A stretch of 64,000 bases of DNA from an uncultured Spartobacteria bacterium (GTDB lineage Bacteria; Verrucomicrobiota; Verrucomicrobiia; Chthoniobacterales; Chthoniobacteraceae). The notes under the pieces were generated by a model. The model was not told the DNA's origin. It was given only the letters and a program-made list of their open reading frames with translations, and did not search any database. This document shows positions 1 through 64,000 of this stretch, in pieces. Where the stretch lies: contig CAIXGS010000012.1 in assembly GCA_903919125.1 (NCBI GenBank), positions 27,706 to 91,705 of the forward strand, given 5' to 3'. The position numbers and the translations under genes were made by a program. Position 1 is the stretch's first letter. Each line of letters begins with the position of its first letter.

Positions 1-90
1 CAGTTTGTTTAATACTGAGCTCATCAGGCGGCATAGTTTGCTAATGTCCGCGGCCACCGTCAAAAAGCAGCGTACAATTTTAGGCAATGG

Positions 91-696
91 CTATTTTTCA
101 AAGTCGCCTCTAAATAGCCTGATATCAGTGGGAAAAACGCGCTGCCACAGCTTTGAATTCTTGGATTCAGGCGCCGGAGGGGCAGGCGGTTGAGGTTTGG
201 CGCATTCAATCGCATAACCAACTTCATCCATGAAGTCCCGCTCTTCCTCTGTTCCGAACCATTCAAGCTCTACCTCGTATTCTCGGATGTATTTCTCAAG
301 TCTCTGCTCCATGCGGTTTCCACAATAAAAGCGGCAGAACGCTAGGATTTTCAGGCTGCATTTAATGCAATGGCCCGAGCGGGCTGCATCAATTTGATCC
401 AAATACTCGCCGAGTCTTTGGTTTGGGACGTCTGCGAGCAAATAAAACAACCGACCGAACTCCCTTAAGCCGTATCTGCCGCGCGCCATGGTGCAAACAT
501 TATGCTCTGCGCGCGCATTTCCAATAATGCGCAGAATTTCAGCGTGGGCTGGATCGCGATCGGCGGGCGGGGCTGTTTGGGGAGTTTGTTTTGAGGGAGC
601 TTTCTTTCGCATTGATGTGCGGCAGTTTGAGTGACGCCGGAGGGCCAGATTCGAGACAGGCACCTCCGGCTTTGCTCTGGGGCTGCTGTGACCCAA
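91..696 (-). CDS. hypothetical protein (Cys-rich, PPAPPAP stretch); real start probably internal
   Basis: 201-aa ORF co-directional and downstream of the sigma-factor gene; no recognisable domain. Confidence 0.3.
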   Translation of the reverse strand: MGHSSPRAKPEVPVSNLALRRHSNCRTSMRKKAPSKQTPQTAPPADRDPAHAEILRIIGNARAEHNVCTMARGRYGLREFGRLFYLLADVPNQRLGEYLDQIDAARSGHCIKCSLKILAFCRFYCGNRMEQRLEKYIREYEVELEWFGTEEERDFMDEVGYAIECAKPQPPAPPAPESKNSKLWQRVFPTDIRLFRGDFEK

Positions 697-699
697 GCC

Positions 700-963
700 C
701 TACGCAGAGCGCAACCAGTCTTCTGCCATTGGCAACTGGGTGACTGTGCCGCTGGGCGCTGGATCCGAGGGAGGTTCCTGGTTTAGGCCGCGCTTCAAGA
801 GCGCAGCCTCCGCACTGGCATCAACTTCTGCCCATGCGTTCGTGGCTTGATCGTTATCCGTAACCTCCAAATCAAATGCCGTAATGGCGCTGTATTGACC
901 GAAGATCTGGGCCAAAAAGCAGGCGCGCCCCGTTTCAATTAACATTTTGTCGCGTGTGGTCAT
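700..963 (-). CDS. small hypothetical protein (87 aa)
   Basis: ORF packed between the sigma factor gene and the 91..696 ORF on the same strand (4-nt spacing to the next ORF). Confidence 0.3.
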   Translation of the reverse strand: MTTRDKMLIETGRACFLAQIFGQYSAITAFDLEVTDNDQATNAWAEVDASAEAALLKRGLNQEPPSDPAPSGTVTQLPMAEDWLRSA

Positions 964-1044
964 TTTCGTGGATTTAGTTTTTGGGATTTTTGGATTAGCA
1001 ATATTGATAGTTAATGATGATTTCTGGCGTTTTTGAGCGTCGCT

Positions 1045-2199
1045 TTAAGCTGCGAGGGATTGTGTTTGTCTCTGAGTAGCAATCTTCGCGATGGCGCTTT
1101 TAATGGTTCCGCATACCGTTTCCTCGCTCAAACCTTTTTCGACTGAGATCTCTTTCATGCTCATCTGGCGAGTGAACCCGTAACCGATGGTTTTCTTCAA
1201 AACTTCGATCTCCAACCAGTCCAATTGCCCCAAGTAGGGCTCGATGAAATCCACGTAATCGCCGTAATCGTTGAAAACTGCGTTGTGGTCTGGCAATGTC
1301 TCGCCCAGGGTCATTCCGTCTTCCTCTTCGCCGACAGGGGCGTCGATGGAGACTACGTCCCAGTGGTACCGCTTCAACTGCTCTGCCTCCTCAACCTCGA
1401 TATTCAAGGCTTGCGCCATCTCTTGGCTCGTGGGAACACGTCCCAACTCGAAGACCAACTCATTCTGAACCTGATCGAAGGCCCTCATTTTGCTCCACAC
1501 ATGACAGGGGATGCGTATTTCTTGGGCGTAGTTTTCGCAGGCGCGCGTGATCTCGCCTTTAATTGAGGGTACTGCGTAGGTCGAAAATTTATTTTTCAAG
1601 CTAGGCTTGAAGGCCTCAACCGCCTTTTGCAAACCGATGACTCCATATTGCATTAAGTCCTCGTTCTCAAATGCCTTTCCCCCGTGCTTACTCGCTACGC
1701 CAGCCACTAGGCGTAGATTACCTTTTACGATCACATTGCGAGCCTCGATATACCCGCGTTCCAAAACTCTTAACTCCGCAAAATAGGCTTCGCTGCTTTC
1801 CGCTACATCCCGAGGAATGCCGTCTTTAGCACGTTTTTGCTCCGCTTTCAAGGTGTCGATGCACTCCTGGTAGATCGCCTGTTTAGCACACAAGGCGTGC
1901 AACGCCACTGAACGAGCCGCAGAATTTGAAGCGTTGGCGTAGTTTTGCAACCGAGCCACCGTTGGACCGTTGGGTTCAAAATACTTTTTAGTATCGTTTT
2001 TTGTCCCCTCTTCTCCATTCACCGCCGACGTTGCGTGGGCGATAATCGTCTGGGCAACCTGAACGCTCTGGTGCAAATGCGAGCGCAACTTTTCTTTTGC
2101 GACTGCAAACGTGGCAAAAGCCGCCGTCTGTTGGGCTGCGTTCATCGCAGGAGGCAAATTTGAGTACAACGAATAGCGATTTTGGTGCATATTTCTCAT
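1045..2199 (-). CDS. RNA polymerase sigma factor, sigma-70 family, with an Ala-rich N-terminal extension of about 150 aa
   Basis: Region 2 motifs (GNLRLVAGVASKH, DLMQYGVIGLQKAVEAFKP...FSTYAVPSIKGEITRA...IRIP) and region 4 HTH (SMKEISVEKGLSEETVCGTIKSAIAKI) are readable in the translation. Confidence 0.8.
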   Translation of the reverse strand: MRNMHQNRYSLYSNLPPAMNAAQQTAAFATFAVAKEKLRSHLHQSVQVAQTIIAHATSAVNGEEGTKNDTKKYFEPNGPTVARLQNYANASNSAARSVALHALCAKQAIYQECIDTLKAEQKRAKDGIPRDVAESSEAYFAELRVLERGYIEARNVIVKGNLRLVAGVASKHGGKAFENEDLMQYGVIGLQKAVEAFKPSLKNKFSTYAVPSIKGEITRACENYAQEIRIPCHVWSKMRAFDQVQNELVFELGRVPTSQEMAQALNIEVEEAEQLKRYHWDVVSIDAPVGEEEDGMTLGETLPDHNAVFNDYGDYVDFIEPYLGQLDWLEIEVLKKTIGYGFTRQMSMKEISVEKGLSEETVCGTIKSAIAKIATQRQTQSLAA

Positions 2200-2294
2200 A
2201 TTTTTGGTTAAACGTGGTTTTGGAATTTCAGGGACAACGAGATTGAGTGGCTGGAATGGGGTCTTTTCCTAAACGCAGGCAGGTTAATGCTGAT

Positions 2295-2318
2295 TACTAA
2301 ATATACTAAATAAGTATA
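2295..2318. promoter_or_regulatory. AT-rich element upstream of the sigma factor gene: direct repeat TACTAAATA x2 overlapping inverted repeat TATACT-n5-AGTATA
   Basis: Seen directly in the sequence about 100 bp upstream of the sigma gene start, in a 750-bp divergent intergenic region. Confidence 0.2.
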
Positions 2319-2954
2319 CTATTAGGCTGGGAATTGCCTTTTTGGAGCAAGCTCCGAATTCAAGAGTCAGGCGCTTACGCCAGACGGATGCGACCGGCTA
2401 GAAGGCCGGAAAAACCCAGTGAGGGGTTTGCAGACAGAGCAACACCGTTTTCATATTCCTCATGCCCGCTCTGACTTTTGGGGCTTGTGAAGGAAGGAGG
2501 TGTCGCACGTGATGGATAATAGAGAAAAACGACTTTTCTGTCAATTGCCTTTTTTGAAAAAAAGGAGTTTTGAGCAACCGATTTTTCCAAGGCGCAGAGG
2601 GGCAGTCGCGAATCGCTACACCTTACAATAGGCAGAATCTGGCTTTGCTTTAGAAATTTTTTTATTGCTCTGCTTTTGCTCATGATGCGGTTCATGCTGG
2701 TATGAAGGCGGCAAGCGACGGTTTTTCCGGCCCTTTTTAAAAAATATTCGAAAAATCAGGGATTTGGCTCACGCCGAACCCGCATACGGGAGTGCTCGGA
2801 GTGTAATCTATGAAGACCTGTTGTCCCCTGCTGTTCCAGTGATGGCACCGCACCGGAGGCTATTCCCTTACGCCCGCTTGGTGGTAACCTGCGGGTTTGT
2901 GCAATCATAGAAGTCTCCCAAGCGCTGAATTTTCTCGTTAGTCCCGCAACTATC

Positions 2955-3917
2955 TTGTTTTTTCCGGCTGAGCCTTTTCAAAACCAATCCACTATGAAGC
3001 TAGACATTATTGGCGATATCCATGGTCACTGCGACACTCTCGAGCGCTTGTTGGCTCGCCTTGGCTACAGCGCGCAAAGCGGCGTCTGGAAACACGCCGA
3101 ACGCAAGGTGGTGTTCCTCGGCGACTACATCGACCGCGGGCCAAAGGTGCGTGAAACCCTGCATTTGGTGCGGGGTATGGTGGAGTCCGGACACGCTTTC
3201 GCTCTGATGGGCAACCACGAGTTGAACGCGGTGGCTTACCACTCGAGGGACGCCGCCGGAAACCCACTTCGGGAGCATTCCTTCAAAAATACAAGTCAAC
3301 ACAAGGCCACCTTGGACGCTTTTTCGGGCCGAGACGACGAATGGCCGGAGTGGATAGAATGGCTCAAAGGACTCTCATTTTATCTAGAACTGCCGGGGCT
3401 TCGAGCCGTGCACGCGTGTTGGTGTGAGGGCTCGATTGCTCAGGTGCGCGGGGAATCGCTGCGCGACAGGGAGTTTTTGCTCGCTGCCACCCAACCTGGA
3501 ACAGAGGAGTGCAGGGCGCTCGATGCGCTGCTCAAGGGACCGGAATACAGTGTGGCGCATCTTGGTCTAAGAATCCGAGGCCGTGACGGAATTATCCGCG
3601 AGGACCTGAGGGTGCGGTGGTGGGGCCGCGATGCGGAGTCCTTCACGCTCTCTGAGATCACGATGCCCCCGGGTTCGCAGGTGAGCGATGATCGTATCAC
3701 CTCTGCGGATTTGGATGAGGCGCCGAACCTGGCATTGGGCGGTGCACCAGTGTTTTTCGGGCATTACAAATTGCCGCACGATCAACCCGTAGAACCGCTA
3801 GCGGAAGGAATTTGTTGTTTGGATTACGGCGTTGGACACGGAGGCGCCTTGGTCGCCTACCGTTGGGATGGTGAGCAGGCGTTGGACCTGTTGAAATTCG
3901 TGGCTGAGCCAGAGTAG
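2955..3917 (+). CDS. calcineurin-like metallophosphoesterase (PPP-family Ser/Thr phosphatase / ApaH-like); likely true start ATG at 2994
   Basis: GDIHGH...GDYIDRGP...GNHE motifs typical of the PPP/ApaH phosphoesterase fold. Confidence 0.75.
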   Translation: MFFPAEPFQNQSTMKLDIIGDIHGHCDTLERLLARLGYSAQSGVWKHAERKVVFLGDYIDRGPKVRETLHLVRGMVESGHAFALMGNHELNAVAYHSRDAAGNPLREHSFKNTSQHKATLDAFSGRDDEWPEWIEWLKGLSFYLELPGLRAVHACWCEGSIAQVRGESLRDREFLLAATQPGTEECRALDALLKGPEYSVAHLGLRIRGRDGIIREDLRVRWWGRDAESFTLSEITMPPGSQVSDDRITSADLDEAPNLALGGAPVFFGHYKLPHDQPVEPLAEGICCLDYGVGHGGALVAYRWDGEQALDLLKFVAEPE

Positions 3918-4094
3918 GCGCCTGCTGGGAGTGCAAGCGTCCCGCCTGCATCACTAGCCGAGAGAAGCAAGCGTGAGTCTTGTGCGAGACTAAGAAGGTC
4001 GCGCGCCGGATGAGTTGTCGAAAAACGACGAACCGAGCGACCGGAATACGGATTCCGAGAATGCATCCCAATCCCAGCTGCTCAAGACGCCACT

Positions 4095-5723
4095 ATGAAA
4101 CAACGAATAAACAATCAGAAAGTCATCAACTGGCATGCTCCACGGAAAGTAGGAGCACTAAATGCATCTTATATTGCCAAGAGAACTCGAGGTGTGGAGG
4201 GTTTATCCATCAAACAGCGTGATGCAGCGGAGAATGGATATTTTTGTGTTTATTGTGACAGGTGGAGTTGCTACGACGGCGAAAACGTGATGCGGTGTAT
4301 CAGGTTAAGCGAAGCGGATTACGATATCATTGAATTCGCAGACGGCACGGAGGAGTTTGTGAATCGTATCGATAAAATATCTGAATTAAATTGGAAAAAT
4401 ATCGAACGAAAATTCGGCTTTTCAAATCCCATACTCTTTCCTCTGGAAATTATTGAGAACGCCAATGTCGCCCTTTTTGAGGGAGGAGCTGCTCCTAAAC
4501 GGATCCAGGAAGTGGATCTCGTAGGTCACTATCAGTGCTTGAAAACAGCTGCCCCACAGCATTCATGTACAGCGGAATTTGACCCTAGGGATGTGCTGCG
4601 CATTGAAAAGGTCTTGGGCTATGGTGCAGGCTCGAAATTAACAGGAGAGCGGTCATTTCTTGGTGAGAAATTCGATGCCACCTTTCTGGCATTATTTCTG
4701 AGATACAGCATCAGAAGTTTGTCCCATTTCAATGCTATTTCGGGCGACGCGCGGAAGGATTTTCAAAATCTGGCTGAGTATCTCTTTTGTGATTATCCCA
4801 TTCCCCAATGGTTGAAATCGGTGTGGGGAATCCCCAAGAGTACTTTTAAGGGGGATTTAAAACAGGCTATACAGTGGGCGCATTGGTTTATTTGTCTGGG
4901 ACAGGGGGGCAGTTTGAGAAAATTGTCCAAGCTCATGGGGGGAAGAGTATCGGGGAAGCTCGTACACTTCCTCTATGCGGCGCCCTCCCATTTGCGCCCT
5001 GAAATGGCCTGCGCCTGGGCTGAAGCCATGCGGATTTCGGGAAGTCGGCGCGTGGCAGACTGGATTTCTAAAAATCAGGGATACGCCATCGATCCCTCTT
5101 TGGTTCCAACAAGGAAGCACGACATGCGTTTTCGAAAATTCTGGCAGCAAACGGTAAAATGGTTCGCTAGATTTCAGGGTGAGCTTTCAAATGAGGTGGC
5201 GGCGGAATTGCTCGAATGGGGGAACGTTCGCTTCAGCGAGGATTCTAAGAAAAATATCCTCTTTTCATGGGCGGGGCGCACGCCTGCCAGCGCGCTGGGG
5301 GTGGCTCGCAGAGAACTGCCCCAATTCTTCAGAGGGTTGGGCGGGACGACGAATCTTCAATGGAGCCCTCTCGGAGTGAGTTGGAATTTGGAGACTACGG
5401 CTTTTGCGGGGGCAAAAACGGACGTTTGGACCTTCGTGGAGCTGACTCAGAGCAGCGCCTTGTGGGAGGAGGGCGTCGCAATGGGAAACTGTGTCGCGGG
5501 CTATGATAAGAAGTGCATGGTGGGCATTTCGGCGATTGTCTCGGTGAGGCTTAACGGGATGCGGGTGCTTACGGCTGAGCTGAACAGAAGAAGCAAGGCG
5601 GTTGTGCAGGTAAAGGGGCGTTTTAACAGGGAGCCCACGGAGGCGGAGTTAGCGGTAGTACAGCAGTGGCAGCAGGAGGCGGTGGTAGGGCGCAGGGGAG
5701 AGGTTTTTGCCCTGGCAGCATAG
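4095..5723 (+). CDS. hypothetical protein, possibly PcfJ-like (C-terminal MGNCV..Y motif)
   Basis: 542-aa ORF in a visibly lower-GC segment; the C-terminal EEGVAMGNCVAGYDKKC...VQVKGRFN is recalled from memory as resembling the PcfJ-like family (unverified). Confidence 0.5.
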   Translation: MKQRINNQKVINWHAPRKVGALNASYIAKRTRGVEGLSIKQRDAAENGYFCVYCDRWSCYDGENVMRCIRLSEADYDIIEFADGTEEFVNRIDKISELNWKNIERKFGFSNPILFPLEIIENANVALFEGGAAPKRIQEVDLVGHYQCLKTAAPQHSCTAEFDPRDVLRIEKVLGYGAGSKLTGERSFLGEKFDATFLALFLRYSIRSLSHFNAISGDARKDFQNLAEYLFCDYPIPQWLKSVWGIPKSTFKGDLKQAIQWAHWFICLGQGGSLRKLSKLMGGRVSGKLVHFLYAAPSHLRPEMACAWAEAMRISGSRRVADWISKNQGYAIDPSLVPTRKHDMRFRKFWQQTVKWFARFQGELSNEVAAELLEWGNVRFSEDSKKNILFSWAGRTPASALGVARRELPQFFRGLGGTTNLQWSPLGVSWNLETTAFAGAKTDVWTFVELTQSSALWEEGVAMGNCVAGYDKKCMVGISAIVSVRLNGMRVLTAELNRRSKAVVQVKGRFNREPTEAELAVVQQWQQEAVVGRRGEVFALAA

Positions 5724-5773
5724 GTCGGCGCGGACGTCTACGTCTGATGGCGGGAGAATTGCCGGAAGAGCGC

Positions 5774-6544
5774 TCACCGCCGTGGTTCGTCTGGAAAGGC
5801 GGCTTGCATTTCCATCTCATGCATGAGGCAGGCGAGTTCGTATCCGTATTCACTCCACTTTTCAGCCCCGAGTCCTTGAGTCCAACGACTAAGATTCGCA
5901 GTAGTCCCCAATTCGAAATCCTTATCTCTTCCCCACGCCATACATTCGGACTCCACATAACGCAACCAGACGGCACTGACGTCCTCGCGTTCCAGCATCG
6001 TAGTCACACCGTTCTTTTTGAAAAGCAGCCCATCATCCGCTGTACAAAAATCGACGTTATAAGCGGGGCTCTCAGGTGTTGCCTTAAAATGGAGACGTCT
6101 TGGAAGCATCCTTTTTAAGGGTTCCCAAAAGTCTTCTTGGCGTTTGGTCTCTAATTCTTTCAAGGCATGTTCTGCCAACATAATCAATGCCAATACTTTC
6201 CGAATCACAAACTCACCCGTTTTTCCCCAGCGATTGAGATCTTTGAAAAACTCCTTGAGTGTAATAGCGCTGTCCCCTCGCCGCTTCCACTTTTTGAATC
6301 GCTCCGAAAGACGTCGTAGATCGGCATTCGTAACCTCCATACACTCAGAAGTTACTGTGAATAATAAGTTATCCCCCTGACGCTTCACCGCATAGGTGGA
6401 GTCCTCAGGACTGTCATCGCTGAGATTGTGCCCAGCATAACCGTTGGCGAACATGATCATGACCCCGAGTACACGCTCGGGGTCTATCGAATCCTGGCAG
6501 TTGTCTTGAGTGGGGGGCGTATTGGTATCGCTCATGCCGCCCAT
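5774..6544 (-). CDS. hypothetical protein (256 aa)
   Basis: ORF downstream of and co-directional with the TIR-repeat gene; no recognisable domain. Confidence 0.4.
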   Translation of the reverse strand: MGGMSDTNTPPTQDNCQDSIDPERVLGVMIMFANGYAGHNLSDDSPEDSTYAVKRQGDNLLFTVTSECMEVTNADLRRLSERFKKWKRRGDSAITLKEFFKDLNRWGKTGEFVIRKVLALIMLAEHALKELETKRQEDFWEPLKRMLPRRLHFKATPESPAYNVDFCTADDGLLFKKNGVTTMLEREDVSAVWLRYVESECMAWGRDKDFELGTTANLSRWTQGLGAEKWSEYGYELACLMHEMEMQAAFPDEPRR

Positions 6545-6800
6545 TATAGCACTCGGCGTCTTAACTTAGCTCAAGCGGCCGCTGCTGTTGTCGGGCGTGT
6601 GTGAGACTGATGGTCGCAACCAGCCGCACGTCCACCGTATGAAACGCACGGGCGGGCGGATCGCCCAGTTTGTCGGCTTCAACGACGGGTACTGGGAAGG
6701 CGGCAATTACGAATGCATTCACGCTGAACCGTTTCTTTCCAAATTACTGCCCCTCATGGAAGACGGCGGCGACTATTTCACGGATCATTCCAAGCTTCTC

Positions 6801-9800
6801 TCACAACCCAGAAATATCATGGGGTAGAGTGAACTTCTCAATCAAGGTCACCCCGAGCGGGCCGGGTTTTAATGCGAATTTTAGAAGCGACGTTCCGCGC
6901 ATCACTTGCAGCTCAACTTCTGGGGCTGTAGTTGTTTTTTCTAGATCGGCAAACTGCTCTTGCGTGGTGATTTCAACGCCCGCGTAGCCACTGATTCTGT
7001 CGCCCTCAAGTAATCCAAACTGCGCGGCCTGACTTTCTCCCAAAATGCCAGCTACCACGAGAGCCGTGGGTTTTAGCAGCTCGCCGTCGACTCCAAGGTG
7101 CCACTCAATGCTGACATTTCCGCGCCCGTCGTATTCTTTGCGAAGCTCTGCGTAGCCGTCTTTATGTAAAGTGAGATTCCCGTCGACGCCGAAGTAGCTG
7201 GTAAGCGTGACATTGCCGTGGTCATCGAATTCTTGGCGAATCTCTGCATAGCCGTCCTTGAGCAAAGTGGGCTTGCCGTCAACTCCAAGGTACCCCTGAC
7301 GGATGACATTTCCGCGCTCGTCGTATTCTTGGCGGAGCTCTGCATAGCCGTCCTTGAGTAAAGTGGGCTTTCCGTCGACGCCAATGTACGACAGACAGAT
7401 GACATTACCGCGCTCGTCATATTCTTGGCGAATCTCTGCGTAGCCGTCTTTATGCAAAGAGGGCTTGCCGCCGACACCGAGATACCACCTGCGGGTAACA
7501 TTTCCGCGCCGGTCGTATTCATGGCGGATGTCTGCGTAGCCGTCCTTGTGTAAAGTAGGCCTGCCGTCGACGCCGAAGTAGCTGGTAAGTGTGACGTTTC
7601 CGCGCTCATCATATTTTAGGCGGAACTCGGCATAGCCGTCCTCGTGCAAAGTGGGCTTGCCGTCGACGCCAATGTAGCACCGGCGGGTAGCATTTCCGCG
7701 CTGGTCGTATTCCCGGCGAAACTCGGCATAGCCGTCCTTGAGCAAAGTGGGCTTGCCGTCGACGCCGAAGTAACTGGTGAGTGTGACGTTTCCGCGCTCA
7801 TCATATTTTAGACGGAACTCTGAAAAGCCGTTTTTGTGCAAAGTGGGTTTGCCGTCGACGCCAATGTACCACTCACGGGTAACATTTCCGCGCTGGTCGT
7901 ATTCTTGGCGGAACTCTGCGAAGCCGTCCTTGTGCAAAGTAGGCTTGCCGTCAACTCCACGGTAGCACCAGTAGACTGCGTTGTCTCGCTCATCGAATTC
8001 TTGGCGGACCTCTGCATAGCCGTTCTTGATCAAGGTGGGCTTGCCGTCGACGCCGAAGTAGCTGGTAAGTGTGACGTTTCCGCGCTCATCATATTTTAGG
8101 CGGAACTCTGCATAGCCGTCCTTGTGCAAAGTGGGCTTGCCGCCGACACCGAGGTACCACCTGCGGGTGGCATTTCCGCGCTCGTCGTATTCTTTACGGA
8201 TCTCTGCGTAGCCGTTCCTGTGCAAAGTAGGCTTGCCGTCGATACCAAGATAGCACTGACGGGTAACATTTCCGTACTCGTCGTATTCTTGGCGGAGCTC
8301 TACATAGCTGTTCTCGTGCAAGGCAGGATTGCTATCGACGCCCAGGTACCACCAATGGGTGACATTTCCGCGCTCATCGAATTCTTGGCGAATCTCTGCG
8401 AAGCCGTCCTTGTGCAAAGAAGGTTTACCATCGACGCCAAGGTAGAACCGACGGGTGACATTTCCGCGCTCATCGTATTCTGTGCAGAGCTCTGAGTGAG
8501 CATCCTTGTGTGAAGTAGGATTGCCCTCGACGTCAAAGTAGCACTGCCGAGTAACATTTCCGCGCTCATCGAATTCTTGGCGAAGCTCTGCGTAGCCGTC
8601 CTTGTGCAAAGTGGGCTTGCCGTCGACGCCAATGTACCACTCACGGGTAAGATTTCCGCGCTTGTCGTATTCTTGGCGAACGTCTGTGTAGCCGTACTTG
8701 TGCAAGGTGGGCTTGCCGTCGATGTCGAGGAAGCAGGTACGGGTGACATTTCCGCGCTCATCGAATTCTTGGCGAAGCTCTGCGAAACCATTTTTTAGGA
8801 AAGTGGGCTTGCCGTCGGCGCCAATGTAGCACGCACGGATGATATTTCCGCGCTCATCGTATTCTTGGCGGAACTCTGCATTTCCGTCTTTGTGCAAAGT
8901 GGGCTTGTTATCAACGCCGAGGTACCGCGTACGAGTAATATTACCGCGCGCATTGTATTCCAGGCGGAGCTCTGCGAAGCCGTCGGGATTTCTGATCGGT
9001 TCGCTCCGCAGATCCAAGTATCGCACTGCGGTCATTACACCGTTGGCGTTACGTACTCGATGTACCGATGCTACGCCATTTTTGCCGGCGATTTTCACCA
9101 GCGTCCGCTTTTTGAATTCAATGAAGTTTTCGGAAATCCTCAATCCATTCCCATCGTACGTGTAGGCAATGCCTCCCACTCCATTGGCATCCCTTGTCGT
9201 TTGATTGTAAGAGTTTTTACAATACATAACATGGTCAATCAGACCACTGGCGCCATAAGCGCGAAGATGACGGACGATTTCCGTACGAGCTGTGTAATCC
9301 TTTTGCTTACCAAAGCCTGAGTTTGTAAATGACGGGAGCGCACTCTCCACTCCCTCTTTGGCTGAGACGAAGTCGACGATTTCAAGACGTTCGCCGCTTA
9401 GACGCTGCGTGCTTAGTACCCGCGCTTTTTGATTTATTTTTCCGTTGGGAAGCAGCGCTTTTTCGTCCAGCAGGTCCAACCGTTCAAGCCGGGTCTCTTT
9501 TTCGCCAGCGTACGTACACTTCAGCGCTGTGAAGCCGAGGTAATCGGACTCCCCATTGTACACTGGTTTACCCGTTCCGTTGACATAGGCAACAAGCCGC
9601 AGGCGGTTTTTGCGGTAAATCATCTGGTAAGAGCCCGAGCGTCTGGCCGCCTCCTGGGCGGAGATATGGAAGACGCCCTCTGGCATCCCCCAACGCAGCG
9701 TGAAATCTTGAAAGTAAAACGATTTCTCACGCCAATAATAATCCCAAGCCCACCATCCGCCCGTCATAAGCGCCATGGCTAAGGTTACAATCAAAGAACC

Positions 9801-10403
9801 GAAGAAACGCTGGCGCCTGAGAGCCAGTCGCTTGTGTCGCTCATAGAGTTGATCAAAACGCAGCCCCAAAATGGCAGCCACCACCTTTAAGACAATGCGT
9901 TCTCGATCATACTCCGCCATGGATGCCCCGAGGATTTCATGCGAAAGACTAGGGGGATAAGTGTGTGCGGGCACCGCCAAGGCGGGATCAGTTTCACAAA
10001 TCACGGGCACAATGCAGTCCTCACGCCCAAGTTCGTAAAAATGCTTAATTTCGCGTGCAACCCATTCCGAGGCGGCGGACTTTCGGGAGCAAAGCACGAT
10101 AAGAAAACGGCTGTCATCAAGTTCGCGCCGCAAATGCCTAGTGAGACTCCCGGCGCTCAGGTCGGTCTTGTCTCTAAAAACGGGGCGAAGAGATCGCGGC
10201 AGGTGCCCCCCGGCTTCCTTCTGAATCGAAACGGGGAGCCGGTACGCCTCTAAAGCATGCTGTAGCCATTTGGCCGTGGATTCGTCGGCGTGGGAATAGC
10301 TAATAAAAGCGTGGTAAGTGAAGCGTTGCGAACTCATGGAGGTTCTTTTTTCGCGCTTAAAGACAAAGAAACATTTTTGAACAAAGCCAGCGTTGAGACC
10401 CAA
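6801..10403 (-). CDS. giant TIR-domain membrane protein: N-terminal TIR, one TM helix, about 20 tandem 32-aa YD-like repeats, C-terminal PDZ-like domain; likely true start ATG at 10337 (listed start is TTG)
   Basis: TIR signature FISYSHADESTAKW...FLIVLCSRKSAASEWVAREIKHF; TM FFGSLIVTLAMALMTGGWWAW; repeats of GYAEFRQEYDERGNVTRxxYxGVDGKPTLHKD; C-terminal VVAGILGESQAAQFGLLEGDRISGYAGVEI...VELQVMRG PDZ-like. Confidence 0.85.
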   Translation of the reverse strand: MGLNAGFVQKCFFVFKREKRTSMSSQRFTYHAFISYSHADESTAKWLQHALEAYRLPVSIQKEAGGHLPRSLRPVFRDKTDLSAGSLTRHLRRELDDSRFLIVLCSRKSAASEWVAREIKHFYELGREDCIVPVICETDPALAVPAHTYPPSLSHEILGASMAEYDRERIVLKVVAAILGLRFDQLYERHKRLALRRQRFFGSLIVTLAMALMTGGWWAWDYYWREKSFYFQDFTLRWGMPEGVFHISAQEAARRSGSYQMIYRKNRLRLVAYVNGTGKPVYNGESDYLGFTALKCTYAGEKETRLERLDLLDEKALLPNGKINQKARVLSTQRLSGERLEIVDFVSAKEGVESALPSFTNSGFGKQKDYTARTEIVRHLRAYGASGLIDHVMYCKNSYNQTTRDANGVGGIAYTYDGNGLRISENFIEFKKRTLVKIAGKNGVASVHRVRNANGVMTAVRYLDLRSEPIRNPDGFAELRLEYNARGNITRTRYLGVDNKPTLHKDGNAEFRQEYDERGNIIRACYIGADGKPTFLKNGFAELRQEFDERGNVTRTCFLDIDGKPTLHKYGYTDVRQEYDKRGNLTREWYIGVDGKPTLHKDGYAELRQEFDERGNVTRQCYFDVEGNPTSHKDAHSELCTEYDERGNVTRRFYLGVDGKPSLHKDGFAEIRQEFDERGNVTHWWYLGVDSNPALHENSYVELRQEYDEYGNVTRQCYLGIDGKPTLHRNGYAEIRKEYDERGNATRRWYLGVGGKPTLHKDGYAEFRLKYDERGNVTLTSYFGVDGKPTLIKNGYAEVRQEFDERDNAVYWCYRGVDGKPTLHKDGFAEFRQEYDQRGNVTREWYIGVDGKPTLHKNGFSEFRLKYDERGNVTLTSYFGVDGKPTLLKDGYAEFRREYDQRGNATRRCYIGVDGKPTLHEDGYAEFRLKYDERGNVTLTSYFGVDGRPTLHKDGYADIRHEYDRRGNVTRRWYLGVGGKPSLHKDGYAEIRQEYDERGNVICLSYIGVDGKPTLLKDGYAELRQEYDERGNVIRQGYLGVDGKPTLLKDGYAEIRQEFDDHGNVTLTSYFGVDGNLTLHKDGYAELRKEYDGRGNVSIEWHLGVDGELLKPTALVVAGILGESQAAQFGLLEGDRISGYAGVEITTQEQFADLEKTTTAPEVELQVMRGTSLLKFALKPGPLGVTLIEKFTLPHDISGL
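7073..8984 (-). repeat. in-frame 96-bp (32-codon) tandem repeat array, about 20 units, high nucleotide identity between units
   Basis: Periodic ORFs with the same 32-aa periodicity appear in all other frames on both strands across this interval (frame shadows of a DNA-level tandem array). Confidence 0.8.
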
Positions 10404-10478
10404 ACTCGGACTTAACCCCGGCCAGTACTAATCTCGGGCGTGTCTGAGCGTCGCCGATCTCGTTCTAGAGTTTGGGCA

Positions 10479-12602
10479 TCAATCGGCTTCCGTCGTCGAA
10501 AATTCAATTAACAGCGGATCGATTCGGAAGGGATTAGAAAGGGGGAACATAAAGTAAGTGCCACCGGCGCGCACCGGCATCCCAGTGACGATGTGTTCGA
10601 TGATGCCGTCGGAGGTCGTTGCCCTGATCACTCGGCGGTTCCACGAATCAATGGTGATGGTTTCCACTCGGATGATTTTTGGGTAAATGGGTTGTGATGT
10701 GGCCCAGTCCGTATCCCAGAACCGTAGAAGTTCGAGCGTTTGATCCAAAAATTCCGCCGCTTTTCCGCTGAGATCATTTTGGCTATTATCGCTGAGTCGG
10801 TCATGAGCGAATATATTCCTTAGATTTGTGATGCTGTCGAACCCCCGCGGGGCAAGACGTTTTGCCGTGAGTGGTGCGTCAAGGTATCCCCGCTTTTCCG
10901 GTGGCGCATTGTCGAGATCCTTGGCCAACCTTTCCAAAAGACCGAGAAGTTGCCCCAGAGAGAGAGAGCTAAGCTTCCGGCTTTTGACTTCAGGAAGCTG
11001 CAGGAAGTGCTTTTCCGGGCCGCATTTATAGACTTGCAAGCAAATGAATCGGAGAAGGTTTCGGATGCTTGACTCGAGATGACTGCTAGCCTCGATTACC
11101 AGTCCTGCGCGCTCGTTGTATCCGGAAATCGGAAGTTTTGAGCGAATCGCTGTTACATGCTTGTGTGCAAAGGAAATGCCCTCCAATGGTTCTGGGAGAG
11201 GAAACCCAAGCTCAGAAAGGATTAAGACCGCAAGCTCGTCGGTGCTTACCGTTATTTTGGGAGTAAGCTTGTACTTGTCTCGGAGGATTCGACGCAATTG
11301 AGTCGCTCCGAGGCGCCTCAGAATTTCCATTGGATCAAGACGCGCGCAGTATTCTTTGAGGCGGAACAGCCGTTCGCCTTTGTACTGAAGTTCGTCCAGG
11401 AGAAGTTCCAGCTCTTGAGCCTCGGCCTCGGGTAGGGCGCTTAGTAATGCCACGAGGTTGTCCACATGCTGCATTTCGTGCCTGTGCGTATGGTTGGCGG
11501 GTTCGTGAAGCGATCCTCCGATTTTAGGGGAGGCGGGACGACTTGCCGATGAACTGGCTATGGAGGGCCGAGGATTGTGCTCTTCATCTGCGGCTAGGGG
11601 GGCGTTGAGTCCTTGTGTGCGCGCTAATTCAGTCTGGGGATCGGGTTCCCCTATCTGTTTAATCACGAGAGGGATTTTACTGACTCCTCCTTGGACGGCC
11701 TTCGCAAAGTATTTTTGTGCTATGGTCAGGAGCGCCACCACTCCCTGATTAAGGGTCTCAATCAACTCCCCATCGACGGAAATTAGACCGTGGACGACTT
11801 GGTTTCGTGCAAAGATTGCCTGCTCTACGGAAGTATCCAGACCGAGTGGGATCTTTGTTCCTCTTTTAGTGCTCGCTTCGCTGAATTCATGCCAGATGGT
11901 TTTTAATCCCTTTTTCTCTGGAAATTCGATGTTAAACACCCTGGCGCACCCATGCATAATGTCCTCAATGCGCGTGGTGATTGTCCGTATGCGAGTTTGC
12001 TCGTCACAAGCGAAGTCTCCGGGGGAGGTAGCGCTAAAAACATCTATGTGTTTGAAGTTCTCCTCCAGTGTTGGACAGCCTTCCAACGTGGCTACCGTAA
12101 TTTGGATGCCGCTGAAACCCACGTGTGTTGCAAGCCGCGACACCGCCGTCACTATGGCGCTCATGGACATTTTGGCGGTTCCAGTCCCGACCAAGGGCAT
12201 CAATACACGAGGGGGCGCATCTGGGTGTTTTTGCCTGAGAGACAGGATGGCGTCCCCGAGATTGCTGATAAAAGTGTGGGCGTCTGCGATCGAAACACTA
12301 ATTCGGGTGTCGAGATCCAAGGTGATTGCATGAAGCACTGCTATGGCAGGAAGTGCGCCAGCCGCAGTTTCAACGGTGCTTCCCACTTGAATGGGAGTTT
12401 TTAGGGACTCACGGATCGATTGGTTGAGAGCAGCAACTCCTGCGGATTGCCAAATGTCTCTAGCGGAGCCCCCAGCATGGGACAGATAGTTGTCATCGGA
12501 GGAAATTACGGCAAGCCACGGCCCGTCGCTTTTCGCGATGGCGCCAATCTCTCCAACAAGCACCTTATGGCGTAGGGGGTACATTATATCGTTTTTGTCC
12601 AC
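10479..12602 (-). CDS. Macro-domain protein with C-terminal RNxxxH (HEPN-like) motif; listed start is GTG, alternative ATG at 12584
   Basis: N-terminal AVISSDDNYLSHAGGSARDIWQSAG ... GSTVETAAGALPAIAVLH matches the Macro/ADP-ribose-binding fold (compare [25 protein letters not shown]); C-terminal NLRNIFAHDRL gives an RNxxxH motif; no TM segments. Confidence 0.8.
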   Translation of the reverse strand: MDKNDIMYPLRHKVLVGEIGAIAKSDGPWLAVISSDDNYLSHAGGSARDIWQSAGVAALNQSIRESLKTPIQVGSTVETAAGALPAIAVLHAITLDLDTRISVSIADAHTFISNLGDAILSLRQKHPDAPPRVLMPLVGTGTAKMSMSAIVTAVSRLATHVGFSGIQITVATLEGCPTLEENFKHIDVFSATSPGDFACDEQTRIRTITTRIEDIMHGCARVFNIEFPEKKGLKTIWHEFSEASTKRGTKIPLGLDTSVEQAIFARNQVVHGLISVDGELIETLNQGVVALLTIAQKYFAKAVQGGVSKIPLVIKQIGEPDPQTELARTQGLNAPLAADEEHNPRPSIASSSASRPASPKIGGSLHEPANHTHRHEMQHVDNLVALLSALPEAEAQELELLLDELQYKGERLFRLKEYCARLDPMEILRRLGATQLRRILRDKYKLTPKITVSTDELAVLILSELGFPLPEPLEGISFAHKHVTAIRSKLPISGYNERAGLVIEASSHLESSIRNLLRFICLQVYKCGPEKHFLQLPEVKSRKLSSLSLGQLLGLLERLAKDLDNAPPEKRGYLDAPLTAKRLAPRGFDSITNLRNIFAHDRLSDNSQNDLSGKAAEFLDQTLELLRFWDTDWATSQPIYPKIIRVETITIDSWNRRVIRATTSDGIIEHIVTGMPVRAGGTYFMFPLSNPFRIDPLLIEFSTTEAD

Positions 12603-12705
12603 GTCCTGAGTCCTTTTAGGTCGAGTTATTTCGGAGATCGAATCTGCACAGTTGTGGATGACGCAGGGCTTTATTGCTGAAACTCTGTCCTAGGTGCGCC
12701 TCCAG

Positions 12706-12906
12706 CTAATGCTCATCTCGGAAAACTCTGCGAAAAGACCTCAGGACGGCACCTTTTCGCGTAGGCATCCCGATCAAATTCTTTGGGATTTGGTAACTCT
12801 CCAGCTTCCGATGAAACCGTGAGGCATCCTGCTTGTCCGCTTGGCTGTAGCTTGTGCATATCCAGTAGTTTCGGGATGAACGATTGTCTGTTTCCTGATG
12901 ACTCAT
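12706..12906 (-). pseudogene. truncated TIR-domain gene fragment (N-terminal about 55 aa of a TIR, then stop)
   Basis: Translation ICTSYSQADKQDASRFHRKLESYQIPKNL...RSFRRVFRDEH aligns with the N-terminus of the full TIR protein (FISYSHADESTAKWLQHALEAYRLPVS...RSLRPVFRDKT); homology does not continue in any frame after the stop. Confidence 0.5.
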
Positions 12907-13381
12907 GGGTGCTGATTATTGGCAAAAACGCTTTTCTTCTCTCGATCTTCGAGCTCTGAAAGGCAGGGATTTAAAAGTTTTTAAAGCGTCATAATTTCGC
13001 TTTTTGAGAACAAGTACCATTTTGCTTCACTCTTGCAGGGTAACGTTACAATGGGGTCGACTTTTGCCCAATCTCCTCAGGGCCGTCGAGCGAAATTAGA
13101 CCATTATGCGCCGGTTTAGCAGGCCGTTCACCAGTGCGGTATGCTCGGCTATGGCGGATAGCCAACGGGAAGCCGCAAGGGTGAAGTGACTTCCCCCGTC
13201 GTGCGCAGTTTACTTCAGAAAATTGCGGGTATTCGCGGAAATCCAAGGGACGCGCATTCATTTTGGGATAGGCGGGAGGTACCTCCCTTAGCCGAGGATT
13301 CTTTTTAGAAAAAGTCAGGCATCTCCGGAAAACGAAGAAAACACGCCTTTCATACCCGTAGAAGCAAAACACCCCAGAAGC

Positions 13382-13609
13382 ATGAACACACCAACCCAAG
13401 CACCAATCCCCAGGGAAATTGAGCAGTTTTTAGCCGATACAGTTTCCCAAGCGCAGCGTGCAGTAGACCAAGCCGTCGAGGGCTTCGAAGCCGAACAACA
13501 GCCCCGTCCATTCCAATTTGATTCGGTGGAGGAATGGCACGCGATTGATGCCGTCTTGGAGCGTTGGTTGCAGCCCAACGAGCGGCGCCGGCACTCCGAT
13601 GCCGCTTGA
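13382..13609 (+). CDS. small helical hypothetical protein (75 aa), paralog of the ORF at 25676..26026
   Basis: Shares a FLA..QA...EW..DA.L..WL pattern with the small ORF at about 25.8 kb. Confidence 0.45.
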   Translation: MNTPTQAPIPREIEQFLADTVSQAQRAVDQAVEGFEAEQQPRPFQFDSVEEWHAIDAVLERWLQPNERRRHSDAA

Positions 13610-13815
13610 TGTGCAACACTCAAGCTAATGCAAACTAAAACAAAAAATTTAAACCACATACCCATCCATCCCATGCCAAACCCAAGCGATTCCAGCTCCA
13701 GGCTGCCCCTTGGCCAAAACTCGTAACCTAAAAGATTGCCGTAAGGATTAGTACGAGCTGGAGGAACCCATTTACAACGCCCCCTCCGTTCTCGGATCGG
13801 GCGACTTGTAGCGCG

Positions 13816-15816
13816 TCAGTAGGGAAACGCTTTTTGGGGGTCAACGGTGAGGTCGCCTTGCGTACGGCGGGTCCATTCCTCCCAAAATAAAGGGGCAAAC
13901 GTGTCCGCAGGAATTTTAGATAGAACCTCGAGTTGCAGCTCGTGCGGGAAAAGCGGCGACCGGCCTGCCTGGGTGAAGAGTTCGTTGGCCTGCAGCAGGA
14001 TGCTGAGATAAATCACTTGGATCAAGGGGCCTTCGGCTTTGTTGAGAAGTTCTTCCGCCTTTTTGAAATCCGCCTCTGCTTCAGCAAACTTTCCAGAAGC
14101 GGCGAACAAAGTGCCTCGGTATTTCAGCGAGGTTGCAGTGAGCCAGTTATCGGATGTATTGCGGGGGGAGACTACTTCAAGAGAGGCGAAATTATCTTCG
14201 ACCCTCCCTTGCTGCTTCCATAACCGATAAGCAGCAAGCAATCGATGCCGGCTCAAAAAAGCTAGGCTGACCGGGTCTGCCGCAGCCAGCGCCTCTAGAT
14301 CGCTTCTGACTTGTTTTTCGACCTCCGCGATCTGATCCGGTTCAAAAAGTGCCGTCCACAATGCAGTGCGAACGGTCGACTTGGAGTAATGGTATCGATG
14401 CGAATCAACGGCTCCGCAATTCTGAATCAGTTGCAAAGCGATTTGGGCTGCTTCTTCCAAACAGGCTTTCGACTCCTGCTCGCACCCCGAACCCCTGAGC
14501 GCTTTGAAAAGAAGCACTTCACCACCCAGCGCCCCGATGGCTCCCAGCTTGTGCAAAAGGTAATCCTCTTCTGAACCAAAGGTCGCCGCTTCGATTTCGG
14601 CCACCAATTTTCTCCCCACCTGCTCCGCGTCCTCGAGCATCATGCGGTCCGAAAGGGAGACGACAAACTGATTGATCGCTTGAAAGCGGTCCAATGCGCT
14701 GTGCCTCCAGTTGGTGCCCAAAATTTGGCGGAAGTACGCATCCGCACGTGCGGCATGGCCGGAGTGATTGTCAATCGCAGCGAGAATGACAAGGGTCTTG
14801 AGGTAGGCGGGACGCTGCTTCTTGCCATTGGCATCGAGCCACTGCTGCCATTTTTCCGCACGACCCCTCGCCGTCTCGTAATCCACAGTCTTCCGTTCGA
14901 CTTGCGCTTCCAGGGAGGCGGCTTGCGCCAAGATTGAAGCCTCGCTCAGATGCACACCATGGTGTTCCAACGCCTCTTCCACGATCCCTCGCGCTTCGTT
15001 GAGCGAGGTTCCCCCAGAAAAAAATACGCCTCCCGAAACGCTTGGCGATGATCCGACTGTGAGCCAAAGCTGGACTCCGAGTTTTTCGGCGAGCTTTTGT
15101 TTAGCCCGCAGCCCTTCAACAGGTTTCAGACGTCCTTCGGCAATCGCGCCCGAGGCCAGCCAACTGAGCGCATCCACACCACGGTTCATCCAGTAAAAGG
15201 CGAGCCACACAGGCAGGGCAAAACTTCCTCCAACGAGCACATTCCCCGCGACAGGTTGGACACACGACAAAGTGATCCGCCACCCTTTGTTGCTGAGCGC
15301 TGCTGCGAGCCCCTCCCCGCAATCCTCCCACGATGGAACCCTCTGACAGGCTTCGTCCAAAATTACTATCCCATCTCGAGAACCGCTTTCCGATTTCAAC
15401 ATGAAAGGAACTGGAAATGCTTCCCCAGCGGCGTCCACCACAGGGATCAAACCGTGCGCCTGTTCAAAAGCTGATTTTCTTGCGTTAAACTTCTGCAGCG
15501 TGAGTTTGTCTGAATCGGCGAGAAGCGAGCACAGAGTCAGCACCGTGTGAAAGCTGTCGCGCTTGAAATCCGGTGCGAGGTGTTTCACGGCAATGGACAC
15601 GACCGGCCCTGCGTTCGACAAAGCATCGATAACGGATTTCGGCGTGTTCTTGCCATACAACCACAGTCGACAGAGCAATTCGCCCTCGACGGCAGCCTGC
15701 GCCTCAGGCGAAAGAGCATGGCCGCTCTGTAGCAGACTGACGAGGGCGTCGTCTGAAAAGAATCCGACATCTAAAAGGGAATCCCTCAATCGTTTAAATA
15801 AATCTCGAGGCGTCAT
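13816..15816 (-). CDS. large protein with Lon-protease-like (S16-like) domain and TPR-like helical C-terminus (paralog P1)
   Basis: VGGSFALPVWLAF...SWLASGAIAEGRLKPVEGLRAKQKLAEKLGVQLW resembles the Lon S16 core (DGPSAG...AMTGEITLRG.VLPIGGLKEK...G.K) with Ser and Lys retained; paralogous to 19022..21232. Confidence 0.7.
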   Translation of the reverse strand: MTPRDLFKRLRDSLLDVGFFSDDALVSLLQSGHALSPEAQAAVEGELLCRLWLYGKNTPKSVIDALSNAGPVVSIAVKHLAPDFKRDSFHTVLTLCSLLADSDKLTLQKFNARKSAFEQAHGLIPVVDAAGEAFPVPFMLKSESGSRDGIVILDEACQRVPSWEDCGEGLAAALSNKGWRITLSCVQPVAGNVLVGGSFALPVWLAFYWMNRGVDALSWLASGAIAEGRLKPVEGLRAKQKLAEKLGVQLWLTVGSSPSVSGGVFFSGGTSLNEARGIVEEALEHHGVHLSEASILAQAASLEAQVERKTVDYETARGRAEKWQQWLDANGKKQRPAYLKTLVILAAIDNHSGHAARADAYFRQILGTNWRHSALDRFQAINQFVVSLSDRMMLEDAEQVGRKLVAEIEAATFGSEEDYLLHKLGAIGALGGEVLLFKALRGSGCEQESKACLEEAAQIALQLIQNCGAVDSHRYHYSKSTVRTALWTALFEPDQIAEVEKQVRSDLEALAAADPVSLAFLSRHRLLAAYRLWKQQGRVEDNFASLEVVSPRNTSDNWLTATSLKYRGTLFAASGKFAEAEADFKKAEELLNKAEGPLIQVIYLSILLQANELFTQAGRSPLFPHELQLEVLSKIPADTFAPLFWEEWTRRTQGDLTVDPQKAFPY

Positions 15817-15827
15817 ACTGGGAGTCT

Positions 15828-16784
15828 TTATCGCGTCTCGGTCGTGACATTCAGCGCAGTTCCGTTGAGGACGAGTGAAAACGCGCCTCTGAAGTTTTGC
15901 GCTGGGACGGAACAGGAATGGCCTTTGAACACGCCTAAAAGGGAGCCATCGCCGTCTCGGATTTCACATCCGTCGAGAGCTGTGGACTCGTGCCCAGTTG
16001 CATCGAACACGTTGAACGTCGCGCTGGAACCCGCCTTCGCCCGCGCGTCGACATCAACCGACACGCCTAGTGATTCCACGATAAACGCCTGGTGGAAGCT
16101 GGGTGCCCCCTCGTCAGCGTACAAGCGCACCATCGCTGCGGCCCATTCATCGCCAAAATCGACTTTTATTACGTTTGGTTCGATACGGACCTCTGTTTCC
16201 CTGTCACCCACTGGCGCAATCCATCCCTCAAGCGGGCGTTGCAGATACGCAATTTCATTCGCTAGATTTTTGTGGAATGCGATTCGCGTGTCTAAATAGT
16301 CCAGCGGAGGAATTCCGCGCACGACCTCTTCCGGACATTCATCTCCCTTGCCTCCGAGCCAAGCGGAAAAGTCGCTCAGAATCTGTATTTCCTTCTCGGG
16401 CAGCAGAGTCACAAAACTGCTTAAAGCATCTGCCGGGACCGATAGCTCCAAGCCAACAGCGACGACGGGAGTGAATCCAAGCAGTTCGCGCAGGAGAATC
16501 GCGTCGGACGCGTCGGCCATCGTCGGATCGCTGAAAAGCGGAGCAACGGCAAAAAGTGTGCCTTCGGACAGTTCCATTCGGCGGAGTACCACAACCCAGT
16601 GGGACGCCTGTTCCTCTTCGGAAAGCGCGGAATCTGGGGTCGTTGTCCAAATTTCACCGGGGCTGGCGAAATTCGGTTCTCGGTCTTCTTGAAAGGATTG
16701 CAGCGTCGACTTTGATTCAAGAATAGGGCGCGTCTCGGCTAGTAGCCTCTCGATCGCCATTTCTTCAGAATTCGGAATATTCAT
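15828..16784 (-). CDS. hypothetical protein (318 aa), co-operonic with P1
   Basis: 12-bp spacing to the downstream P1 gene; no recognisable domain. Confidence 0.55.
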   Translation of the reverse strand: MNIPNSEEMAIERLLAETRPILESKSTLQSFQEDREPNFASPGEIWTTTPDSALSEEEQASHWVVVLRRMELSEGTLFAVAPLFSDPTMADASDAILLRELLGFTPVVAVGLELSVPADALSSFVTLLPEKEIQILSDFSAWLGGKGDECPEEVVRGIPPLDYLDTRIAFHKNLANEIAYLQRPLEGWIAPVGDRETEVRIEPNVIKVDFGDEWAAAMVRLYADEGAPSFHQAFIVESLGVSVDVDARAKAGSSATFNVFDATGHESTALDGCEIRDGDGSLLGVFKGHSCSVPAQNFRGAFSLVLNGTALNVTTETR

Positions 16785-16815
16785 AGGTCTGTAGTTTTAG
16801 GAAGAGCCCGAATTG

Positions 16816-18015
16816 CTAAATTTCCGAAATTTTGTGCTCAAGAGCGGTGTTCGACGGAGTTTGCTCTGAGTTATCGCCGCCGATGGAAGCTGAGGAGGTC
16901 AACGCTCCCCCGCAGTGATGGCGACAATGTTTCTCTGCTGCGTCCACAGCTTGTCGTCGGAGTGTTTCCTTCCAAAAGTTGAAGGCGATCCGCTCCTCCA
17001 GTGTCATGTGTAGTTTGTAGGACTCAAACTCCTCGCGCTTCAGGATATAATCATCCTCCTCAACATACTTGTAATCAACAAAGTCCGGAAGATAGGTGAC
17101 TAAAATTTTTGCGATTTTTTTTGTTTTCTCTCCAATCCTCCGAGCGTCGCCTAGTCCGGCGAGGATTACCGCGTCACCCAGTACGCGTTTCGGGTAAAAG
17201 TAATTGACATAAACGTCGCACAGTTTTTCCGCGCACAGCCGTTCTCCAATTAACTCACCTCTCTCGTAAATCTGTCCTTCCAGAATTTTTGTGACGTAGT
17301 CGGAAGGTCTTTCATCCTCAGAATTACCCACATCAAAGTCGACCTCGTCTTCGGAATCGCTTCCTTTTGAAATTCTGACAACCTTTAAGAGCGATGTTTT
17401 TATACACATCGCTTCGTGGATCAGCTTCATCTGAAGCGGGCAGTCCACATTGCCCAATAATTCCATCACGAACGCCTTCGCCTGAGTCGGCGCCACCAAT
17501 TTGCGTCCCTCATGAGCAGGCGGCGGGATATGCTCCATTTTCGCAAGCGCTTTCACAAAGCGGAGGTCGTTGCTCCTCTCACATGGCCGCTGATTCGCGG
17601 CAGACGCTGGGGACCACCACAATTCGTCGGCATGCTTTGGCCTCCCCACATTGCCCATGAAGACCTGTTTGCTTTTCTGCAGGTCCAGAAGCGCTTCTCG
17701 GCAGATATCCCATACTTCAGCCGATGCTGGATCGCTTAATTTCTTGAGTAACCGGCCCATCTGCATCCTAACCCCGGCCCTGTTGTTTAGCAGCACGTTG
17801 CGTGTACGCTGAATGTCCGCGAGGAAATCGTGGGCGAGATCCTCGCGCGTCAGTTTGGCGGCGCCTCCTTCCTTGCCACGCAGCACATGATCGGCGACGT
17901 CTTTTAACTCCCGGTAAAATTCGAGAAACGAAGCGTAGGAGGCATCCGACGGCGTGATGTCACTGTAATGACCGGCCACATAATCGTGAAAGAACTTGTT
18001 CCAGTTTAGAGCCAT
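16816..18015 (-). CDS. hypothetical protein (399 aa), first gene of the P1 operon
   Basis: 32-bp spacing to the next gene on the same strand; acidic central stretch; no recognisable domain. Confidence 0.55.
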   Translation of the reverse strand: MALNWNKFFHDYVAGHYSDITPSDASYASFLEFYRELKDVADHVLRGKEGGAAKLTREDLAHDFLADIQRTRNVLLNNRAGVRMQMGRLLKKLSDPASAEVWDICREALLDLQKSKQVFMGNVGRPKHADELWWSPASAANQRPCERSNDLRFVKALAKMEHIPPPAHEGRKLVAPTQAKAFVMELLGNVDCPLQMKLIHEAMCIKTSLLKVVRISKGSDSEDEVDFDVGNSEDERPSDYVTKILEGQIYERGELIGERLCAEKLCDVYVNYFYPKRVLGDAVILAGLGDARRIGEKTKKIAKILVTYLPDFVDYKYVEEDDYILKREEFESYKLHMTLEERIAFNFWKETLRRQAVDAAEKHCRHHCGGALTSSASIGGDNSEQTPSNTALEHKISEI

Positions 18016-18034
18016 AAAAGTCGCGGTAAAAAGC

Positions 18035-18493
18035 CTAGCGAAGCTTGTCTAGGAGGATACCTGCATCTTCCAAGAGTTCGGCGCGCAGTCGTTGGACGGA
18101 TTCCATGCCAACCCTCAAATGCGACATCGGAATACGGATCGCCATCGGAAGCAGGATCCAAGATAGCTTTCGGATTGCCGTGCCCGCCGTGTACTTAACA
18201 GGCAATGTTTCATGCGGCAGTTCCAAACAGTACCGCAGTGCTGCGGCGTCCGGTTGCTTGCTGGTGATGGGTGACATTGACACGGTGTTCCCGGAAAACC
18301 CTTCGGATCGCCGAGTCCGCACCATGGCAAAGTGCGGTGCTCCTCCTGCGAAACACGGGATCGGACCGTAATAAATGCATCCAAACTGAGGAGGAAACGC
18401 TTCGAAGCAAGAGGGGTTCATTCCTCGTGAATGGATGCGTTTATCCACATCATAATCTTCGCTATCAGATAGATCGCCCTGATAAATATGCAC
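18035..18493 (-). CDS. questionable ORF (152 aa)
   Basis: Overlapped by ORFs of similar length on both strands; no domain; possibly non-coding. Confidence 0.2.
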   Translation of the reverse strand: MHIYQGDLSDSEDYDVDKRIHSRGMNPSCFEAFPPQFGCIYYGPIPCFAGGAPHFAMVRTRRSEGFSGNTVSMSPITSKQPDAAALRYCLELPHETLPVKYTAGTAIRKLSWILLPMAIRIPMSHLRVGMESVQRLRAELLEDAGILLDKLR

Positions 18494-18730
18494 AAAAACT
18501 TTATGGTAATAAGACGAGTTTACCTGATTTCATTCGGTGCGAATTCATCAATCTCCACTAGTCTTCATTGCGTGTTGACGTGAGTAACATTTGGAATGAT
18601 TGGCGTCCGTACAAGTAAAATTAAGTTAATTTACAATGGCGCAACTCTTCATCGCACTTCATGCGCAATGAATTAAGTTGCAGTTACTTTTTCTTGCTGT
18701 GCAGTTGCTGCAGAGCGTCAACCCAAATCG

Positions 18731-18976
18731 TCATGCTGCAATGGAGGGATGGTCGATTCTCCTCCGAGCGAATGCGAGGCACGCCTTGATGTCATCCACT
18801 TCAATGTCCGGCATTTCCTCGACAATTTGGTCCATGCTTAAGCCTGCCGCGAGCAGGTCGAGAACATCCCCCACCCTGATACGCATACCCCTGATGCAGG
18901 GGCGCCCGCCGCACTGTTCTGGGTTGAATGTGATGCGTTCAAGAAGCGCTTCCATGAGATAACGATACACCAGCAC
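18731..18976 (-). CDS. DUF433-family small protein (antitoxin-like), apparently solo
   Basis: CGGRPCIRGMRIRVGDVLDLLAAGLSMDQIVEEMPDIEVDDIKACLAFA matches the DUF433 pattern (cGGkP.I.GTRI.V..VL..LA.G.S.eeIl..YP.Lt.edI.aAL.YA). Confidence 0.75.
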   Translation of the reverse strand: MLVYRYLMEALLERITFNPEQCGGRPCIRGMRIRVGDVLDLLAAGLSMDQIVEEMPDIEVDDIKACLAFARRRIDHPSIAA

Positions 18977-19021
18977 TATATCGAGAACAAGGACACATAG
19001 GCACGCCAGTTCCCCCGCCGC

Positions 19022-21232
19022 TTGTATTTTGTATCAAGTTGCGATGTTTTTCCTTTCCTCCTTGGAGGCTGTAGGGGCAGGTTTGCAGAGTATTTCGGAC
19101 TCAATATCCGCCCAAATCCTCACCACAAACCACGCCCCGTTCCCATGCCATCCCCTGACGCCGCCGCAAATTATCCTCATTCTGGCTCGAAAGTCTGTTT
19201 CATGTCAGACGAGGAGCTTGCCAAACATTTGCTTCAGCCCTCTACCGGAGAAACAAGCGACTCAAACGCAGTAGCTGCTGAGGTCCTTTTCAGATTGTGG
19301 CTCTACCGTGGGGGGTGCCCAGATTCGATCAAACAAGCGGCGGCGGCTTTTGGGAAGGAGCACCCCGAATTCTATAGTTTTGTCACCCTCAAGTTGGTTC
19401 CTGTCCGCGGAAAGGCCCAGGGAGAAGATGAGTTAGACGAGGAGTCCGTACTGGAAAAGCGCTCAGGGGAAAACAAAGAGGCAAAACGCGCGGTTCCAAT
19501 TGGCAGCGTCGAAGCGCTTTTAACTGAGCGACTCAGGCAGTTTCGTTCGGCGCATGGCATCATTCCTTTGGTGCTGCACGAAGGCGGCCCTGCCTTTCCC
19601 GTGCCGTTTCAAATCTCTGTGGGAAAGCGTGGCATTCACACGTTTTTAGATGCGGGTGGTACTCCTCTGGATTCTTGGGGGGAACACTTTGCGCCGGTTT
19701 TGGAAATCCTCGAAACAGATTCAGGCGTGAGAATGACCTCGGGCTTCCCAAACGGGGAGGACGACATTGCCTACGAAGAGGGCGGCTTCGCGTTGCCGGT
19801 AGCGCTGGCCCTCGACAACTTGGAAAATTACTTGGAGATCGATCCGCTCAGCGTTTTGGCAACGGGGGCCATCGTGCACGGTCGTGTGGTTTCTGCAAAA
19901 GCTTGCGCCGCAAAAGCTGCGCTCGCCCGTAAAATGGGAGTGGAGCTTTGGGTCCAGCCAGACCCTTGCGACCACGACACGAACGCTCCGCATCAAGTCC
20001 TGGCGTTGGGCAACGATCAACCGTTGCTCAAAGCGCTGGAGTTGATCCGCCACAGCCTCGCCGGAATCGGGAAGGCTCGACCGACTGCACGCCACGCACG
20101 CGAAATCATTGCGCGTTACCGTAAAATTCCGCCCTCGAGATTGCGTGACATCCAAAAAGCCATTGTGATGGTTGAGAGTCATTTAAAAGTGCTCGTTGAC
20201 GAAGGAATTGACTATCTCCTACCGACCATTGCGGACGCATACATTCTTTTGGCGTCCCTTCACAATCATACGGGGAATGCGATAGTTGCCGACAAGGTGC
20301 TTGACGACATCCAACCGCACATCAAAGGCGACAAGGTGCGCATGTGTGAACTATATGCCCACAGAGTTGTTGCGCTCACGGACATGGGGCGTCTAGCTGA
20401 TGCGGAAAAGCTCGGCCGCAAGGCTCGTGAGATCGCCGGCACGCTGGATATCCTCGTGCATGGACAGGCGGAGGCTCTCGTTCAAACCACCGGTTCCCTT
20501 GGCGGGGAAGCGCTGCTCCACAAGGCGCTGCGAACCGGCAACGTAGCCGACTCGGACGAGGCCTACGGACTTCTGAACATCACCCTAGACATCACCGAAG
20601 AACTCGCCCAATCCGGTCACCAAACGCCTCATGTGGACGCCGATCTTTGGTACGCAAAAAGTGCGGTGCGCTATGTGCTTTGGCACGCGTATTTCACGCC
20701 AACGAAAATCACGGATCGAGTCAAAGAGTATGAACCGTTCGTCGAGGCGCCGCGTCTGGCGGGGAAGTACGACATCAGCGAGGAGTACCTAAAGCGGACG
20801 CATTTTCTCGGCGGTTACCGCGCTCTATTGGCGGGGAAGCCGCCCGCACATTCAGAGTTTACCACTTGGCCCCTGCCGTCTCTGCAGGACGGCGCGCCGG
20901 AATGGTTGGTCGCAACGGCGTTGAAATATCGCGGTGCGTTAAAGGCGCATTACGGCGATGCCGGCGCCAAGGCGGATTTTGAGGAAGCGGTTAAACTCCT
21001 GCGAGGCAACCAGCACGCCACTTTGCGGGTGATCCTATGGAGCATTGCGGCCGAGGCGAGATTGAGCGGCATCGCCTCACCGATTTTTGAGCGAGTCTTG
21101 GCTGAAGGAATTTACGACGTCGTGGACTATCTGTCCTGGGACGGCTCGATGGCCGGCTTAATCGACAAGTTGCTCAGCGGCAAATTCGGTGACGCGGATC
21201 TCGCAGAGTTCCGACGCAAGTTTGCGTATTAG
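19022..21232 (+). CDS. large protein with Lon-protease-like (S16-like) domain, catalytic Ser position replaced by Gly (paralog P2); likely true start ATG at 19202
   Basis: EEGGFALPVALAL...SVLATGAIVHGRVVSAKACAAKAALARKMGVELWV aligns to the same Lon-like core as P1; shared LWLY N-terminal motif and GIIPLV/AFPVPF block. Confidence 0.7.
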   Translation: MYFVSSCDVFPFLLGGCRGRFAEYFGLNIRPNPHHKPRPVPMPSPDAAANYPHSGSKVCFMSDEELAKHLLQPSTGETSDSNAVAAEVLFRLWLYRGGCPDSIKQAAAAFGKEHPEFYSFVTLKLVPVRGKAQGEDELDEESVLEKRSGENKEAKRAVPIGSVEALLTERLRQFRSAHGIIPLVLHEGGPAFPVPFQISVGKRGIHTFLDAGGTPLDSWGEHFAPVLEILETDSGVRMTSGFPNGEDDIAYEEGGFALPVALALDNLENYLEIDPLSVLATGAIVHGRVVSAKACAAKAALARKMGVELWVQPDPCDHDTNAPHQVLALGNDQPLLKALELIRHSLAGIGKARPTARHAREIIARYRKIPPSRLRDIQKAIVMVESHLKVLVDEGIDYLLPTIADAYILLASLHNHTGNAIVADKVLDDIQPHIKGDKVRMCELYAHRVVALTDMGRLADAEKLGRKAREIAGTLDILVHGQAEALVQTTGSLGGEALLHKALRTGNVADSDEAYGLLNITLDITEELAQSGHQTPHVDADLWYAKSAVRYVLWHAYFTPTKITDRVKEYEPFVEAPRLAGKYDISEEYLKRTHFLGGYRALLAGKPPAHSEFTTWPLPSLQDGAPEWLVATALKYRGALKAHYGDAGAKADFEEAVKLLRGNQHATLRVILWSIAAEARLSGIASPIFERVLAEGIYDVVDYLSWDGSMAGLIDKLLSGKFGDADLAEFRRKFAY

Positions 21233-24200
21233 AGAAGAAGTTCACTCCGCACTCCAACCGCACGTTTTCATGAACCTTAACGCATTTTTAGCGCAGCACA
21301 ACTTGAACGCATTAAACGGGAAACTACCGTTTAAATCGGCTGATGAGTTGCGATCCCTCTTTCCCGAGGGCAATACTTTAGATCAGTTGCAACTTCTCGG
21401 TTTGGAGGAGCGAAAGTTAAAAAGGGCGGTCGAGACCCTGCCCTTTCGAAGCAATCTTCCGACGCCGCTGGCTCTTTCATTGAAGGAGTTTCATCTATGC
21501 ACCAGCGGTGCCGAGTCGCTTTGGATGGCGTGCAATTTTTTGGAGATCGTTCTGAAATTTTGTTTCGCGGCTGCAATTGCCGAAAGAACAGAGACTTGTG
21601 GAGCGTTGGTAATGCCCGAATCTCTGGTGGATCTGATAAGCGAACGGATTGACACGCCTGGACTGGGAGAGTGGCTCAAACTTACTGAGAAAGCTGTCGA
21701 AAACGTGGGAACTTGGAATTCAAACACCCCGCTACAGAAGGAGCTTCTCAACACGGTTGAGAAGGTGCGCGTTCTTAAGGTAACCCACGGAATGTGGGAT
21801 ACTCGAAATCGTCTTGCGCACGGAGGATGGTTCAGGCGGTCTCCGGTCGATGTTGACATTTGGAGGGGGCCGTTTCTTGATTTTGTCGCGAAGGATCTAA
21901 TTTGGTTGGAGCGGGCCGAGCTTCTTGCTGGGGCTGGAGACAAGGTTTGGCTTTTTCGGGGCGAGACGGCGTCTGTGTATCATTCGTGGAACCATTGGCG
22001 GCGGGGTGCAATTCACGCCGGGATGTGCCGCATAATTTCGAGCAATCTTGGGGCTGATTTGGACGTCAGTCCCTTCGCTGCCACAAGTCCCGCAGTTCCC
22101 CTTCCTCTGATGTATGCGCGCTGGAAAGGCAGTTGCATAGAGTACATCAGCTATGGCGGATTGGTGGAATGGGTAAAGGAGCCTAATCGACTAAATAACG
22201 ATTGTTTCCGCAAAAACTTTATTCGCCCATCGTTTAAGTGGCTTTCAACTCCTTTTCCTGACTTTCGAGACAAAGGACAAGACGCCATTTCACAAACGGA
22301 GTCTTGCCGATTTTTGGTTAATATAGTGGACCAACGAATCAAAAAAGGCGGCGGAGGTATTCTTTGGGTGGATGGAGTCGAGGGCAGTGGCAAGTCCACG
22401 ATAATGGCTCATCTAGCGAAAAGACGTATCGATCAGCGTGATCTTGGTAAAGTGCTTACATTCGCGTACCGCTTTGAAAGCTCTTCCTTTTTAAGCCGCG
22501 CAGAGTATTTTTTACATTATATCTATCTGCGTCTGTCATCGGCTCATTGGAATCCATCCACTCAAAAATGGAGCGTATCCAAGGGAACAAACGAAGCGTT
22601 CGATCCGGCCTGCACAGTATCTGCGGAAGACATTCTGGATCTGTTCAAAAAAAAGACTGAGGATCCGCTGAGTATGATGCTGTTTGTCGTAGACGGCATC
22701 GATGATATGATCGCCAAGCACTATTGGTTCTTGGCTGAGGTCTTATCCCCTCTAACCAAAGATAGTAGAATTCTCTTTGTCGTGTCAGGCATGCACGGGA
22801 CGCCGGTTGCGTACAATTTTCGGATGAATGGGGCTTCCTCTGTTTTCCGCGACGGTTTGCCTCCTTTGACGTTAAGGGAATTTACTTCTGTGCTGTGCAC
22901 GGCATGCGGTGACTCTAGCACGAAATTGTTGGACCTCCAAACTCAGGCCGAACGCGAGAGCCACGCATTCGCGGAAAACCCAGAAGGAGTTGCGGGGGAG
23001 GAGGAAAGAAAATTGTTGGAGCTCCAAACTCGGGCCGAACGCAAGAGCCACGAATTCGCTGAAAACCCAGAACGAGTCGCGAGGGAAGAGAAAAGAATAC
23101 ACTCGTTTGGCTTTTTGGCAGAGGCCCATCGAAAAGGGAAGGGTTTACCTCTTTATGCATCCTACCTAGCCGAAGATTTGCGGTCGGGCGTGATCAAAAT
23201 CGGAGAAGTTGATGCCCTGCCTGAGGGCATTGAAGGTTACCATAACCTCCAGCTTGCTCGAACGGGTGTTTTAGAAATGCTCAGCCCCCTGCCTGCAAGC
23301 GCTCTTCGAGCGGCTTTTGGTGGCTTTGTGGCAGCCACTGAAATGCGTCTTGAAGGAAATCGGACCGTTGATGCCCGAGGAAAAGACGCGGCTCGGGCGT
23401 TGATTCAACCCGTTGATGAATATCTTGCGCGGGCCTCGGTACTCGCACTCATGGCTACGGATTCCAATGCCGTTACGGTGGATGAAATCAGCCAGCGTTT
23501 GGGGCAAACTGTGTTGCGAGGGCAGAACGCCGAGGAGCGCTCCGCGGTGTTGGAGCGCGCATTGGAAGCCGTTTCGCCCATGCTCAAAATGGCTCCAATC
23601 GATGAATCTGGACGAGAGGGGTTTGAGCTGGCGAACCAGTCTATTCGCCGGCATTTGAATTCACTCCCTGGGATCCAGCAGATGGCGCACCGGTTCAAGC
23701 GACGCTCGGACGATGCTCCGCCCTCGGAACCCCGCGAGCCTAAACGGGTGGATGATATTCCGCAATGGGAACGACCGAGGGAAGATAGGATTGACGATAG
23801 ACCATTCGAGGAACGGCGAAATACGTCCGAAATGGAAGAGCGCGTGGCCGCGTGCATCAGTCGCTTAGAGAGCATTAAGCGTTGTTCTGAAGTATCGGAG
23901 TTCGACTTAGACCTTTACGGCAGCGGGTCCAATGACTGGGTGGAACATTTTTTTGACGGAACCATAGCCGAGGTAGTTGCCATTCTCCAGAGAGGGAGAT
24001 CTCTCGCATTAACGCCTTCCAAAGCGTTCAAGGCCCTTGGACAGGTGGGAGTGACTTCGGATTTTAAATGGAGTGATCATCTGAGGGATGCGCCGAGCAT
24101 CCTTAGAAATTTCACGTGGAGTGAACCTTCTGTGACGCAACGCTCAATGCACCCCAGTTATCGATACCATTTGCACCCCAGTTATCGATACCATTTCGGG

Positions 24201-24557
24201 AAGGACTGGTACCAGAGGTCGTGGGATCTTGATAGGGGAACTAGTGCGGGCGGAAATGCTTTTGCATTAATAAGTTATATTGACTTTCAATTGAACAGCT
24301 GGGTGAGGAGAGTGTGCCGTGCCGAGAATGATGGTGTAACAGTTTATAAAATTGCTAATTCCCGAGAACTCGAATTTGTGTGCGGCGCGGTAGCCGACAT
24401 TCTAGATTTGGTAAGGGATGGAGCAGATTTGTCTGGGCTTGATGCTTTCCCTGGGGCCGTTCATCTCAAAAGCCGAGAAAATCAATTTTCTTTAGCTAGA
24501 ATTTTTTCGATCGAGTTCGTTTTCAGGGACCTTCCAGTACGCGTCTCTATAGATTAA
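21189..24557 (+). CDS. STAND-type P-loop NTPase (about 1100 aa) with unknown N-terminal domain and repetitive C-terminal region; likely true start ATG at 21270
   Basis: Walker A ILWVDGVEGSGKST and Walker B-like LMLFVVDGIDDM; 37-bp spacing after P2; lower GC than the backbone. Confidence 0.75.
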   Translation: MTRISQSSDASLRIREEVHSALQPHVFMNLNAFLAQHNLNALNGKLPFKSADELRSLFPEGNTLDQLQLLGLEERKLKRAVETLPFRSNLPTPLALSLKEFHLCTSGAESLWMACNFLEIVLKFCFAAAIAERTETCGALVMPESLVDLISERIDTPGLGEWLKLTEKAVENVGTWNSNTPLQKELLNTVEKVRVLKVTHGMWDTRNRLAHGGWFRRSPVDVDIWRGPFLDFVAKDLIWLERAELLAGAGDKVWLFRGETASVYHSWNHWRRGAIHAGMCRIISSNLGADLDVSPFAATSPAVPLPLMYARWKGSCIEYISYGGLVEWVKEPNRLNNDCFRKNFIRPSFKWLSTPFPDFRDKGQDAISQTESCRFLVNIVDQRIKKGGGGILWVDGVEGSGKSTIMAHLAKRRIDQRDLGKVLTFAYRFESSSFLSRAEYFLHYIYLRLSSAHWNPSTQKWSVSKGTNEAFDPACTVSAEDILDLFKKKTEDPLSMMLFVVDGIDDMIAKHYWFLAEVLSPLTKDSRILFVVSGMHGTPVAYNFRMNGASSVFRDGLPPLTLREFTSVLCTACGDSSTKLLDLQTQAERESHAFAENPEGVAGEEERKLLELQTRAERKSHEFAENPERVAREEKRIHSFGFLAEAHRKGKGLPLYASYLAEDLRSGVIKIGEVDALPEGIEGYHNLQLARTGVLEMLSPLPASALRAAFGGFVAATEMRLEGNRTVDARGKDAARALIQPVDEYLARASVLALMATDSNAVTVDEISQRLGQTVLRGQNAEERSAVLERALEAVSPMLKMAPIDESGREGFELANQSIRRHLNSLPGIQQMAHRFKRRSDDAPPSEPREPKRVDDIPQWERPREDRIDDRPFEERRNTSEMEERVAACISRLESIKRCSEVSEFDLDLYGSGSNDWVEHFFDGTIAEVVAILQRGRSLALTPSKAFKALGQVGVTSDFKWSDHLRDAPSILRNFTWSEPSVTQRSMHPSYRYHLHPSYRYHFGKDWYQRSWDLDRGTSAGGNAFALISYIDFQLNSWVRRVCRAENDGVTVYKIANSRELEFVCGAVADILDLVRDGADLSGLDAFPGAVHLKSRENQFSLARIFSIEFVFRDLPVRVSID
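22922..23096 (+). repeat. in-frame tandem duplication, 2 x about 87 bp (29-aa unit KLLDLQTQAERESHAFAENPEGVAGEEER)
   Basis: Two adjacent copies about 90% identical at nucleotide level inside the STAND gene. Confidence 0.7.
24149..24196 (+). repeat. perfect 24-bp tandem duplication x2 (HPSYRYHL HPSYRYHF) inside the STAND gene
   Basis: gcaccccagttatcgataccattt occurs twice in direct succession. Confidence 0.85.
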
Positions 24558-24635
24558 CATCTGGATTTGAACGTTTTAAATTTTTAAAAACTCCCTCGTA
24601 GACATCACGAAATCCCCCATCTCCGTTGTGCAATA

Positions 24636-25535
24636 ATGAGTGTGCACCTCAAGCACTCACTTATGCTCAACGAAGAAATCGACCACATCATCGACGGTAT
24701 CTGCCAGGAACACGGCTCATTGTCTGACGCTTTTGATTTTCCTGAAGAACCTGAGTCCGACGAGACTCCCAACGAACGCGACGAGTTCCCCGAAGACGAC
24801 GAATCCGACCTCCCGCCAGATTCTGGGATTGGCGGGACTTTCCGGCCGGGAGGCGGTCTCGGCCGCTTCGTAAACATGTATCCGGCCAATGCCCGGGGGG
24901 CGTGCCGGCCTCATTTCCTCGTGATCTTTCCTGCCGATCCTTTGCGCAAACATCGCAAGGTGACGGCGCACGAAAGACAGCGCCGGACCATCTTGTATTT
25001 CCAAAACGCTCTGCGCGCCATGCACCGTTGGGCCGCAAATTGTGGGGGTAAAGACGTGATCCTGCTCACGGAGCAATGGCCCGTTGCGCCCGGAATCACC
25101 GAGTCTCCCCTCTGGGCAAATACCTTGGCCACACACGGCGCTCAGCATGAAGACTGGCGGGTCACCCTGCGCGGATTGCTTCGCAGCCTCCACCGCCGAG
25201 CGTCTTCGGATCCAGCCTTGGCGCAGTTGACGGGGCTTATCCGTGATTTGGAGATTCACTGGGATCATGGTTGGTGGCCGCATCGGCACTGGAGGCATTG
25301 GGTTGAAACCGTGAATAGAGCGCCGATTCCGAGCCAGTTTAAGAAGAGGCTACTTCAAGGTTTACCTTACAAGTCCCACGGGTTGATTGATCCGGCGCTG
25401 ACTTTTCATGAGAACCTTCAGGCCTTCCGCGAGATGCATCCAGACGTGAACTTTCATATCCGCCTCGCAGCGGTGCCTCATCAAAAGCCAGCTCGATTCC
25501 GCTTCGTGGGCGGCGAACCCTGGTCACGAGTTTAG
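24636..25535 (+). CDS. hypothetical protein (299 aa), downstream of the STAND gene
   Basis: ATG start; acidic N-terminal segment; no recognisable domain. Confidence 0.5.
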   Translation: MSVHLKHSLMLNEEIDHIIDGICQEHGSLSDAFDFPEEPESDETPNERDEFPEDDESDLPPDSGIGGTFRPGGGLGRFVNMYPANARGACRPHFLVIFPADPLRKHRKVTAHERQRRTILYFQNALRAMHRWAANCGGKDVILLTEQWPVAPGITESPLWANTLATHGAQHEDWRVTLRGLLRSLHRRASSDPALAQLTGLIRDLEIHWDHGWWPHRHWRHWVETVNRAPIPSQFKKRLLQGLPYKSHGLIDPALTFHENLQAFREMHPDVNFHIRLAAVPHQKPARFRFVGGEPWSRV

Positions 25536-25675
25536 CGCCTGCTGACCGGCAAGGTTTTTCCATGCTGCAGGGCTTTGGCATTGTAAATCTATGCCCATAA
25601 GATGCTCGCTTCGTTTGGTTTTACCGGAGAAGCACTGCAGCAAATCAGCATTCAGTTTTCTACGCCCCATTCCTT

Positions 25676-26026
25676 GTGCGCTCCAGCGGAAGGAGTGGGG
25701 CCGAGGGTGCCTCATACACGAAAATCTCCAAAAAATTGATGGACCATTCGGAATTCACGCAGTTTCAGAACTTCACCACTTTTGACATGAAAAACACAAA
25801 CTCCACTCCCACATCAACCGCCGCCCTTTTTTCCGAAGCCGATCACGTCGCGCTGGAAACCTTCCTCGCCGGACTCATCGAGCAGGCGGAAAAAGCAGCC
25901 GAAACCAGCGTCGCCTTGCACGACCAGATGACGTCCGCCGAGTGGGCCGAACTCGACGCTGCGCTTGACCACTGGCTCGAAGCCCGCGCGATTGCTGACA
26001 GAAACACCAACAACAAGGCCGCCTAA
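25676..26026 (+). CDS. small helical hypothetical protein, paralog of 13382..13609; likely true start near 25789 (MKNTNSTP...)
   Basis: ALETFLAGLIEQAEKAAE...SAEWAELDAALDHWLEA parallels EIEQFLADTVSQAQRAVD...SVEEWHAIDAVLERWLQ. Confidence 0.4.
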   Translation: MRSSGRSGAEGASYTKISKKLMDHSEFTQFQNFTTFDMKNTNSTPTSTAALFSEADHVALETFLAGLIEQAEKAAETSVALHDQMTSAEWAELDAALDHWLEARAIADRNTNNKAA

Positions 26027-26414
26027 AATCTCAAGCCAAGGCTGGAAGCTTTTCCTAATTCACCCCAACACCATGAACTTACAAGCCTGCGAGGATTACC
26101 TCGTCAAAATGGACTTCAATATCTCGAAGACAGATATTGAAGCGTATAATAATGCGTTCAACAATTGCTGTGGGGAATTGCGCGGGAAGGGCGAGATTAT
26201 TCCCAAAGACGAGTATACAGACTCCGAGTTGTATTTTTACACCACCAAGGTGATGAATGTGTTGGAGGCGGCGGGAGATCCGATGATTCTAAAGTTGCGG
26301 TATCTGCTTGCAGAGGGCTTCCTGCGTCTGGCTTGCGATGGGTGTATTTACGAGAATGATCTTAAATTTGAGCCGCTCACAGAGGCGGATTTTTCAAGAA
26401 AGAAGGCGGCGTGA
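25965..26414 (+). CDS. hypothetical protein (true start probably the internal MNLQACEDYL)
   Basis: ORF only. Confidence 0.3.
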   Translation: MTTGSKPARLLTETPTTRPPKISSQGWKLFLIHPNTMNLQACEDYLVKMDFNISKTDIEAYNNAFNNCCGELRGKGEIIPKDEYTDSELYFYTTKVMNVLEAAGDPMILKLRYLLAEGFLRLACDGCIYENDLKFEPLTEADFSRKKAA

Positions 26415-26851
26415 AACTTTGTTCAAGGTTTGTATTCTCACCTATGTTGCGACCTCTAATATTTGGCGTGCTCATCGCAGCTTGCCTGACTTCTTGCCAG
26501 GAAAGTGAGGAAGCGGAACTCGAGAGACTAGAAGCAGCCTTGAGTTCTGCGGAGAGTCAGGGCTCGTTGAACAGAACTTCCCACGAGCTGAGTCTTGGGC
26601 TGGAAAGGAAGCTCAAGCGGTTGGAGGACCGGATGGAGAAAGGCTTGGAGGGAAAGGAATTGGAGCTATTTCAGAAATCAGCAGCTGCCTGGAAGATTTA
26701 CTTTGAGTCGGAATGGCAATTCGAGGCCGAGAGCTTTCATGGCGGTTCAATTCAACCGATGATTGCGAATTCCGCGGCTACTCGTCTTCTTGCGGAGCGA
26801 ATTAAAGGCCTCGAGGAGTGGGATACCACGGGCAGGTTCAAGGCTAAGTAA
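26411..26851 (+). CDS. lipoprotein, LprI/DUF1311-like
   Basis: Signal peptide with lipobox LTSC; C-terminal LELFQKSAAAWKIYFESEWQFEAESFHGGSIQP resembles the DUF1311 (lysozyme-inhibitor LprI) pattern. Confidence 0.55.
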   Translation: MKLCSRFVFSPMLRPLIFGVLIAACLTSCQESEEAELERLEAALSSAESQGSLNRTSHELSLGLERKLKRLEDRMEKGLEGKELELFQKSAAAWKIYFESEWQFEAESFHGGSIQPMIANSAATRLLAERIKGLEEWDTTGRFKAK

Positions 26852-26962
26852 TCGTCCTTCAGGCGGCTAGTCAGCACGAGGCCGCTCTCAAGCTCTATTT
26901 GGCGGAGCCACGCCCGGCTTGAAAACTCGGGAGCGCGGGCGGGTTTTCCTGCACGTTGGAGG

Positions 26963-27904
26963 CTATGGTAAAAGGATGTGGCCAGGCTCTTCAGATGTCT
27001 GAGTATGGGATCGAGTTACCTCTGCGGACTCCCGCTCCGAAAGTGACTCGCCTGCCCGCCATAAGCCGACCGCGCAAGTCAGTAACACCGCGATGCTAAC
27101 GAATAGCACGCAGCAGTAATGCACCGCCTTGTAAGGGACGTGAGGCGCCGGCAACGTTTTGTCTTTACCAGAAAGCACCTGCCACGCTCGGTAGAACGCC
27201 GGTAGCAGTAACATGGGAATGAGCAGGCAGTTTTTCCAACCCAAGTCGGCGAACTTGTAAACGTACCAGAGCAAGGCGACGCATCCCGGCACCCACAGCC
27301 AGCGTCCCAATAGGGCGGCTATTCGCGCGCCGTCGAGTATGCCTGCGGGAATGAGATTGAAGAGGTGGACCAAGTAACCAAACAGGGCGGCCTTCATTAA
27401 AACGGTCGAGTCGCAGCGGTTTGCTGCGTAATGGATGGCCACGGTTGCCAACACGCCGGCAACTGGCCCGGCGACGCCAACCCACGCTTCCTCCACTGGA
27501 TTAGCGAATGGACGCCGCAAATTAATGAAGGCGCCAAACGGCCCCAGGAACACCGGCCAGTTCACCGGGATGCCCAGCCACTGCGCCGCGAACAGGTGCC
27601 CTAGTTCGTGGACGCCAATCACCGTGAGCATCGCGGACGCCTGCCCTAAACTTCCGTTATGCGCCAAAATCGCGAGACTCCCCGCCAGCGACAACACGCT
27701 CAACGCGAGACCCCTCGACTCGCTTGAGTCCTCCGAAGTCGGCTTGGGCCTCACCCGTCGAGTATTTTGAAGAGCCGCTTCTTGCGGCTCCATAAACAGC
27801 GGCAGCGGGAGCTGTTCCTCTGCTTCACGGGATCTCAGAGGAACGTGTTTCAGTTTGAAGTAGGGTGGTGGCATTGCGGGTGGCTCCTTATTTGCCGCGC
27901 CCAA
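26963..27904 (-). CDS. M50-family (site-2 protease-like) membrane metallopeptidase
   Basis: HELGH zinc motif within multiple hydrophobic helices. Confidence 0.65.
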
Positions 27905-29528
27905 ACAGCCGACCAGCGCGCGTCGGATGCCGCAGTTTGCGCAGCGCCTTCGCTTCGATTTGCCGAATGCGTTCTCTCGTTACACCAAAGCGCTGACCGA
28001 GCTGCTCCAAGGTTTGCGGGTTATGGTCGCGCAACCCGTTTCGCATTTCGATGATGACTCGCTCGCGATCACTGAGGGTGCTGATCATCCGATTGAGATG
28101 TTCCCTCACGTCTGATTGGTCGGTGTCGTGGAAGGGATCCACCGCGTTCTCATCGGGAATCATGTCGCCCAGAGTTTTGTCCTGGCTCTCGCCGATCAAC
28201 GTATCCAGCGAGATGGTAAGTTGTGCCGAGCCCAGCACTTCCCGAATTCGGTCCACCGGCATGGCTGTGGCTTCTGCGATTTCTTCATGCGTCGCTTCCC
28301 TCCCAAATTCCTGAAAAAGCTGGCGTTGGATCCGGCTTAAGCGCGTGAGGTGCTCATTCATGTGGATCGGAATACGGATCATACGCGACTGGTCGCCGAT
28401 GGCGCGAGTGATCGCCTGACGAATCCACCAGCTTGCGTAAGTGGAAAAGCGATATCCCAGACGGTAGTCAAAACGTTCCACCGCACGGGTTAGACCGATG
28501 TTACCTTCCTGAATCAAATCCATCAGTGGCATGCCGCGGTTCATGTATTTCTTGGCGATCGAGACGACCAGGCGCAGGTTGGCCTCCACCATGTCGTTAC
28601 GGGCATTGGTAGAACGCGCGATCCAGCGTTTGAGTTGTGCCGCGTTGTCCATCGCATCTTCGGGCGACATCCAATGGGCTCGGAAAAACTGGCGTTTTCT
28701 TTGGAGTGTTCCTTTTTTGTCTAGGCCGTCGACCGAGAGCGCGTTGGCGGTTTCCGCGCCGGTTGTTACTAACGCTCCGAGTTCAAGCACAACGGCATTG
28801 CGCAGCCGTAACCGCAGAGCGACTTGAGAAAAACGCTTTTGCAATCTCGCCAATTCCTCGCCGTGAACTTCGCGGGCTCTTGCGCTCCGCGCGCTCGCGA
28901 CCTCGTTGCTCGCTATTGTGAGGCCAGCCGTTAATTGCTCCAATTCCTCGACCCAGCGGCCAAGCCGTTTTTTGTGGACTCCAGCCTCCTCGGGTTTAAT
29001 CGCACAGGCCTGCTCCAAGCGGAGCGTTCCGGAGGACAGTTCCCTTGCGCGCTCGATGATTTTCCCAGCTGCTGTTCCGCAACGTAAGACACATAAAACA
29101 GCCTGGTAGTCGGCTTCGTCCAAACGCTTGGCAACGGCTTGTTCGCCGTCCTTTCCCAGCAACGCAACGCGTCCAATTTGACGTAGGTACGTCTGCAAAG
29201 AATCAGGCAAGGCAGCGGCCAATTCCTTCGGATCCGCGTTTTCAAAGCTTTCGGCGTTCAACACGTCCTCTTGATCGGGGGTTACGGCGATTGGCTGCTC
29301 TTCCTCGATCTCAACGGGCGAATCCGCTTCCGTCTTGTCCTTTGGAACAACAAAGCGCAACCTCTCGGAGGTGGCATCTGCCTGCTTGCGCCGCTCATGC
29401 ACGAGAGGCTTATTTCTGGGACTGGCGGACTGTTTTAGTGTGCTTGTGGGTGAGTTCAGTTTCATATTTGGGTGTGAAGCTTCTAGTGTGGAGACTATTG
29501 TGATGAGCAACTTTCCCTTCTTGGGCAT
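27888..29528 (-). CDS. rpoD: RNA polymerase primary sigma factor RpoD
   Basis: Regions 1.2 to 4 are all recognisable ([55 protein letters not shown]-terminal [34 protein letters not shown]). Confidence 0.9.
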
Positions 29529-29659
29529 CCTCTGGTGGCTCGGGACACAGTGTTATTATCGCACATTGCGCGGCGGGACTGACGCAGTGGGCCCGCTCAC
29601 CCCCTAATGGAACCGGCGGGCGATGAATTATTTTTGAAACGAACGGTGCGAACCTTTGG

Positions 29660-30457
29660 ATGTGCGATAATGTTGGGATGCCCGCAACCCATCCTAAATC
29701 CAAACCGCGCCCTACCCGTTTGATAACCGTCAGCTTTGCTGATGATGCCGCCGAATGGCTCCGTGAAATCAACGAAGCGGTTCAGGCCAATCCCAAGGAA
29801 ATCCGTGTGCAATTTATCGGCGCAAGCATCGCCCCGCCCTTTGAAATTATTGCTCTGCGGAATGCCTTATTACAAATTCCTGAGGAGATTCATTTGGTAA
29901 CTATTGCGACCTGTTCGTTGCCTCCTTTTGGCTGCGCAGCGTGGCTCGTGGGCGACGAGCGTCAGATCGCCCGAGATGCCGTCGTGTGGATTCCGAAGCT
30001 GCCGGAATCCCTGCTGCGTGAAGGACAAAAAGGCTCTGAAGGTCGTTTACTTAAAGAGGGGTGTCCAGACTTGGACGAGGAATCTGAGGAGGACGAGGAT
30101 CCAGAGGCGGACGCCAATGATCAGCGGCTACGTTCCATGGTGATATCGTCGAATAAAAAGTCGCGCGTCGACTTTGATCTTCGGGCACTGGCTGATGTGC
30201 TCAACGAGTGGTTTCCCTCTTGGGAATTCACCGGTTCTTATTTGGATTTCGACGACTTGCTCGCTTGGGAAGTCGTGCGTCCCGAATGGGGCTTTGGAGG
30301 CCGAGGCACGCGCACAAGGCAGCCTCAAACCGCCCCATCTCGAAGCCGTCGCGTTGAAAAGAAATCCAGCAGCAAAGAAGATCCGCTGGAGGAGCTGCCG
30401 TCCTCAAACCCGGATGATGCTCGGGGCGAAATACCGATCCCGAGAGAAGAGACTTAA
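29660..30457 (+). CDS. hypothetical protein with acidic low-complexity segment
   Basis: ORF only. Confidence 0.4.
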   Translation: MCDNVGMPATHPKSKPRPTRLITVSFADDAAEWLREINEAVQANPKEIRVQFIGASIAPPFEIIALRNALLQIPEEIHLVTIATCSLPPFGCAAWLVGDERQIARDAVVWIPKLPESLLREGQKGSEGRLLKEGCPDLDEESEEDEDPEADANDQRLRSMVISSNKKSRVDFDLRALADVLNEWFPSWEFTGSYLDFDDLLAWEVVRPEWGFGGRGTRTRQPQTAPSRSRRVEKKSSSKEDPLEELPSSNPDDARGEIPIPREET

Positions 30458-30647
30458 GCATCTCCGGACGATAGCGCCCGAGGAATGTCGTAAAACGACG
30501 GCATTTCTCTGGTGCCGCAGTGTGATTGTGACTTCGCGGCAATAAGCTTCTACGGCCTGTACCGAACTTTGCCCCGCCCAAATCAGGCGCCGCTCTTGGC
30601 TTAAACCTGATTTTCTCGTTCGGAGTCTTCTTTCAAAGAACCGTAAG

Positions 30648-30908
30648 TTACTTGGCCGCAGATAGCTGCTTTTTCTTGATGCGAACGTACACAATCCAGC
30701 GGTCCAGGTAGCCTTCCGCACGCGTGTCCGCAACCGGAACCGGTTCGAGGTAATGGTTGTCTTTGAAATTGGCGTCGCAGTTACCTTCCCAATCCAACTG
30801 ATCGACGATGAAGTCGATGTCGTTGTGGTACTCCTTAGGCATGTCTTTCACCAACAAATCCCACGGCACATAACGGCCTTCCACCAAGTTCTCGTACATC
30901 CCGAACAC
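30648..30908 (-). CDS. small hypothetical protein (86 aa)
   Basis: ORF only. Confidence 0.25.
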   Translation of the reverse strand: MFGMYENLVEGRYVPWDLLVKDMPKEYHNDIDFIVDQLDWEGNCDANFKDNHYLEPVPVADTRAEGYLDRWIVYVRIKKKQLSAAK

Positions 30909-31006
30909 GCCAGCGAGCCGTAATCAATGCTTTGACTAAAAAGGAATAGGTCGCTTAGCCGAGGAACTTACTTGCATTTCAATGTCCAAATGATACGCCC
31001 CGAGAC

Positions 31007-32995
31007 ATGCTCATTTTCGTCATCGTCGGTTTGCTGGCAATCGCAGCACTGGTGTACATGCCTCGCCTTTTGGGGGTTGTCTACATTCCGCACACGAGAG
31101 TGGGACTCATAGAGAAGCTCTGGAGCGCGCGTGGGTCGCTTTCTGAGGGACATATCATCGCAACGGCAAATGAGGCTGGGATGCAAAGCCGCGTGCTGCG
31201 AGGCGGCATTCACTTCGGGCTCTTTCCCTGGCAATACCGCATTCATCGCGTGCCGTTGGTGAGTATATCGGAAGGGCGCATTGGCTATGTGTATGCCAAG
31301 GACGGCTCTCCGCTGGAAGCCCAGCAGACGCTCGGGCGCACCGTCGAGTGCAACCAGTTTCAAGATACGGACGCGTTCCTCAGTAAGAAGGGCCAGCGAG
31401 GGCGGCAGAGAGCCATTCTTCGCGAAGGCGTTTACGCGATCAACACCGCTCAATTCGTTATCCTGACAGAGACTGCCATTTACAGCTTGGACGAAGACGA
31501 GACGTATTCCCTCTGGCAAAACGAACTGGCGCAACTGAATGGGTTTCGTCCGGTGAACATCAGCTCTATAGTGGACGATGCGGCAGTTGCCCACGGCACC
31601 GCACTCCCCGCCTCGGGACCGGGAGGACGCACCGACGCCATTGGGATCGTCGCCGTGCAAGATGGTCCGACGATTCCAGCTGGCGAAACCATAGCCCCGG
31701 CCATCAAAGCTAATCACAACTATTTTCAGGACATCGAAACATTCCTCGCAAACGGCGGTTGCCGCGGACGCCAACTGCAAGTGCTCACCGACGGCACATT
31801 TTTCATCAATCGCTGGTTTGCGACCATAGAGCTCGGACAAAAGACGCTCGTGCCCATCGGCTTTGTAGGCGTGGTTGTTTCGTATTACGGAGAAACAGGA
31901 ACCGACACCACGGGCTCAACTTTCCGTTATGGCGAGCAGGTCGCTGTGGGCGAAAAAGGCGTGTGGCGCGAAGCTTTGACTCCCGGCAAATATCCGCTGA
32001 ACCCCTACGCGATTAAAATAGAACTGGTTCCCACCGTCAACTTTGTATTGCGCTGGATCACGGGTCAAAGCGAGAGCCACCGCTACGACGAGCAATTAGC
32101 GACTTTAGAAATCATCACCGCAGACGGGTACGAACCGTTGCTGCCGCTCTCCTTGGTGCTGCACATTGACTACCAAAAAGCGCCCTCAGTCGTGCAACGT
32201 TTCGGTGATGTCAAACGGCTCATTACCCAAACGTTAGACCCCATTTTGACAGCCTACTTCCGGGACGTTGCGCAGGGCTCTCGTATGCTAGATCTACTCA
32301 CTCATCGCGAGGATATCCAGAAACGAGCGACACTCGAATTGAGCAAGCGATTTGAGGAGTTTGACATCAACTGCGTGGCTGTCCTCATCGGGCGACCTGA
32401 ATCAAAGATTGCCGACCAGACGGCGGATCCCATCGAGAAGTTGTTCGATCAGTTGCGGATCCGGCGACTTGCTGAAGAGCAACGTGAGACTTACGCAAAG
32501 CAGCAAGAGGCGGAATTCCACCTCAAGGCGTTGCAGGAGGCCAAGGCGATTGCTGGTAAGCAGCAAGAATTGACGCAGTCAAAAATCGAGATCGAAGTGG
32601 CGACAAACCGTGCGGAAGCCCAGTTGGCCGAGGCGCAGCGGATGGCGAAAAAGGACATCGCGCTGGCAGAGGGGCGTGCGAAAGCGCAGGTGCTTGAGGG
32701 GCAGGGCGAGGCCTCCAAAATTACGCAAATCGGTGAAGCGGAAGCTGCGGTGTTCGCCCAAAAAATCGCCGCCTACGGAGATCCCCGCCTGTTTGCTTTA
32801 CGCGATGTCGCGGAACGTTTTGCGAATTCAAAACAGCCTTTAGTTCCAGAAAGACTTCTGGTTACAGGAGGCTCTGGAGAGCAACCCGGAAGCCTCATGC
32901 AAACTCTTTTGACCCTGATGATATCCGAAAAAACCGACACCGGTTTCAATGCTCCGCCTCCAGTTTCCCCAAAGGTTCCAAATCCCAACGCTTGA
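31007..32995 (+). CDS. SPFH/band-7 (flotillin-like) membrane protein with long coiled-coil C-terminus
   Basis: N-terminal TM, SPFH-like core, then an extended EA-rich coiled coil (QQEAEFHLKALQEAKAIAGKQQELTQSKIEIEVATNRAEAQLAEAQR...). Confidence 0.8.
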   Translation: MLIFVIVGLLAIAALVYMPRLLGVVYIPHTRVGLIEKLWSARGSLSEGHIIATANEAGMQSRVLRGGIHFGLFPWQYRIHRVPLVSISEGRIGYVYAKDGSPLEAQQTLGRTVECNQFQDTDAFLSKKGQRGRQRAILREGVYAINTAQFVILTETAIYSLDEDETYSLWQNELAQLNGFRPVNISSIVDDAAVAHGTALPASGPGGRTDAIGIVAVQDGPTIPAGETIAPAIKANHNYFQDIETFLANGGCRGRQLQVLTDGTFFINRWFATIELGQKTLVPIGFVGVVVSYYGETGTDTTGSTFRYGEQVAVGEKGVWREALTPGKYPLNPYAIKIELVPTVNFVLRWITGQSESHRYDEQLATLEIITADGYEPLLPLSLVLHIDYQKAPSVVQRFGDVKRLITQTLDPILTAYFRDVAQGSRMLDLLTHREDIQKRATLELSKRFEEFDINCVAVLIGRPESKIADQTADPIEKLFDQLRIRRLAEEQRETYAKQQEAEFHLKALQEAKAIAGKQQELTQSKIEIEVATNRAEAQLAEAQRMAKKDIALAEGRAKAQVLEGQGEASKITQIGEAEAAVFAQKIAAYGDPRLFALRDVAERFANSKQPLVPERLLVTGGSGEQPGSLMQTLLTLMISEKTDTGFNAPPPVSPKVPNPNA

Positions 32996-33878
32996 CTCTC
33001 TGCGTCTCCAGCTTTCCTCTATTCCTCCTATGAAATGGTTTCCCCTTCTCCCAGCAATCGTCGTTTTTTCAGCCAGCGCCCTATACGCCGCCGCACCGAT
33101 CGCAGCAGATCTCCGCACCAACGGGTACGCGCTTGGCACCCAGTCGTATACCTTCAAACAATTCACCTTTGAGGAGGCCTGCGCCAAGACGGCCTCAGCC
33201 GGTTTAAAGACAACAGAACTTTTCCCAGGTCAAAAGATCTCAGCGGCTTTGCCCACAGAAAAGACTGGGCCCGGAGTTTCCGCTGAGGGACTCGCAGCAA
33301 TCAAAGACATCCTCAAGAAGAACGGCTTACAAGCCGTCGCGATTGGTGTGATCGGAATTCCTAAGGACGAAGAAGGTGCACGGAAAGTTTTCGCCTTTGC
33401 CAAAGAATTAGAAATCAAAGTCATCAACACCGAAAGCACCGAGTCCATCGACACCATCGACAAGATGGTCAAGGAATTCGACATCAAGGTCGGTTACCAC
33501 AATCACCCACAGCGCCCAGACAAACCCGACTACAAAGTATGGGACCCGAACTACATCATTGAACTCACCAAGGACAAAGACGCACGTATCGGTTCCTGCG
33601 CAGACCTCGGGCATTGGACCAACTCCGGGTTATCGGCGGCGGATTGTGTGCGCATCCTCAAAGGCCGCGTCGTTTCTAGTCACATCAAAGACATTCAAAT
33701 GGGCGGCACCAAAGTCGTTCGCGCTGGCGAAGGAAGGGCCAACTTGGGCGAGGCGTTGAAGGCGTTGAAGGAAGTTGGTTTTGACGGCCCCATTTCCATT
33801 GAACACGAAGCAAACTGGGAAGATAATGTGGGCGATGTCGTTTCCTACGTGGATTTTGTAAAGAAACAAGGAAAGTAG
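32949..33878 (+). CDS. secreted sugar-phosphate isomerase/epimerase (xylose-isomerase-like TIM barrel); likely start at 33030
   Basis: Signal peptide MKWFPLLPAIVVFSASALYAAAP; GYHNH...H...EHE pattern of the TIM-barrel family. Confidence 0.65.
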   Translation: MLRLQFPQRFQIPTLDSLRLQLSSIPPMKWFPLLPAIVVFSASALYAAAPIAADLRTNGYALGTQSYTFKQFTFEEACAKTASAGLKTTELFPGQKISAALPTEKTGPGVSAEGLAAIKDILKKNGLQAVAIGVIGIPKDEEGARKVFAFAKELEIKVINTESTESIDTIDKMVKEFDIKVGYHNHPQRPDKPDYKVWDPNYIIELTKDKDARIGSCADLGHWTNSGLSAADCVRILKGRVVSSHIKDIQMGGTKVVRAGEGRANLGEALKALKEVGFDGPISIEHEANWEDNVGDVVSYVDFVKKQGK

Positions 33879-33888
33879 ACTCGTCTCC

Positions 33889-35343
33889 CTATTTGCCGAT
33901 ACAGAACGTGCTGAAAATCTGGCCCAGCAGATCCTCAGTATCTTTCTGGCCGACTACCTCACCGGCAGAATTTAACGCCGCTCGCAATTCTTCAGCAACG
34001 AATTCGGGCGGCGTTCCTGCGTGAAGCGCCGCTTCGGCTGCTTGGAGAAATGCCAGCGAGCGGCGCAGACAATCCTGATGGCGCGCGTTAATGGCAACGT
34101 CGTTGGCGGAGTCGTGAAGACCAAGTCCCTCGCTCAACTTGAGTTCGATGGCGTCTTCCAATTCGTTTAGCCCTTCCCCGGAGAGACAGGACAAGCGCAC
34201 TGCATCGACATTTTTCCACGCGGGATGCTCGGGCAAATCCGCTTTATTAAGAACCACCACAACGCCATCCCGTTTTACCACAGGGACTTCCTCCGGAGCT
34301 GCAGTGCTGTCAAAAACCTCCAGCACCAAATCTGCCTGTTCCAATTGCTTGCGCGCCCGCTGGATGCCCTCCAGTTCCAAGGCGTCCGCCTGGTCCCGTA
34401 GCCCGGCTGTATCCACTAAACGTAACGGCCAACCGCGCACCATCACCGACTCTTCCAAAGTGTCGCGCGTCGTTCCTGGAATGCTACTGACAATGGCACG
34501 CTCGAACCCCAGTAACCGGTTGAGAAGACTGCTTTTTCCCACGTTGGGCGCCCCGCTCAAAACGGTGCGAACACCCGCCCGCAGCACGCGCCCCTGCCTT
34601 GCCGTCGCAAGCAACGCCTCCAATTCGCGAGCCACGCTACGCATCCTCTCGAGAAAGACAGCACCAGTATCAGGAGAAATGTCGTCCTCCGGAAAATCAA
34701 TATAAGCCTCAAGATGCGCGAGCAAATCCAGCAACTGTTTCTGTAACTCACGGATACGCAATCCGAGGCGTCCCTCCAGCTGGCTCGCTGCCGCGCGCAA
34801 AGCAATATCGCTCTGCGCGCCAATAAGATCCATGACAGCTTCAGCCTGTGTCAAATCCAGTTTACCGTTCAAATATGCCCGCCGCGTAAACTCCCCCGGA
34901 CCCGCCGCGTTCGCTCCCGAGCGCAGTAACAGCTCCAAGATACGTCGAGTCACCAGCGACCCGCCATGGCACCCAATTTCCACCACATCCTCACCCGTAA
35001 AACTTGCCGGCCCCGGAAACACGGTGAGCAATACCTCGTCGATTACCGCCCCGTTTTCCATAACCGCCCCAAAATGCTGCATCCTCGGACGCAATACCTT
35101 CTGTGAGCCGCGTGCCACAAAAACGCGCGTGGCAACAGCCAAGGCCTCCGGTCCGCTCACGCGAATCAAGGCAACGGCCCCCTGGCCCGGAGGCGTCGCG
35201 ATGGCTGCTACGGTATCCATGGAAAAGCGAAGCGGGCTACGAAGGCTAAGCGGTTGCAGACAAAATTTGTGAAAGCTCAGCAATGAAGCGGCGGTTTTGC
35301 TCCATCGTTCCCACAGAAACGCGCACCCACTCGGGCAGACCAT
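33889..35343 (-). CDS. mnmE: tRNA modification GTPase MnmE (true start probably MDTVAAIATPPG at about 35220)
   Basis: N-terminal GAVALIRVSGP, G-domain motifs (GAPNVGKSSLLN, TTRD), C-terminal CIGK. Confidence 0.9.
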   Translation of the reverse strand: MVCPSGCAFLWERWSKTAASLLSFHKFCLQPLSLRSPLRFSMDTVAAIATPPGQGAVALIRVSGPEALAVATRVFVARGSQKVLRPRMQHFGAVMENGAVIDEVLLTVFPGPASFTGEDVVEIGCHGGSLVTRRILELLLRSGANAAGPGEFTRRAYLNGKLDLTQAEAVMDLIGAQSDIALRAAASQLEGRLGLRIRELQKQLLDLLAHLEAYIDFPEDDISPDTGAVFLERMRSVARELEALLATARQGRVLRAGVRTVLSGAPNVGKSSLLNRLLGFERAIVSSIPGTTRDTLEESVMVRGWPLRLVDTAGLRDQADALELEGIQRARKQLEQADLVLEVFDSTAAPEEVPVVKRDGVVVVLNKADLPEHPAWKNVDAVRLSCLSGEGLNELEDAIELKLSEGLGLHDSANDVAINARHQDCLRRSLAFLQAAEAALHAGTPPEFVAEELRAALNSAGEVVGQKDTEDLLGQIFSTFCIGK

Positions 35344-36349
35344 ACGCGGCCATGTCGCGGATAATAATGCCCAGCTTCATTAAGGCGCCGAACACCGTTT
35401 TACCGTTGCCGACTTTCACGAGGACGAAGTTGGCATGACTTGGAACGAATTCCAAACCGAGTTGCGCGAAACTCGTCTCCAGATAAGCGCGACCTTCATC
35501 GGTGATTTCGCGGGTACGGTTCTGGTGTTCGACATCTAGCAGACCCGCGAGTGCGCCTGCCTGCGCAATGCCGTTTGTATTAAAGGGTTGCCGTGTCTTT
35601 TGAAGCACGCTGATAAGCTCAGCGGGAGCTAGTCCGTAGCCTATGCGCAGATTTGCGAGGCCCTGTATTTTCGAAAAAGTGCGCAACACCACAACGTTGC
35701 GGCCCTCGCGCACAAATTTCAAAGTGTCAGGCGGGTTGGCAAGGAACTCGAAATAAGCTTCATCAAAAATCACCACCACGTGAGGAGGCACTTTGTCCAT
35801 GAAGCGATCGATTTCCTCTTGAGAAACCAGCGTGCCAGTAGGGTTGTTGGGGTTGGCGATGAAGATCTCCTTCGTGGCAGGAGTGATCGCCGCGGCCATC
35901 GCATCCAGATCGTGACGGAAGCCTGGATCTGGTACCTCGACTGTGGTTGCTCCAAAAAGCGTCGCCATCAGTTTGTAGACGACGAATGCGTGCTTCGCGG
36001 TCACCACCTCGTCGCTCGGTTTAAGAAAAGCGTGCCCGATAAATTCGATGATCTCGTTAGAACCGCATCCGAGGATCACGTTTTCTCGGCTCAATCCGCA
36101 TTTCTCCGCGATAGCCTCACGCAAATAGTAACCACCACCATCTGGATAAAAATGACTGCGCTCCAATGTTTTCCGCATTGCCTCCAGTGCTTTGGGTGAA
36201 GGCCCAAGAGGATTCTCGTTGGAGGCAAGTTTGATGATAGAAGAAGGATCCAGCCCCAATTCACGCGCCACATCTTCGATGGGCTTTCCGGGTTCGTAAG
36301 ACAACAAGTCGCGCAGCCAAGGATGAGATAGGTTCCAAATGGAGGACAT
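35246..36349 (-). CDS. hisC: histidinol-phosphate aminotransferase
   Basis: LASNENPLGPSPKA motif and class II aminotransferase features. Confidence 0.85.
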   Translation of the reverse strand: MSSIWNLSHPWLRDLLSYEPGKPIEDVARELGLDPSSIIKLASNENPLGPSPKALEAMRKTLERSHFYPDGGGYYLREAIAEKCGLSRENVILGCGSNEIIEFIGHAFLKPSDEVVTAKHAFVVYKLMATLFGATTVEVPDPGFRHDLDAMAAAITPATKEIFIANPNNPTGTLVSQEEIDRFMDKVPPHVVVIFDEAYFEFLANPPDTLKFVREGRNVVVLRTFSKIQGLANLRIGYGLAPAELISVLQKTRQPFNTNGIAQAGALAGLLDVEHQNRTREITDEGRAYLETSFAQLGLEFVPSHANFVLVKVGNGKTVFGALMKLGIIIRDMAAYGLPEWVRVSVGTMEQNRRFIAELSQILSATA

Positions 36350-36391
36350 AAAGCGGCGAGACTAAAGGAAGGACGCCCCCAGCGACAAGGA

Positions 36392-37417
36392 CTACGCAAC
36401 GGAGCCAAAGGCGCGGTTGATTTCCAACAAGTCTTCCGAGCGCGCCTGGCCCGTGGTTCCCACTTGATGCACCGTCGAAGAGGCCGCGAGCATCGCCAAC
36501 TCCATCGCCTCTCTAAGCGAGGCTCCCACCGCCAAAGCAGCCGTAAGGGCAGCCGTCACAGAATCCCCCGCCCCCACAATATCAATGGGTCCCCTCACCG
36601 GCAGCGAGCGGGCCGACAACGCCTTCTGACCTGGCAATGCGCCCAGCATTCCCTCTTCTGCAAGTGTGACAAAAGCGGCGCACTGATTGCGGTCAGCAAG
36701 AGCCTCCAAGGCTGTTTCCAGAGCGGTTGTGCTTGGCAGCGGCGTACCCGGTTGAAGCGCACAGAGCTCGCTGCGGTTTAACTTAAAAATCAAGGGTGGG
36801 TACAACCCCAACCCGCTACGAGAGTCTGCTAGAACTGGAATCTGACTAGCCAGTTGGGCGAGCTCCCGACGAACCGCCTCGGTGACCACCCCCGTTTCAG
36901 GAATATCGACTTGGTCCATAACGCTTATGGCGTCCACATGGCCGGCCAAACTCGCCACGGACTCTGCTAGGGCCTCGGAAACGCCCTCTGGGGTGGCACT
37001 CCAGTTTTTGGAGTCCAAACGGCTCAACTCCCGAGGCAACTGCTCCGAGGCGAGCAACAGGGGTTTGCAGTACGTAAAAGTGCGGCGTTGCGGGGTGTTC
37101 AGGAAATGGCGCAAATCGATCCCCGGCAGCGAAGAGAGCGCTCGAGCCAGCTCGTACCCTTCCCCGTCATCACCACAAAATCCAACCGGCAAAATGGTTC
37201 CGACACCCAATCCGACGAGGTTGTTCAAGACCGTTCCAGCCGCCCCCGGCTGAGCACGCACGCGCGTCACTTTGTAAACGGGCAGCCCGGTTTCGATAGA
37301 TAACTCGTGGTGGGCCGCATCGATTTCGAGATAGCGATCCAGACAAAAATCGCCGACCACAGCGAGGCGAAGCTTCGCAAATGAATTCAATAAATCCCGC
37401 AACCGCTCCTGATCCAT
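36392..37417 (-). CDS. PfkB-family carbohydrate kinase (HldE/RfaE kinase-domain-like)
   Basis: LAVVGDFCLDRYLEI N-terminus and C-terminal DIVGAGDSVTAALTAAL PfkB signature. Confidence 0.7.
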   Translation of the reverse strand: MDQERLRDLLNSFAKLRLAVVGDFCLDRYLEIDAAHHELSIETGLPVYKVTRVRAQPGAAGTVLNNLVGLGVGTILPVGFCGDDGEGYELARALSSLPGIDLRHFLNTPQRRTFTYCKPLLLASEQLPRELSRLDSKNWSATPEGVSEALAESVASLAGHVDAISVMDQVDIPETGVVTEAVRRELAQLASQIPVLADSRSGLGLYPPLIFKLNRSELCALQPGTPLPSTTALETALEALADRNQCAAFVTLAEEGMLGALPGQKALSARSLPVRGPIDIVGAGDSVTAALTAALAVGASLREAMELAMLAASSTVHQVGTTGQARSEDLLEINRAFGSVA

Positions 37418-37440
37418 ATTGAAAAATGTTGCTGATTAAA

Positions 37441-38562
37441 TCACGCCAGACGCTTCCAAAGGTGCTGGATGAAAGCCGCGTTGTCGCATTGCAAATAGGC
37501 CATCGGAGCGCCCATCCGTGAGAAGCTTTTACAAAAACGTAAGTAATACGCCGGATTAGTCTTAGGCGGCTCCCCCTGGGCCCAATCCCATCCGCCGCCG
37601 TCTTGTAAATCTACGACAAAAATAGAATGTCCCGCCACGGGCGCGCTCCCCTTTTGTAAACGGAGGTTGTTCACGCAGCTCAGACTCTTTTCGAAAACCT
37701 GCGGCCCCATAATCGCGGAGCCCACGGACAACACCACGCCGCCCTCCAAATTTGCCACCGAGCCGCCGAACAACTTAAAATCCAGTTCCGCCCCTCGTCC
37801 CAAAACTCCCCCGTTAAACGCGGGATGATTAGCGATAATATCGTAACCGATCCCCGGATGCACCGTCATGGGGACCGAGTGCTTCCACGCCGACGCCAGA
37901 ATGGACGCCTGCTTCCAGCGATGCTCCACGGCAATTCGCCCCGCGCCCCAACCGCGCTCCAGCATCGTACGAAGCAAGTCTGCTCGCGCAGGCGTGAGCG
38001 GATGCGCGGGTGCTTGGGAAATCAGCGTATGCAGCGCGACCGGGTCTGGCAGCGTCACGCCGTCTTCGTGGATAAAGCGTCCCAAGGAGCGCCCATATCC
38101 AAGGTCCTCCAACGCTCCGGCAAGTAGTGCCAGATGAATGTAATCCCCCGTTTCCTTCCAACAACCAAACGTACCGGAAGCCACGTTATCAGCGACACCC
38201 TCGGTACTTGCGCCAAGCCAAGCGTATTCCCAATCGTGGATGGTCCCCGCGCCATTGGTAGCCAAATGCGTGAGCCAACCGCGTTCCATCAAGGCGTCCA
38301 AAACCAAAGCCGCGCCGTTGCGTAAAAGGTGCGCCCCGTAAATCAGAATGACTGCGGCATCGCGCTCCCGAGCGGCGCGGATCGCTGCGGCAGCGCGGTC
38401 CAACTGAATCGCTGCGTCCTGAGAAATAGCGGCGGGCGAAGCGCTGAGCGGAAGCAGAACGTCTTCACAACGCGTCAGGCTCCGACGCTCAGCTAGCGGT
38501 TGGACCCGCAATTGGGACAGATCCAGAGGAACGAGCGCTTTGTGAGCAGTTGGCGAGCTCAT
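37441..38562 (-). CDS. hypothetical protein (373 aa)
   Basis: ORF; weak resemblance to the DHS-like NAD-binding fold at best. Confidence 0.45.
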   Translation of the reverse strand: MSSPTAHKALVPLDLSQLRVQPLAERRSLTRCEDVLLPLSASPAAISQDAAIQLDRAAAAIRAARERDAAVILIYGAHLLRNGAALVLDALMERGWLTHLATNGAGTIHDWEYAWLGASTEGVADNVASGTFGCWKETGDYIHLALLAGALEDLGYGRSLGRFIHEDGVTLPDPVALHTLISQAPAHPLTPARADLLRTMLERGWGAGRIAVEHRWKQASILASAWKHSVPMTVHPGIGYDIIANHPAFNGGVLGRGAELDFKLFGGSVANLEGGVVLSVGSAIMGPQVFEKSLSCVNNLRLQKGSAPVAGHSIFVVDLQDGGGWDWAQGEPPKTNPAYYLRFCKSFSRMGAPMAYLQCDNAAFIQHLWKRLA

Positions 38563-39407
38563 GAAAGCAACAAGGGTGCAATCAACTCCAAAGCATTTCG
38601 AAAGTCAGGCAACGCAGCGTGCGCCCCAACCGCCCTCAGTTGGTCAAACTTCCACGGATCACAAACGCCGGAGCCGTTGTGATTCTCGTCCGAACACACG
38701 GCCACGGCTGCTCCGCCAAGACGCACCGCTTCCGCAATCTCCACAGGACCATCGCCAAACGCCAATAACTGTTCGCCGGAAATTCCAGCCTCCGCCAGAA
38801 TGCGTTCAAACACCGCTCGCTTCGTAAATTGCGACGGATCCAGCGGAGACCCGTGGATGCGTTCTCCAAAAAAGTGTGCGATGCCCAAGAGCTCAGCCTC
38901 TTCGCGCACTCGATGTTCCACCGTCGAACTAAGGACGAATAGTTGTACACCCCGTGCTGCCAGAAATTCCAAAAGCGCACGCGCTCCAGCCACAACATAG
39001 GCGTCCGGTGCAACAGTTTGGGAGTGAACTTGCGCCGTGCGTTCGCGGATCTGAGCGTCCAAGCGATCCTGAAAGGTGACCCGAAGCTGCTCAGGATTCA
39101 GCTGAACGCCGCCTTGAGAAAGCGACCAATCTGCGAAAGCGCGCATTTGCTCAATGGTCGGCTTTCCATTGAGAGCCAAAATCAAAACGGTGAGTTCTGC
39201 CCGCGTTTGCGAATCCCGCACACTCAAACCGGCGGGCATATTTTCCTCGAAAACTTCTAGCATCAATTCCGGCCAGCCATGCCGCAGCCAAGACAGCGTG
39301 CCGTCGAAATCAAAAACGACGTGGGTTACTTTACCCAAACCAAGTGGTTCAATCTCCCATTTTACGGGCGTTACGAGCGACTCACTTGGCAGGGAAGCAT
39401 TCATCAA
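38559..39407 (-). CDS. HAD-superfamily hydrolase
   Basis: VVFDFDGTL motif I and later HAD motifs. Confidence 0.7.
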
Positions 39408-41701
39408 AAGAAGATGGGGATTACCAAAATAGCGACGATGTTAGCAACCTTGATCATGGGATTGATCGCGGGCCCTGACGTATCTTTGTAAGGATCGCCC
39501 ACCGTATCTCCGGTAACCGCAGCGCCATGAGCAGGAGAATGCTTCCCGCCATGGTTTCCTTCTTCAATGTACTTCTTCGCGTTATCCCACGCCCCGCCGC
39601 TGGAGGTCATGGCGAGTCCCATAAAAAGTCCGGTGACAATTGTTCCCACCAAAAATCCACCCAACACCGTTTTTCCGAGCATCGGAGTTGCCGCGATGCA
39701 AACCACAAACAATACGGGCAGTAGCGCGGGAATGATCATCTCGCGCAACGCCGCCTTGGTCACGATATCCACGCAAGTCCCGTATTCAGGCAACTCCGTA
39801 CCGAGCAATATCCCGGGCTTCGCCTTGAGCTGACGGCGCACTTCCTCCACGACAGCGCCGGCCGCACGCCCCACTGCGTCCATGCTGAACGCAGAAAAAA
39901 CAAACGGGAGTAGTCCGCCCAAGAACAGACCGATGATCACTTTAGGATCGTTGAGCGAAAAATCCAATGCACCCGCGACTAGCCGCCCTGCATGCTCGAG
40001 ATGCACGCGCAACTCCTCCACGTAGGTCCCGAACAGCACCACGGCTGCCAGCCCCGCCGAGGCGATCGCGTACCCCTTGGTCACGGCCTTCATCGTGTTG
40101 CCGACTGCGTCGAGTTCATCCGTAATCCCACGCACCTCCGCAGGAAGTCCCGCCATGACGGCAATCCCGCCAGCGTTGTCCGTGATCGGCCCAAACGCAT
40201 CCAAAGAAATAATGATACCCGCCATCGACAACATCGCCATCACGGCCACTGCGATCCCGTACAAACCCGCTAGTTCGTACGAACCCAAAATCGCCGCCCC
40301 GATGCAAAGGACCGGAAGCGCCGTAGCGTGTTGGCCCATCGCGAGTCCTGCGATGATGTTGGTCGCGTGGCCGGTTTCACAAGCTTTGGCGATTTTACGC
40401 ACCGGCGCGTGATGGGTTGAGGTGTAATAATTGGTGATCGCCACAACGAGTCCAGTCATCACCAAGCCAATCAGAGACGCCCCGTACACGCTACCGGCAC
40501 CGAGGGTTTTTCCATCTAATACTACACCCGAGCCGAACAGCGATTGAGTGATCGGCCACAGTGCCACAGCGGAAACGATCCCCGAAACCCCCACGCCAGA
40601 CATCAAAGCCGCAGCGGGTGCCAACCGAGTCATATTCACGAAGAGCACGCCCACAATCGCACCCAAAATGGAAATGCCGCCCAGCAAAAAGGGAAACAAG
40701 ATCGCGTTCGGAAAACCCTTCAGAGTGAGACCTGCGATGAGCACCGCACCAATCAGACTGACCGCATAAGTCTCAAAAACGTCGGCTGCCATTCCTGCGC
40801 AGTCGCCGACATTGTCGCCGACGTTATCCGCGATAGTGGCCGGATTGCGGGGATCATCTTCGTCGAGGTTGCTTTCAATTTTGCCCACGAGATCCGCGCC
40901 CACGTCGGCGGCCTTCGTGTAAATACCGCCTCCCAAACGGGCAAACACACTGATGAGACTCGCTCCCAGAGCCAAGCCCACGAGACTATGCAACGCCTCC
41001 GCCTGTCCTTGCCAGCGTTGCACGCCCTCGAAAAAGAGAGCCGTAGAAAGCAGCGCCAAGCCCACCACCAGCAAGCCCGTCACCGCCCCACCATTGAACG
41101 CCACATTCAACGCCGCACGCCGACTGTGAACAGCACCCTGAGCCGTCCGCACATTGGCAAGCACAGCAACGCGCATCCCGATAAAACCAGCCGCCAACGA
41201 ACACACCGCACCCAAGAGGAAACCGAGCGCAGTTGCCGCCCCCAACTTCCAAAACAGCAGCGCAAAAAGTACCGCAGCAATCAAACTGATCGAGGCCAAC
41301 TGACGGTTCAAGTACGCCTTCGCCCCCTCCTCAATGGCCGCAGCGATCTCCCTCATACGCTGATGTTCGATTCGAATTTTAAGGATTGAAAAGATCAATC
41401 CGAACGCGACCAACAGGCTTATTATGGAACAAACAATAACAATAGGGATTCCTGAGGTTTCAAGAAAAGAGGCTAGCATCATAGGGGAACTCATAAAAAA
41501 TCTGGGGTTCTGGGGGTTCTGGGGGTTCTGGGGGTTCTGGGGGGGCTGGGGGGGCTGGGGGGGCTGGGGGGGCTGGGGGGGCTGGGGGTTCTGGGGGGGG
41601 GCTGGGGGTTCTAAGAGTGAAGAAGATTCTGGGGGGGGTAAGAGGGTTTTAGGGGGAAGATTTTTTACAACAGACGCAGAAGCGTATTCTGCATAAATCA
41701 A
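39404..41701 (-). CDS. hppA: membrane-bound proton-translocating pyrophosphatase; listed start is TTG, with ATG at 41494 the more credible start
   Basis: [21 protein letters not shown] and a multi-helix layout typical of H+-PPase. Confidence 0.9.
41502..41612. repeat. G-tract 9-bp microsatellite (CTGGGGGTT / CTGGGGGGG units, G runs of 5 to 9) immediately 5' of the hppA ATG
   Basis: Seen directly; about 12 units; encodes [10 protein letters not shown] only if the upstream TTG start is used. Confidence 0.85.
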
Positions 41702-41759
41702 AACATTTACCTGATGAAGGGCTGCGAATTATCTCAATTTTTCAACTGATTCTAAGCGC

Positions 41760-42668
41760 TCAAGCCCTATGAGCGATAAGTTGGAGAATCGCTTTTTGAG
41801 CGTGTAAGCGATTTTCCGCCTGATCAAAAAGTGTTTCTGCGTGCGCTTCAAAAGTCTCCGCCGTGATCTCTTTACCACGGTAAGCGGGCAAACAATGCAT
41901 CACTAGTGCACCAGGCGCTGCACACTCCACCAACTTCTCGTTGATCTGGTATTTTGCCAGCGAAGCCATCCGCTCAGCAGCCTCCGACTCCTTGCCCATA
42001 CTCACCCAAACATCCGTGTAAAGCACATCGACTCCCCGGGCCGCCTCATTTGGATCCTCAAAAACTGATATATGTCCCGTCCGGCGCGCGCGTTCCAAAA
42101 GAGTATCGCTAGGCTGAAAACCCGCTGGAGCTGCGATACGCAACTCAAGATCCAACTTTGCCGCCGCCCAAATCCACGAGGCAGCGACGTTACAAGCTCC
42201 GTCGCCGACAAAACAAACCGAGCGCCCTTCCAAAGAGCCCATGCGTTCGCGAATCGTCTGTAGATCGGCCAATATTTGGCACGGATGCTCATCATCCGTA
42301 AGCGCGTTCACCGTTGGAATTCGGGAATACTGCGCAAATGTCTCCACATCCGACTGCAAAAACGTCCGAATCACGGCTCCATCGAGCATCCGCCCCATCA
42401 CGCGGGCGGTGTCCTCAATAGGTTCGCCCCGCCCCAATTGGATGTCAGTCGCTGACAAAAACATGACAGACCCACCCAGTTCGCGGATCCCCACCTCGAA
42501 GGACACCCGGGTGCGGGTGGAAGATTTGCTAAAAATGAGCGCCCAACACTGGCCGGCAAGCGGCAAGAACTCATGATGGCCGCGAGAGGCCTTGAGCGTT
42601 TCGGCGAGATCCAAAACGTCGTATATTTCATCCCTTGTAAGGGCTTCTATCGAAAGCAAATGTTTCAT
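41760..42668 (-). CDS. argF: ornithine carbamoyltransferase
   Basis: STRTR carbamoyl-phosphate motif, HCLP motif. Confidence 0.9.
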   Translation of the reverse strand: MKHLLSIEALTRDEIYDVLDLAETLKASRGHHEFLPLAGQCWALIFSKSSTRTRVSFEVGIRELGGSVMFLSATDIQLGRGEPIEDTARVMGRMLDGAVIRTFLQSDVETFAQYSRIPTVNALTDDEHPCQILADLQTIRERMGSLEGRSVCFVGDGACNVAASWIWAAAKLDLELRIAAPAGFQPSDTLLERARRTGHISVFEDPNEAARGVDVLYTDVWVSMGKESEAAERMASLAKYQINEKLVECAAPGALVMHCLPAYRGKEITAETFEAHAETLFDQAENRLHAQKAILQLIAHRA

Positions 42669-42694
42669 GAGAAGAAAAGTTTCAGGCCACCCAA

Positions 42695-44014
42695 CTAGAC
42701 TTGGGGTAAGGCAGAAAGCACCCCGCCCAAAATTTGGATCGCTTCGTCAATATCTGCCTCAGAAACATTCAGGGGAGGCAACCACCGCAAAGTATGCGTT
42801 CCAGAGGGGATCGTGAGTAAACCAGCCTCATGAAGACGTTCCACGAGAAAGATCGAGGGCGCTTTGCCCGCAGGCAACATACAGCGCGAGGCAAAATCAG
42901 CCACCATCTCGATGCCGATCATCAGCCCAACGCTACGGATTTCGCGAATCCAGACAGAATGCAACGCTTGCAAGCCAGCTACCGCGTGACGGCCCTGTTG
43001 GCGCACGTTCTCCAAAAGATGCTCCCTTTCAATAATACTAAGCACTTCCAATGCGCCCACACACATTAACGGCGTCCCGCCAAATGTGGTCCCATGCGAG
43101 CCCTGCCCCAGCAAATCACACAGAGGCTTCACCTCGCCGCTTCGCATTTGAACCAAGCGGGCACTCACCCAAACCGCTCCGACAGGGAAACCGCCCGCGA
43201 TCCCCTTGGCCCAGGACACGGCGTCGGGCTTGATATCTGGAGCCAGCGAGTCCCAGCCGTTCCAATCACCCGTGCGCCCTAGGCCGCATTGCACCTCGTC
43301 GAACATCAAGAGACAGGAACGTTGATCGCAAATTGCTCGGGCCCCGCGCAAATAAGCCGCATCGGCAGCGTGAATTCCACCTTCTCCCTGAATGGGCTCC
43401 AAAAGTACCGCCGCGGTATCAGGATCCTCCATGGCATCAGAAAGTGCCGCGACATCATTAAAAGCAATATGACGATAGCCTTCGACCATTGGCTCAAACC
43501 CCTTTTTCACCTTGTCCTGGCCTGTGGCGGCAATTCCACCCAGAGTTCTACCGTGAAAAGAGCCTAGCATCGTGACGATCCCACGGCGCAAGGGAGCGTC
43601 CGGATTGCTAGTGCCGGCGTTGGGATGGGCAAAACCGTTGGTTTCATTGCCAAACTTGCGAGCCAATTTATACAAGGCTTCATTGGCCTCCGCGCCTGAA
43701 TTACAGAAGAAAATCTTCCCCGGAGCACCGACGATTTCCACAAGGCGCTTGGCCAGTTCACCTTGAGGACGAGTGTAATACAGGTTGGACGTATGCACCA
43801 AAGTGGCCATTTGCTCTGTCATACGGGCCGTAACCTTGGGATGACAGTGCCCGACAGACGTCACCGCAATGCCCGCCCCAAAATCTAGGTATTCCCGCCC
43901 AGCCTCATCCCAAATACGAGAACCGGCTCCACGGGCCAACTGCAGCGGGAAACGCCCATAAGTGGGCATTACGTACTGATCGAAGAGTTCAACTGTGGTT
44001 GAGGTTGGGCTCAT
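42695..44014 (-). CDS. argD: acetylornithine aminotransferase
   Basis: Class III aminotransferase features with a PLP lysine region. Confidence 0.85.
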   Translation of the reverse strand: MSPTSTTVELFDQYVMPTYGRFPLQLARGAGSRIWDEAGREYLDFGAGIAVTSVGHCHPKVTARMTEQMATLVHTSNLYYTRPQGELAKRLVEIVGAPGKIFFCNSGAEANEALYKLARKFGNETNGFAHPNAGTSNPDAPLRRGIVTMLGSFHGRTLGGIAATGQDKVKKGFEPMVEGYRHIAFNDVAALSDAMEDPDTAAVLLEPIQGEGGIHAADAAYLRGARAICDQRSCLLMFDEVQCGLGRTGDWNGWDSLAPDIKPDAVSWAKGIAGGFPVGAVWVSARLVQMRSGEVKPLCDLLGQGSHGTTFGGTPLMCVGALEVLSIIEREHLLENVRQQGRHAVAGLQALHSVWIREIRSVGLMIGIEMVADFASRCMLPAGKAPSIFLVERLHEAGLLTIPSGTHTLRWLPPLNVSEADIDEAIQILGGVLSALPQV

Positions 44015-44162
44015 TGGAAAACCGGCGAGTGTACGCCTTCAAAAACGCTTGAAAAGCAAAAGACACGTCATTTGTAAGGAAGAACGCCTAAGCGATGGCT
44101 CCCTGCCCTGGCCTGGAGGCGCAAAAGGGGGCTGACAAGTGCTGAAGTTCGATTAGAATGCT

Positions 44163-45044
44163 GTGATGAAGCCGCGCCGCTATTCACGGCTCAATTTATC
44201 TAGCTGGGGAATACAATTCCTCTGGGGTGTTGCGTTTTTAGCAGCGCGACCCGCTTTAGCTGCTCCGCCTGTCGCGCCCCCTCAGGTTGTCGTGGAGTCG
44301 TCCGCCGCCACAAAGCCCGCGACAACCGATGCGCCAGCACCCGCTTCGCAAGCTCCCTCCGGCCGCTTCGTGGAAGAGCTCCTCTCTGGGCTGGCACGGC
44401 AATCCAAACCCGATTGGGCTGGAAAGTTCCGCCCCCTGCATACGACGCCGCTTGTCGGCCGTGTACAAACCGCTTTGGTTCTCGGAATTTTCCTAGCAGA
44501 CAGCTATCTGAGCGTGCAGGCGGAGGATTCGCAACAATGCCGCAATGCGGGTAAAGAGATGCTGAAGCTTGCGAAAACCCTTGGCGTACAGAACGAAATG
44601 CTGGATCGCGGGAGAAGTCTCGGAGAAGCGGCTCAACGCCGTGACTGGCCAGCGGTAAGACTCGAATTGGAAGCGATTTTCGCCGAACTGAGCGCGGTTC
44701 TGCGAGCCCACCAAGATGAGGGAATCGTCCGCTTGATCTCCTTGGGTTCGTGGTTGCGTGGCTTGGAAGTTGTGGCAGGCACAGTGAGTGAAAACTATTC
44801 AGAATCCACTGCTTTACTGTTGCGACAACCCGCGTTGGCACTAGAAATGGAGGCCAGTTTTGAGCGCCTGAGCGTGGCTCTAACTGGGACTACACTTCTA
44901 GCGCAACTCCACCCTCAACTTCTCGAAATCCAATTGCTGCTCGCTGGCCCTCAAGGAGAAGCTCCCACCCAACCGGAAGTAAAGTCGCTTGCCGCCCTCC
45001 TTACCAAAGCGCTCAACGGCATCACCGCAGCGCCCCAGCCGTAA
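44163..45044 (+). CDS. secreted hypothetical protein
   Basis: Signal peptide; ORF. Confidence 0.45.
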   Translation: MMKPRRYSRLNLSSWGIQFLWGVAFLAARPALAAPPVAPPQVVVESSAATKPATTDAPAPASQAPSGRFVEELLSGLARQSKPDWAGKFRPLHTTPLVGRVQTALVLGIFLADSYLSVQAEDSQQCRNAGKEMLKLAKTLGVQNEMLDRGRSLGEAAQRRDWPAVRLELEAIFAELSAVLRAHQDEGIVRLISLGSWLRGLEVVAGTVSENYSESTALLLRQPALALEMEASFERLSVALTGTTLLAQLHPQLLEIQLLLAGPQGEAPTQPEVKSLAALLTKALNGITAAPQP

Positions 45045-45079
45045 CAACTCCTCTTTAGCAACCCTAACCTGCCTAACTC

Positions 45080-45550
45080 ATGCCCTTCGAAAACTCATCC
45101 ATAGCTGAAAAAACGGGAACTCCGCGAGTCACACAGTTCTCAGTCTTTTTGCCCAACAAAGTGGGAGCCTTGATGGAAGTCGTGCGCCTGCTCAACAACC
45201 ACAATGTTCATGTTGTTGCGATTAGTGTTCAAGCGTCAGCGGACACTGCAATTGTGCGCATTGTGGTAAGCGATCCGGAATCTGTTCAGGATATTTTTGC
45301 GGAGCACGAAATACCCCACTCGGTGTGCGAATTATTGGTGGTGGAATTGCCTGAGGGCCCCACCGAACTGGGACGTCTTTTAGCGTCTCTGCTCGCCGCA
45401 GATGTCAACATTTTCGGTTCCTACGCGCTGCTGACCCGTCCGAGGGGACGCACCGCGCTGGCCCTCCATGTCGAGGACAACGAGTGCGCCATGTCCGTCA
45501 TTCAACAACACGGCTTCGAGATCCTCAGCCAGTCGGATATTTCCCGCTGA
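45080..45550 (+). CDS. ACT-domain protein
   Basis: Two ACT-like segments (FSVFLPNKVGALMEVVRLLNNHNVHVVAISV). Confidence 0.6.
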   Translation: MPFENSSIAEKTGTPRVTQFSVFLPNKVGALMEVVRLLNNHNVHVVAISVQASADTAIVRIVVSDPESVQDIFAEHEIPHSVCELLVVELPEGPTELGRLLASLLAADVNIFGSYALLTRPRGRTALALHVEDNECAMSVIQQHGFEILSQSDISR

Positions 45551-45591
45551 TTTTTCCTTCCCCGCACCGTTAAGCCCATCCCGCACGGAGG

Positions 45592-46398
45592 TTGCCTCGC
45601 CTAAAAGTCGGCGCTTCCAGGTTACTTTCCAGCCCTGTGTCGCCTCGCACCACACTCTGCTTCATTTTCACGTGCCTGATCCTCGGTTCAACGCAAGGGC
45701 CAGCGCAGTTGCGCCAAGACGAGCGCAACCGTTCGGAAAAAAAAGAAGAATCCCAGCCCAAAAGACCTGAGTCGAAGACCAAACCTGCTAACATTCAAAA
45801 AGAGTCTCAGCCCCTTCTACTGATTGAAAAGTCGGGGCTTAATCTTAGAGACGACCTCCAACCAGCCCCTTCATTCGGCTGGTTTGCCCGTTGGAAATTT
45901 ATCACCCGTTCGGTGCGGCAATCCATCGATAATGCGCCGGTTCGCAAAGCGCGCTGGCGCTACTTAGTGGTTCACAACAGCGGCACCAAACAGGGTAATG
46001 CGAAGGCCTTCGACTTTTACCACACCAACGTGCGGCGAATGTCCAACGGCTTAGCTTATCATTTCGTCATCGGCAACGGAACCACCTCGGGGGACGGCGA
46101 AATAGAAATCGGGGCCCGCTGGAACAAACAAATCAACGGCGGCCATGTCCACAGCGATTATCTGAATAACATTGCTCTTGGAATCTGTCTGGTCGGCGAT
46201 TTCAACCAGCAAAAGCCCACGGAAAAGCAACTCGCCGCACTCGATGAACTCATCCGCTACCTACGCTTGCGGGTGGGCAAAATTGACGGAAACTCCGCTG
46301 TGGTGAAGGCTCACAAGGAGATTAACCCGCCGCGCTGGCCCACGGATTGCCCTGGGGACGGCTTCCCTTACGGCTGGCTCCACAACAAGTTTGACTAA
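45592..46398 (+). CDS. N-acetylmuramoyl-L-alanine amidase (amidase_2 / PGRP, AmpD-like)
   Basis: Amidase_2 core RWRYLVVHNSGT...AYHFVIGNG...LGICLVGDF. Confidence 0.75.
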   Translation: MPRLKVGASRLLSSPVSPRTTLCFIFTCLILGSTQGPAQLRQDERNRSEKKEESQPKRPESKTKPANIQKESQPLLLIEKSGLNLRDDLQPAPSFGWFARWKFITRSVRQSIDNAPVRKARWRYLVVHNSGTKQGNAKAFDFYHTNVRRMSNGLAYHFVIGNGTTSGDGEIEIGARWNKQINGGHVHSDYLNNIALGICLVGDFNQQKPTEKQLAALDELIRYLRLRVGKIDGNSAVVKAHKEINPPRWPTDCPGDGFPYGWLHNKFD

Positions 46399-46540
46399 GG
46401 GTAGCCGGGAAAAACCGCGCCCTTTAGAAAAAATCAGGAGAGGAGAAGCTGCTCGCCTTCACTTCGAGCGCAAACTTCCCTCGAACCGGAAAATTCTCCG
46501 AATCAAGGAGAAGGCTTGTGGAAGCTTCTAGGCCAGACGC

Positions 46541-46780
46541 CTATAGCTTGGCGTGCCCACCGTCACAAAGCGCTCCTTTAGCACTGTGTTTGCAACCACA
46601 GAAATACACAGTCCCATCCTTTTCCGCCGTGTAAGGAGTCGGGGCGAACTCGCTGCCTTTATGGGCACCGTCGCAAAACGGTTGGTTGGCGCTTTTTCCG
46701 CAGGAGCACCAGTAGTAGGTTTTACCAGCTTGGACTTCGACAGGAAACGGGGCTTTTTGGGCGATGTGCGGGCTGCTCAT
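46541..46780 (-). CDS. CDGSH iron-sulfur domain protein
   Basis: Two C..C...CDG.H/CDGGH motifs. Confidence 0.7.
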   Translation of the reverse strand: MSSPHIAQKAPFPVEVQAGKTYYWCSCGKSANQPFCDGAHKGSEFAPTPYTAEKDGTVYFCGCKHSAKGALCDGGHAKL

Positions 46781-46830
46781 TTCCTAAGATTAGTTCCGAG
46801 CCTTGAGGCAAAAAAGGAGATTCTCGTGTT

Positions 46831-48510
46831 TTGTCATTCAACCAAACCACGCCGCCAGTCAGAGTTGCCTTCATCGCCATGAAACTGCGCAATTTACTCC
46901 CCATCGTTCTCCTGGGCTACAGTCTGACCCCAATGGCACAGGCCGAAGCGCAGCCGCGCCCTAAACTCGTGCTGGCCATTCTCGTGGATCAGTTGCGCTA
47001 CGATTACCTTGAACGTTTCGAAAGCCAGTTCTCCCAACGCGGCTTCCGGTTATTGATGCAGGAGGGAGCATTCCTGACTTACGCCCATTACGAGTACGCG
47101 CCGACCGTTACCGGCCCCGGGCACGCGAGCTTCCTAAGCGGCGCGACGCCCAGCAGCCATGGCATCATCGCCAACGAATGGTTTGATAAGCGTTCACTCA
47201 AAGCACTCAACTGCGTCGGCGACGCCGAGGTGGAAACGGTTGGTGCGCCCGGTACTGCTGGCAAACGTTCGCCCCGCAACTTTATTGGCTCAACCTTGGC
47301 GGACGAGTTGCGCTTACGTTACCAGTCCAAGGTGGTGGGCATTTCCCTCAAAGATCGTGGTGCCATCCTTCCGGCCGGACGCAAGCCGCAGGGCGCCTAC
47401 TGGTTTGATTCGGCAAGCGGCAACTTCATCACCAGCAGCTACTACCGCAAGGAACTACCGGAATGGGTACAAGCCTTCAACGCCCAAAAACGTCCGGCAG
47501 CAATCATCGGACAAACTTGGAAACGGCTTTTGGAACCCAGCTCCTATCTCTGGCCGGACGATACAACCGGCGAAGGGAAGCTACCCGGCGAGACGAAGGG
47601 AACCTTTGATCACACGGTTCAACTCTCAAAGAAAGAAGGCTTTGAGACCATAGTACCCACGCCCTTCGGCAACCAGTTGCTGGCAGATTTCGCTTTGGCA
47701 GCGGTGGACGGCGAGCATTTAGGCGAGGGGCCGAACCCCGATCTTTTGTGTGTCTCCTTCTCTTCGAGCGATTTGGTGGGGCACATTTTCGGCCCCTACT
47801 CTCAGGAAGTGCAGGATATTATCCTACGTTTGGACCGCCAACTGGAGGTGTTGTTCCAGCAACTGGACCAGAAAATCGGCTTGGCCAACCTCACCATCGT
47901 GCTCACAGCCGATCACGGCGTCGCCCCGACTGCGGAGTTCGCCGCTGAACAGGGCTTGGATGGCAAACGAGTGGACCCATTGCCGCTGATGGGCGATTTG
48001 CTGGCGCAATTGGAAGCGCGTTTCGGCCCGGGCAAATACCTGCTTTCTCCTCGCCTTACCGACGGCAATCTCTACTTCAATCACAACACCCTGCGTGAAA
48101 AACAAATTTCCGCCGAGGATCTCGCCGTCTTCATTCGCGAGTGGGCGCTGGATACCGGTTCCTTCCAAGCCGCATACTCTCGCAGTCAGTTACTGGACGG
48201 TCGCGCCCCCGGTCCTTTGGGGCAACGCGTCCTGAACGGCTACAACGCCGAACGCAGCGGCGACATGGTACTCGTCTCCAAAGCGTTTACGTTGCCGGGC
48301 GGTTTCCAAAGCGGCACCACCCACGGCACCCCCTACTCGTACGACACCCACGTTCCCGTGCTTCTTTTTGGCAAGGCTTTCAAGCCCGGTCGCTGCGCTG
48401 CTTCGTTTCCGATGAGTGATCTCGCCCCCACACTTTCCACAACATTAGGTATGACGGAACCTTCTGGGTGCGTTGGAAAACCGTTCACGCAAGTGCTCAA
48501 AACGCAGTAA
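46831..48510 (+). CDS. alkaline-phosphatase-superfamily nucleotide pyrophosphatase/phosphodiesterase-like enzyme (secreted); likely start at 46879
   Basis: Signal peptide; TVTGPGHASFLSGATPSSHGIIANEW and DHG metal-site motifs. Confidence 0.75.
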   Translation: MSFNQTTPPVRVAFIAMKLRNLLPIVLLGYSLTPMAQAEAQPRPKLVLAILVDQLRYDYLERFESQFSQRGFRLLMQEGAFLTYAHYEYAPTVTGPGHASFLSGATPSSHGIIANEWFDKRSLKALNCVGDAEVETVGAPGTAGKRSPRNFIGSTLADELRLRYQSKVVGISLKDRGAILPAGRKPQGAYWFDSASGNFITSSYYRKELPEWVQAFNAQKRPAAIIGQTWKRLLEPSSYLWPDDTTGEGKLPGETKGTFDHTVQLSKKEGFETIVPTPFGNQLLADFALAAVDGEHLGEGPNPDLLCVSFSSSDLVGHIFGPYSQEVQDIILRLDRQLEVLFQQLDQKIGLANLTIVLTADHGVAPTAEFAAEQGLDGKRVDPLPLMGDLLAQLEARFGPGKYLLSPRLTDGNLYFNHNTLREKQISAEDLAVFIREWALDTGSFQAAYSRSQLLDGRAPGPLGQRVLNGYNAERSGDMVLVSKAFTLPGGFQSGTTHGTPYSYDTHVPVLLFGKAFKPGRCAASFPMSDLAPTLSTTLGMTEPSGCVGKPFTQVLKTQ

Positions 48511-48656
48511 GTCCTACCGACCTTTTATTCCACCTGTTCCAAGGTCACGCTCCGCTTCATTCCAAAAAGTGCGCCCGCACAACTCCGTCACCCACGAAAG
48601 CTCCGCTGCCGATCAAAAAGACGCACAGCGAGGCATCCCCAGCACACTGGGCGTGC

Positions 48657-49883
48657 TCAGTCTTTAATGATCCGCAACACCCGATTGTTGTAGCTGTCCG
48701 TAATGTACAATTCGCCAGTTTGCGGGTGGATCACTACCCCGTGCGGGCGCGCCAATTCACATTCCAAAGGACTGCCACCGACACCGGACGCGCCCTTTTT
48801 CCCTGTGCCCGCCACGCGTTCCAAACGGCCGGTTTCCGGCACATAACGCCGAATTAGATTATTCTCGGCGTCGGCAATAATCACAGAATTATCCCGATCC
48901 ACGCACAGATGCTTGGGACCGTTGAGCTGGGCGTCCAAACCCGGCCCTCCATCCCCGCCCGCCCCTGTCTTGCCCGAGGCATTCACGACCGTTCGAATAC
49001 GCCCGTCCTTGTCCACTACTCGCAAAGCGTTGCCACCGCGTTCCAACACATACACATTCCCCAAATGATCAGGCGCCACCGCACGGGGATCGGCCAGTGG
49101 AGACTCCACAGCAAGCGCACCGTTCTCTGGGATGCCTTTTTTGCCGTTGCCTGCTATCAACTGGAGCGAACCTCCTGCCAAATCGAGCGCCCAAACCTGC
49201 TTTAAATCAGCAATGTACACCTTACGCCCTGCATCATCAGCTGTGATGCAATAAGGACCGCCGCCCTTAGCCCGTTCGGGTGCGATTTCAAAACCTGGCA
49301 CGCTTCGCACCTCGCCCGCCGTCGGTAAATACTCGCGAATCCTTCCATTCCAAGTGTCGGCGACCAAAATGCGCGCCCCTGCGGGAATTGTTAAATTGTG
49401 TGGGCCGTTAAACTGAGCACTTAGACTGGGACCATTATCACCGCTGAAGCCGGGCTCCAACTTGCCGGCTGCATGGGTCAATTTGCCCGAGGGATCCACT
49501 TTCAAAAGCCTATTGCCTGAAACCATTTCCACAATCCAAGCGTTCCCTAAGGCATCAAACTCCGTCCCGAAAGGTTCATGCAACGCGGCGTCTACAGCCG
49601 CAACAGGGAGTTCGGACTGAGCGCCCCCAGCGAAGAGGACCACTTTGTCGGCCTTAACGGGCGCTACAAAGGCAAAGAGCGCTGCCCCTGAGAGTAAAAG
49701 TGACGAAATGTTCCGAAAGGAATCAGCACGAAGCAATGAAGAGAAACTGGGTTGGTTCATGTGTCTATTTTTTGCGTAAAACGCGGATCCTATGCGCCTC
49801 GCTGTCACCGATGAAGATGGATCCATCTGCATCTGCGAAAATACCGTGAAGGCGAGAGAACTTACACTGTAGCGGGTCGCCAT
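48657..49883 (-). CDS. NHL-repeat beta-propeller protein (secreted); true start probably near 49760
   Basis: Repeated motifs of the NHL type (D..GN.YV.D..NNR). Confidence 0.65.
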   Translation of the reverse strand: MATRYSVSSLAFTVFSQMQMDPSSSVTARRIGSAFYAKNRHMNQPSFSSLLRADSFRNISSLLLSGAALFAFVAPVKADKVVLFAGGAQSELPVAAVDAALHEPFGTEFDALGNAWIVEMVSGNRLLKVDPSGKLTHAAGKLEPGFSGDNGPSLSAQFNGPHNLTIPAGARILVADTWNGRIREYLPTAGEVRSVPGFEIAPERAKGGGPYCITADDAGRKVYIADLKQVWALDLAGGSLQLIAGNGKKGIPENGALAVESPLADPRAVAPDHLGNVYVLERGGNALRVVDKDGRIRTVVNASGKTGAGGDGGPGLDAQLNGPKHLCVDRDNSVIIADAENNLIRRYVPETGRLERVAGTGKKGASGVGGSPLECELARPHGVVIHPQTGELYITDSYNNRVLRIIKD

Positions 49884-50859
49884 CTGGCCCGTCGCCGCGC
49901 TCTCCAGTGCCAGCGACTAGACTGACATCGCCCGACTTTCCATCGATCATGCGCACCACACTGTTCTCCGTATCTGCAATCCACGCATTGCCTTCTGCAT
50001 CCAACGAGAGCCCCGTCGGACCACCAAACGTTGCCTGCTTCCCTGGTCCCCCTTTCATTCCCCTCGCGCCCGTCCCCGCAACCAAGCGAATGCGCCGAGC
50101 CTTCATATCAAATTTGAAAACCTGACAACCTTCCTTGGTCGCAAGCCACAAATCTCCGTTTCGATCGAAATCAATCGCCCTAGGCCCATTCAACGGCGTG
50201 CCCTCAATAGGCGCTCCATCTGGGGTGACACCCACTTTTCCCGTACCTGCGAAAGTCGTTATCAAGCCGGTTTTGATTTCCAAGCGCCTAATCACATTGT
50301 TTCCAGTGTCGCAGATAAATAAATCACCCTCAGGACTAAATTGAATACCCTGAGGCTGACGCAAATGAGCGATCAAGGCAGTATCGCCATCCCCTGAATA
50401 ACCAGCCAAACCTGTGCCAGCAATGATCTCTGCTTTGCCAGTTTGCATGTCAACTTTGCGGATCACATGATTGCCCATGTCTGCGATAAACATATCGCCT
50501 TTGGCATCAAAACGAAGTTCCGGCGGACGCTTCAGGGCTGTTTCCTGCACCCAAGTTCCCGAGGGACTGAAATCCTTGGTGCCGCTTCCTGCAAAAGTGA
50601 AAATGAACCCATCGGGCCGAATTTGACGGATGCGATTGTTACCCGAATCGCAAAACCAGAGCGCCTTGTCTGGCCCACGTACTATACCGAAAGGGTTGTA
50701 GAGATTGGCTTTAAGAGCCTTACCGTAGTCTCCAGAGAGCCCCGGATTGCCCACCCCAGCGATAGCCTCGATCTTCCATTGCGCAGACGCGTTGGATCCG
50801 AGTAGCACACTCAAGAAGTAAATTAGATGGGAGATTCGCTTCATTTCGTCTGAACGCAA
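49765..50859 (-). CDS. NHL-repeat beta-propeller protein (secreted), paralog of the downstream gene
   Basis: Signal peptide plus repeated NHL-type motifs (D..GN.YV.D..NNR) as in the neighbouring gene. Confidence 0.65.
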   Translation of the reverse strand: MRSDEMKRISHLIYFLSVLLGSNASAQWKIEAIAGVGNPGLSGDYGKALKANLYNPFGIVRGPDKALWFCDSGNNRIRQIRPDGFIFTFAGSGTKDFSPSGTWVQETALKRPPELRFDAKGDMFIADMGNHVIRKVDMQTGKAEIIAGTGLAGYSGDGDTALIAHLRQPQGIQFSPEGDLFICDTGNNVIRRLEIKTGLITTFAGTGKVGVTPDGAPIEGTPLNGPRAIDFDRNGDLWLATKEGCQVFKFDMKARRIRLVAGTGARGMKGGPGKQATFGGPTGLSLDAEGNAWIADTENSVVRMIDGKSGDVSLVAGTGERGDGPDGDPLQCKFSRLHGIFADADGSIFIGDSEAHRIRVLRKK

Positions 50860-51065
50860 GACGCTCTAAAGCGTCTCAAATAACAATCTCTAATACAACG
50901 ACAACACATATCTGAGGTCAAACGAGACTTACGTAACTCAATTCGCGAAAATAGATAGCAAAGCTAAATTAAGAAGTCAGCTATCATTCGCATCCTCAAC
51001 CCTTTCAGGACTCATGCCAAAGCAAACTGTTCCACTTCATTCCCTTTAACACGAGCTTCACAAAG

Positions 51066-51138
<73 letters not shown>

Positions 51139-51262
51139 AGCTCGTGATCATTCGGAATCGACCAGTCTCCAAGTCGCTTTCCTCCAACCAAACTGAAGAC
51201 CTTTATCTGAACATAACGCCATCAAATCGTCACTCGGAATTCGGCAAATTACAGATCTTTAG

Positions 51263-52369
51263 TTGCAGGGTGCCCTTCCTTCGTGGAAAATAACAGACCG
51301 TCTTATGACATCAGAGGCCCGCCTTCACCCCCAAGATCCACTCCAGAAAACCTGCATCGAGAACGTCCGAGTCAACGGGGTTAAACGCCTGATAACCCCC
51401 GCACAAGTCAAAGACGAAATCCCAGCCTCGCCCCAGACGCTGGAGCGCATTCTTAATGCGCGCGAAACGTCGCGGCGGATTTTGCGCGGCGAAGATCCTC
51501 GGCTCATGGTCGTAGTCGGCCCTTGTTCGATTCACGATCCGGTGTCGGCGATGGACTACGCGCGTCGCCTCTACGCCTTGGCCCGTGAACTGGAAGACCG
51601 CATCTTTGTGGTCATGCGTGTTTATTTTGAAAAGCCTCGCACCACGGTGGGCTGGAAGGGGCTGATTAATGATCCGCATCTCGACGATTCAGCGGACGTC
51701 GAATACGGTATCAAGTTGGCGCGCAGACTGTTGCTGGACATTTCCGAACTGGGACTTCCAGCGGGAACCGAGTTTCTGGATCCCATTATTCCACAATACA
51801 TTGCAGATCTCATTAGCTGGGCGGCAATCGGTGCGCGCACCACTGAGTCACAAACCCACCGCGAAATGGCGAGCGGTCTTTCCATGCCGGTGGGATTCAA
51901 AAACGGTACGGATGGTAGTGTTCAAACGGCTCTCGATGCGATGCGCTCGGCCTGCGCACAGCACAGTTTTCTCGGAATTGATCAGGAGGGAATGACCAGC
52001 ATCATTCAAACAGCGGGCAACCCCGACAGCCATCTCGTGCTGCGTGGAGGACGGGATGGAACGAATTACGGTCCGGAGCATACGTCTGCGGCGGCGGAAA
52101 AATTGCGTCAAACGGGATTGCTCCCTGCGGTGATGGTGGATTGCAGTCATGCCAACAGTGGCAAAGATCCGCTTCGGCAACCGGAGGTGCTGCGCAACGT
52201 GTTACAACAACGCAAAGGCGGTCGCAGTGAACTGGTCGCGGTAATGCTTGAAAGCCATATTCATCTGGGCACTCAACCGGCAGCCAAGACGGGACTGAAG
52301 TATGGGGTCTCCATCACAGACGCGTGTCTGGATTGGGATGCGACCGAGGCGTTGTTGCGCGGGATCTAA
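51263..52369 (+). CDS. 3-deoxy-7-phosphoheptulonate (DAHP) synthase, class I; likely start at 51305
   Basis: GPCSIHDP...MRVYFEKPRTTVGWKGLINDPHLD class I AroF/G/H signature. Confidence 0.9.
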   Translation: MQGALPSWKITDRLMTSEARLHPQDPLQKTCIENVRVNGVKRLITPAQVKDEIPASPQTLERILNARETSRRILRGEDPRLMVVVGPCSIHDPVSAMDYARRLYALARELEDRIFVVMRVYFEKPRTTVGWKGLINDPHLDDSADVEYGIKLARRLLLDISELGLPAGTEFLDPIIPQYIADLISWAAIGARTTESQTHREMASGLSMPVGFKNGTDGSVQTALDAMRSACAQHSFLGIDQEGMTSIIQTAGNPDSHLVLRGGRDGTNYGPEHTSAAAEKLRQTGLLPAVMVDCSHANSGKDPLRQPEVLRNVLQQRKGGRSELVAVMLESHIHLGTQPAAKTGLKYGVSITDACLDWDATEALLRGI

Positions 52370-52423
52370 AAACGGCACGCAACGGTCAGAAAGCGGTGCG
52401 CAGCGATACACCACGTCTGTCGT

Positions 52424-53248
52424 CTAACCCAGCGTGGAGTAGTCGATTGTCGTGAGGCGGCGGCGGCGTTGCCCCAATTGCGGGATGCAGCCGATGAGCG
52501 CCTTGGTGTAAGGATGTTGCGGATTGTGAAGCACTTCTGCCGTGCTCCCATGCTCGACAATCGAACCGCGAAACATCACCGCCACGCGGTCCGCAATCCC
52601 TCCAATGATTCCGAAGTTGTGAGTGATCAAGAGCATCGCCATTTTGATCTGCTGCTTAATCAGTCGCATTTGATCGAGGATCTGCGCCTGCACAGTCACG
52701 TCCAACGCTGTTGTTGGTTCGTCCGCAACAAGTAATTGAGGGTGACAGGCCAGCGCCATGGCAATCATCACGCGCTGCTGCATTCCCCCAGAGAGCTGGT
52801 GTGGATAATCATGCATCCGCTTGGACGGGTCCACAATCCCCACTAGATCCAGGCACCGCGCAACCTCCGCATCAACGTCGCTTACCTCGGGTCGATGCAG
52901 GCTCAACGCTTCCGCAATCTGACTGCGGACGGTGAATACCGGATTCAAGGAAGTCGAAGGCTCTTGGAACACGTAGGCGATTTTGCCGCCACGCAACCGG
53001 CGCAACTCAGCGGGCGACATCTTCAACACGTCCCGGTCCTCGAATAAAATCTCCCCGCCAGAATACACTGCGGGTGGCTCCTGTAATAACCTCGTAAGCG
53101 CAAGGCCAGTAACACTTTTCCCACTACCACTTTCTCCCACAAGAGCCAGAGTCTCCCCAGCGCCAATGGAAAAACTAATATCCTTCACCGCATGCACTCG
53201 CGCGGCACCGGCACCGAAATCAATACTGAGAGAGCGTACAGAAAGCAT
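52424..53248 (-). CDS. ABC transporter ATP-binding protein (Dpp/Opp type)
   Basis: Walker A GESGSGKS, signature LSGGMQQR, Walker B LLVADEPTTALD. Confidence 0.85.
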   Translation of the reverse strand: MLSVRSLSIDFGAGAARVHAVKDISFSIGAGETLALVGESGSGKSVTGLALTRLLQEPPAVYSGGEILFEDRDVLKMSPAELRRLRGGKIAYVFQEPSTSLNPVFTVRSQIAEALSLHRPEVSDVDAEVARCLDLVGIVDPSKRMHDYPHQLSGGMQQRVMIAMALACHPQLLVADEPTTALDVTVQAQILDQMRLIKQQIKMAMLLITHNFGIIGGIADRVAVMFRGSIVEHGSTAEVLHNPQHPYTKALIGCIPQLGQRRRRLTTIDYSTLG

Positions 53249-53260
53249 GGGAACCGTGGA

Positions 53261-54298
53261 TTAGGAATTGGATTTTGGATCGAATGCACGACGAAGAGCA
53301 TCCCCCAAAATATTGAGAGAGAGGACTAACAAAAACAAGGCGGCGGACGCGGCAGCGAGATTCCACCAAACGAGAGGATCACGAGAAAGCTCTGAACGGG
53401 AGGCATCTATGATTGCACCCCAACTCGGGGTTCCCACCGGAGCGCCAACGCCGAGATAACTTAGAACGGCCTCAGCGAGCACGAGACCTGAGAAACCGAG
53501 GACGAACTTAATTACGATTAAATGCATCACATTGGGCAGAAGATGCCTTGTGAGAATTCTCCAATCAGACTGGCCCAATGCCTTCGCCGCCGCCACGTAC
53601 GGGCGCTCCATTTGCCGCAGTGCTTCGCCGCGAATCAAACGGGCCATCCCAACCCAACCGGTGATGCCCAAGGCTATCGCCATCGTTCCCAAGCCTTTTC
53701 CGAGAACCATCAGGATTGCGACGAGCATCAAAATCTCCGGTACCGCAGCGATCGTGCTGTAAAGATATTGCACCACATCATCAACCCAACCCCGGTAATA
53801 GGCGGCGAGAATCCCGAGTAAAACCCCTAACGGAATGTACACCAGACTCGTAAGTCCCCCGATCCAAAGCGCCGAGCGTGTCGCCCGGAGCGTCTGGACA
53901 AGTGTATCGCGTCCAAGCGCATCCGTGCCAAGTATATGCCTCTTCAGAAGAGGTTTAGGATCAGAAACTGAGAGTGCGTGGGTGGCCAAAGGCGCGGAGT
54001 AGCCTTTCTCTTGGGGGATGCCGGAAAGAAGCAGTTGCAGCACCGTGCGCGAACCTGTGTCTGTGGGATAGACAACGGTCTCAAGCGCTCCAACCACGAG
54101 AAACAGGGCTGCAATAGCGCCAGCAACCTGCCCGAGACGATCCCCGCGCAACCGGCGCCACGCCACGGCCCAGCGCTCCGAACGATTGCCCTGCCACACC
54201 AAAAGCGCCACGAGCAAGGCACCGAGCAATACCGCTAAGTTTGGCAACCAAATTGGCAGGAAGGACTGGTTTAGCCAGTCTTGGGACGAAGTGGTCAT
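53261..54298 (-). CDS. ABC transporter permease (DppC/OppC-like)
   Basis: Inner-membrane component pattern with EAA-like loop. Confidence 0.8.
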   Translation of the reverse strand: MTTSSQDWLNQSFLPIWLPNLAVLLGALLVALLVWQGNRSERWAVAWRRLRGDRLGQVAGAIAALFLVVGALETVVYPTDTGSRTVLQLLLSGIPQEKGYSAPLATHALSVSDPKPLLKRHILGTDALGRDTLVQTLRATRSALWIGGLTSLVYIPLGVLLGILAAYYRGWVDDVVQYLYSTIAAVPEILMLVAILMVLGKGLGTMAIALGITGWVGMARLIRGEALRQMERPYVAAAKALGQSDWRILTRHLLPNVMHLIVIKFVLGFSGLVLAEAVLSYLGVGAPVGTPSWGAIIDASRSELSRDPLVWWNLAAASAALFLLVLSLNILGDALRRAFDPKSNS

Positions 54299-54304
54299 AC
54301 GGGA

Positions 54305-55279
54305 CTAATGCAGACGGATTCGAGGATCAGCCCAAGCGTAGCAGACGTCGGTTAGAAGGAGGCCTCCAAGATAGAGGAGAGAACCGAGAAAAACCGAAGC
54401 TTGTACCACCGCGAAGTCGGGCAATTGAATGGCGGTAAACAGCACATTGCCGAGGCCTGGGATCCCGAAAAAATTCTCAAGCAATAGTGAGCCCATAATG
54501 AGGAAGGGAAGCGAGGCAACCACCAAGGTTATCAAATTGATAAGACCATTTTTGAAAACGTGCCCCATTAGTACCACAGCGGAAGAAACGCCCTTAGCCC
54601 GCGCAGTGCGGATATAGTCCTGGCCTAGTTCTTCGAGAAAAAGCGCCCGGAATAAACGCACATCTGCGCCCAAACCACTGACAATCATCAGAGCGATGGG
54701 CAGGAGTAAAAACTTGGCAGTGGACCATCCGTTCAACTGAAAACCAAACGCTGGAAAATAGTTGAACACCTGCGCGACAAGATATTGCCCGAAAATCACA
54801 TACACCATCACAGGCACACTCATCAAAGCGACGCACAACAGCGAGGCAATGAAATCTGCCGCCGCGTTTCGAATAAAAACAAGATAGAGGGCAAGTCCCA
54901 CGGACATCACCAGTCCGGCGAGGAAAGCCGGAACGGTTAACAAAAGCGAGGGGAGCGCCCCTTGGCGAAAAACCTCAGCTAGGGGTCGACCGGTGACATC
55001 GGAACTACCGAGGTCAAAGGTCGCGAGACGACGCATTTGGGAAATGAAAAGCGAGTCGTACCACGGTTGTTCGGGGATTCGGTTAATCAACAACGGCTTG
55101 TCATAGCCTCGGTTGTGCAGCCACAACTCAACGGCCTTCGGTGTCGCCTTCGGCCCCAAAACTCGATGGGCCATGGCTTTGGGACTCTGCACCATAAAGA
55201 AAAGCGCGAAGGTAAGCAGCATCACGCCCGCCACGATTGGAACGAAAAACAGAATCCGTCGGAGGAGATAGGAAAACAT
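54305..55279 (-). CDS. ABC transporter permease (DppB/OppB-like)
   Basis: Inner-membrane component pattern with EAA-like loop, DppB/OppB-like N-terminus. Confidence 0.8.
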   Translation of the reverse strand: MFSYLLRRILFFVPIVAGVMLLTFALFFMVQSPKAMAHRVLGPKATPKAVELWLHNRGYDKPLLINRIPEQPWYDSLFISQMRRLATFDLGSSDVTGRPLAEVFRQGALPSLLLTVPAFLAGLVMSVGLALYLVFIRNAAADFIASLLCVALMSVPVMVYVIFGQYLVAQVFNYFPAFGFQLNGWSTAKFLLLPIALMIVSGLGADVRLFRALFLEELGQDYIRTARAKGVSSAVVLMGHVFKNGLINLITLVVASLPFLIMGSLLLENFFGIPGLGNVLFTAIQLPDFAVVQASVFLGSLLYLGGLLLTDVCYAWADPRIRLH

Positions 55280-55282
55280 GGC

Positions 55283-57244
55283 TTAATTGCTCCGGTACGC
55301 CCGAATGCCCGCGACTGAGGCAGCGGCAAATATAAATAAAAGCAACCAGATGGGCCACAACGGCTTACGATTCCACTGATTTTGCAACTCCTCACGATTC
55401 CTTGGATCAAGCACTGCGTACTTAAGGCCTCCCTCCAGCATCGGGTTACTTTGAATCCGCGGCGCCCAAGGCTGACTGAGCGAAAATAAAGAACGGTGCA
55501 TGAGCAGGATATGGGGGACGTCTTCCGCCAGAAGCGCGTTCATTCGGGATACAAGCTCTTCACGTTTTAGGCCGTTTTCCATGGTCGCCATTTGGTCAAA
55601 AAGCGCGTCGTATTCTGGGCTGTTGTAACGCGAGGCGTTCTTACCCGCAGGAGGAATATTTTTGCTGTAGTACAAAAATAAAAAGTTCTCGGGATCCGGA
55701 TAATCAGCGCCCCAGCCGCTCCCGGCAGCGATTTGAAAACTGCCTTGATCCAGCTTTTCCATCAACCGTGCAAACGGATTTTCCACGACCTTAACCCTCA
55801 ACCCAAGCTGCTCAAACTGGCGCTGCTCAAACTCCGCTCCGAGACGTTCATCAGCGCTTCCACCGCTGGTATCAAGGGTGAGTTCGAGCACTTTCCCGGA
55901 GGCATCGCGTCCGTTAGGATAGCCGGCCTCGGCAAGCAACGCCTTCGCTTTTTCCAGATTGTAGCCGTACGGATTCCTAAAGTCTTTTTTATGTCCGGCA
56001 ATACCGGGCGGCAGAAGTTGTTGGGCGACAATCGGAACGCCGTTATAAAAAATATCCAAATACGTCGGCGTGTTGAACGCAGCAGAAAGCGCCTGACGCA
56101 GTTTGCGATTCGGCCCCAGCACCGGATCCTGCATATTCAGGCTCATGTAATAAGTGCTCGGCTCGGTGTCACGATGAAGCGCGACGCCCCGCTCCTTATA
56201 CTTCTCGGACAGGTCGCGACTCGGAGTGATCAGACTGGAAAACGCATCCTTGCCCACTCCCATGGCGTCCAGATAGCCCTGCCTGAAGAGCAGAAAAATT
56301 GGAATACTCTCGCGGAAAATCGTCATGCAAACCTCGTCGACCAGTGGGAGCGCCCGCCCCGCCAATGGCGCGAGTTCACTCTCCCGCGCGGGATCCCATC
56401 CGCCCGTGGGGAAAGTGGTGGTGCGATAATTGGGGTTACGAACGAAGCGAATACGGGTGTTGCGCTTCCACTCCGAGATTCGGAATGGCCCAGTGCCCAC
56501 GGGATGAAAGCGAAAGAGATCGCGCGCGATTCCATCGTGGACTTTTCCATCATAGTACTCGACCGCCTCCCGCGCCACTGGAGCAGTAAAGGGCATCGCA
56601 AGCCAGTAGAGGAGTTGAGGATAGACTTGGGTCAGATGAATTTCAAACGTATATTTCCCAGTGACTTGCAGACCGGAAATCGCACGTGAATAGTCGAACT
56701 GACCCGACTTGCGAGCGGCTTCAAACGCCTCACTCAATCCCTGCACATAATCCTGGAGCGTGGAGAGAGCAGGACATTCTACTTTGGGATCAGCGATCCG
56801 CTGAAAGGCAAACTGGACATCAGCGGCGACGACTTCACGGCCTTTACCGTCGGGGAAACAAGGGTCGTCGTGAAAAAGAATCCCCTGCTTCAGGGTGCAG
56901 CGAAAAGACGTCTTGCCGCCCTCACCCGTAATGCGCTCGGGAAGCGCTTCGAGAAGACAGCCTTGGAGCTCGTAGGGATCTGTCTTAAACGGATGGTACT
57001 CGAGCAGACACTCCTGCACGGGCTCAATCACGCGCTTCCCGACGCTGTCGTAACACACCTGCGGATCCAAGGAGCGAGGATCCTCAGGCAACGCACCGTA
57101 GCGAACCTTCCACGGAGAACCATCTGCGCCATTCTCCTGAAGCGGAGGCGGATAAGGGTTGTTAGAACAACCGGCGCCTAGCGTGAGACACAAAAAAACC
57201 GCCGCCAGCAGAGCTGAACGGCGGATAATTTTGAAAATGCTCAT
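55283..57244 (-). CDS. ABC transporter substrate-binding protein, family 5 (peptide/nickel type), lipoprotein
   Basis: Signal peptide with LGAGCS lipobox; large SBP_bac_5-like body; first gene of the operon. Confidence 0.8.
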   Translation of the reverse strand: MSIFKIIRRSALLAAVFLCLTLGAGCSNNPYPPPLQENGADGSPWKVRYGALPEDPRSLDPQVCYDSVGKRVIEPVQECLLEYHPFKTDPYELQGCLLEALPERITGEGGKTSFRCTLKQGILFHDDPCFPDGKGREVVAADVQFAFQRIADPKVECPALSTLQDYVQGLSEAFEAARKSGQFDYSRAISGLQVTGKYTFEIHLTQVYPQLLYWLAMPFTAPVAREAVEYYDGKVHDGIARDLFRFHPVGTGPFRISEWKRNTRIRFVRNPNYRTTTFPTGGWDPARESELAPLAGRALPLVDEVCMTIFRESIPIFLLFRQGYLDAMGVGKDAFSSLITPSRDLSEKYKERGVALHRDTEPSTYYMSLNMQDPVLGPNRKLRQALSAAFNTPTYLDIFYNGVPIVAQQLLPPGIAGHKKDFRNPYGYNLEKAKALLAEAGYPNGRDASGKVLELTLDTSGGSADERLGAEFEQRQFEQLGLRVKVVENPFARLMEKLDQGSFQIAAGSGWGADYPDPENFLFLYYSKNIPPAGKNASRYNSPEYDALFDQMATMENGLKREELVSRMNALLAEDVPHILLMHRSLFSLSQPWAPRIQSNPMLEGGLKYAVLDPRNREELQNQWNRKPLWPIWLLLFIFAAASVAGIRAYRSN

Positions 57245-57330
57245 TTGGGGGAGGAGTAAGATTCCGTAAAAAGTCGAATACCGGCAATCGCCTTTTCGCA
57301 GATTAAACTTAAAACTCCCCCATAGGCAAC

Positions 57331-58179
57331 TTAAGCGGTTGGAAGCTCTTCTCCTACGGTGAAGCGAAGGAAATTACGAATGGCGATAGACTCGCCCAAA
57401 GCCTTATTCTTCTCAGCGACCAATTGGGTTATCGTGATGTCGGGATTTTTGATGAACGCTTGCTCCTCCAAACAGGACGTCGCGTAGAACTTGTTCATCT
57501 TCCCTTCCACAATCTGTTCGATAATGTTCGCGGGCTTACCCACGACCTGACCGCGATACACTTCGCGCTCCCGCTCTGCGAGCGCCGCAGGCACGCTGTT
57601 CCGAGACACGCACACTGGGTTGGCTGCAGCAATCTGCAAAGTAATGTCGCGAACGAACTGCTTAAAATCTTCGGTCTGGACGGTGGCGTCGTTAGCAGCA
57701 CCCACTTCGAGAAGGACACCGACTTTACCGCCGGTGTGAATGTAAGAAGCAACCGCACCGCTTCCTTTAACTTCGAGACGCTTGTGACGACGCACACGAA
57801 TGTTTTCTCCGAGAGTTTGCACCGCGTTGACACGGTCAGCCTCGATATCGGCGTTGTCGTTTTCAGCAAACGCATTGGCGACAGAATCCGTGAAGGCTTT
57901 GAAGGCGTCGTTTTTAGCGACGAAATCCGTTTCGCAGTTCACTTCGACGAGCACTCCGACCTTGCCGTTGTGCACGATAGTCTGAGCGATAACGCCTTCC
58001 TTCGCTTCACGATCTGCTTTTTTCGCAGCGCTTGCGGCGCCTTTCTTGCGGAGCAAATCTACAGCTGCTTCCAAATCGCCATGGGTCTCGGCGAGAGCGC
58101 GTTTGCAATCCATTAATCCTGCGCTGGTTTTTTCACGCAACGTTTTAACCAACTGGGCATCAATCACTAGTTCACTCAT
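57331..58179 (-). CDS. tsf: translation elongation factor Ts
   Basis: N-terminal UBA-like LVKTLREKTSAGLMDCKRAL and duplicated EF-Ts core. Confidence 0.9.
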   Translation of the reverse strand: MSELVIDAQLVKTLREKTSAGLMDCKRALAETHGDLEAAVDLLRKKGAASAAKKADREAKEGVIAQTIVHNGKVGVLVEVNCETDFVAKNDAFKAFTDSVANAFAENDNADIEADRVNAVQTLGENIRVRRHKRLEVKGSGAVASYIHTGGKVGVLLEVGAANDATVQTEDFKQFVRDITLQIAAANPVCVSRNSVPAALAEREREVYRGQVVGKPANIIEQIVEGKMNKFYATSCLEEQAFIKNPDITITQLVAEKNKALGESIAIRNFLRFTVGEELPTA

Positions 58180-58356
58180 ACTTCAAAAATATCTGGTTTA
58201 ATTAAACTTTCGCCAATCGCATTTACGATCCTGGCCGAGCCGCTGACTAAAGGGAAACCGGCTATCGAGCAAACACAAAGGTGATCACTCGCATGAGCCG
58301 GTTGTACCGAGCACGGCCCCTTAACGGCCTGGAAGATTCAACAGACGTTCGACGAA

Positions 58357-59172
58357 CTACTCGCTAACAGCCGTCAAATCTTGCGGCGCAGCCTCGTCTT
58401 CAGGCACGACAGCAGCGGCAACTGGGCGGGTTGCGCCAGAACCAGCGAAGAGCGCATCAACGAGCTTTTGCAAAAGCACGCGGATCGAACGGATCGCGTC
58501 GTCATTTCCAGCGATGGGATAGCTGATCAACGCGGGATCCGCGTTGGTGTCAACGATTGCTACCGTCGGAATGTTGAGACGGCGAGCCTCCGCGACGGCG
58601 ATGCCTTCACGAACGGAGTCGATGATAATCATCGCGTCCGGAAGCTTTTCCATCGTGCGAATGCCTTCGAGATTGCGCTTGAGCTTTTCTCCTTCACGCC
58701 GGAGCGCGGAGATTTCCTGATTCCCCATTTTAGAGTATTCAGGCTGACTTTCGAGAGTCTCGATGTAGGTCATACGAGCGACGCTCTTGCGAATCGTCGT
58801 CATGTTGGTGAGGGTACCGCCAAGCCAACGTTGATTCACGTAAAACTGGCCGCAAGCTTGGGCTGCTTCTTTAACAGCTTCCTGAGCCTGCTTTTTGCAG
58901 CCCACAAACAGCACCTTGCCCCCGCGAGAAGCGAGGCTGGTGAGAAATTTTGTAGCAGCATCAAGCTGATGGACGGTCACGCCCAAATTGATAATGTGTA
59001 GGGCGTTGCGCTTCTCAAAGATGAAGGGTTTCATCTTGGGGTTCCAGCGCTTGCTCTGGTGGCCGAAGTGGACTCCAGCTTCGAGCAGTTCCGTCATGAG
59101 TTCTGTGGACATAGCTATTTGCGACTTAAGAAAAAGGGAGGGGAGAATGTGGGACGCAGGATAAAAACGCAA
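58357..59172 (-). CDS. rpsB: 30S ribosomal protein S2 (true start probably MSTELMTELLEAGVHFGHQ at about 59112)
   Basis: VHFGHQSKRWNPKM signature; classic rpsB-tsf arrangement. Confidence 0.9.
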   Translation of the reverse strand: MRFYPASHILPSLFLKSQIAMSTELMTELLEAGVHFGHQSKRWNPKMKPFIFEKRNALHIINLGVTVHQLDAATKFLTSLASRGGKVLFVGCKKQAQEAVKEAAQACGQFYVNQRWLGGTLTNMTTIRKSVARMTYIETLESQPEYSKMGNQEISALRREGEKLKRNLEGIRTMEKLPDAMIIIDSVREGIAVAEARRLNIPTVAIVDTNADPALISYPIAGNDDAIRSIRVLLQKLVDALFAGSGATRPVAAAVVPEDEAAPQDLTAVSE

Positions 59173-59278
59173 GCTTTGGTTTCAACTTTTCTGAGTTGCG
59201 CCCAATTTAACACAAGAAAGAGGCCGCCAGAACAAGTCCAGCGGCCTCAATTGACCAAACGCAACCCATTGTAATGGA

Positions 59279-59707
59279 CTACTTTTTGATATCAGAACCC
59301 GGCGCTACAGAACTCGGTGCGGTATGAGTTGGCGCCGCAGGTTCCTTCGCCCCAATGGAGACCCGCTTAGTTTCCCAAGCGTCTTCCAGCTTCAGTGCGG
59401 TGCCCCGCACAATGGAACCCACGCTGATGGCTCCAAATTGAGCCTGCTTATTGTCGATTAAGATCTCCGTCTGGTCGTTAACTTTAAACACCCGTTCCTT
59501 AATTTTTCCATTTAAGGTGAAAGTGCGTGCCACACTGTCCGTGGCCACAACGTTCCCTTGGAAAGGAATAGCGCGGGACATCACCGCCGCTGTCTTTTCG
59601 CTCATCTTCCCCTTCGCTTCCGTTTTTTGGTCTGCAGCAAATAAGGCAGGTGCCATTTGCATCCCGACCACCAACAGCCCAACTCCAAACATTCCTAGTC
59701 TCTTCAT
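59279..59707 (-). CDS. secreted hypothetical protein (142 aa)
   Basis: Signal peptide; ORF. Confidence 0.4.
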   Translation of the reverse strand: MKRLGMFGVGLLVVGMQMAPALFAADQKTEAKGKMSEKTAAVMSRAIPFQGNVVATDSVARTFTLNGKIKERVFKVNDQTEILIDNKQAQFGAISVGSIVRGTALKLEDAWETKRVSIGAKEPAAPTHTAPSSVAPGSDIKK

Positions 59708-59864
59708 TAGTTCGATTTTCTGTAGCCCTGCGCGCCGGAAGCATTCCAGCTACGCAAAGACGTTTCCGAGGAACCGCTCCCTTCCTGCTCCCGACTTCGA
59801 GACCCGACAGGAAAACGCCCGCCTCTTCCTCCCCATCGTTTCTAGGAAACGCTCTGGTCGGGTT

Positions 59865-60581
59865 CTAACGGGAAGGCAGCTTGTGTTGAAAAGCTTCTTG
59901 AAGCAAAGCAACACACTGTGCTCCAACATTTTCCTCGGAAACAGAGGCATCAACTTTTCTGAAAAACGGACGCTTAATCGACAAAAATATGCGTTGAACA
60001 GTCTCCAACTCCTCCAGCTTTTCAAACGCGTCCACGCCCCCTCCCCGAGCCCTAATCCTTGCCAAGGTTTGCACGGGAGGACAGTCCAAAAGCAGCACCA
60101 AATCCGGCTCCGGCGCGAACGCCTCATTCAACGCAAGCACGGCTACGGGATCTGCCCCACGCGCACCTTGGTAAGCGGCTGTGGAGAAATAATAGCGGTC
60201 CAATAAGATCAGCGCGCCCCGACCAAGCGCTGGCACAATCACCTCAGCGACGTGCTGGCGGCGGTCTGCGATAAACAGATCGAGCTCTTCTTCCATGGAG
60301 AAGCGTCCACTTAAAGCAGACTCTCTAAGACGCTTGCCAAACGGACTATCGGTGGGCTCCCTGCCCTGAACGACCTCCACGGGAAGGGTTGAGCAATAAG
60401 CGGCCAAACGCTTCAATACCGAGCTTTTACCCGATCCGTCCACACCTTCCACAACCACCAGCAAACCACCTGGAATCTTTTGCTTCATAACGGAATCCCG
60501 CCTAACGTTCACCTGCGACAACAAACCCCTCTGCTTCAAGTAAATCACGAACCTTAGCCGGAAAGTCGCCCTGCAATTCAA
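59865..60581 (-). CDS. tmk: thymidylate kinase (start probably MKQKIPGG at about 60488)
   Basis: P-loop EGVDGSGKSS and DRY-type LID region. Confidence 0.85.
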   Translation of the reverse strand: MNCRATFRLRFVIYLKQRGLLSQVNVRRDSVMKQKIPGGLLVVVEGVDGSGKSSVLKRLAAYCSTLPVEVVQGREPTDSPFGKRLRESALSGRFSMEEELDLFIADRRQHVAEVIVPALGRGALILLDRYYFSTAAYQGARGADPVAVLALNEAFAPEPDLVLLLDCPPVQTLARIRARGGGVDAFEKLEELETVQRIFLSIKRPFFRKVDASVSEENVGAQCVALLQEAFQHKLPSR

Positions 60582-60879
60582 CTACCCGCCCGCGTACCGT
60601 CCCACCGCAACCACACCCTGCACGCAAACGCCTCGCAAGCGCCTCTATCGCCGACTCCGAGTGCTGACCGCCAAACCCGTCCACCACTAAAACCGTCTTG
60701 CCTCCGCGATGCGCTGTTTCCCTTCTGAGCACCACACGCCCGGGCTTTACGACAATTGGCGCGGTCGCTTCAGACGCCTCCGGCCCCAGCGCGAGCCCTT
60801 CCAACTTCAACCCAGCAAAGGCGGCGTTAAGCCCAGATTGAGGACCTGAGGTTGGAATGCGTTTTTTGGGCGAGGACAT
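60502..60879 (-). CDS. translation initiation factor SUI1/YciH family
   Basis: Conserved GRVVLRRETAHRGGKTVLVVDGF core. Confidence 0.7.
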   Translation of the reverse strand: MSSPKKRIPTSGPQSGLNAAFAGLKLEGLALGPEASEATAPIVVKPGRVVLRRETAHRGGKTVLVVDGFGGQHSESAIEALARRLRAGCGCGGTVRGRVVELQGDFPAKVRDLLEAEGFVVAGER

Positions 60880-61242
60880 CGTTTCGGCTTTATCTAATCC
60901 ATTACCAGCGGCTCGTGATCCTTCACAATATCAAAGGAGTAACAGCGAACATCGCCTCCACATTCGAAAGCAAAATCGGCAACCGAGTACTCTTTCACGC
61001 TTCCCTCTAAACGCCCGCATTGAAACTAAAAACAAGACGTGCTCCAGTCGCTGCCCAAGTTGTTAAAGCTTACTGAGGGAGGGAGCGCCGGTTCGCAAAA
61101 CCAGACCCATCGCCGATTTCCCCCTCAAGGATTCAACCGACTCGCCGCCGTCGCTACTCGATCCGAGAAAGGAAATACCACGTTTTCGCGTCTTACCCTT
61201 TGCTTCCTTTATGATTTTCGCCTTTCTAATTAGAAATTCAAC

Positions 61243-62562
61243 GTGATGAAAGTTTCCGACCTCAGAGGCATCCTGCAATACGTCCCCCGCTTTAGGGAAA
61301 AGATTTTCGTAGTCGCACTCGATGGCGAGGTGGCGGCGTCTCCTAACCTTGGGAATTTGCTTTTGGATCTAGCGGTGCTGCGTTCGCTGAGCATTCGAGT
61401 GATTTTAGTTCACGGCTGCGGGGCGCAATTGCTCACTCTCGCCAAGCAACGCGGGGTGGAGGTATCCAGCTCAGATGGCACAGGGGTGACGGACGAGACC
61501 ACGCTGAAGCTTGCCATAGAGGCCAGTCACGCGGTGCTTCAGGAATTGATGGAAGGCCTTGCTCAAGTCGATCTGCGTGCCGCATACGCCAACGTGATTA
61601 TCGCCCATCCTGCGGGGATTCTTAATGGAGTAGACACCCTTCAAACCGGTCGTGTTGAACGTGTTGATACCGCGACACTCCAATTCTTTTTAAACGAGGG
61701 AATCATTCCCGTAGTACCACCGTTAGGCTTCGACGGAGAGGGGCATACTTTTCGCGTAAACTCTGATTCGATGGCTTTGGAAATCGCCGAAGCGGTGCGC
61801 GCGCTCAAAATCATTTACCTCTCACACCGAGGCACTTTGCGTCTGGGCGATACGATGGTTCGGCAATTATCGGTGGCTGAAACCGAGGAGGTGCTGCGCA
61901 AAAAACGGCCCCAGTTGGAGCCGTCCATGGTGAGCAAACTCGAACACGCGGCGCGCGCCTGTCGCAGCGGGATCGCGAGGGTGCACCTGCTTGATGGCAC
62001 GCAAAACGAGGCGCTTCTGAGCGAAATCTTTAGCCATGAAGGTATCGGGACTATGGTCTACTCCAATGAGTACCAACAGATGCGACGAGCTTTGAAAAAG
62101 GATCTTCGTGCTATCATGGCGCTCATTCGGGAATCCGTAGCCAACGCCGAATTGGTGAAACGCTCGCGGGCGGATTTGCTCGCGACGCTGGATGACTATT
62201 GGCTTTTGGAAATTGACCGCAACCTCGCCGGTTGCGTGGCGGTGCATTTTTATCCTGGGCAGGAAACGGCAGAACTCGCCTGCCTCTATATTTCCAAGAG
62301 CCACGAAGGAAAAGGCTACGGCCGTAAGCTCATGTCCTTCGCAGAGCAACTTGCCGCCAAAAAAGGCGCGCGTCACCTGCTGGCGCTCTCCACGCAGGCT
62401 TACAACTTTTTCCAACAAAAGGGCGGCTTCACCGAAGTTAGCGCAGATGCCCTGCCGCCCGAACGTCGCCGCAAGTGGGAGGCTAGCGGCCGCAATTCTA
62501 AAATCATGCGCAAAGACACCGCACTTGCGCCCCAAGCCGTTCCAACCACCCTCCCAGATTAA
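61243..62562 (+). CDS. argA: amino-acid N-acetyltransferase (N-acetylglutamate synthase, NAGK-like kinase fold + C-terminal GNAT)
   Basis: Amino-acid-kinase fold N-terminus (FVVALDGE...VLVHGCGAQ) and GNAT motif (ISKSHEGKGYGRKLM). Confidence 0.8.
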   Translation: MMKVSDLRGILQYVPRFREKIFVVALDGEVAASPNLGNLLLDLAVLRSLSIRVILVHGCGAQLLTLAKQRGVEVSSSDGTGVTDETTLKLAIEASHAVLQELMEGLAQVDLRAAYANVIIAHPAGILNGVDTLQTGRVERVDTATLQFFLNEGIIPVVPPLGFDGEGHTFRVNSDSMALEIAEAVRALKIIYLSHRGTLRLGDTMVRQLSVAETEEVLRKKRPQLEPSMVSKLEHAARACRSGIARVHLLDGTQNEALLSEIFSHEGIGTMVYSNEYQQMRRALKKDLRAIMALIRESVANAELVKRSRADLLATLDDYWLLEIDRNLAGCVAVHFYPGQETAELACLYISKSHEGKGYGRKLMSFAEQLAAKKGARHLLALSTQAYNFFQQKGGFTEVSADALPPERRRKWEASGRNSKIMRKDTALAPQAVPTTLPD

Positions 62563-62586
62563 GCGGGCTCAACAGCAACCACCCCC

Positions 62587-64000
62587 ATGTCCAATCTCTG
62601 GATCGACGGCTTAGTCGTCGCAGTTTACTTCATTGTCATCACCACCATTGGTCTGCGCGCCGGCCGCGGAGAGCGCTCCATGGAGTCCTTCGCCGTGGGG
62701 GATCGCAACATCCCATGGTGGGCCGTACTGGCCTCAATCCTCGCCGCTGAAATCAGCGCTGCGACTTTTTTAGGAGCTCCCGGCGAGGGCTATGCCACCC
62801 GTAATTTTACTTATGCCCAGCTCGCCATCGGAACGATTCTCGCACGCATCATCATCGCGGGCGTCTTCATTAAACCGTTCTACGAGTTCCGTGTGGTGTC
62901 GATTTATCAGTATCTTTCACTGCGCTTCGGCTCTCGCACACGCAACGCGTCCTCGGCGCTATTCCTTGTCACACGGGCTCTTGCGAGCGGCACGCGCCTC
63001 TACGTGGCGGCGATTGTCATCGTTATGACCTACGAGCAGGTCACCGGAGTGAGCCTGGATCCGCTCTCACAGGTCGCCGTCTACTCCGTTGCTCTGGTTT
63101 TTATTACCGCCATCACCGCCCTTTACACCGCAGTGGGCGGGATCAAAGCCGTCGTCTGGACCGATCTAATTCAGGCCACGCTAATGTTCGGCTCCTTAGG
63201 CTTCGCCATCTGGACTCTTCTAACCCGTATCCCAAACGGTTGGGCGGGCGTTACCGATGTGCTTAGCGGCCCGAAAGACTTTGCCATCATCGACCTCGGA
63301 CTCACTCCAGGGGCAAGCTTTTGGACTAATGTGCGCAATATCTTGGAAAGTGAGTACACCATTTGGGCAGCGCTCATAGGCTCCACCTTCACTACAATGG
63401 CCACCCACGGCACCGACCAAGACATGGTGCAACGGATGTTGACGGCGAAAACCCATCAACGCTCCAGACTTTCACTCATCCTCTCCGGGCTAGCAGATCT
63501 CCCTCTTGTCCTTTGCTTTCTACTAGTGGGAATGCTCCTTTGGGTCCACTACCGCGAACCCGGCAAAGACGCGCCTTTCGCCTTTTTTATCGTCAATGAT
63601 CTTCCCCCGGGCGTCCGCGGCATTCTATTTGCAGGAATTTTTGCCACAGCCATGGGATCGTTAAGCACCGCCCTCAACGCGCTTGCCACCAGTTTTACGG
63701 AGGACTGGTACAAAACAATGATCCGGCCCCAAGCCACCGATGCACAGACTCTGCGGGCGGCGCGGATTAGCACCGTGGTGTTCTCCGTGCTCTTGGTACT
63801 CATCGGCGCGGGCACTGCTTACGCAAAAATTGTCCTCCAGGCCCGAATCATTCCGATAGTACTTGGAATTTTTGGGTACACTTACGGCTCGCTGCTCGGA
63901 GTATTTTTGGTCGGACTGCTCACCAAGCGACGCGGCAATGAGACGGGCAACTTGTTGGCCATGTTGGCGGGGTTGATCGCCGTGTCCTTGCTTAGCGGCC
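62587..64000 (+). CDS. sodium:solute symporter family transporter (3' partial, runs off the window)
   Basis: ATG at 62587; continuous multi-TM translation to the window end with SSF-like N-terminal helices; absent from the ORF track only because no stop is reached. Confidence 0.75.
   Translation, partial: MSNLWIDGLVVAVYFIVITTIGLRAGRGERSMESFAVGDRNIPWWAVLASILAAEISAATFLGAPGEGYATRNFTYAQLAIGTILARIIIAGVFIKPFYEFRVVSIYQYLSLRFGSRTRNASSALFLVTRALASGTRLYVAAIVIVMTYEQVTGVSLDPLSQVAVYSVALVFITAITALYTAVGGIKAVVWTDLIQATLMFGSLGFAIWTLLTRIPNGWAGVTDVLSGPKDFAIIDLGLTPGASFWTNVRNILESEYTIWAALIGSTFTTMATHGTDQDMVQRMLTAKTHQRSRLSLILSGLADLPLVLCFLLVGMLLWVHYREPGKDAPFAFFIVNDLPPGVRGILFAGIFATAMGSLSTALNALATSFTEDWYKTMIRPQATDAQTLRAARISTVVFSVLLVLIGAGTAYAKIVLQARIIPIVLGIFGYTYGSLLGVFLVGLLTKRRGNETGNLLAMLAGLIAVSLLSG

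Follow-up and report, generated by a model that had tools for sequence, protein, structure and literature searches.

What is a long G-rich 9-nt repeat doing directly in front of the gene for a membrane-bound ion pump: does it encode a part of the protein, does it switch the gene on and off, or does it lie in an untranslated leader? The repeat was found in an uncultured Spartobacteria bacterium, a freshwater Verrucomicrobium, and the window, by which we mean the whole stretch of DNA analysed, comprises 64,000 nt (CAIXGS010000012.1 of assembly GCA_903919125.1, positions 27,706-91,705 of the forward strand). The repeat and the two genes beside it are located as follows:

41501..41612, minus strand: compound 9-nt tandem array in the hppA leader, from the sequence, Tandem Repeats Finder (TRF), pattern statistics, unit parsing and the identical array of assembly L081.
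39404..41494, minus strand: hppA, membrane-bound proton/sodium-translocating pyrophosphatase of 696 aa, from Pfam, NCBIfam and the conserved MSSP N-terminus.
41760..42668, minus strand: argF (ornithine carbamoyltransferase), the upstream gene, from Pfam OTCace_N and OTCace.

The array covers 112 bp and is built from about 12 head-to-tail 9-nt units, G-rich on the plus strand, which is the template of hppA, and C-rich on the gene strand. Parsed on the gene strand in the register CCCCCAGNN, it reads one CCCCCAGCC, one 11-nt CCCCCCCAGAA, five CCCCCAGCC, four CCCCCAGAA and a truncated CCCCAGA, the blocks of five and four being homogeneous. TRF gives it period 9 with 10 copies, 92% matches and a score of 124, and additional rows with period 18/27 and scores of 146-150. 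All ten matches to GGGGGGG in the 64-kb window fall inside 41539-41638, and there are 10 occurrences of the two-unit pattern CTGGGGGKKCTGGGGG where chance would give 0.11. The longest G run of the array is a G9 (41593-41601); there are also a lone G8 (41631-41638) and a G5 (41652-41656). With five G7 runs, one G8, one G9 and about 12 units this is a hypermutable simple-sequence repeat, if such repeats are defined by several perfect multi-nucleotide units or by a homopolymer of at least about 7 nt. The initial annotation had described a G-rich 9-bp repeat with G runs up to 9, which TRF and the independent assembly L081 bear out, and had placed it correctly between a TTG at 41701 and the ATG at 41494.

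Contig ends gather at the array, and in another assembly, L084, it lies at a contig tip with probable errors, which might suggest an error of assembly or sequencing, for instance the poly-G of two-colour Illumina chemistry. We consider this practically out of the question: the array lies inside long contigs and does not differ between independent assemblies, it has an ordered unit structure, and homologous CCCCAGAA motifs exist in sister lineages. L081, an independent ENA assembly, has the same 117-nt stretch as the window, and L084 has the last nine units of the array in common with it. That the array is real, and no assembly artefact, is confirmed.

The gene that follows is a membrane pyrophosphatase by its family match, which is full-length and above the curated cut-off (PF03030, E = 5.8e-246, 818.6 bits with a cut-off of 29.7, positions 1-644 of 645 covered), and it also passes NF001951 (952.8 bits, cut-off 859) and TIGR01104 (759.4 bits, cut-off 651.9); the initial naming as an H+-pyrophosphatase was thus correct. 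Its start is ATG 41494 (MSSP...), conserved in all alleles compared. Public gene calls start hppA at ATG 41482, which puts a product of 692 aa on record; no 696-aa product is on record, and the 692-aa form was used for comparison. The 90% protein cluster of hppA has no member longer than 696 aa.

No stop interrupts the frame between 41701 and 41494, and translation from the TTG, one of the two options in the initial annotation, would make the array a Pro/Gln-rich N-terminal tail of the pyrophosphatase (ORF 39404..41701 on the minus strand, 765 aa). The open frame across the array is however uninformative, because the C-rich array is, from its unit sequences, stop-free in any sense-strand frame. 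The extension is not conserved either: L100 has an in-frame stop five codons upstream of the MSSP ATG, L090 has an open stretch upstream of the ATG that holds no start codon, and the array is absent from L093 and L094 of the nearest sister lineages. Moreover, the Pfam domain begins only at residue 93 of the 765-aa form, and the extension is never picked by gene callers. We reject the coding extension on these comparative data as extremely improbable, and the array appears to be non-coding. An antisense ORF (41424-41696, plus strand, 90 aa with GFW/GGW repeats) was rejected as well; it has no Pfam match, and a search of 5.8 billion proteins for length variants gave only unrelated low-complexity GW proteins.

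The argF-hppA spacer is 265 nt long and contains, besides the array, the following elements:

41495..41500, minus strand: U6 tract (A6 on the plus strand) in the gap between array and ATG, from the sequence.
41613..41659, minus strand: non-repeated 5' part of the C-rich, G-poor leader, from the alignment and the composition table.
41660..41669, minus strand: TA-rich box TGTAAAAAAT, a candidate extended -10, from the alignment with sister lineages.
41676..41692, minus strand: inverted repeat GCAGAA-TACGC-TTCTGC, then a T-rich tail, from covariation and local fold.

Because a 6-nt A/T run alone separates the array from the ATG, there is no room for a promoter downstream of the array, and the array must, judging from this geometry, be transcribed within the 5' leader of hppA; a candidate -10 box stands upstream of it. 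The second option of the initial annotation, a C-rich leader on the mRNA, appears to be the right one, with the conserved ATG 41494 downstream of the array. The 5' part of the leader carries a C5 (41652-41656) and a C8 (41631-41638) and is homologous to the short leader of the sister lineages. The TGTAAAAAAT box aligns to TGTTAGAAT or TGTTATAAT in sister lineages (L109 has TGTTATAAT), and this TAGAAT/TATAAT-like box, conserved directly upstream of the C-rich stretch, may be the extended -10 of the hppA promoter. A CTAGAAT is also present upstream of hppA in L002 and L027. A caveat to the promoter is that the consensus scan of the region gave no full sigma-70 promoter; it gave no intrinsic terminator either.

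L001, L004 and all sister lineages have the same argF-hppA gene order. The inverted repeat has 86% of cells paired across 12 alleles, with one compensatory A-U/G-C pair, and a local fold of -10.9 kcal/mol (z = -4.6); it is a weakly supported candidate for a weak argF terminator or an operator. A comparison of 41000-42200 with Rfam at E <= 1 gave no match to any known RNA family. A short uORF (41694-41665), which would give a tnaC-like arrangement, was rejected as probably a product of chance, since it is kept only in L093 and L094 and is absent from L095, L090 and L109. There is no Shine-Dalgarno (SD) sequence before the hppA ATG, and the organism seems to be SD-poor, as an SD-like core stands at just 2 of the 44 ORF starts in the window.

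The leader of the window is 165 nt long with 58% C, 8% G, a C/G of 6.9 and C runs every 9 nt, and its (C-G)/78 of 0.64 is the strongest excess of C over G anywhere in the 64 kb, where the next best value is 0.37. Leaders in this genome tend in general to be enriched in C and depleted in G, those of the window having 28% C and 21% G. A 191-nt leader RNA has a minimum free energy (MFE) of -2.9 kcal/mol, and 200 of 200 shuffled sequences fold at least as well; having next to no G, the RNA is unable to fold, and it is predicted to be essentially unstructured.

Ten alleles from public assemblies, with 84-100% nucleotide identity in hppA, show how such a leader could have come about. Their leaders are 36-165 nt long (36-93 nt in the sister lineages, and in six of the ten alleles the C-rich leader is only 36-62 nt), and all have 47-59% C and 0-9% G. 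Among these alleles the 9-nt array is confined to the lineage of the window, and the nearest sister lineages have a single copy of the proto-repeat CCCCCAGAACCCCC. L085 has three C6-7AGAA units, the last two of them identical 13-nt units, and two 15-nt units; L090 differs from L114 and L115, which are about 96% identical to it, by exactly one 13-nt unit; and L100 has CTCCATCC twice. At the level of sequence, this shows that at least three lineages (the window, L085/L090 and L100) have independently undergone tandem duplication at one and the same site, with the extreme excess of C over G kept, and the array appears to be a lineage-specific expansion of a short C-rich leader that is common to all close relatives. 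The hppA leaders of more distant Verrucomicrobiota (L001, L002 and L027) are likewise C-rich and G-poor. A universal C-rich hppA leader was rejected, since non-verrucomicrobial phyla average a C-G of about 0. A scan of JGI metagenomes with an anchor in the start region gave only already-known alleles and unrelated matches.

The initial annotation saw in the repeat a classic substrate for phase-variable expression, so that gain or loss of units or slippage in the G runs would reversibly switch hppA within populations. As a description of the substrate this stands: the G7, G8 and G9 runs and the 12 tandem units are of the classic hypermutable kind, and copy number differs between lineages that are about 96% identical. 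Contigs end in or immediately beside the array in 5 of 7 assemblies of the window's lineage (L081-L084 and L092), and none of about 22 sister-lineage contigs ends in the leader, which could reflect length heterogeneity, but poor Illumina coverage of long G/C runs explains the breaks equally well. The ON/OFF switch lacks such support. The 112-bp array lies neither in an ORF nor between a -35 and a -10, and it is far too long for a promoter spacer, so slippage of a unit or of a G run would have no obvious ON/OFF consequence. The gene is also no surface or restriction-modification gene, but encodes a core energy-metabolism enzyme in a free-living bacterium. The comparison of repeat length between strains, which had been proposed as a check, found no variation among the three sequences of this lineage that span the array (the window itself, L081 and a 91.9-kb contig, whose array length was judged from gene spacing); length differences occur only between lineages at <=96% nucleotide identity. 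The copy number differences between sister lineages show instability on an evolutionary timescale and not population-level switching. Phase-variable ON/OFF switching of hppA is unsupported, and we consider a contingency locus improbable.

Another possibility is that the DNA itself takes an unusual form, with G-quadruplexes on the template strand, a pH-sensitive i-motif in the C-rich strand or RNA, or both, modulating transcription of the pump gene. Counting at least four tracts of at least three G (or C) with loops of up to 7 nt, together with a high G4Hunter score, the array region qualifies: four non-overlapping G3+N1-7 motifs at 41504-41656 are the only ones on the plus strand of the window, and G4Hunter averages 2.26 over 125 nt with a maximum of 3.28, the highest of the window. 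The template strand is thus, as the initial annotation supposed, predicted to be G-quadruplex-prone, and is the strongest such sequence in the window. The leader is rich in C tracts in all alleles (3-7 runs of at least three C), and in E. coli G4-forming repeats show instability and sensitivity to orientation (PMC7023247). Nevertheless, sister alleles such as L109 (C4, C6, C4) and L093 (C6, C5, C5) fall short of four long tracts, which means that a structure of four tracts is not conserved, and G-quadruplexes favour the displaced non-template strand, while the G-rich strand of hppA is the template. We give such a role little credence.

The explanation that we put forward, tentatively and at slightly less than an even chance, is that hppA has a slippage-prone leader whose expansion tunes rather than switches expression, through competition between Rho and ribosomes on C-rich RNA. 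Throughout this freshwater verrucomicrobial species complex a short C-rich, G-poor leader separates the ATG from the TA-rich box. In the window's lineage, slippage during replication of the proto-repeat would have produced the roughly 12 units of 9 nt, and the leader would have grown from roughly 40-60 nt to about 165 nt. Being unstructured, it could serve as a landing platform contested by ribosomes, with SD-independent initiation, and by the termination factor Rho; at about 165 nt and with a C/G of 6.9 it is longer than the 70-80 nt of untranslated, C-rich and G-poor RNA required by Rho. The number of repeats would thereby give a graded control of hppA expression and of argF read-through, with no ON/OFF switch. 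The analysis shows the repeat itself, its non-coding status, a geometry that requires its transcription, a composition conserved despite turnover in sequence and length, independent expansions in sister lineages and the lack of a predicted RNA fold. The position of the promoter, the involvement of Rho or ribosomes and any effect on expression are things that we infer.

The leaders of 36-62 nt in six of the ten alleles are below the usual length of a rut site, so if Rho loading is a conserved function the early coding region must be used too, and otherwise it is not a conserved function. The single length in the spanning assemblies gives no sign of ongoing tuning. The hppA leader may also be the extreme of a translation-related bias, and its expansion may be neutral. 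Taken to its end, this would mean that the leader matters only as a G-poor, unstructured region and that the 9-nt expansion is the neutral birth of a microsatellite. G-poor leaders are indeed found genome-wide, the array is limited to one lineage and the sisters function with 36-93 nt, the homogeneous unit blocks indicate a recent mutational expansion, and the spanning assemblies do not vary in length. We still find neutrality somewhat unlikely, as at least three lineages acquired duplications here independently, all keeping the extreme excess of C over G, and as Rho would probably not overlook 165 nt of untranslated C-rich RNA. If neutral, the array is a clean natural example of a microsatellite born from a C5-AGAA-C5 proto-repeat.

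To our knowledge, nearly all documented cases of expression control by repeats concern surface and restriction-modification genes in pathogens adapted to a host. Should tuning by leader expansion be real, such control would extend to environmental bacteria and to a core energy-conservation gene, in a graded mode based on Rho or on structure, and the independent expansions in sister lineages add weight to this extension. A bolder reading, which we think quite unlikely, is that Verrucomicrobiota have in the C-tract leader an evolvable element dedicated to the control of hppA, in which the number of CCCCAGAA-type units sets Rho loading or the formation of i-motifs or G-quadruplexes; lineages would then have independently "dialled" hppA by repeat number, a heritable rheostat on core bioenergetics that is possibly coupled to pH. 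Since the array breaks most short-read assemblies of its own lineage, similar loci are probably under-represented in metagenome-assembled genomes.

How does the locus compare with known systems? Neisseria, Campylobacter, Helicobacter and Bordetella have contingency loci with homopolymeric G/C tracts (for a primer see PMC11475388). The G/C runs of 7-9 nt in the hppA leader are of the same slippage-prone kind. The tracts of those pathogens lie in ORFs or promoter spacers, where gain or loss of 1 nt switches expression, whereas those of hppA stand in a long leader with no constraint of frame or spacing. The G4-forming repeats of E. coli (PMC7023247, PMC10530614) are alike in having many tracts of at least four G, loops of 2-4 nt and an expected instability, but here the G-rich strand is the template, the folding is predicted and the four tracts are not conserved.

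A rut site calls for at least 70-80 nt of C-rich, G-poor RNA with C/G > 1 and regularly spaced C, and of about 4,500 validated E. coli rut predictions no more than 37 reach C/G >= 3 (PMC6407284, PMC12360218, PMC5314796). The leader of the window has the length and composition (165 nt, C/G = 6.9), and it would be unstructured and free of ribosomes, with no stable fold, a position upstream of the conserved start and a uORF that is not conserved. Rut-like composition is kept in all ten alleles, although six are merely 36-62 nt. Like Rho-dependent attenuators, the hppA leader is C-rich, G-poor, unstructured and untranslated, with regular C runs upstream of the start. Known rut sites are, in contrast, not tandem repeats and have a much lower C/G than here, and the sister leaders are shorter than the canonical rut length; Rho dependence is a candidate only.

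In Haemophilus influenzae hmw1A/hmw2A, a 7-bp (ATCTTTC)n repeat in the 5' UTR gives graded expression, and the leader forms a long hairpin with a G-rich arm that is cleaved by RNase III (PMC12721329; PMC8262952). The hppA leader has no such hairpin arm; it is unstructured and without a G-rich partner (MFE -2.9 kcal/mol, with 200 of 200 shuffles folding as well). H. influenzae is a host-adapted pathogen in which the hmw repeats govern an adhesin and are variable within populations, whereas hppA belongs to a free-living freshwater bacterium and encodes a housekeeping ion pump, with no variation within the lineage among spanning assemblies. What the two have in common is a multi-nucleotide repeat between promoter and start codon, in the leader, which for hppA is read from the geometry of the locus.

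The 5' leader of hppA is the site of a genuine, lineage-specific microsatellite expansion. The repeat reported in the initial annotation was borne out: Tandem Repeats Finder gives a period of 9 with 10 copies and 92% matches, all ten G7 matches of the 64-kb window fall in 41539-41638, and a pattern of two units is observed 10 times against 0.11 expected. The G9 run lies at 41593-41601, G8 and G5 runs are found shortly past the array, and the local GC skew reaches +0.65. On the minus strand, in the register CCCCCAGNN, the array consists of one CCCCCAGCC, one 11-nt CCCCCCCAGAA, five CCCCCAGCC, four CCCCCAGAA and a truncated CCCCAGA; this slippage-prone 12-unit expansion is specific to the lineage. 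The features of the region are:

39404-41494, minus strand: hppA
41501-41612, G-rich on the plus strand: compound tandem array of 9-nt units
41669-41660, minus strand: TA-rich box TGTAAAAAAT, just upstream of the C-rich stretch
41665-41694, minus strand: 9-codon uORF MQNTLLRLL, stopping immediately before the C-rich leader
41676-41692, minus strand: inverted repeat GCAGAA-N5-TTCTGC with a T-rich tail
41760-42668, minus strand: argF, upstream of hppA

Two other reading frames of the window carry repeats. A 1178-aa ORF (6801-10337, minus) encodes a TIR domain (PF13676/ThsB_TIR) at its N-terminus and, beyond it, about 20 tandem 96-bp (32-aa) repeats (7079-8984, 74% identity); it resembles a large TIR-repeat protein, possibly one acting in defence or signalling. 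A 1095-aa ORF (21270-24557, plus) has an NPHP3_N (STAND-type NTPase) domain and an 87-bp x2 tandem duplication (22923-23097), and a perfect 24-bp x2 repeat at 24148-24196 lies in its span.

The hppA product is a membrane pyrophosphatase (PF03030, E = 5.8e-246; NF001951 and TIGR01104 exceed the cut-off). A class-III aminotransferase gene is also found upstream on the same strand, and a HAD hydrolase gene downstream. The nearest species-level genomes are Verrucomicrobiota MAGs, the top one from Chthoniobacteraceae with 74% amino-acid identity, and two of the closest (L001, L004) keep the argF-hppA order without the array. In its GNTxKAxTKG motif the pyrophosphatase has Lys and Thr, a mark of K+-independent enzymes that pump H+. 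It is labelled 'sodium-translocating' or 'K+-stimulated' by the best NCBIfam model and in public records, so the annotated ion specificity may be wrong. Downstream of the hydrolase, in an order kept in all sister lineages, a 373-aa ORF (37441-38562, minus) gives a sub-threshold match to an ArgZ-like C-terminal Rossmann fold (20.2 bits vs a cut-off of 27).

One alternative offered initially was translation from the TTG at 41701, in whose frame the array reads as a Pro/Gln-rich tail. That this frame is open says little, since stop codons are absent from all sense frames of the C-rich repeat. All proteins in the 90% cluster start with MSSP(M/L)(M/I)(L/P)ASF or at a point four or five residues further on, and none exceeds 696 aa. 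Among the sister loci, L100 has an in-frame stop five codons upstream of the ATG, L090 is open upstream of the ATG without a start codon, and L093/L094 have no array. Together these findings place the start at ATG 41494 (ATG 41482 in public gene calls), the TTG alternative is wrong, and by these comparisons the array is non-coding; a coding array is essentially excluded.

The other alternative, a C-rich leader, was correct. The array lies upstream of the conserved ATG and, judged by its position, must be transcribed; no promoter is possible downstream of it, because a 6-nt A/T run (41495-41500) alone separates it from the ATG. The TA box is a candidate extended -10 element of hppA. Its aligned counterparts are TGTTAGAAT in L090, L096 and L100 and TGTTATAAT in L109. 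Sister lineages have TAGAAT or TATAAT at this box, and so do the distant Verrucomicrobiales L002 and L027, where CTAGAAT stands about 50 nt upstream of hppA. If the box is the -10 element, the entire C-rich stretch of about 160 nt would be 5' UTR. A scan for consensus elements gave neither a complete sigma-70 promoter nor a terminator, and Rfam gave no match. The inverted repeat may serve as a terminator of argF or as an operator; the uORF is probably fortuitous because it is conserved only in L093/L094.

Spacers between argF and hppA were gathered from many public freshwater assemblies by exact-protein look-ups, with hppA nucleotide identities to the window of 84% to 100%:

Window lineage (window, L081, L084, L092): 9-nt array, spacer 265 nt
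L093/L094: one CCCCCAGAACCCCC, spacer 143 nt
L095-L099: CT/C-rich, AGAA repeats absent, spacer 155 nt
L100: CT/C-rich, CTCCATCC in duplicate, spacer 156 nt
L085-L089: three C6-7AGAA units (the last two being identical 13-nt units) and two 15-nt CCTTGATCCCCAGAA units, spacer 193 nt
L090: units of 13 nt and 15 nt, spacer 175 nt
L114/L115 (about 96% identical to L090): L090 minus exactly one 13-nt unit, spacer 162 nt
L109-L113: CAACCACCCCAAAACCACCCCCCATTTTCCCC

The leader measures 36-165 nt from TA box to ATG, yet has 47-59% C and 0-9% G throughout the alleles. In the alignments its composition persists through changes of sequence, unit type and length, with independent tandem duplications in at least three lineages. 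A C-rich hppA leader is also found in the verrucomicrobial L001, L002 and L027 but not in other phyla, where the mean C-G is about 0 (29 loci).

The window and L081 have arrays of identical length, as does a 91.9-kb contig (judged by an identical 278-nt gene spacing), and the final nine units recur in L084; the comparison revealed no length polymorphism. An artefact is essentially excluded, with the least chance of all. A true contingency switch is improbable, as there is neither switch geometry nor visible polymorphism, and the phase variation proposed initially is unsupported in the compared assemblies of the lineage. Contigs end inside or right beside the array in five of the lineage's seven assemblies: L081 stops 13 nt past it, L082 within it and L083 about 70 nt upstream in the C8 tract, and L084 begins within it and L092 with its final 3 nt. 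Of about 22 contigs in sister lineages, none ends in the leader; those without the array run through it (one-sided Fisher about 2e-4, calculated by hand from the displayed places). Heterogeneity in array length would account for these breaks, and so would poor coverage of long G/C runs by short reads. Arrays of this kind probably cause systematic fragmentation of MAGs.

The leader is unstructured: the 191-nt RNA has an MFE of -2.9 kcal/mol, and 200 of 200 dinucleotide shuffles fold equally well or better. On the gene strand it is the window's strongest C>G stretch ((C-G)/78 = 0.64; runner-up 0.37), the extreme of a G-poor-leader trend in this genome. Only 2 of 44 long-ORF starts have a Shine-Dalgarno (SD)-like core at -20 to -4, and positions -40 to -1 before them have mean contents of 28% C and 21% G, coding strands being slightly G-rich; this indicates that the organism largely uses SD-independent initiation from G-poor leaders. 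The template strand is G-quadruplex-prone, as had been suggested: the array is the window's top G4Hunter block (mean 2.26, maximum 3.28), and its region holds the plus strand's only four canonical motifs. Control by G-quadruplex or i-motif is physically plausible but improbable, since the four-tract requirement is unconserved in sister alleles.

We are confident of the anatomy, that is, a non-coding, necessarily transcribed, unstructured leader of conserved composition with a slippage-prone 12-unit expansion. Termination factor Rho needs a stretch of 70-80 nt or more that is C-rich, G-poor, unstructured and untranslated, with C at regular spacing (PMC6407284; PMC12360218), and the leader RNA would match this preference. 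Lying directly before an SD-less start, it may be where ribosome loading competes with Rho, so that repeat number would exert a graded, not a switch-like, control on hppA expression and on argF read-through. This mechanism is our best guess, held tentatively; the main rival, that the expansion is neutral, is only somewhat less likely. The array would gain interest if reads showed length heterogeneity, or if repeat number were shown to set expression.

The array belongs to an already known kind, repeats in bacterial 5' leaders. It is the sort of substrate found in contingency loci but does not lie where theirs do. The leader has the sequence characteristics of a rut (Rho utilisation) site, a putative one; canonical rut sites exceed most of the sister alleles in length. 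Among documented systems the nearest is the hmw1A 5' UTR of Haemophilus influenzae, in which the copy number of an (ATCTTTC)n repeat inversely grades expression (PMC12721329). That system needs a long hairpin cleaved by RNase III, which on folding is absent from the hppA leader (MFE as above); the array is thus not a member of the hmw1A mechanism, but by analogy it may work like a leader-repeat rheostat.
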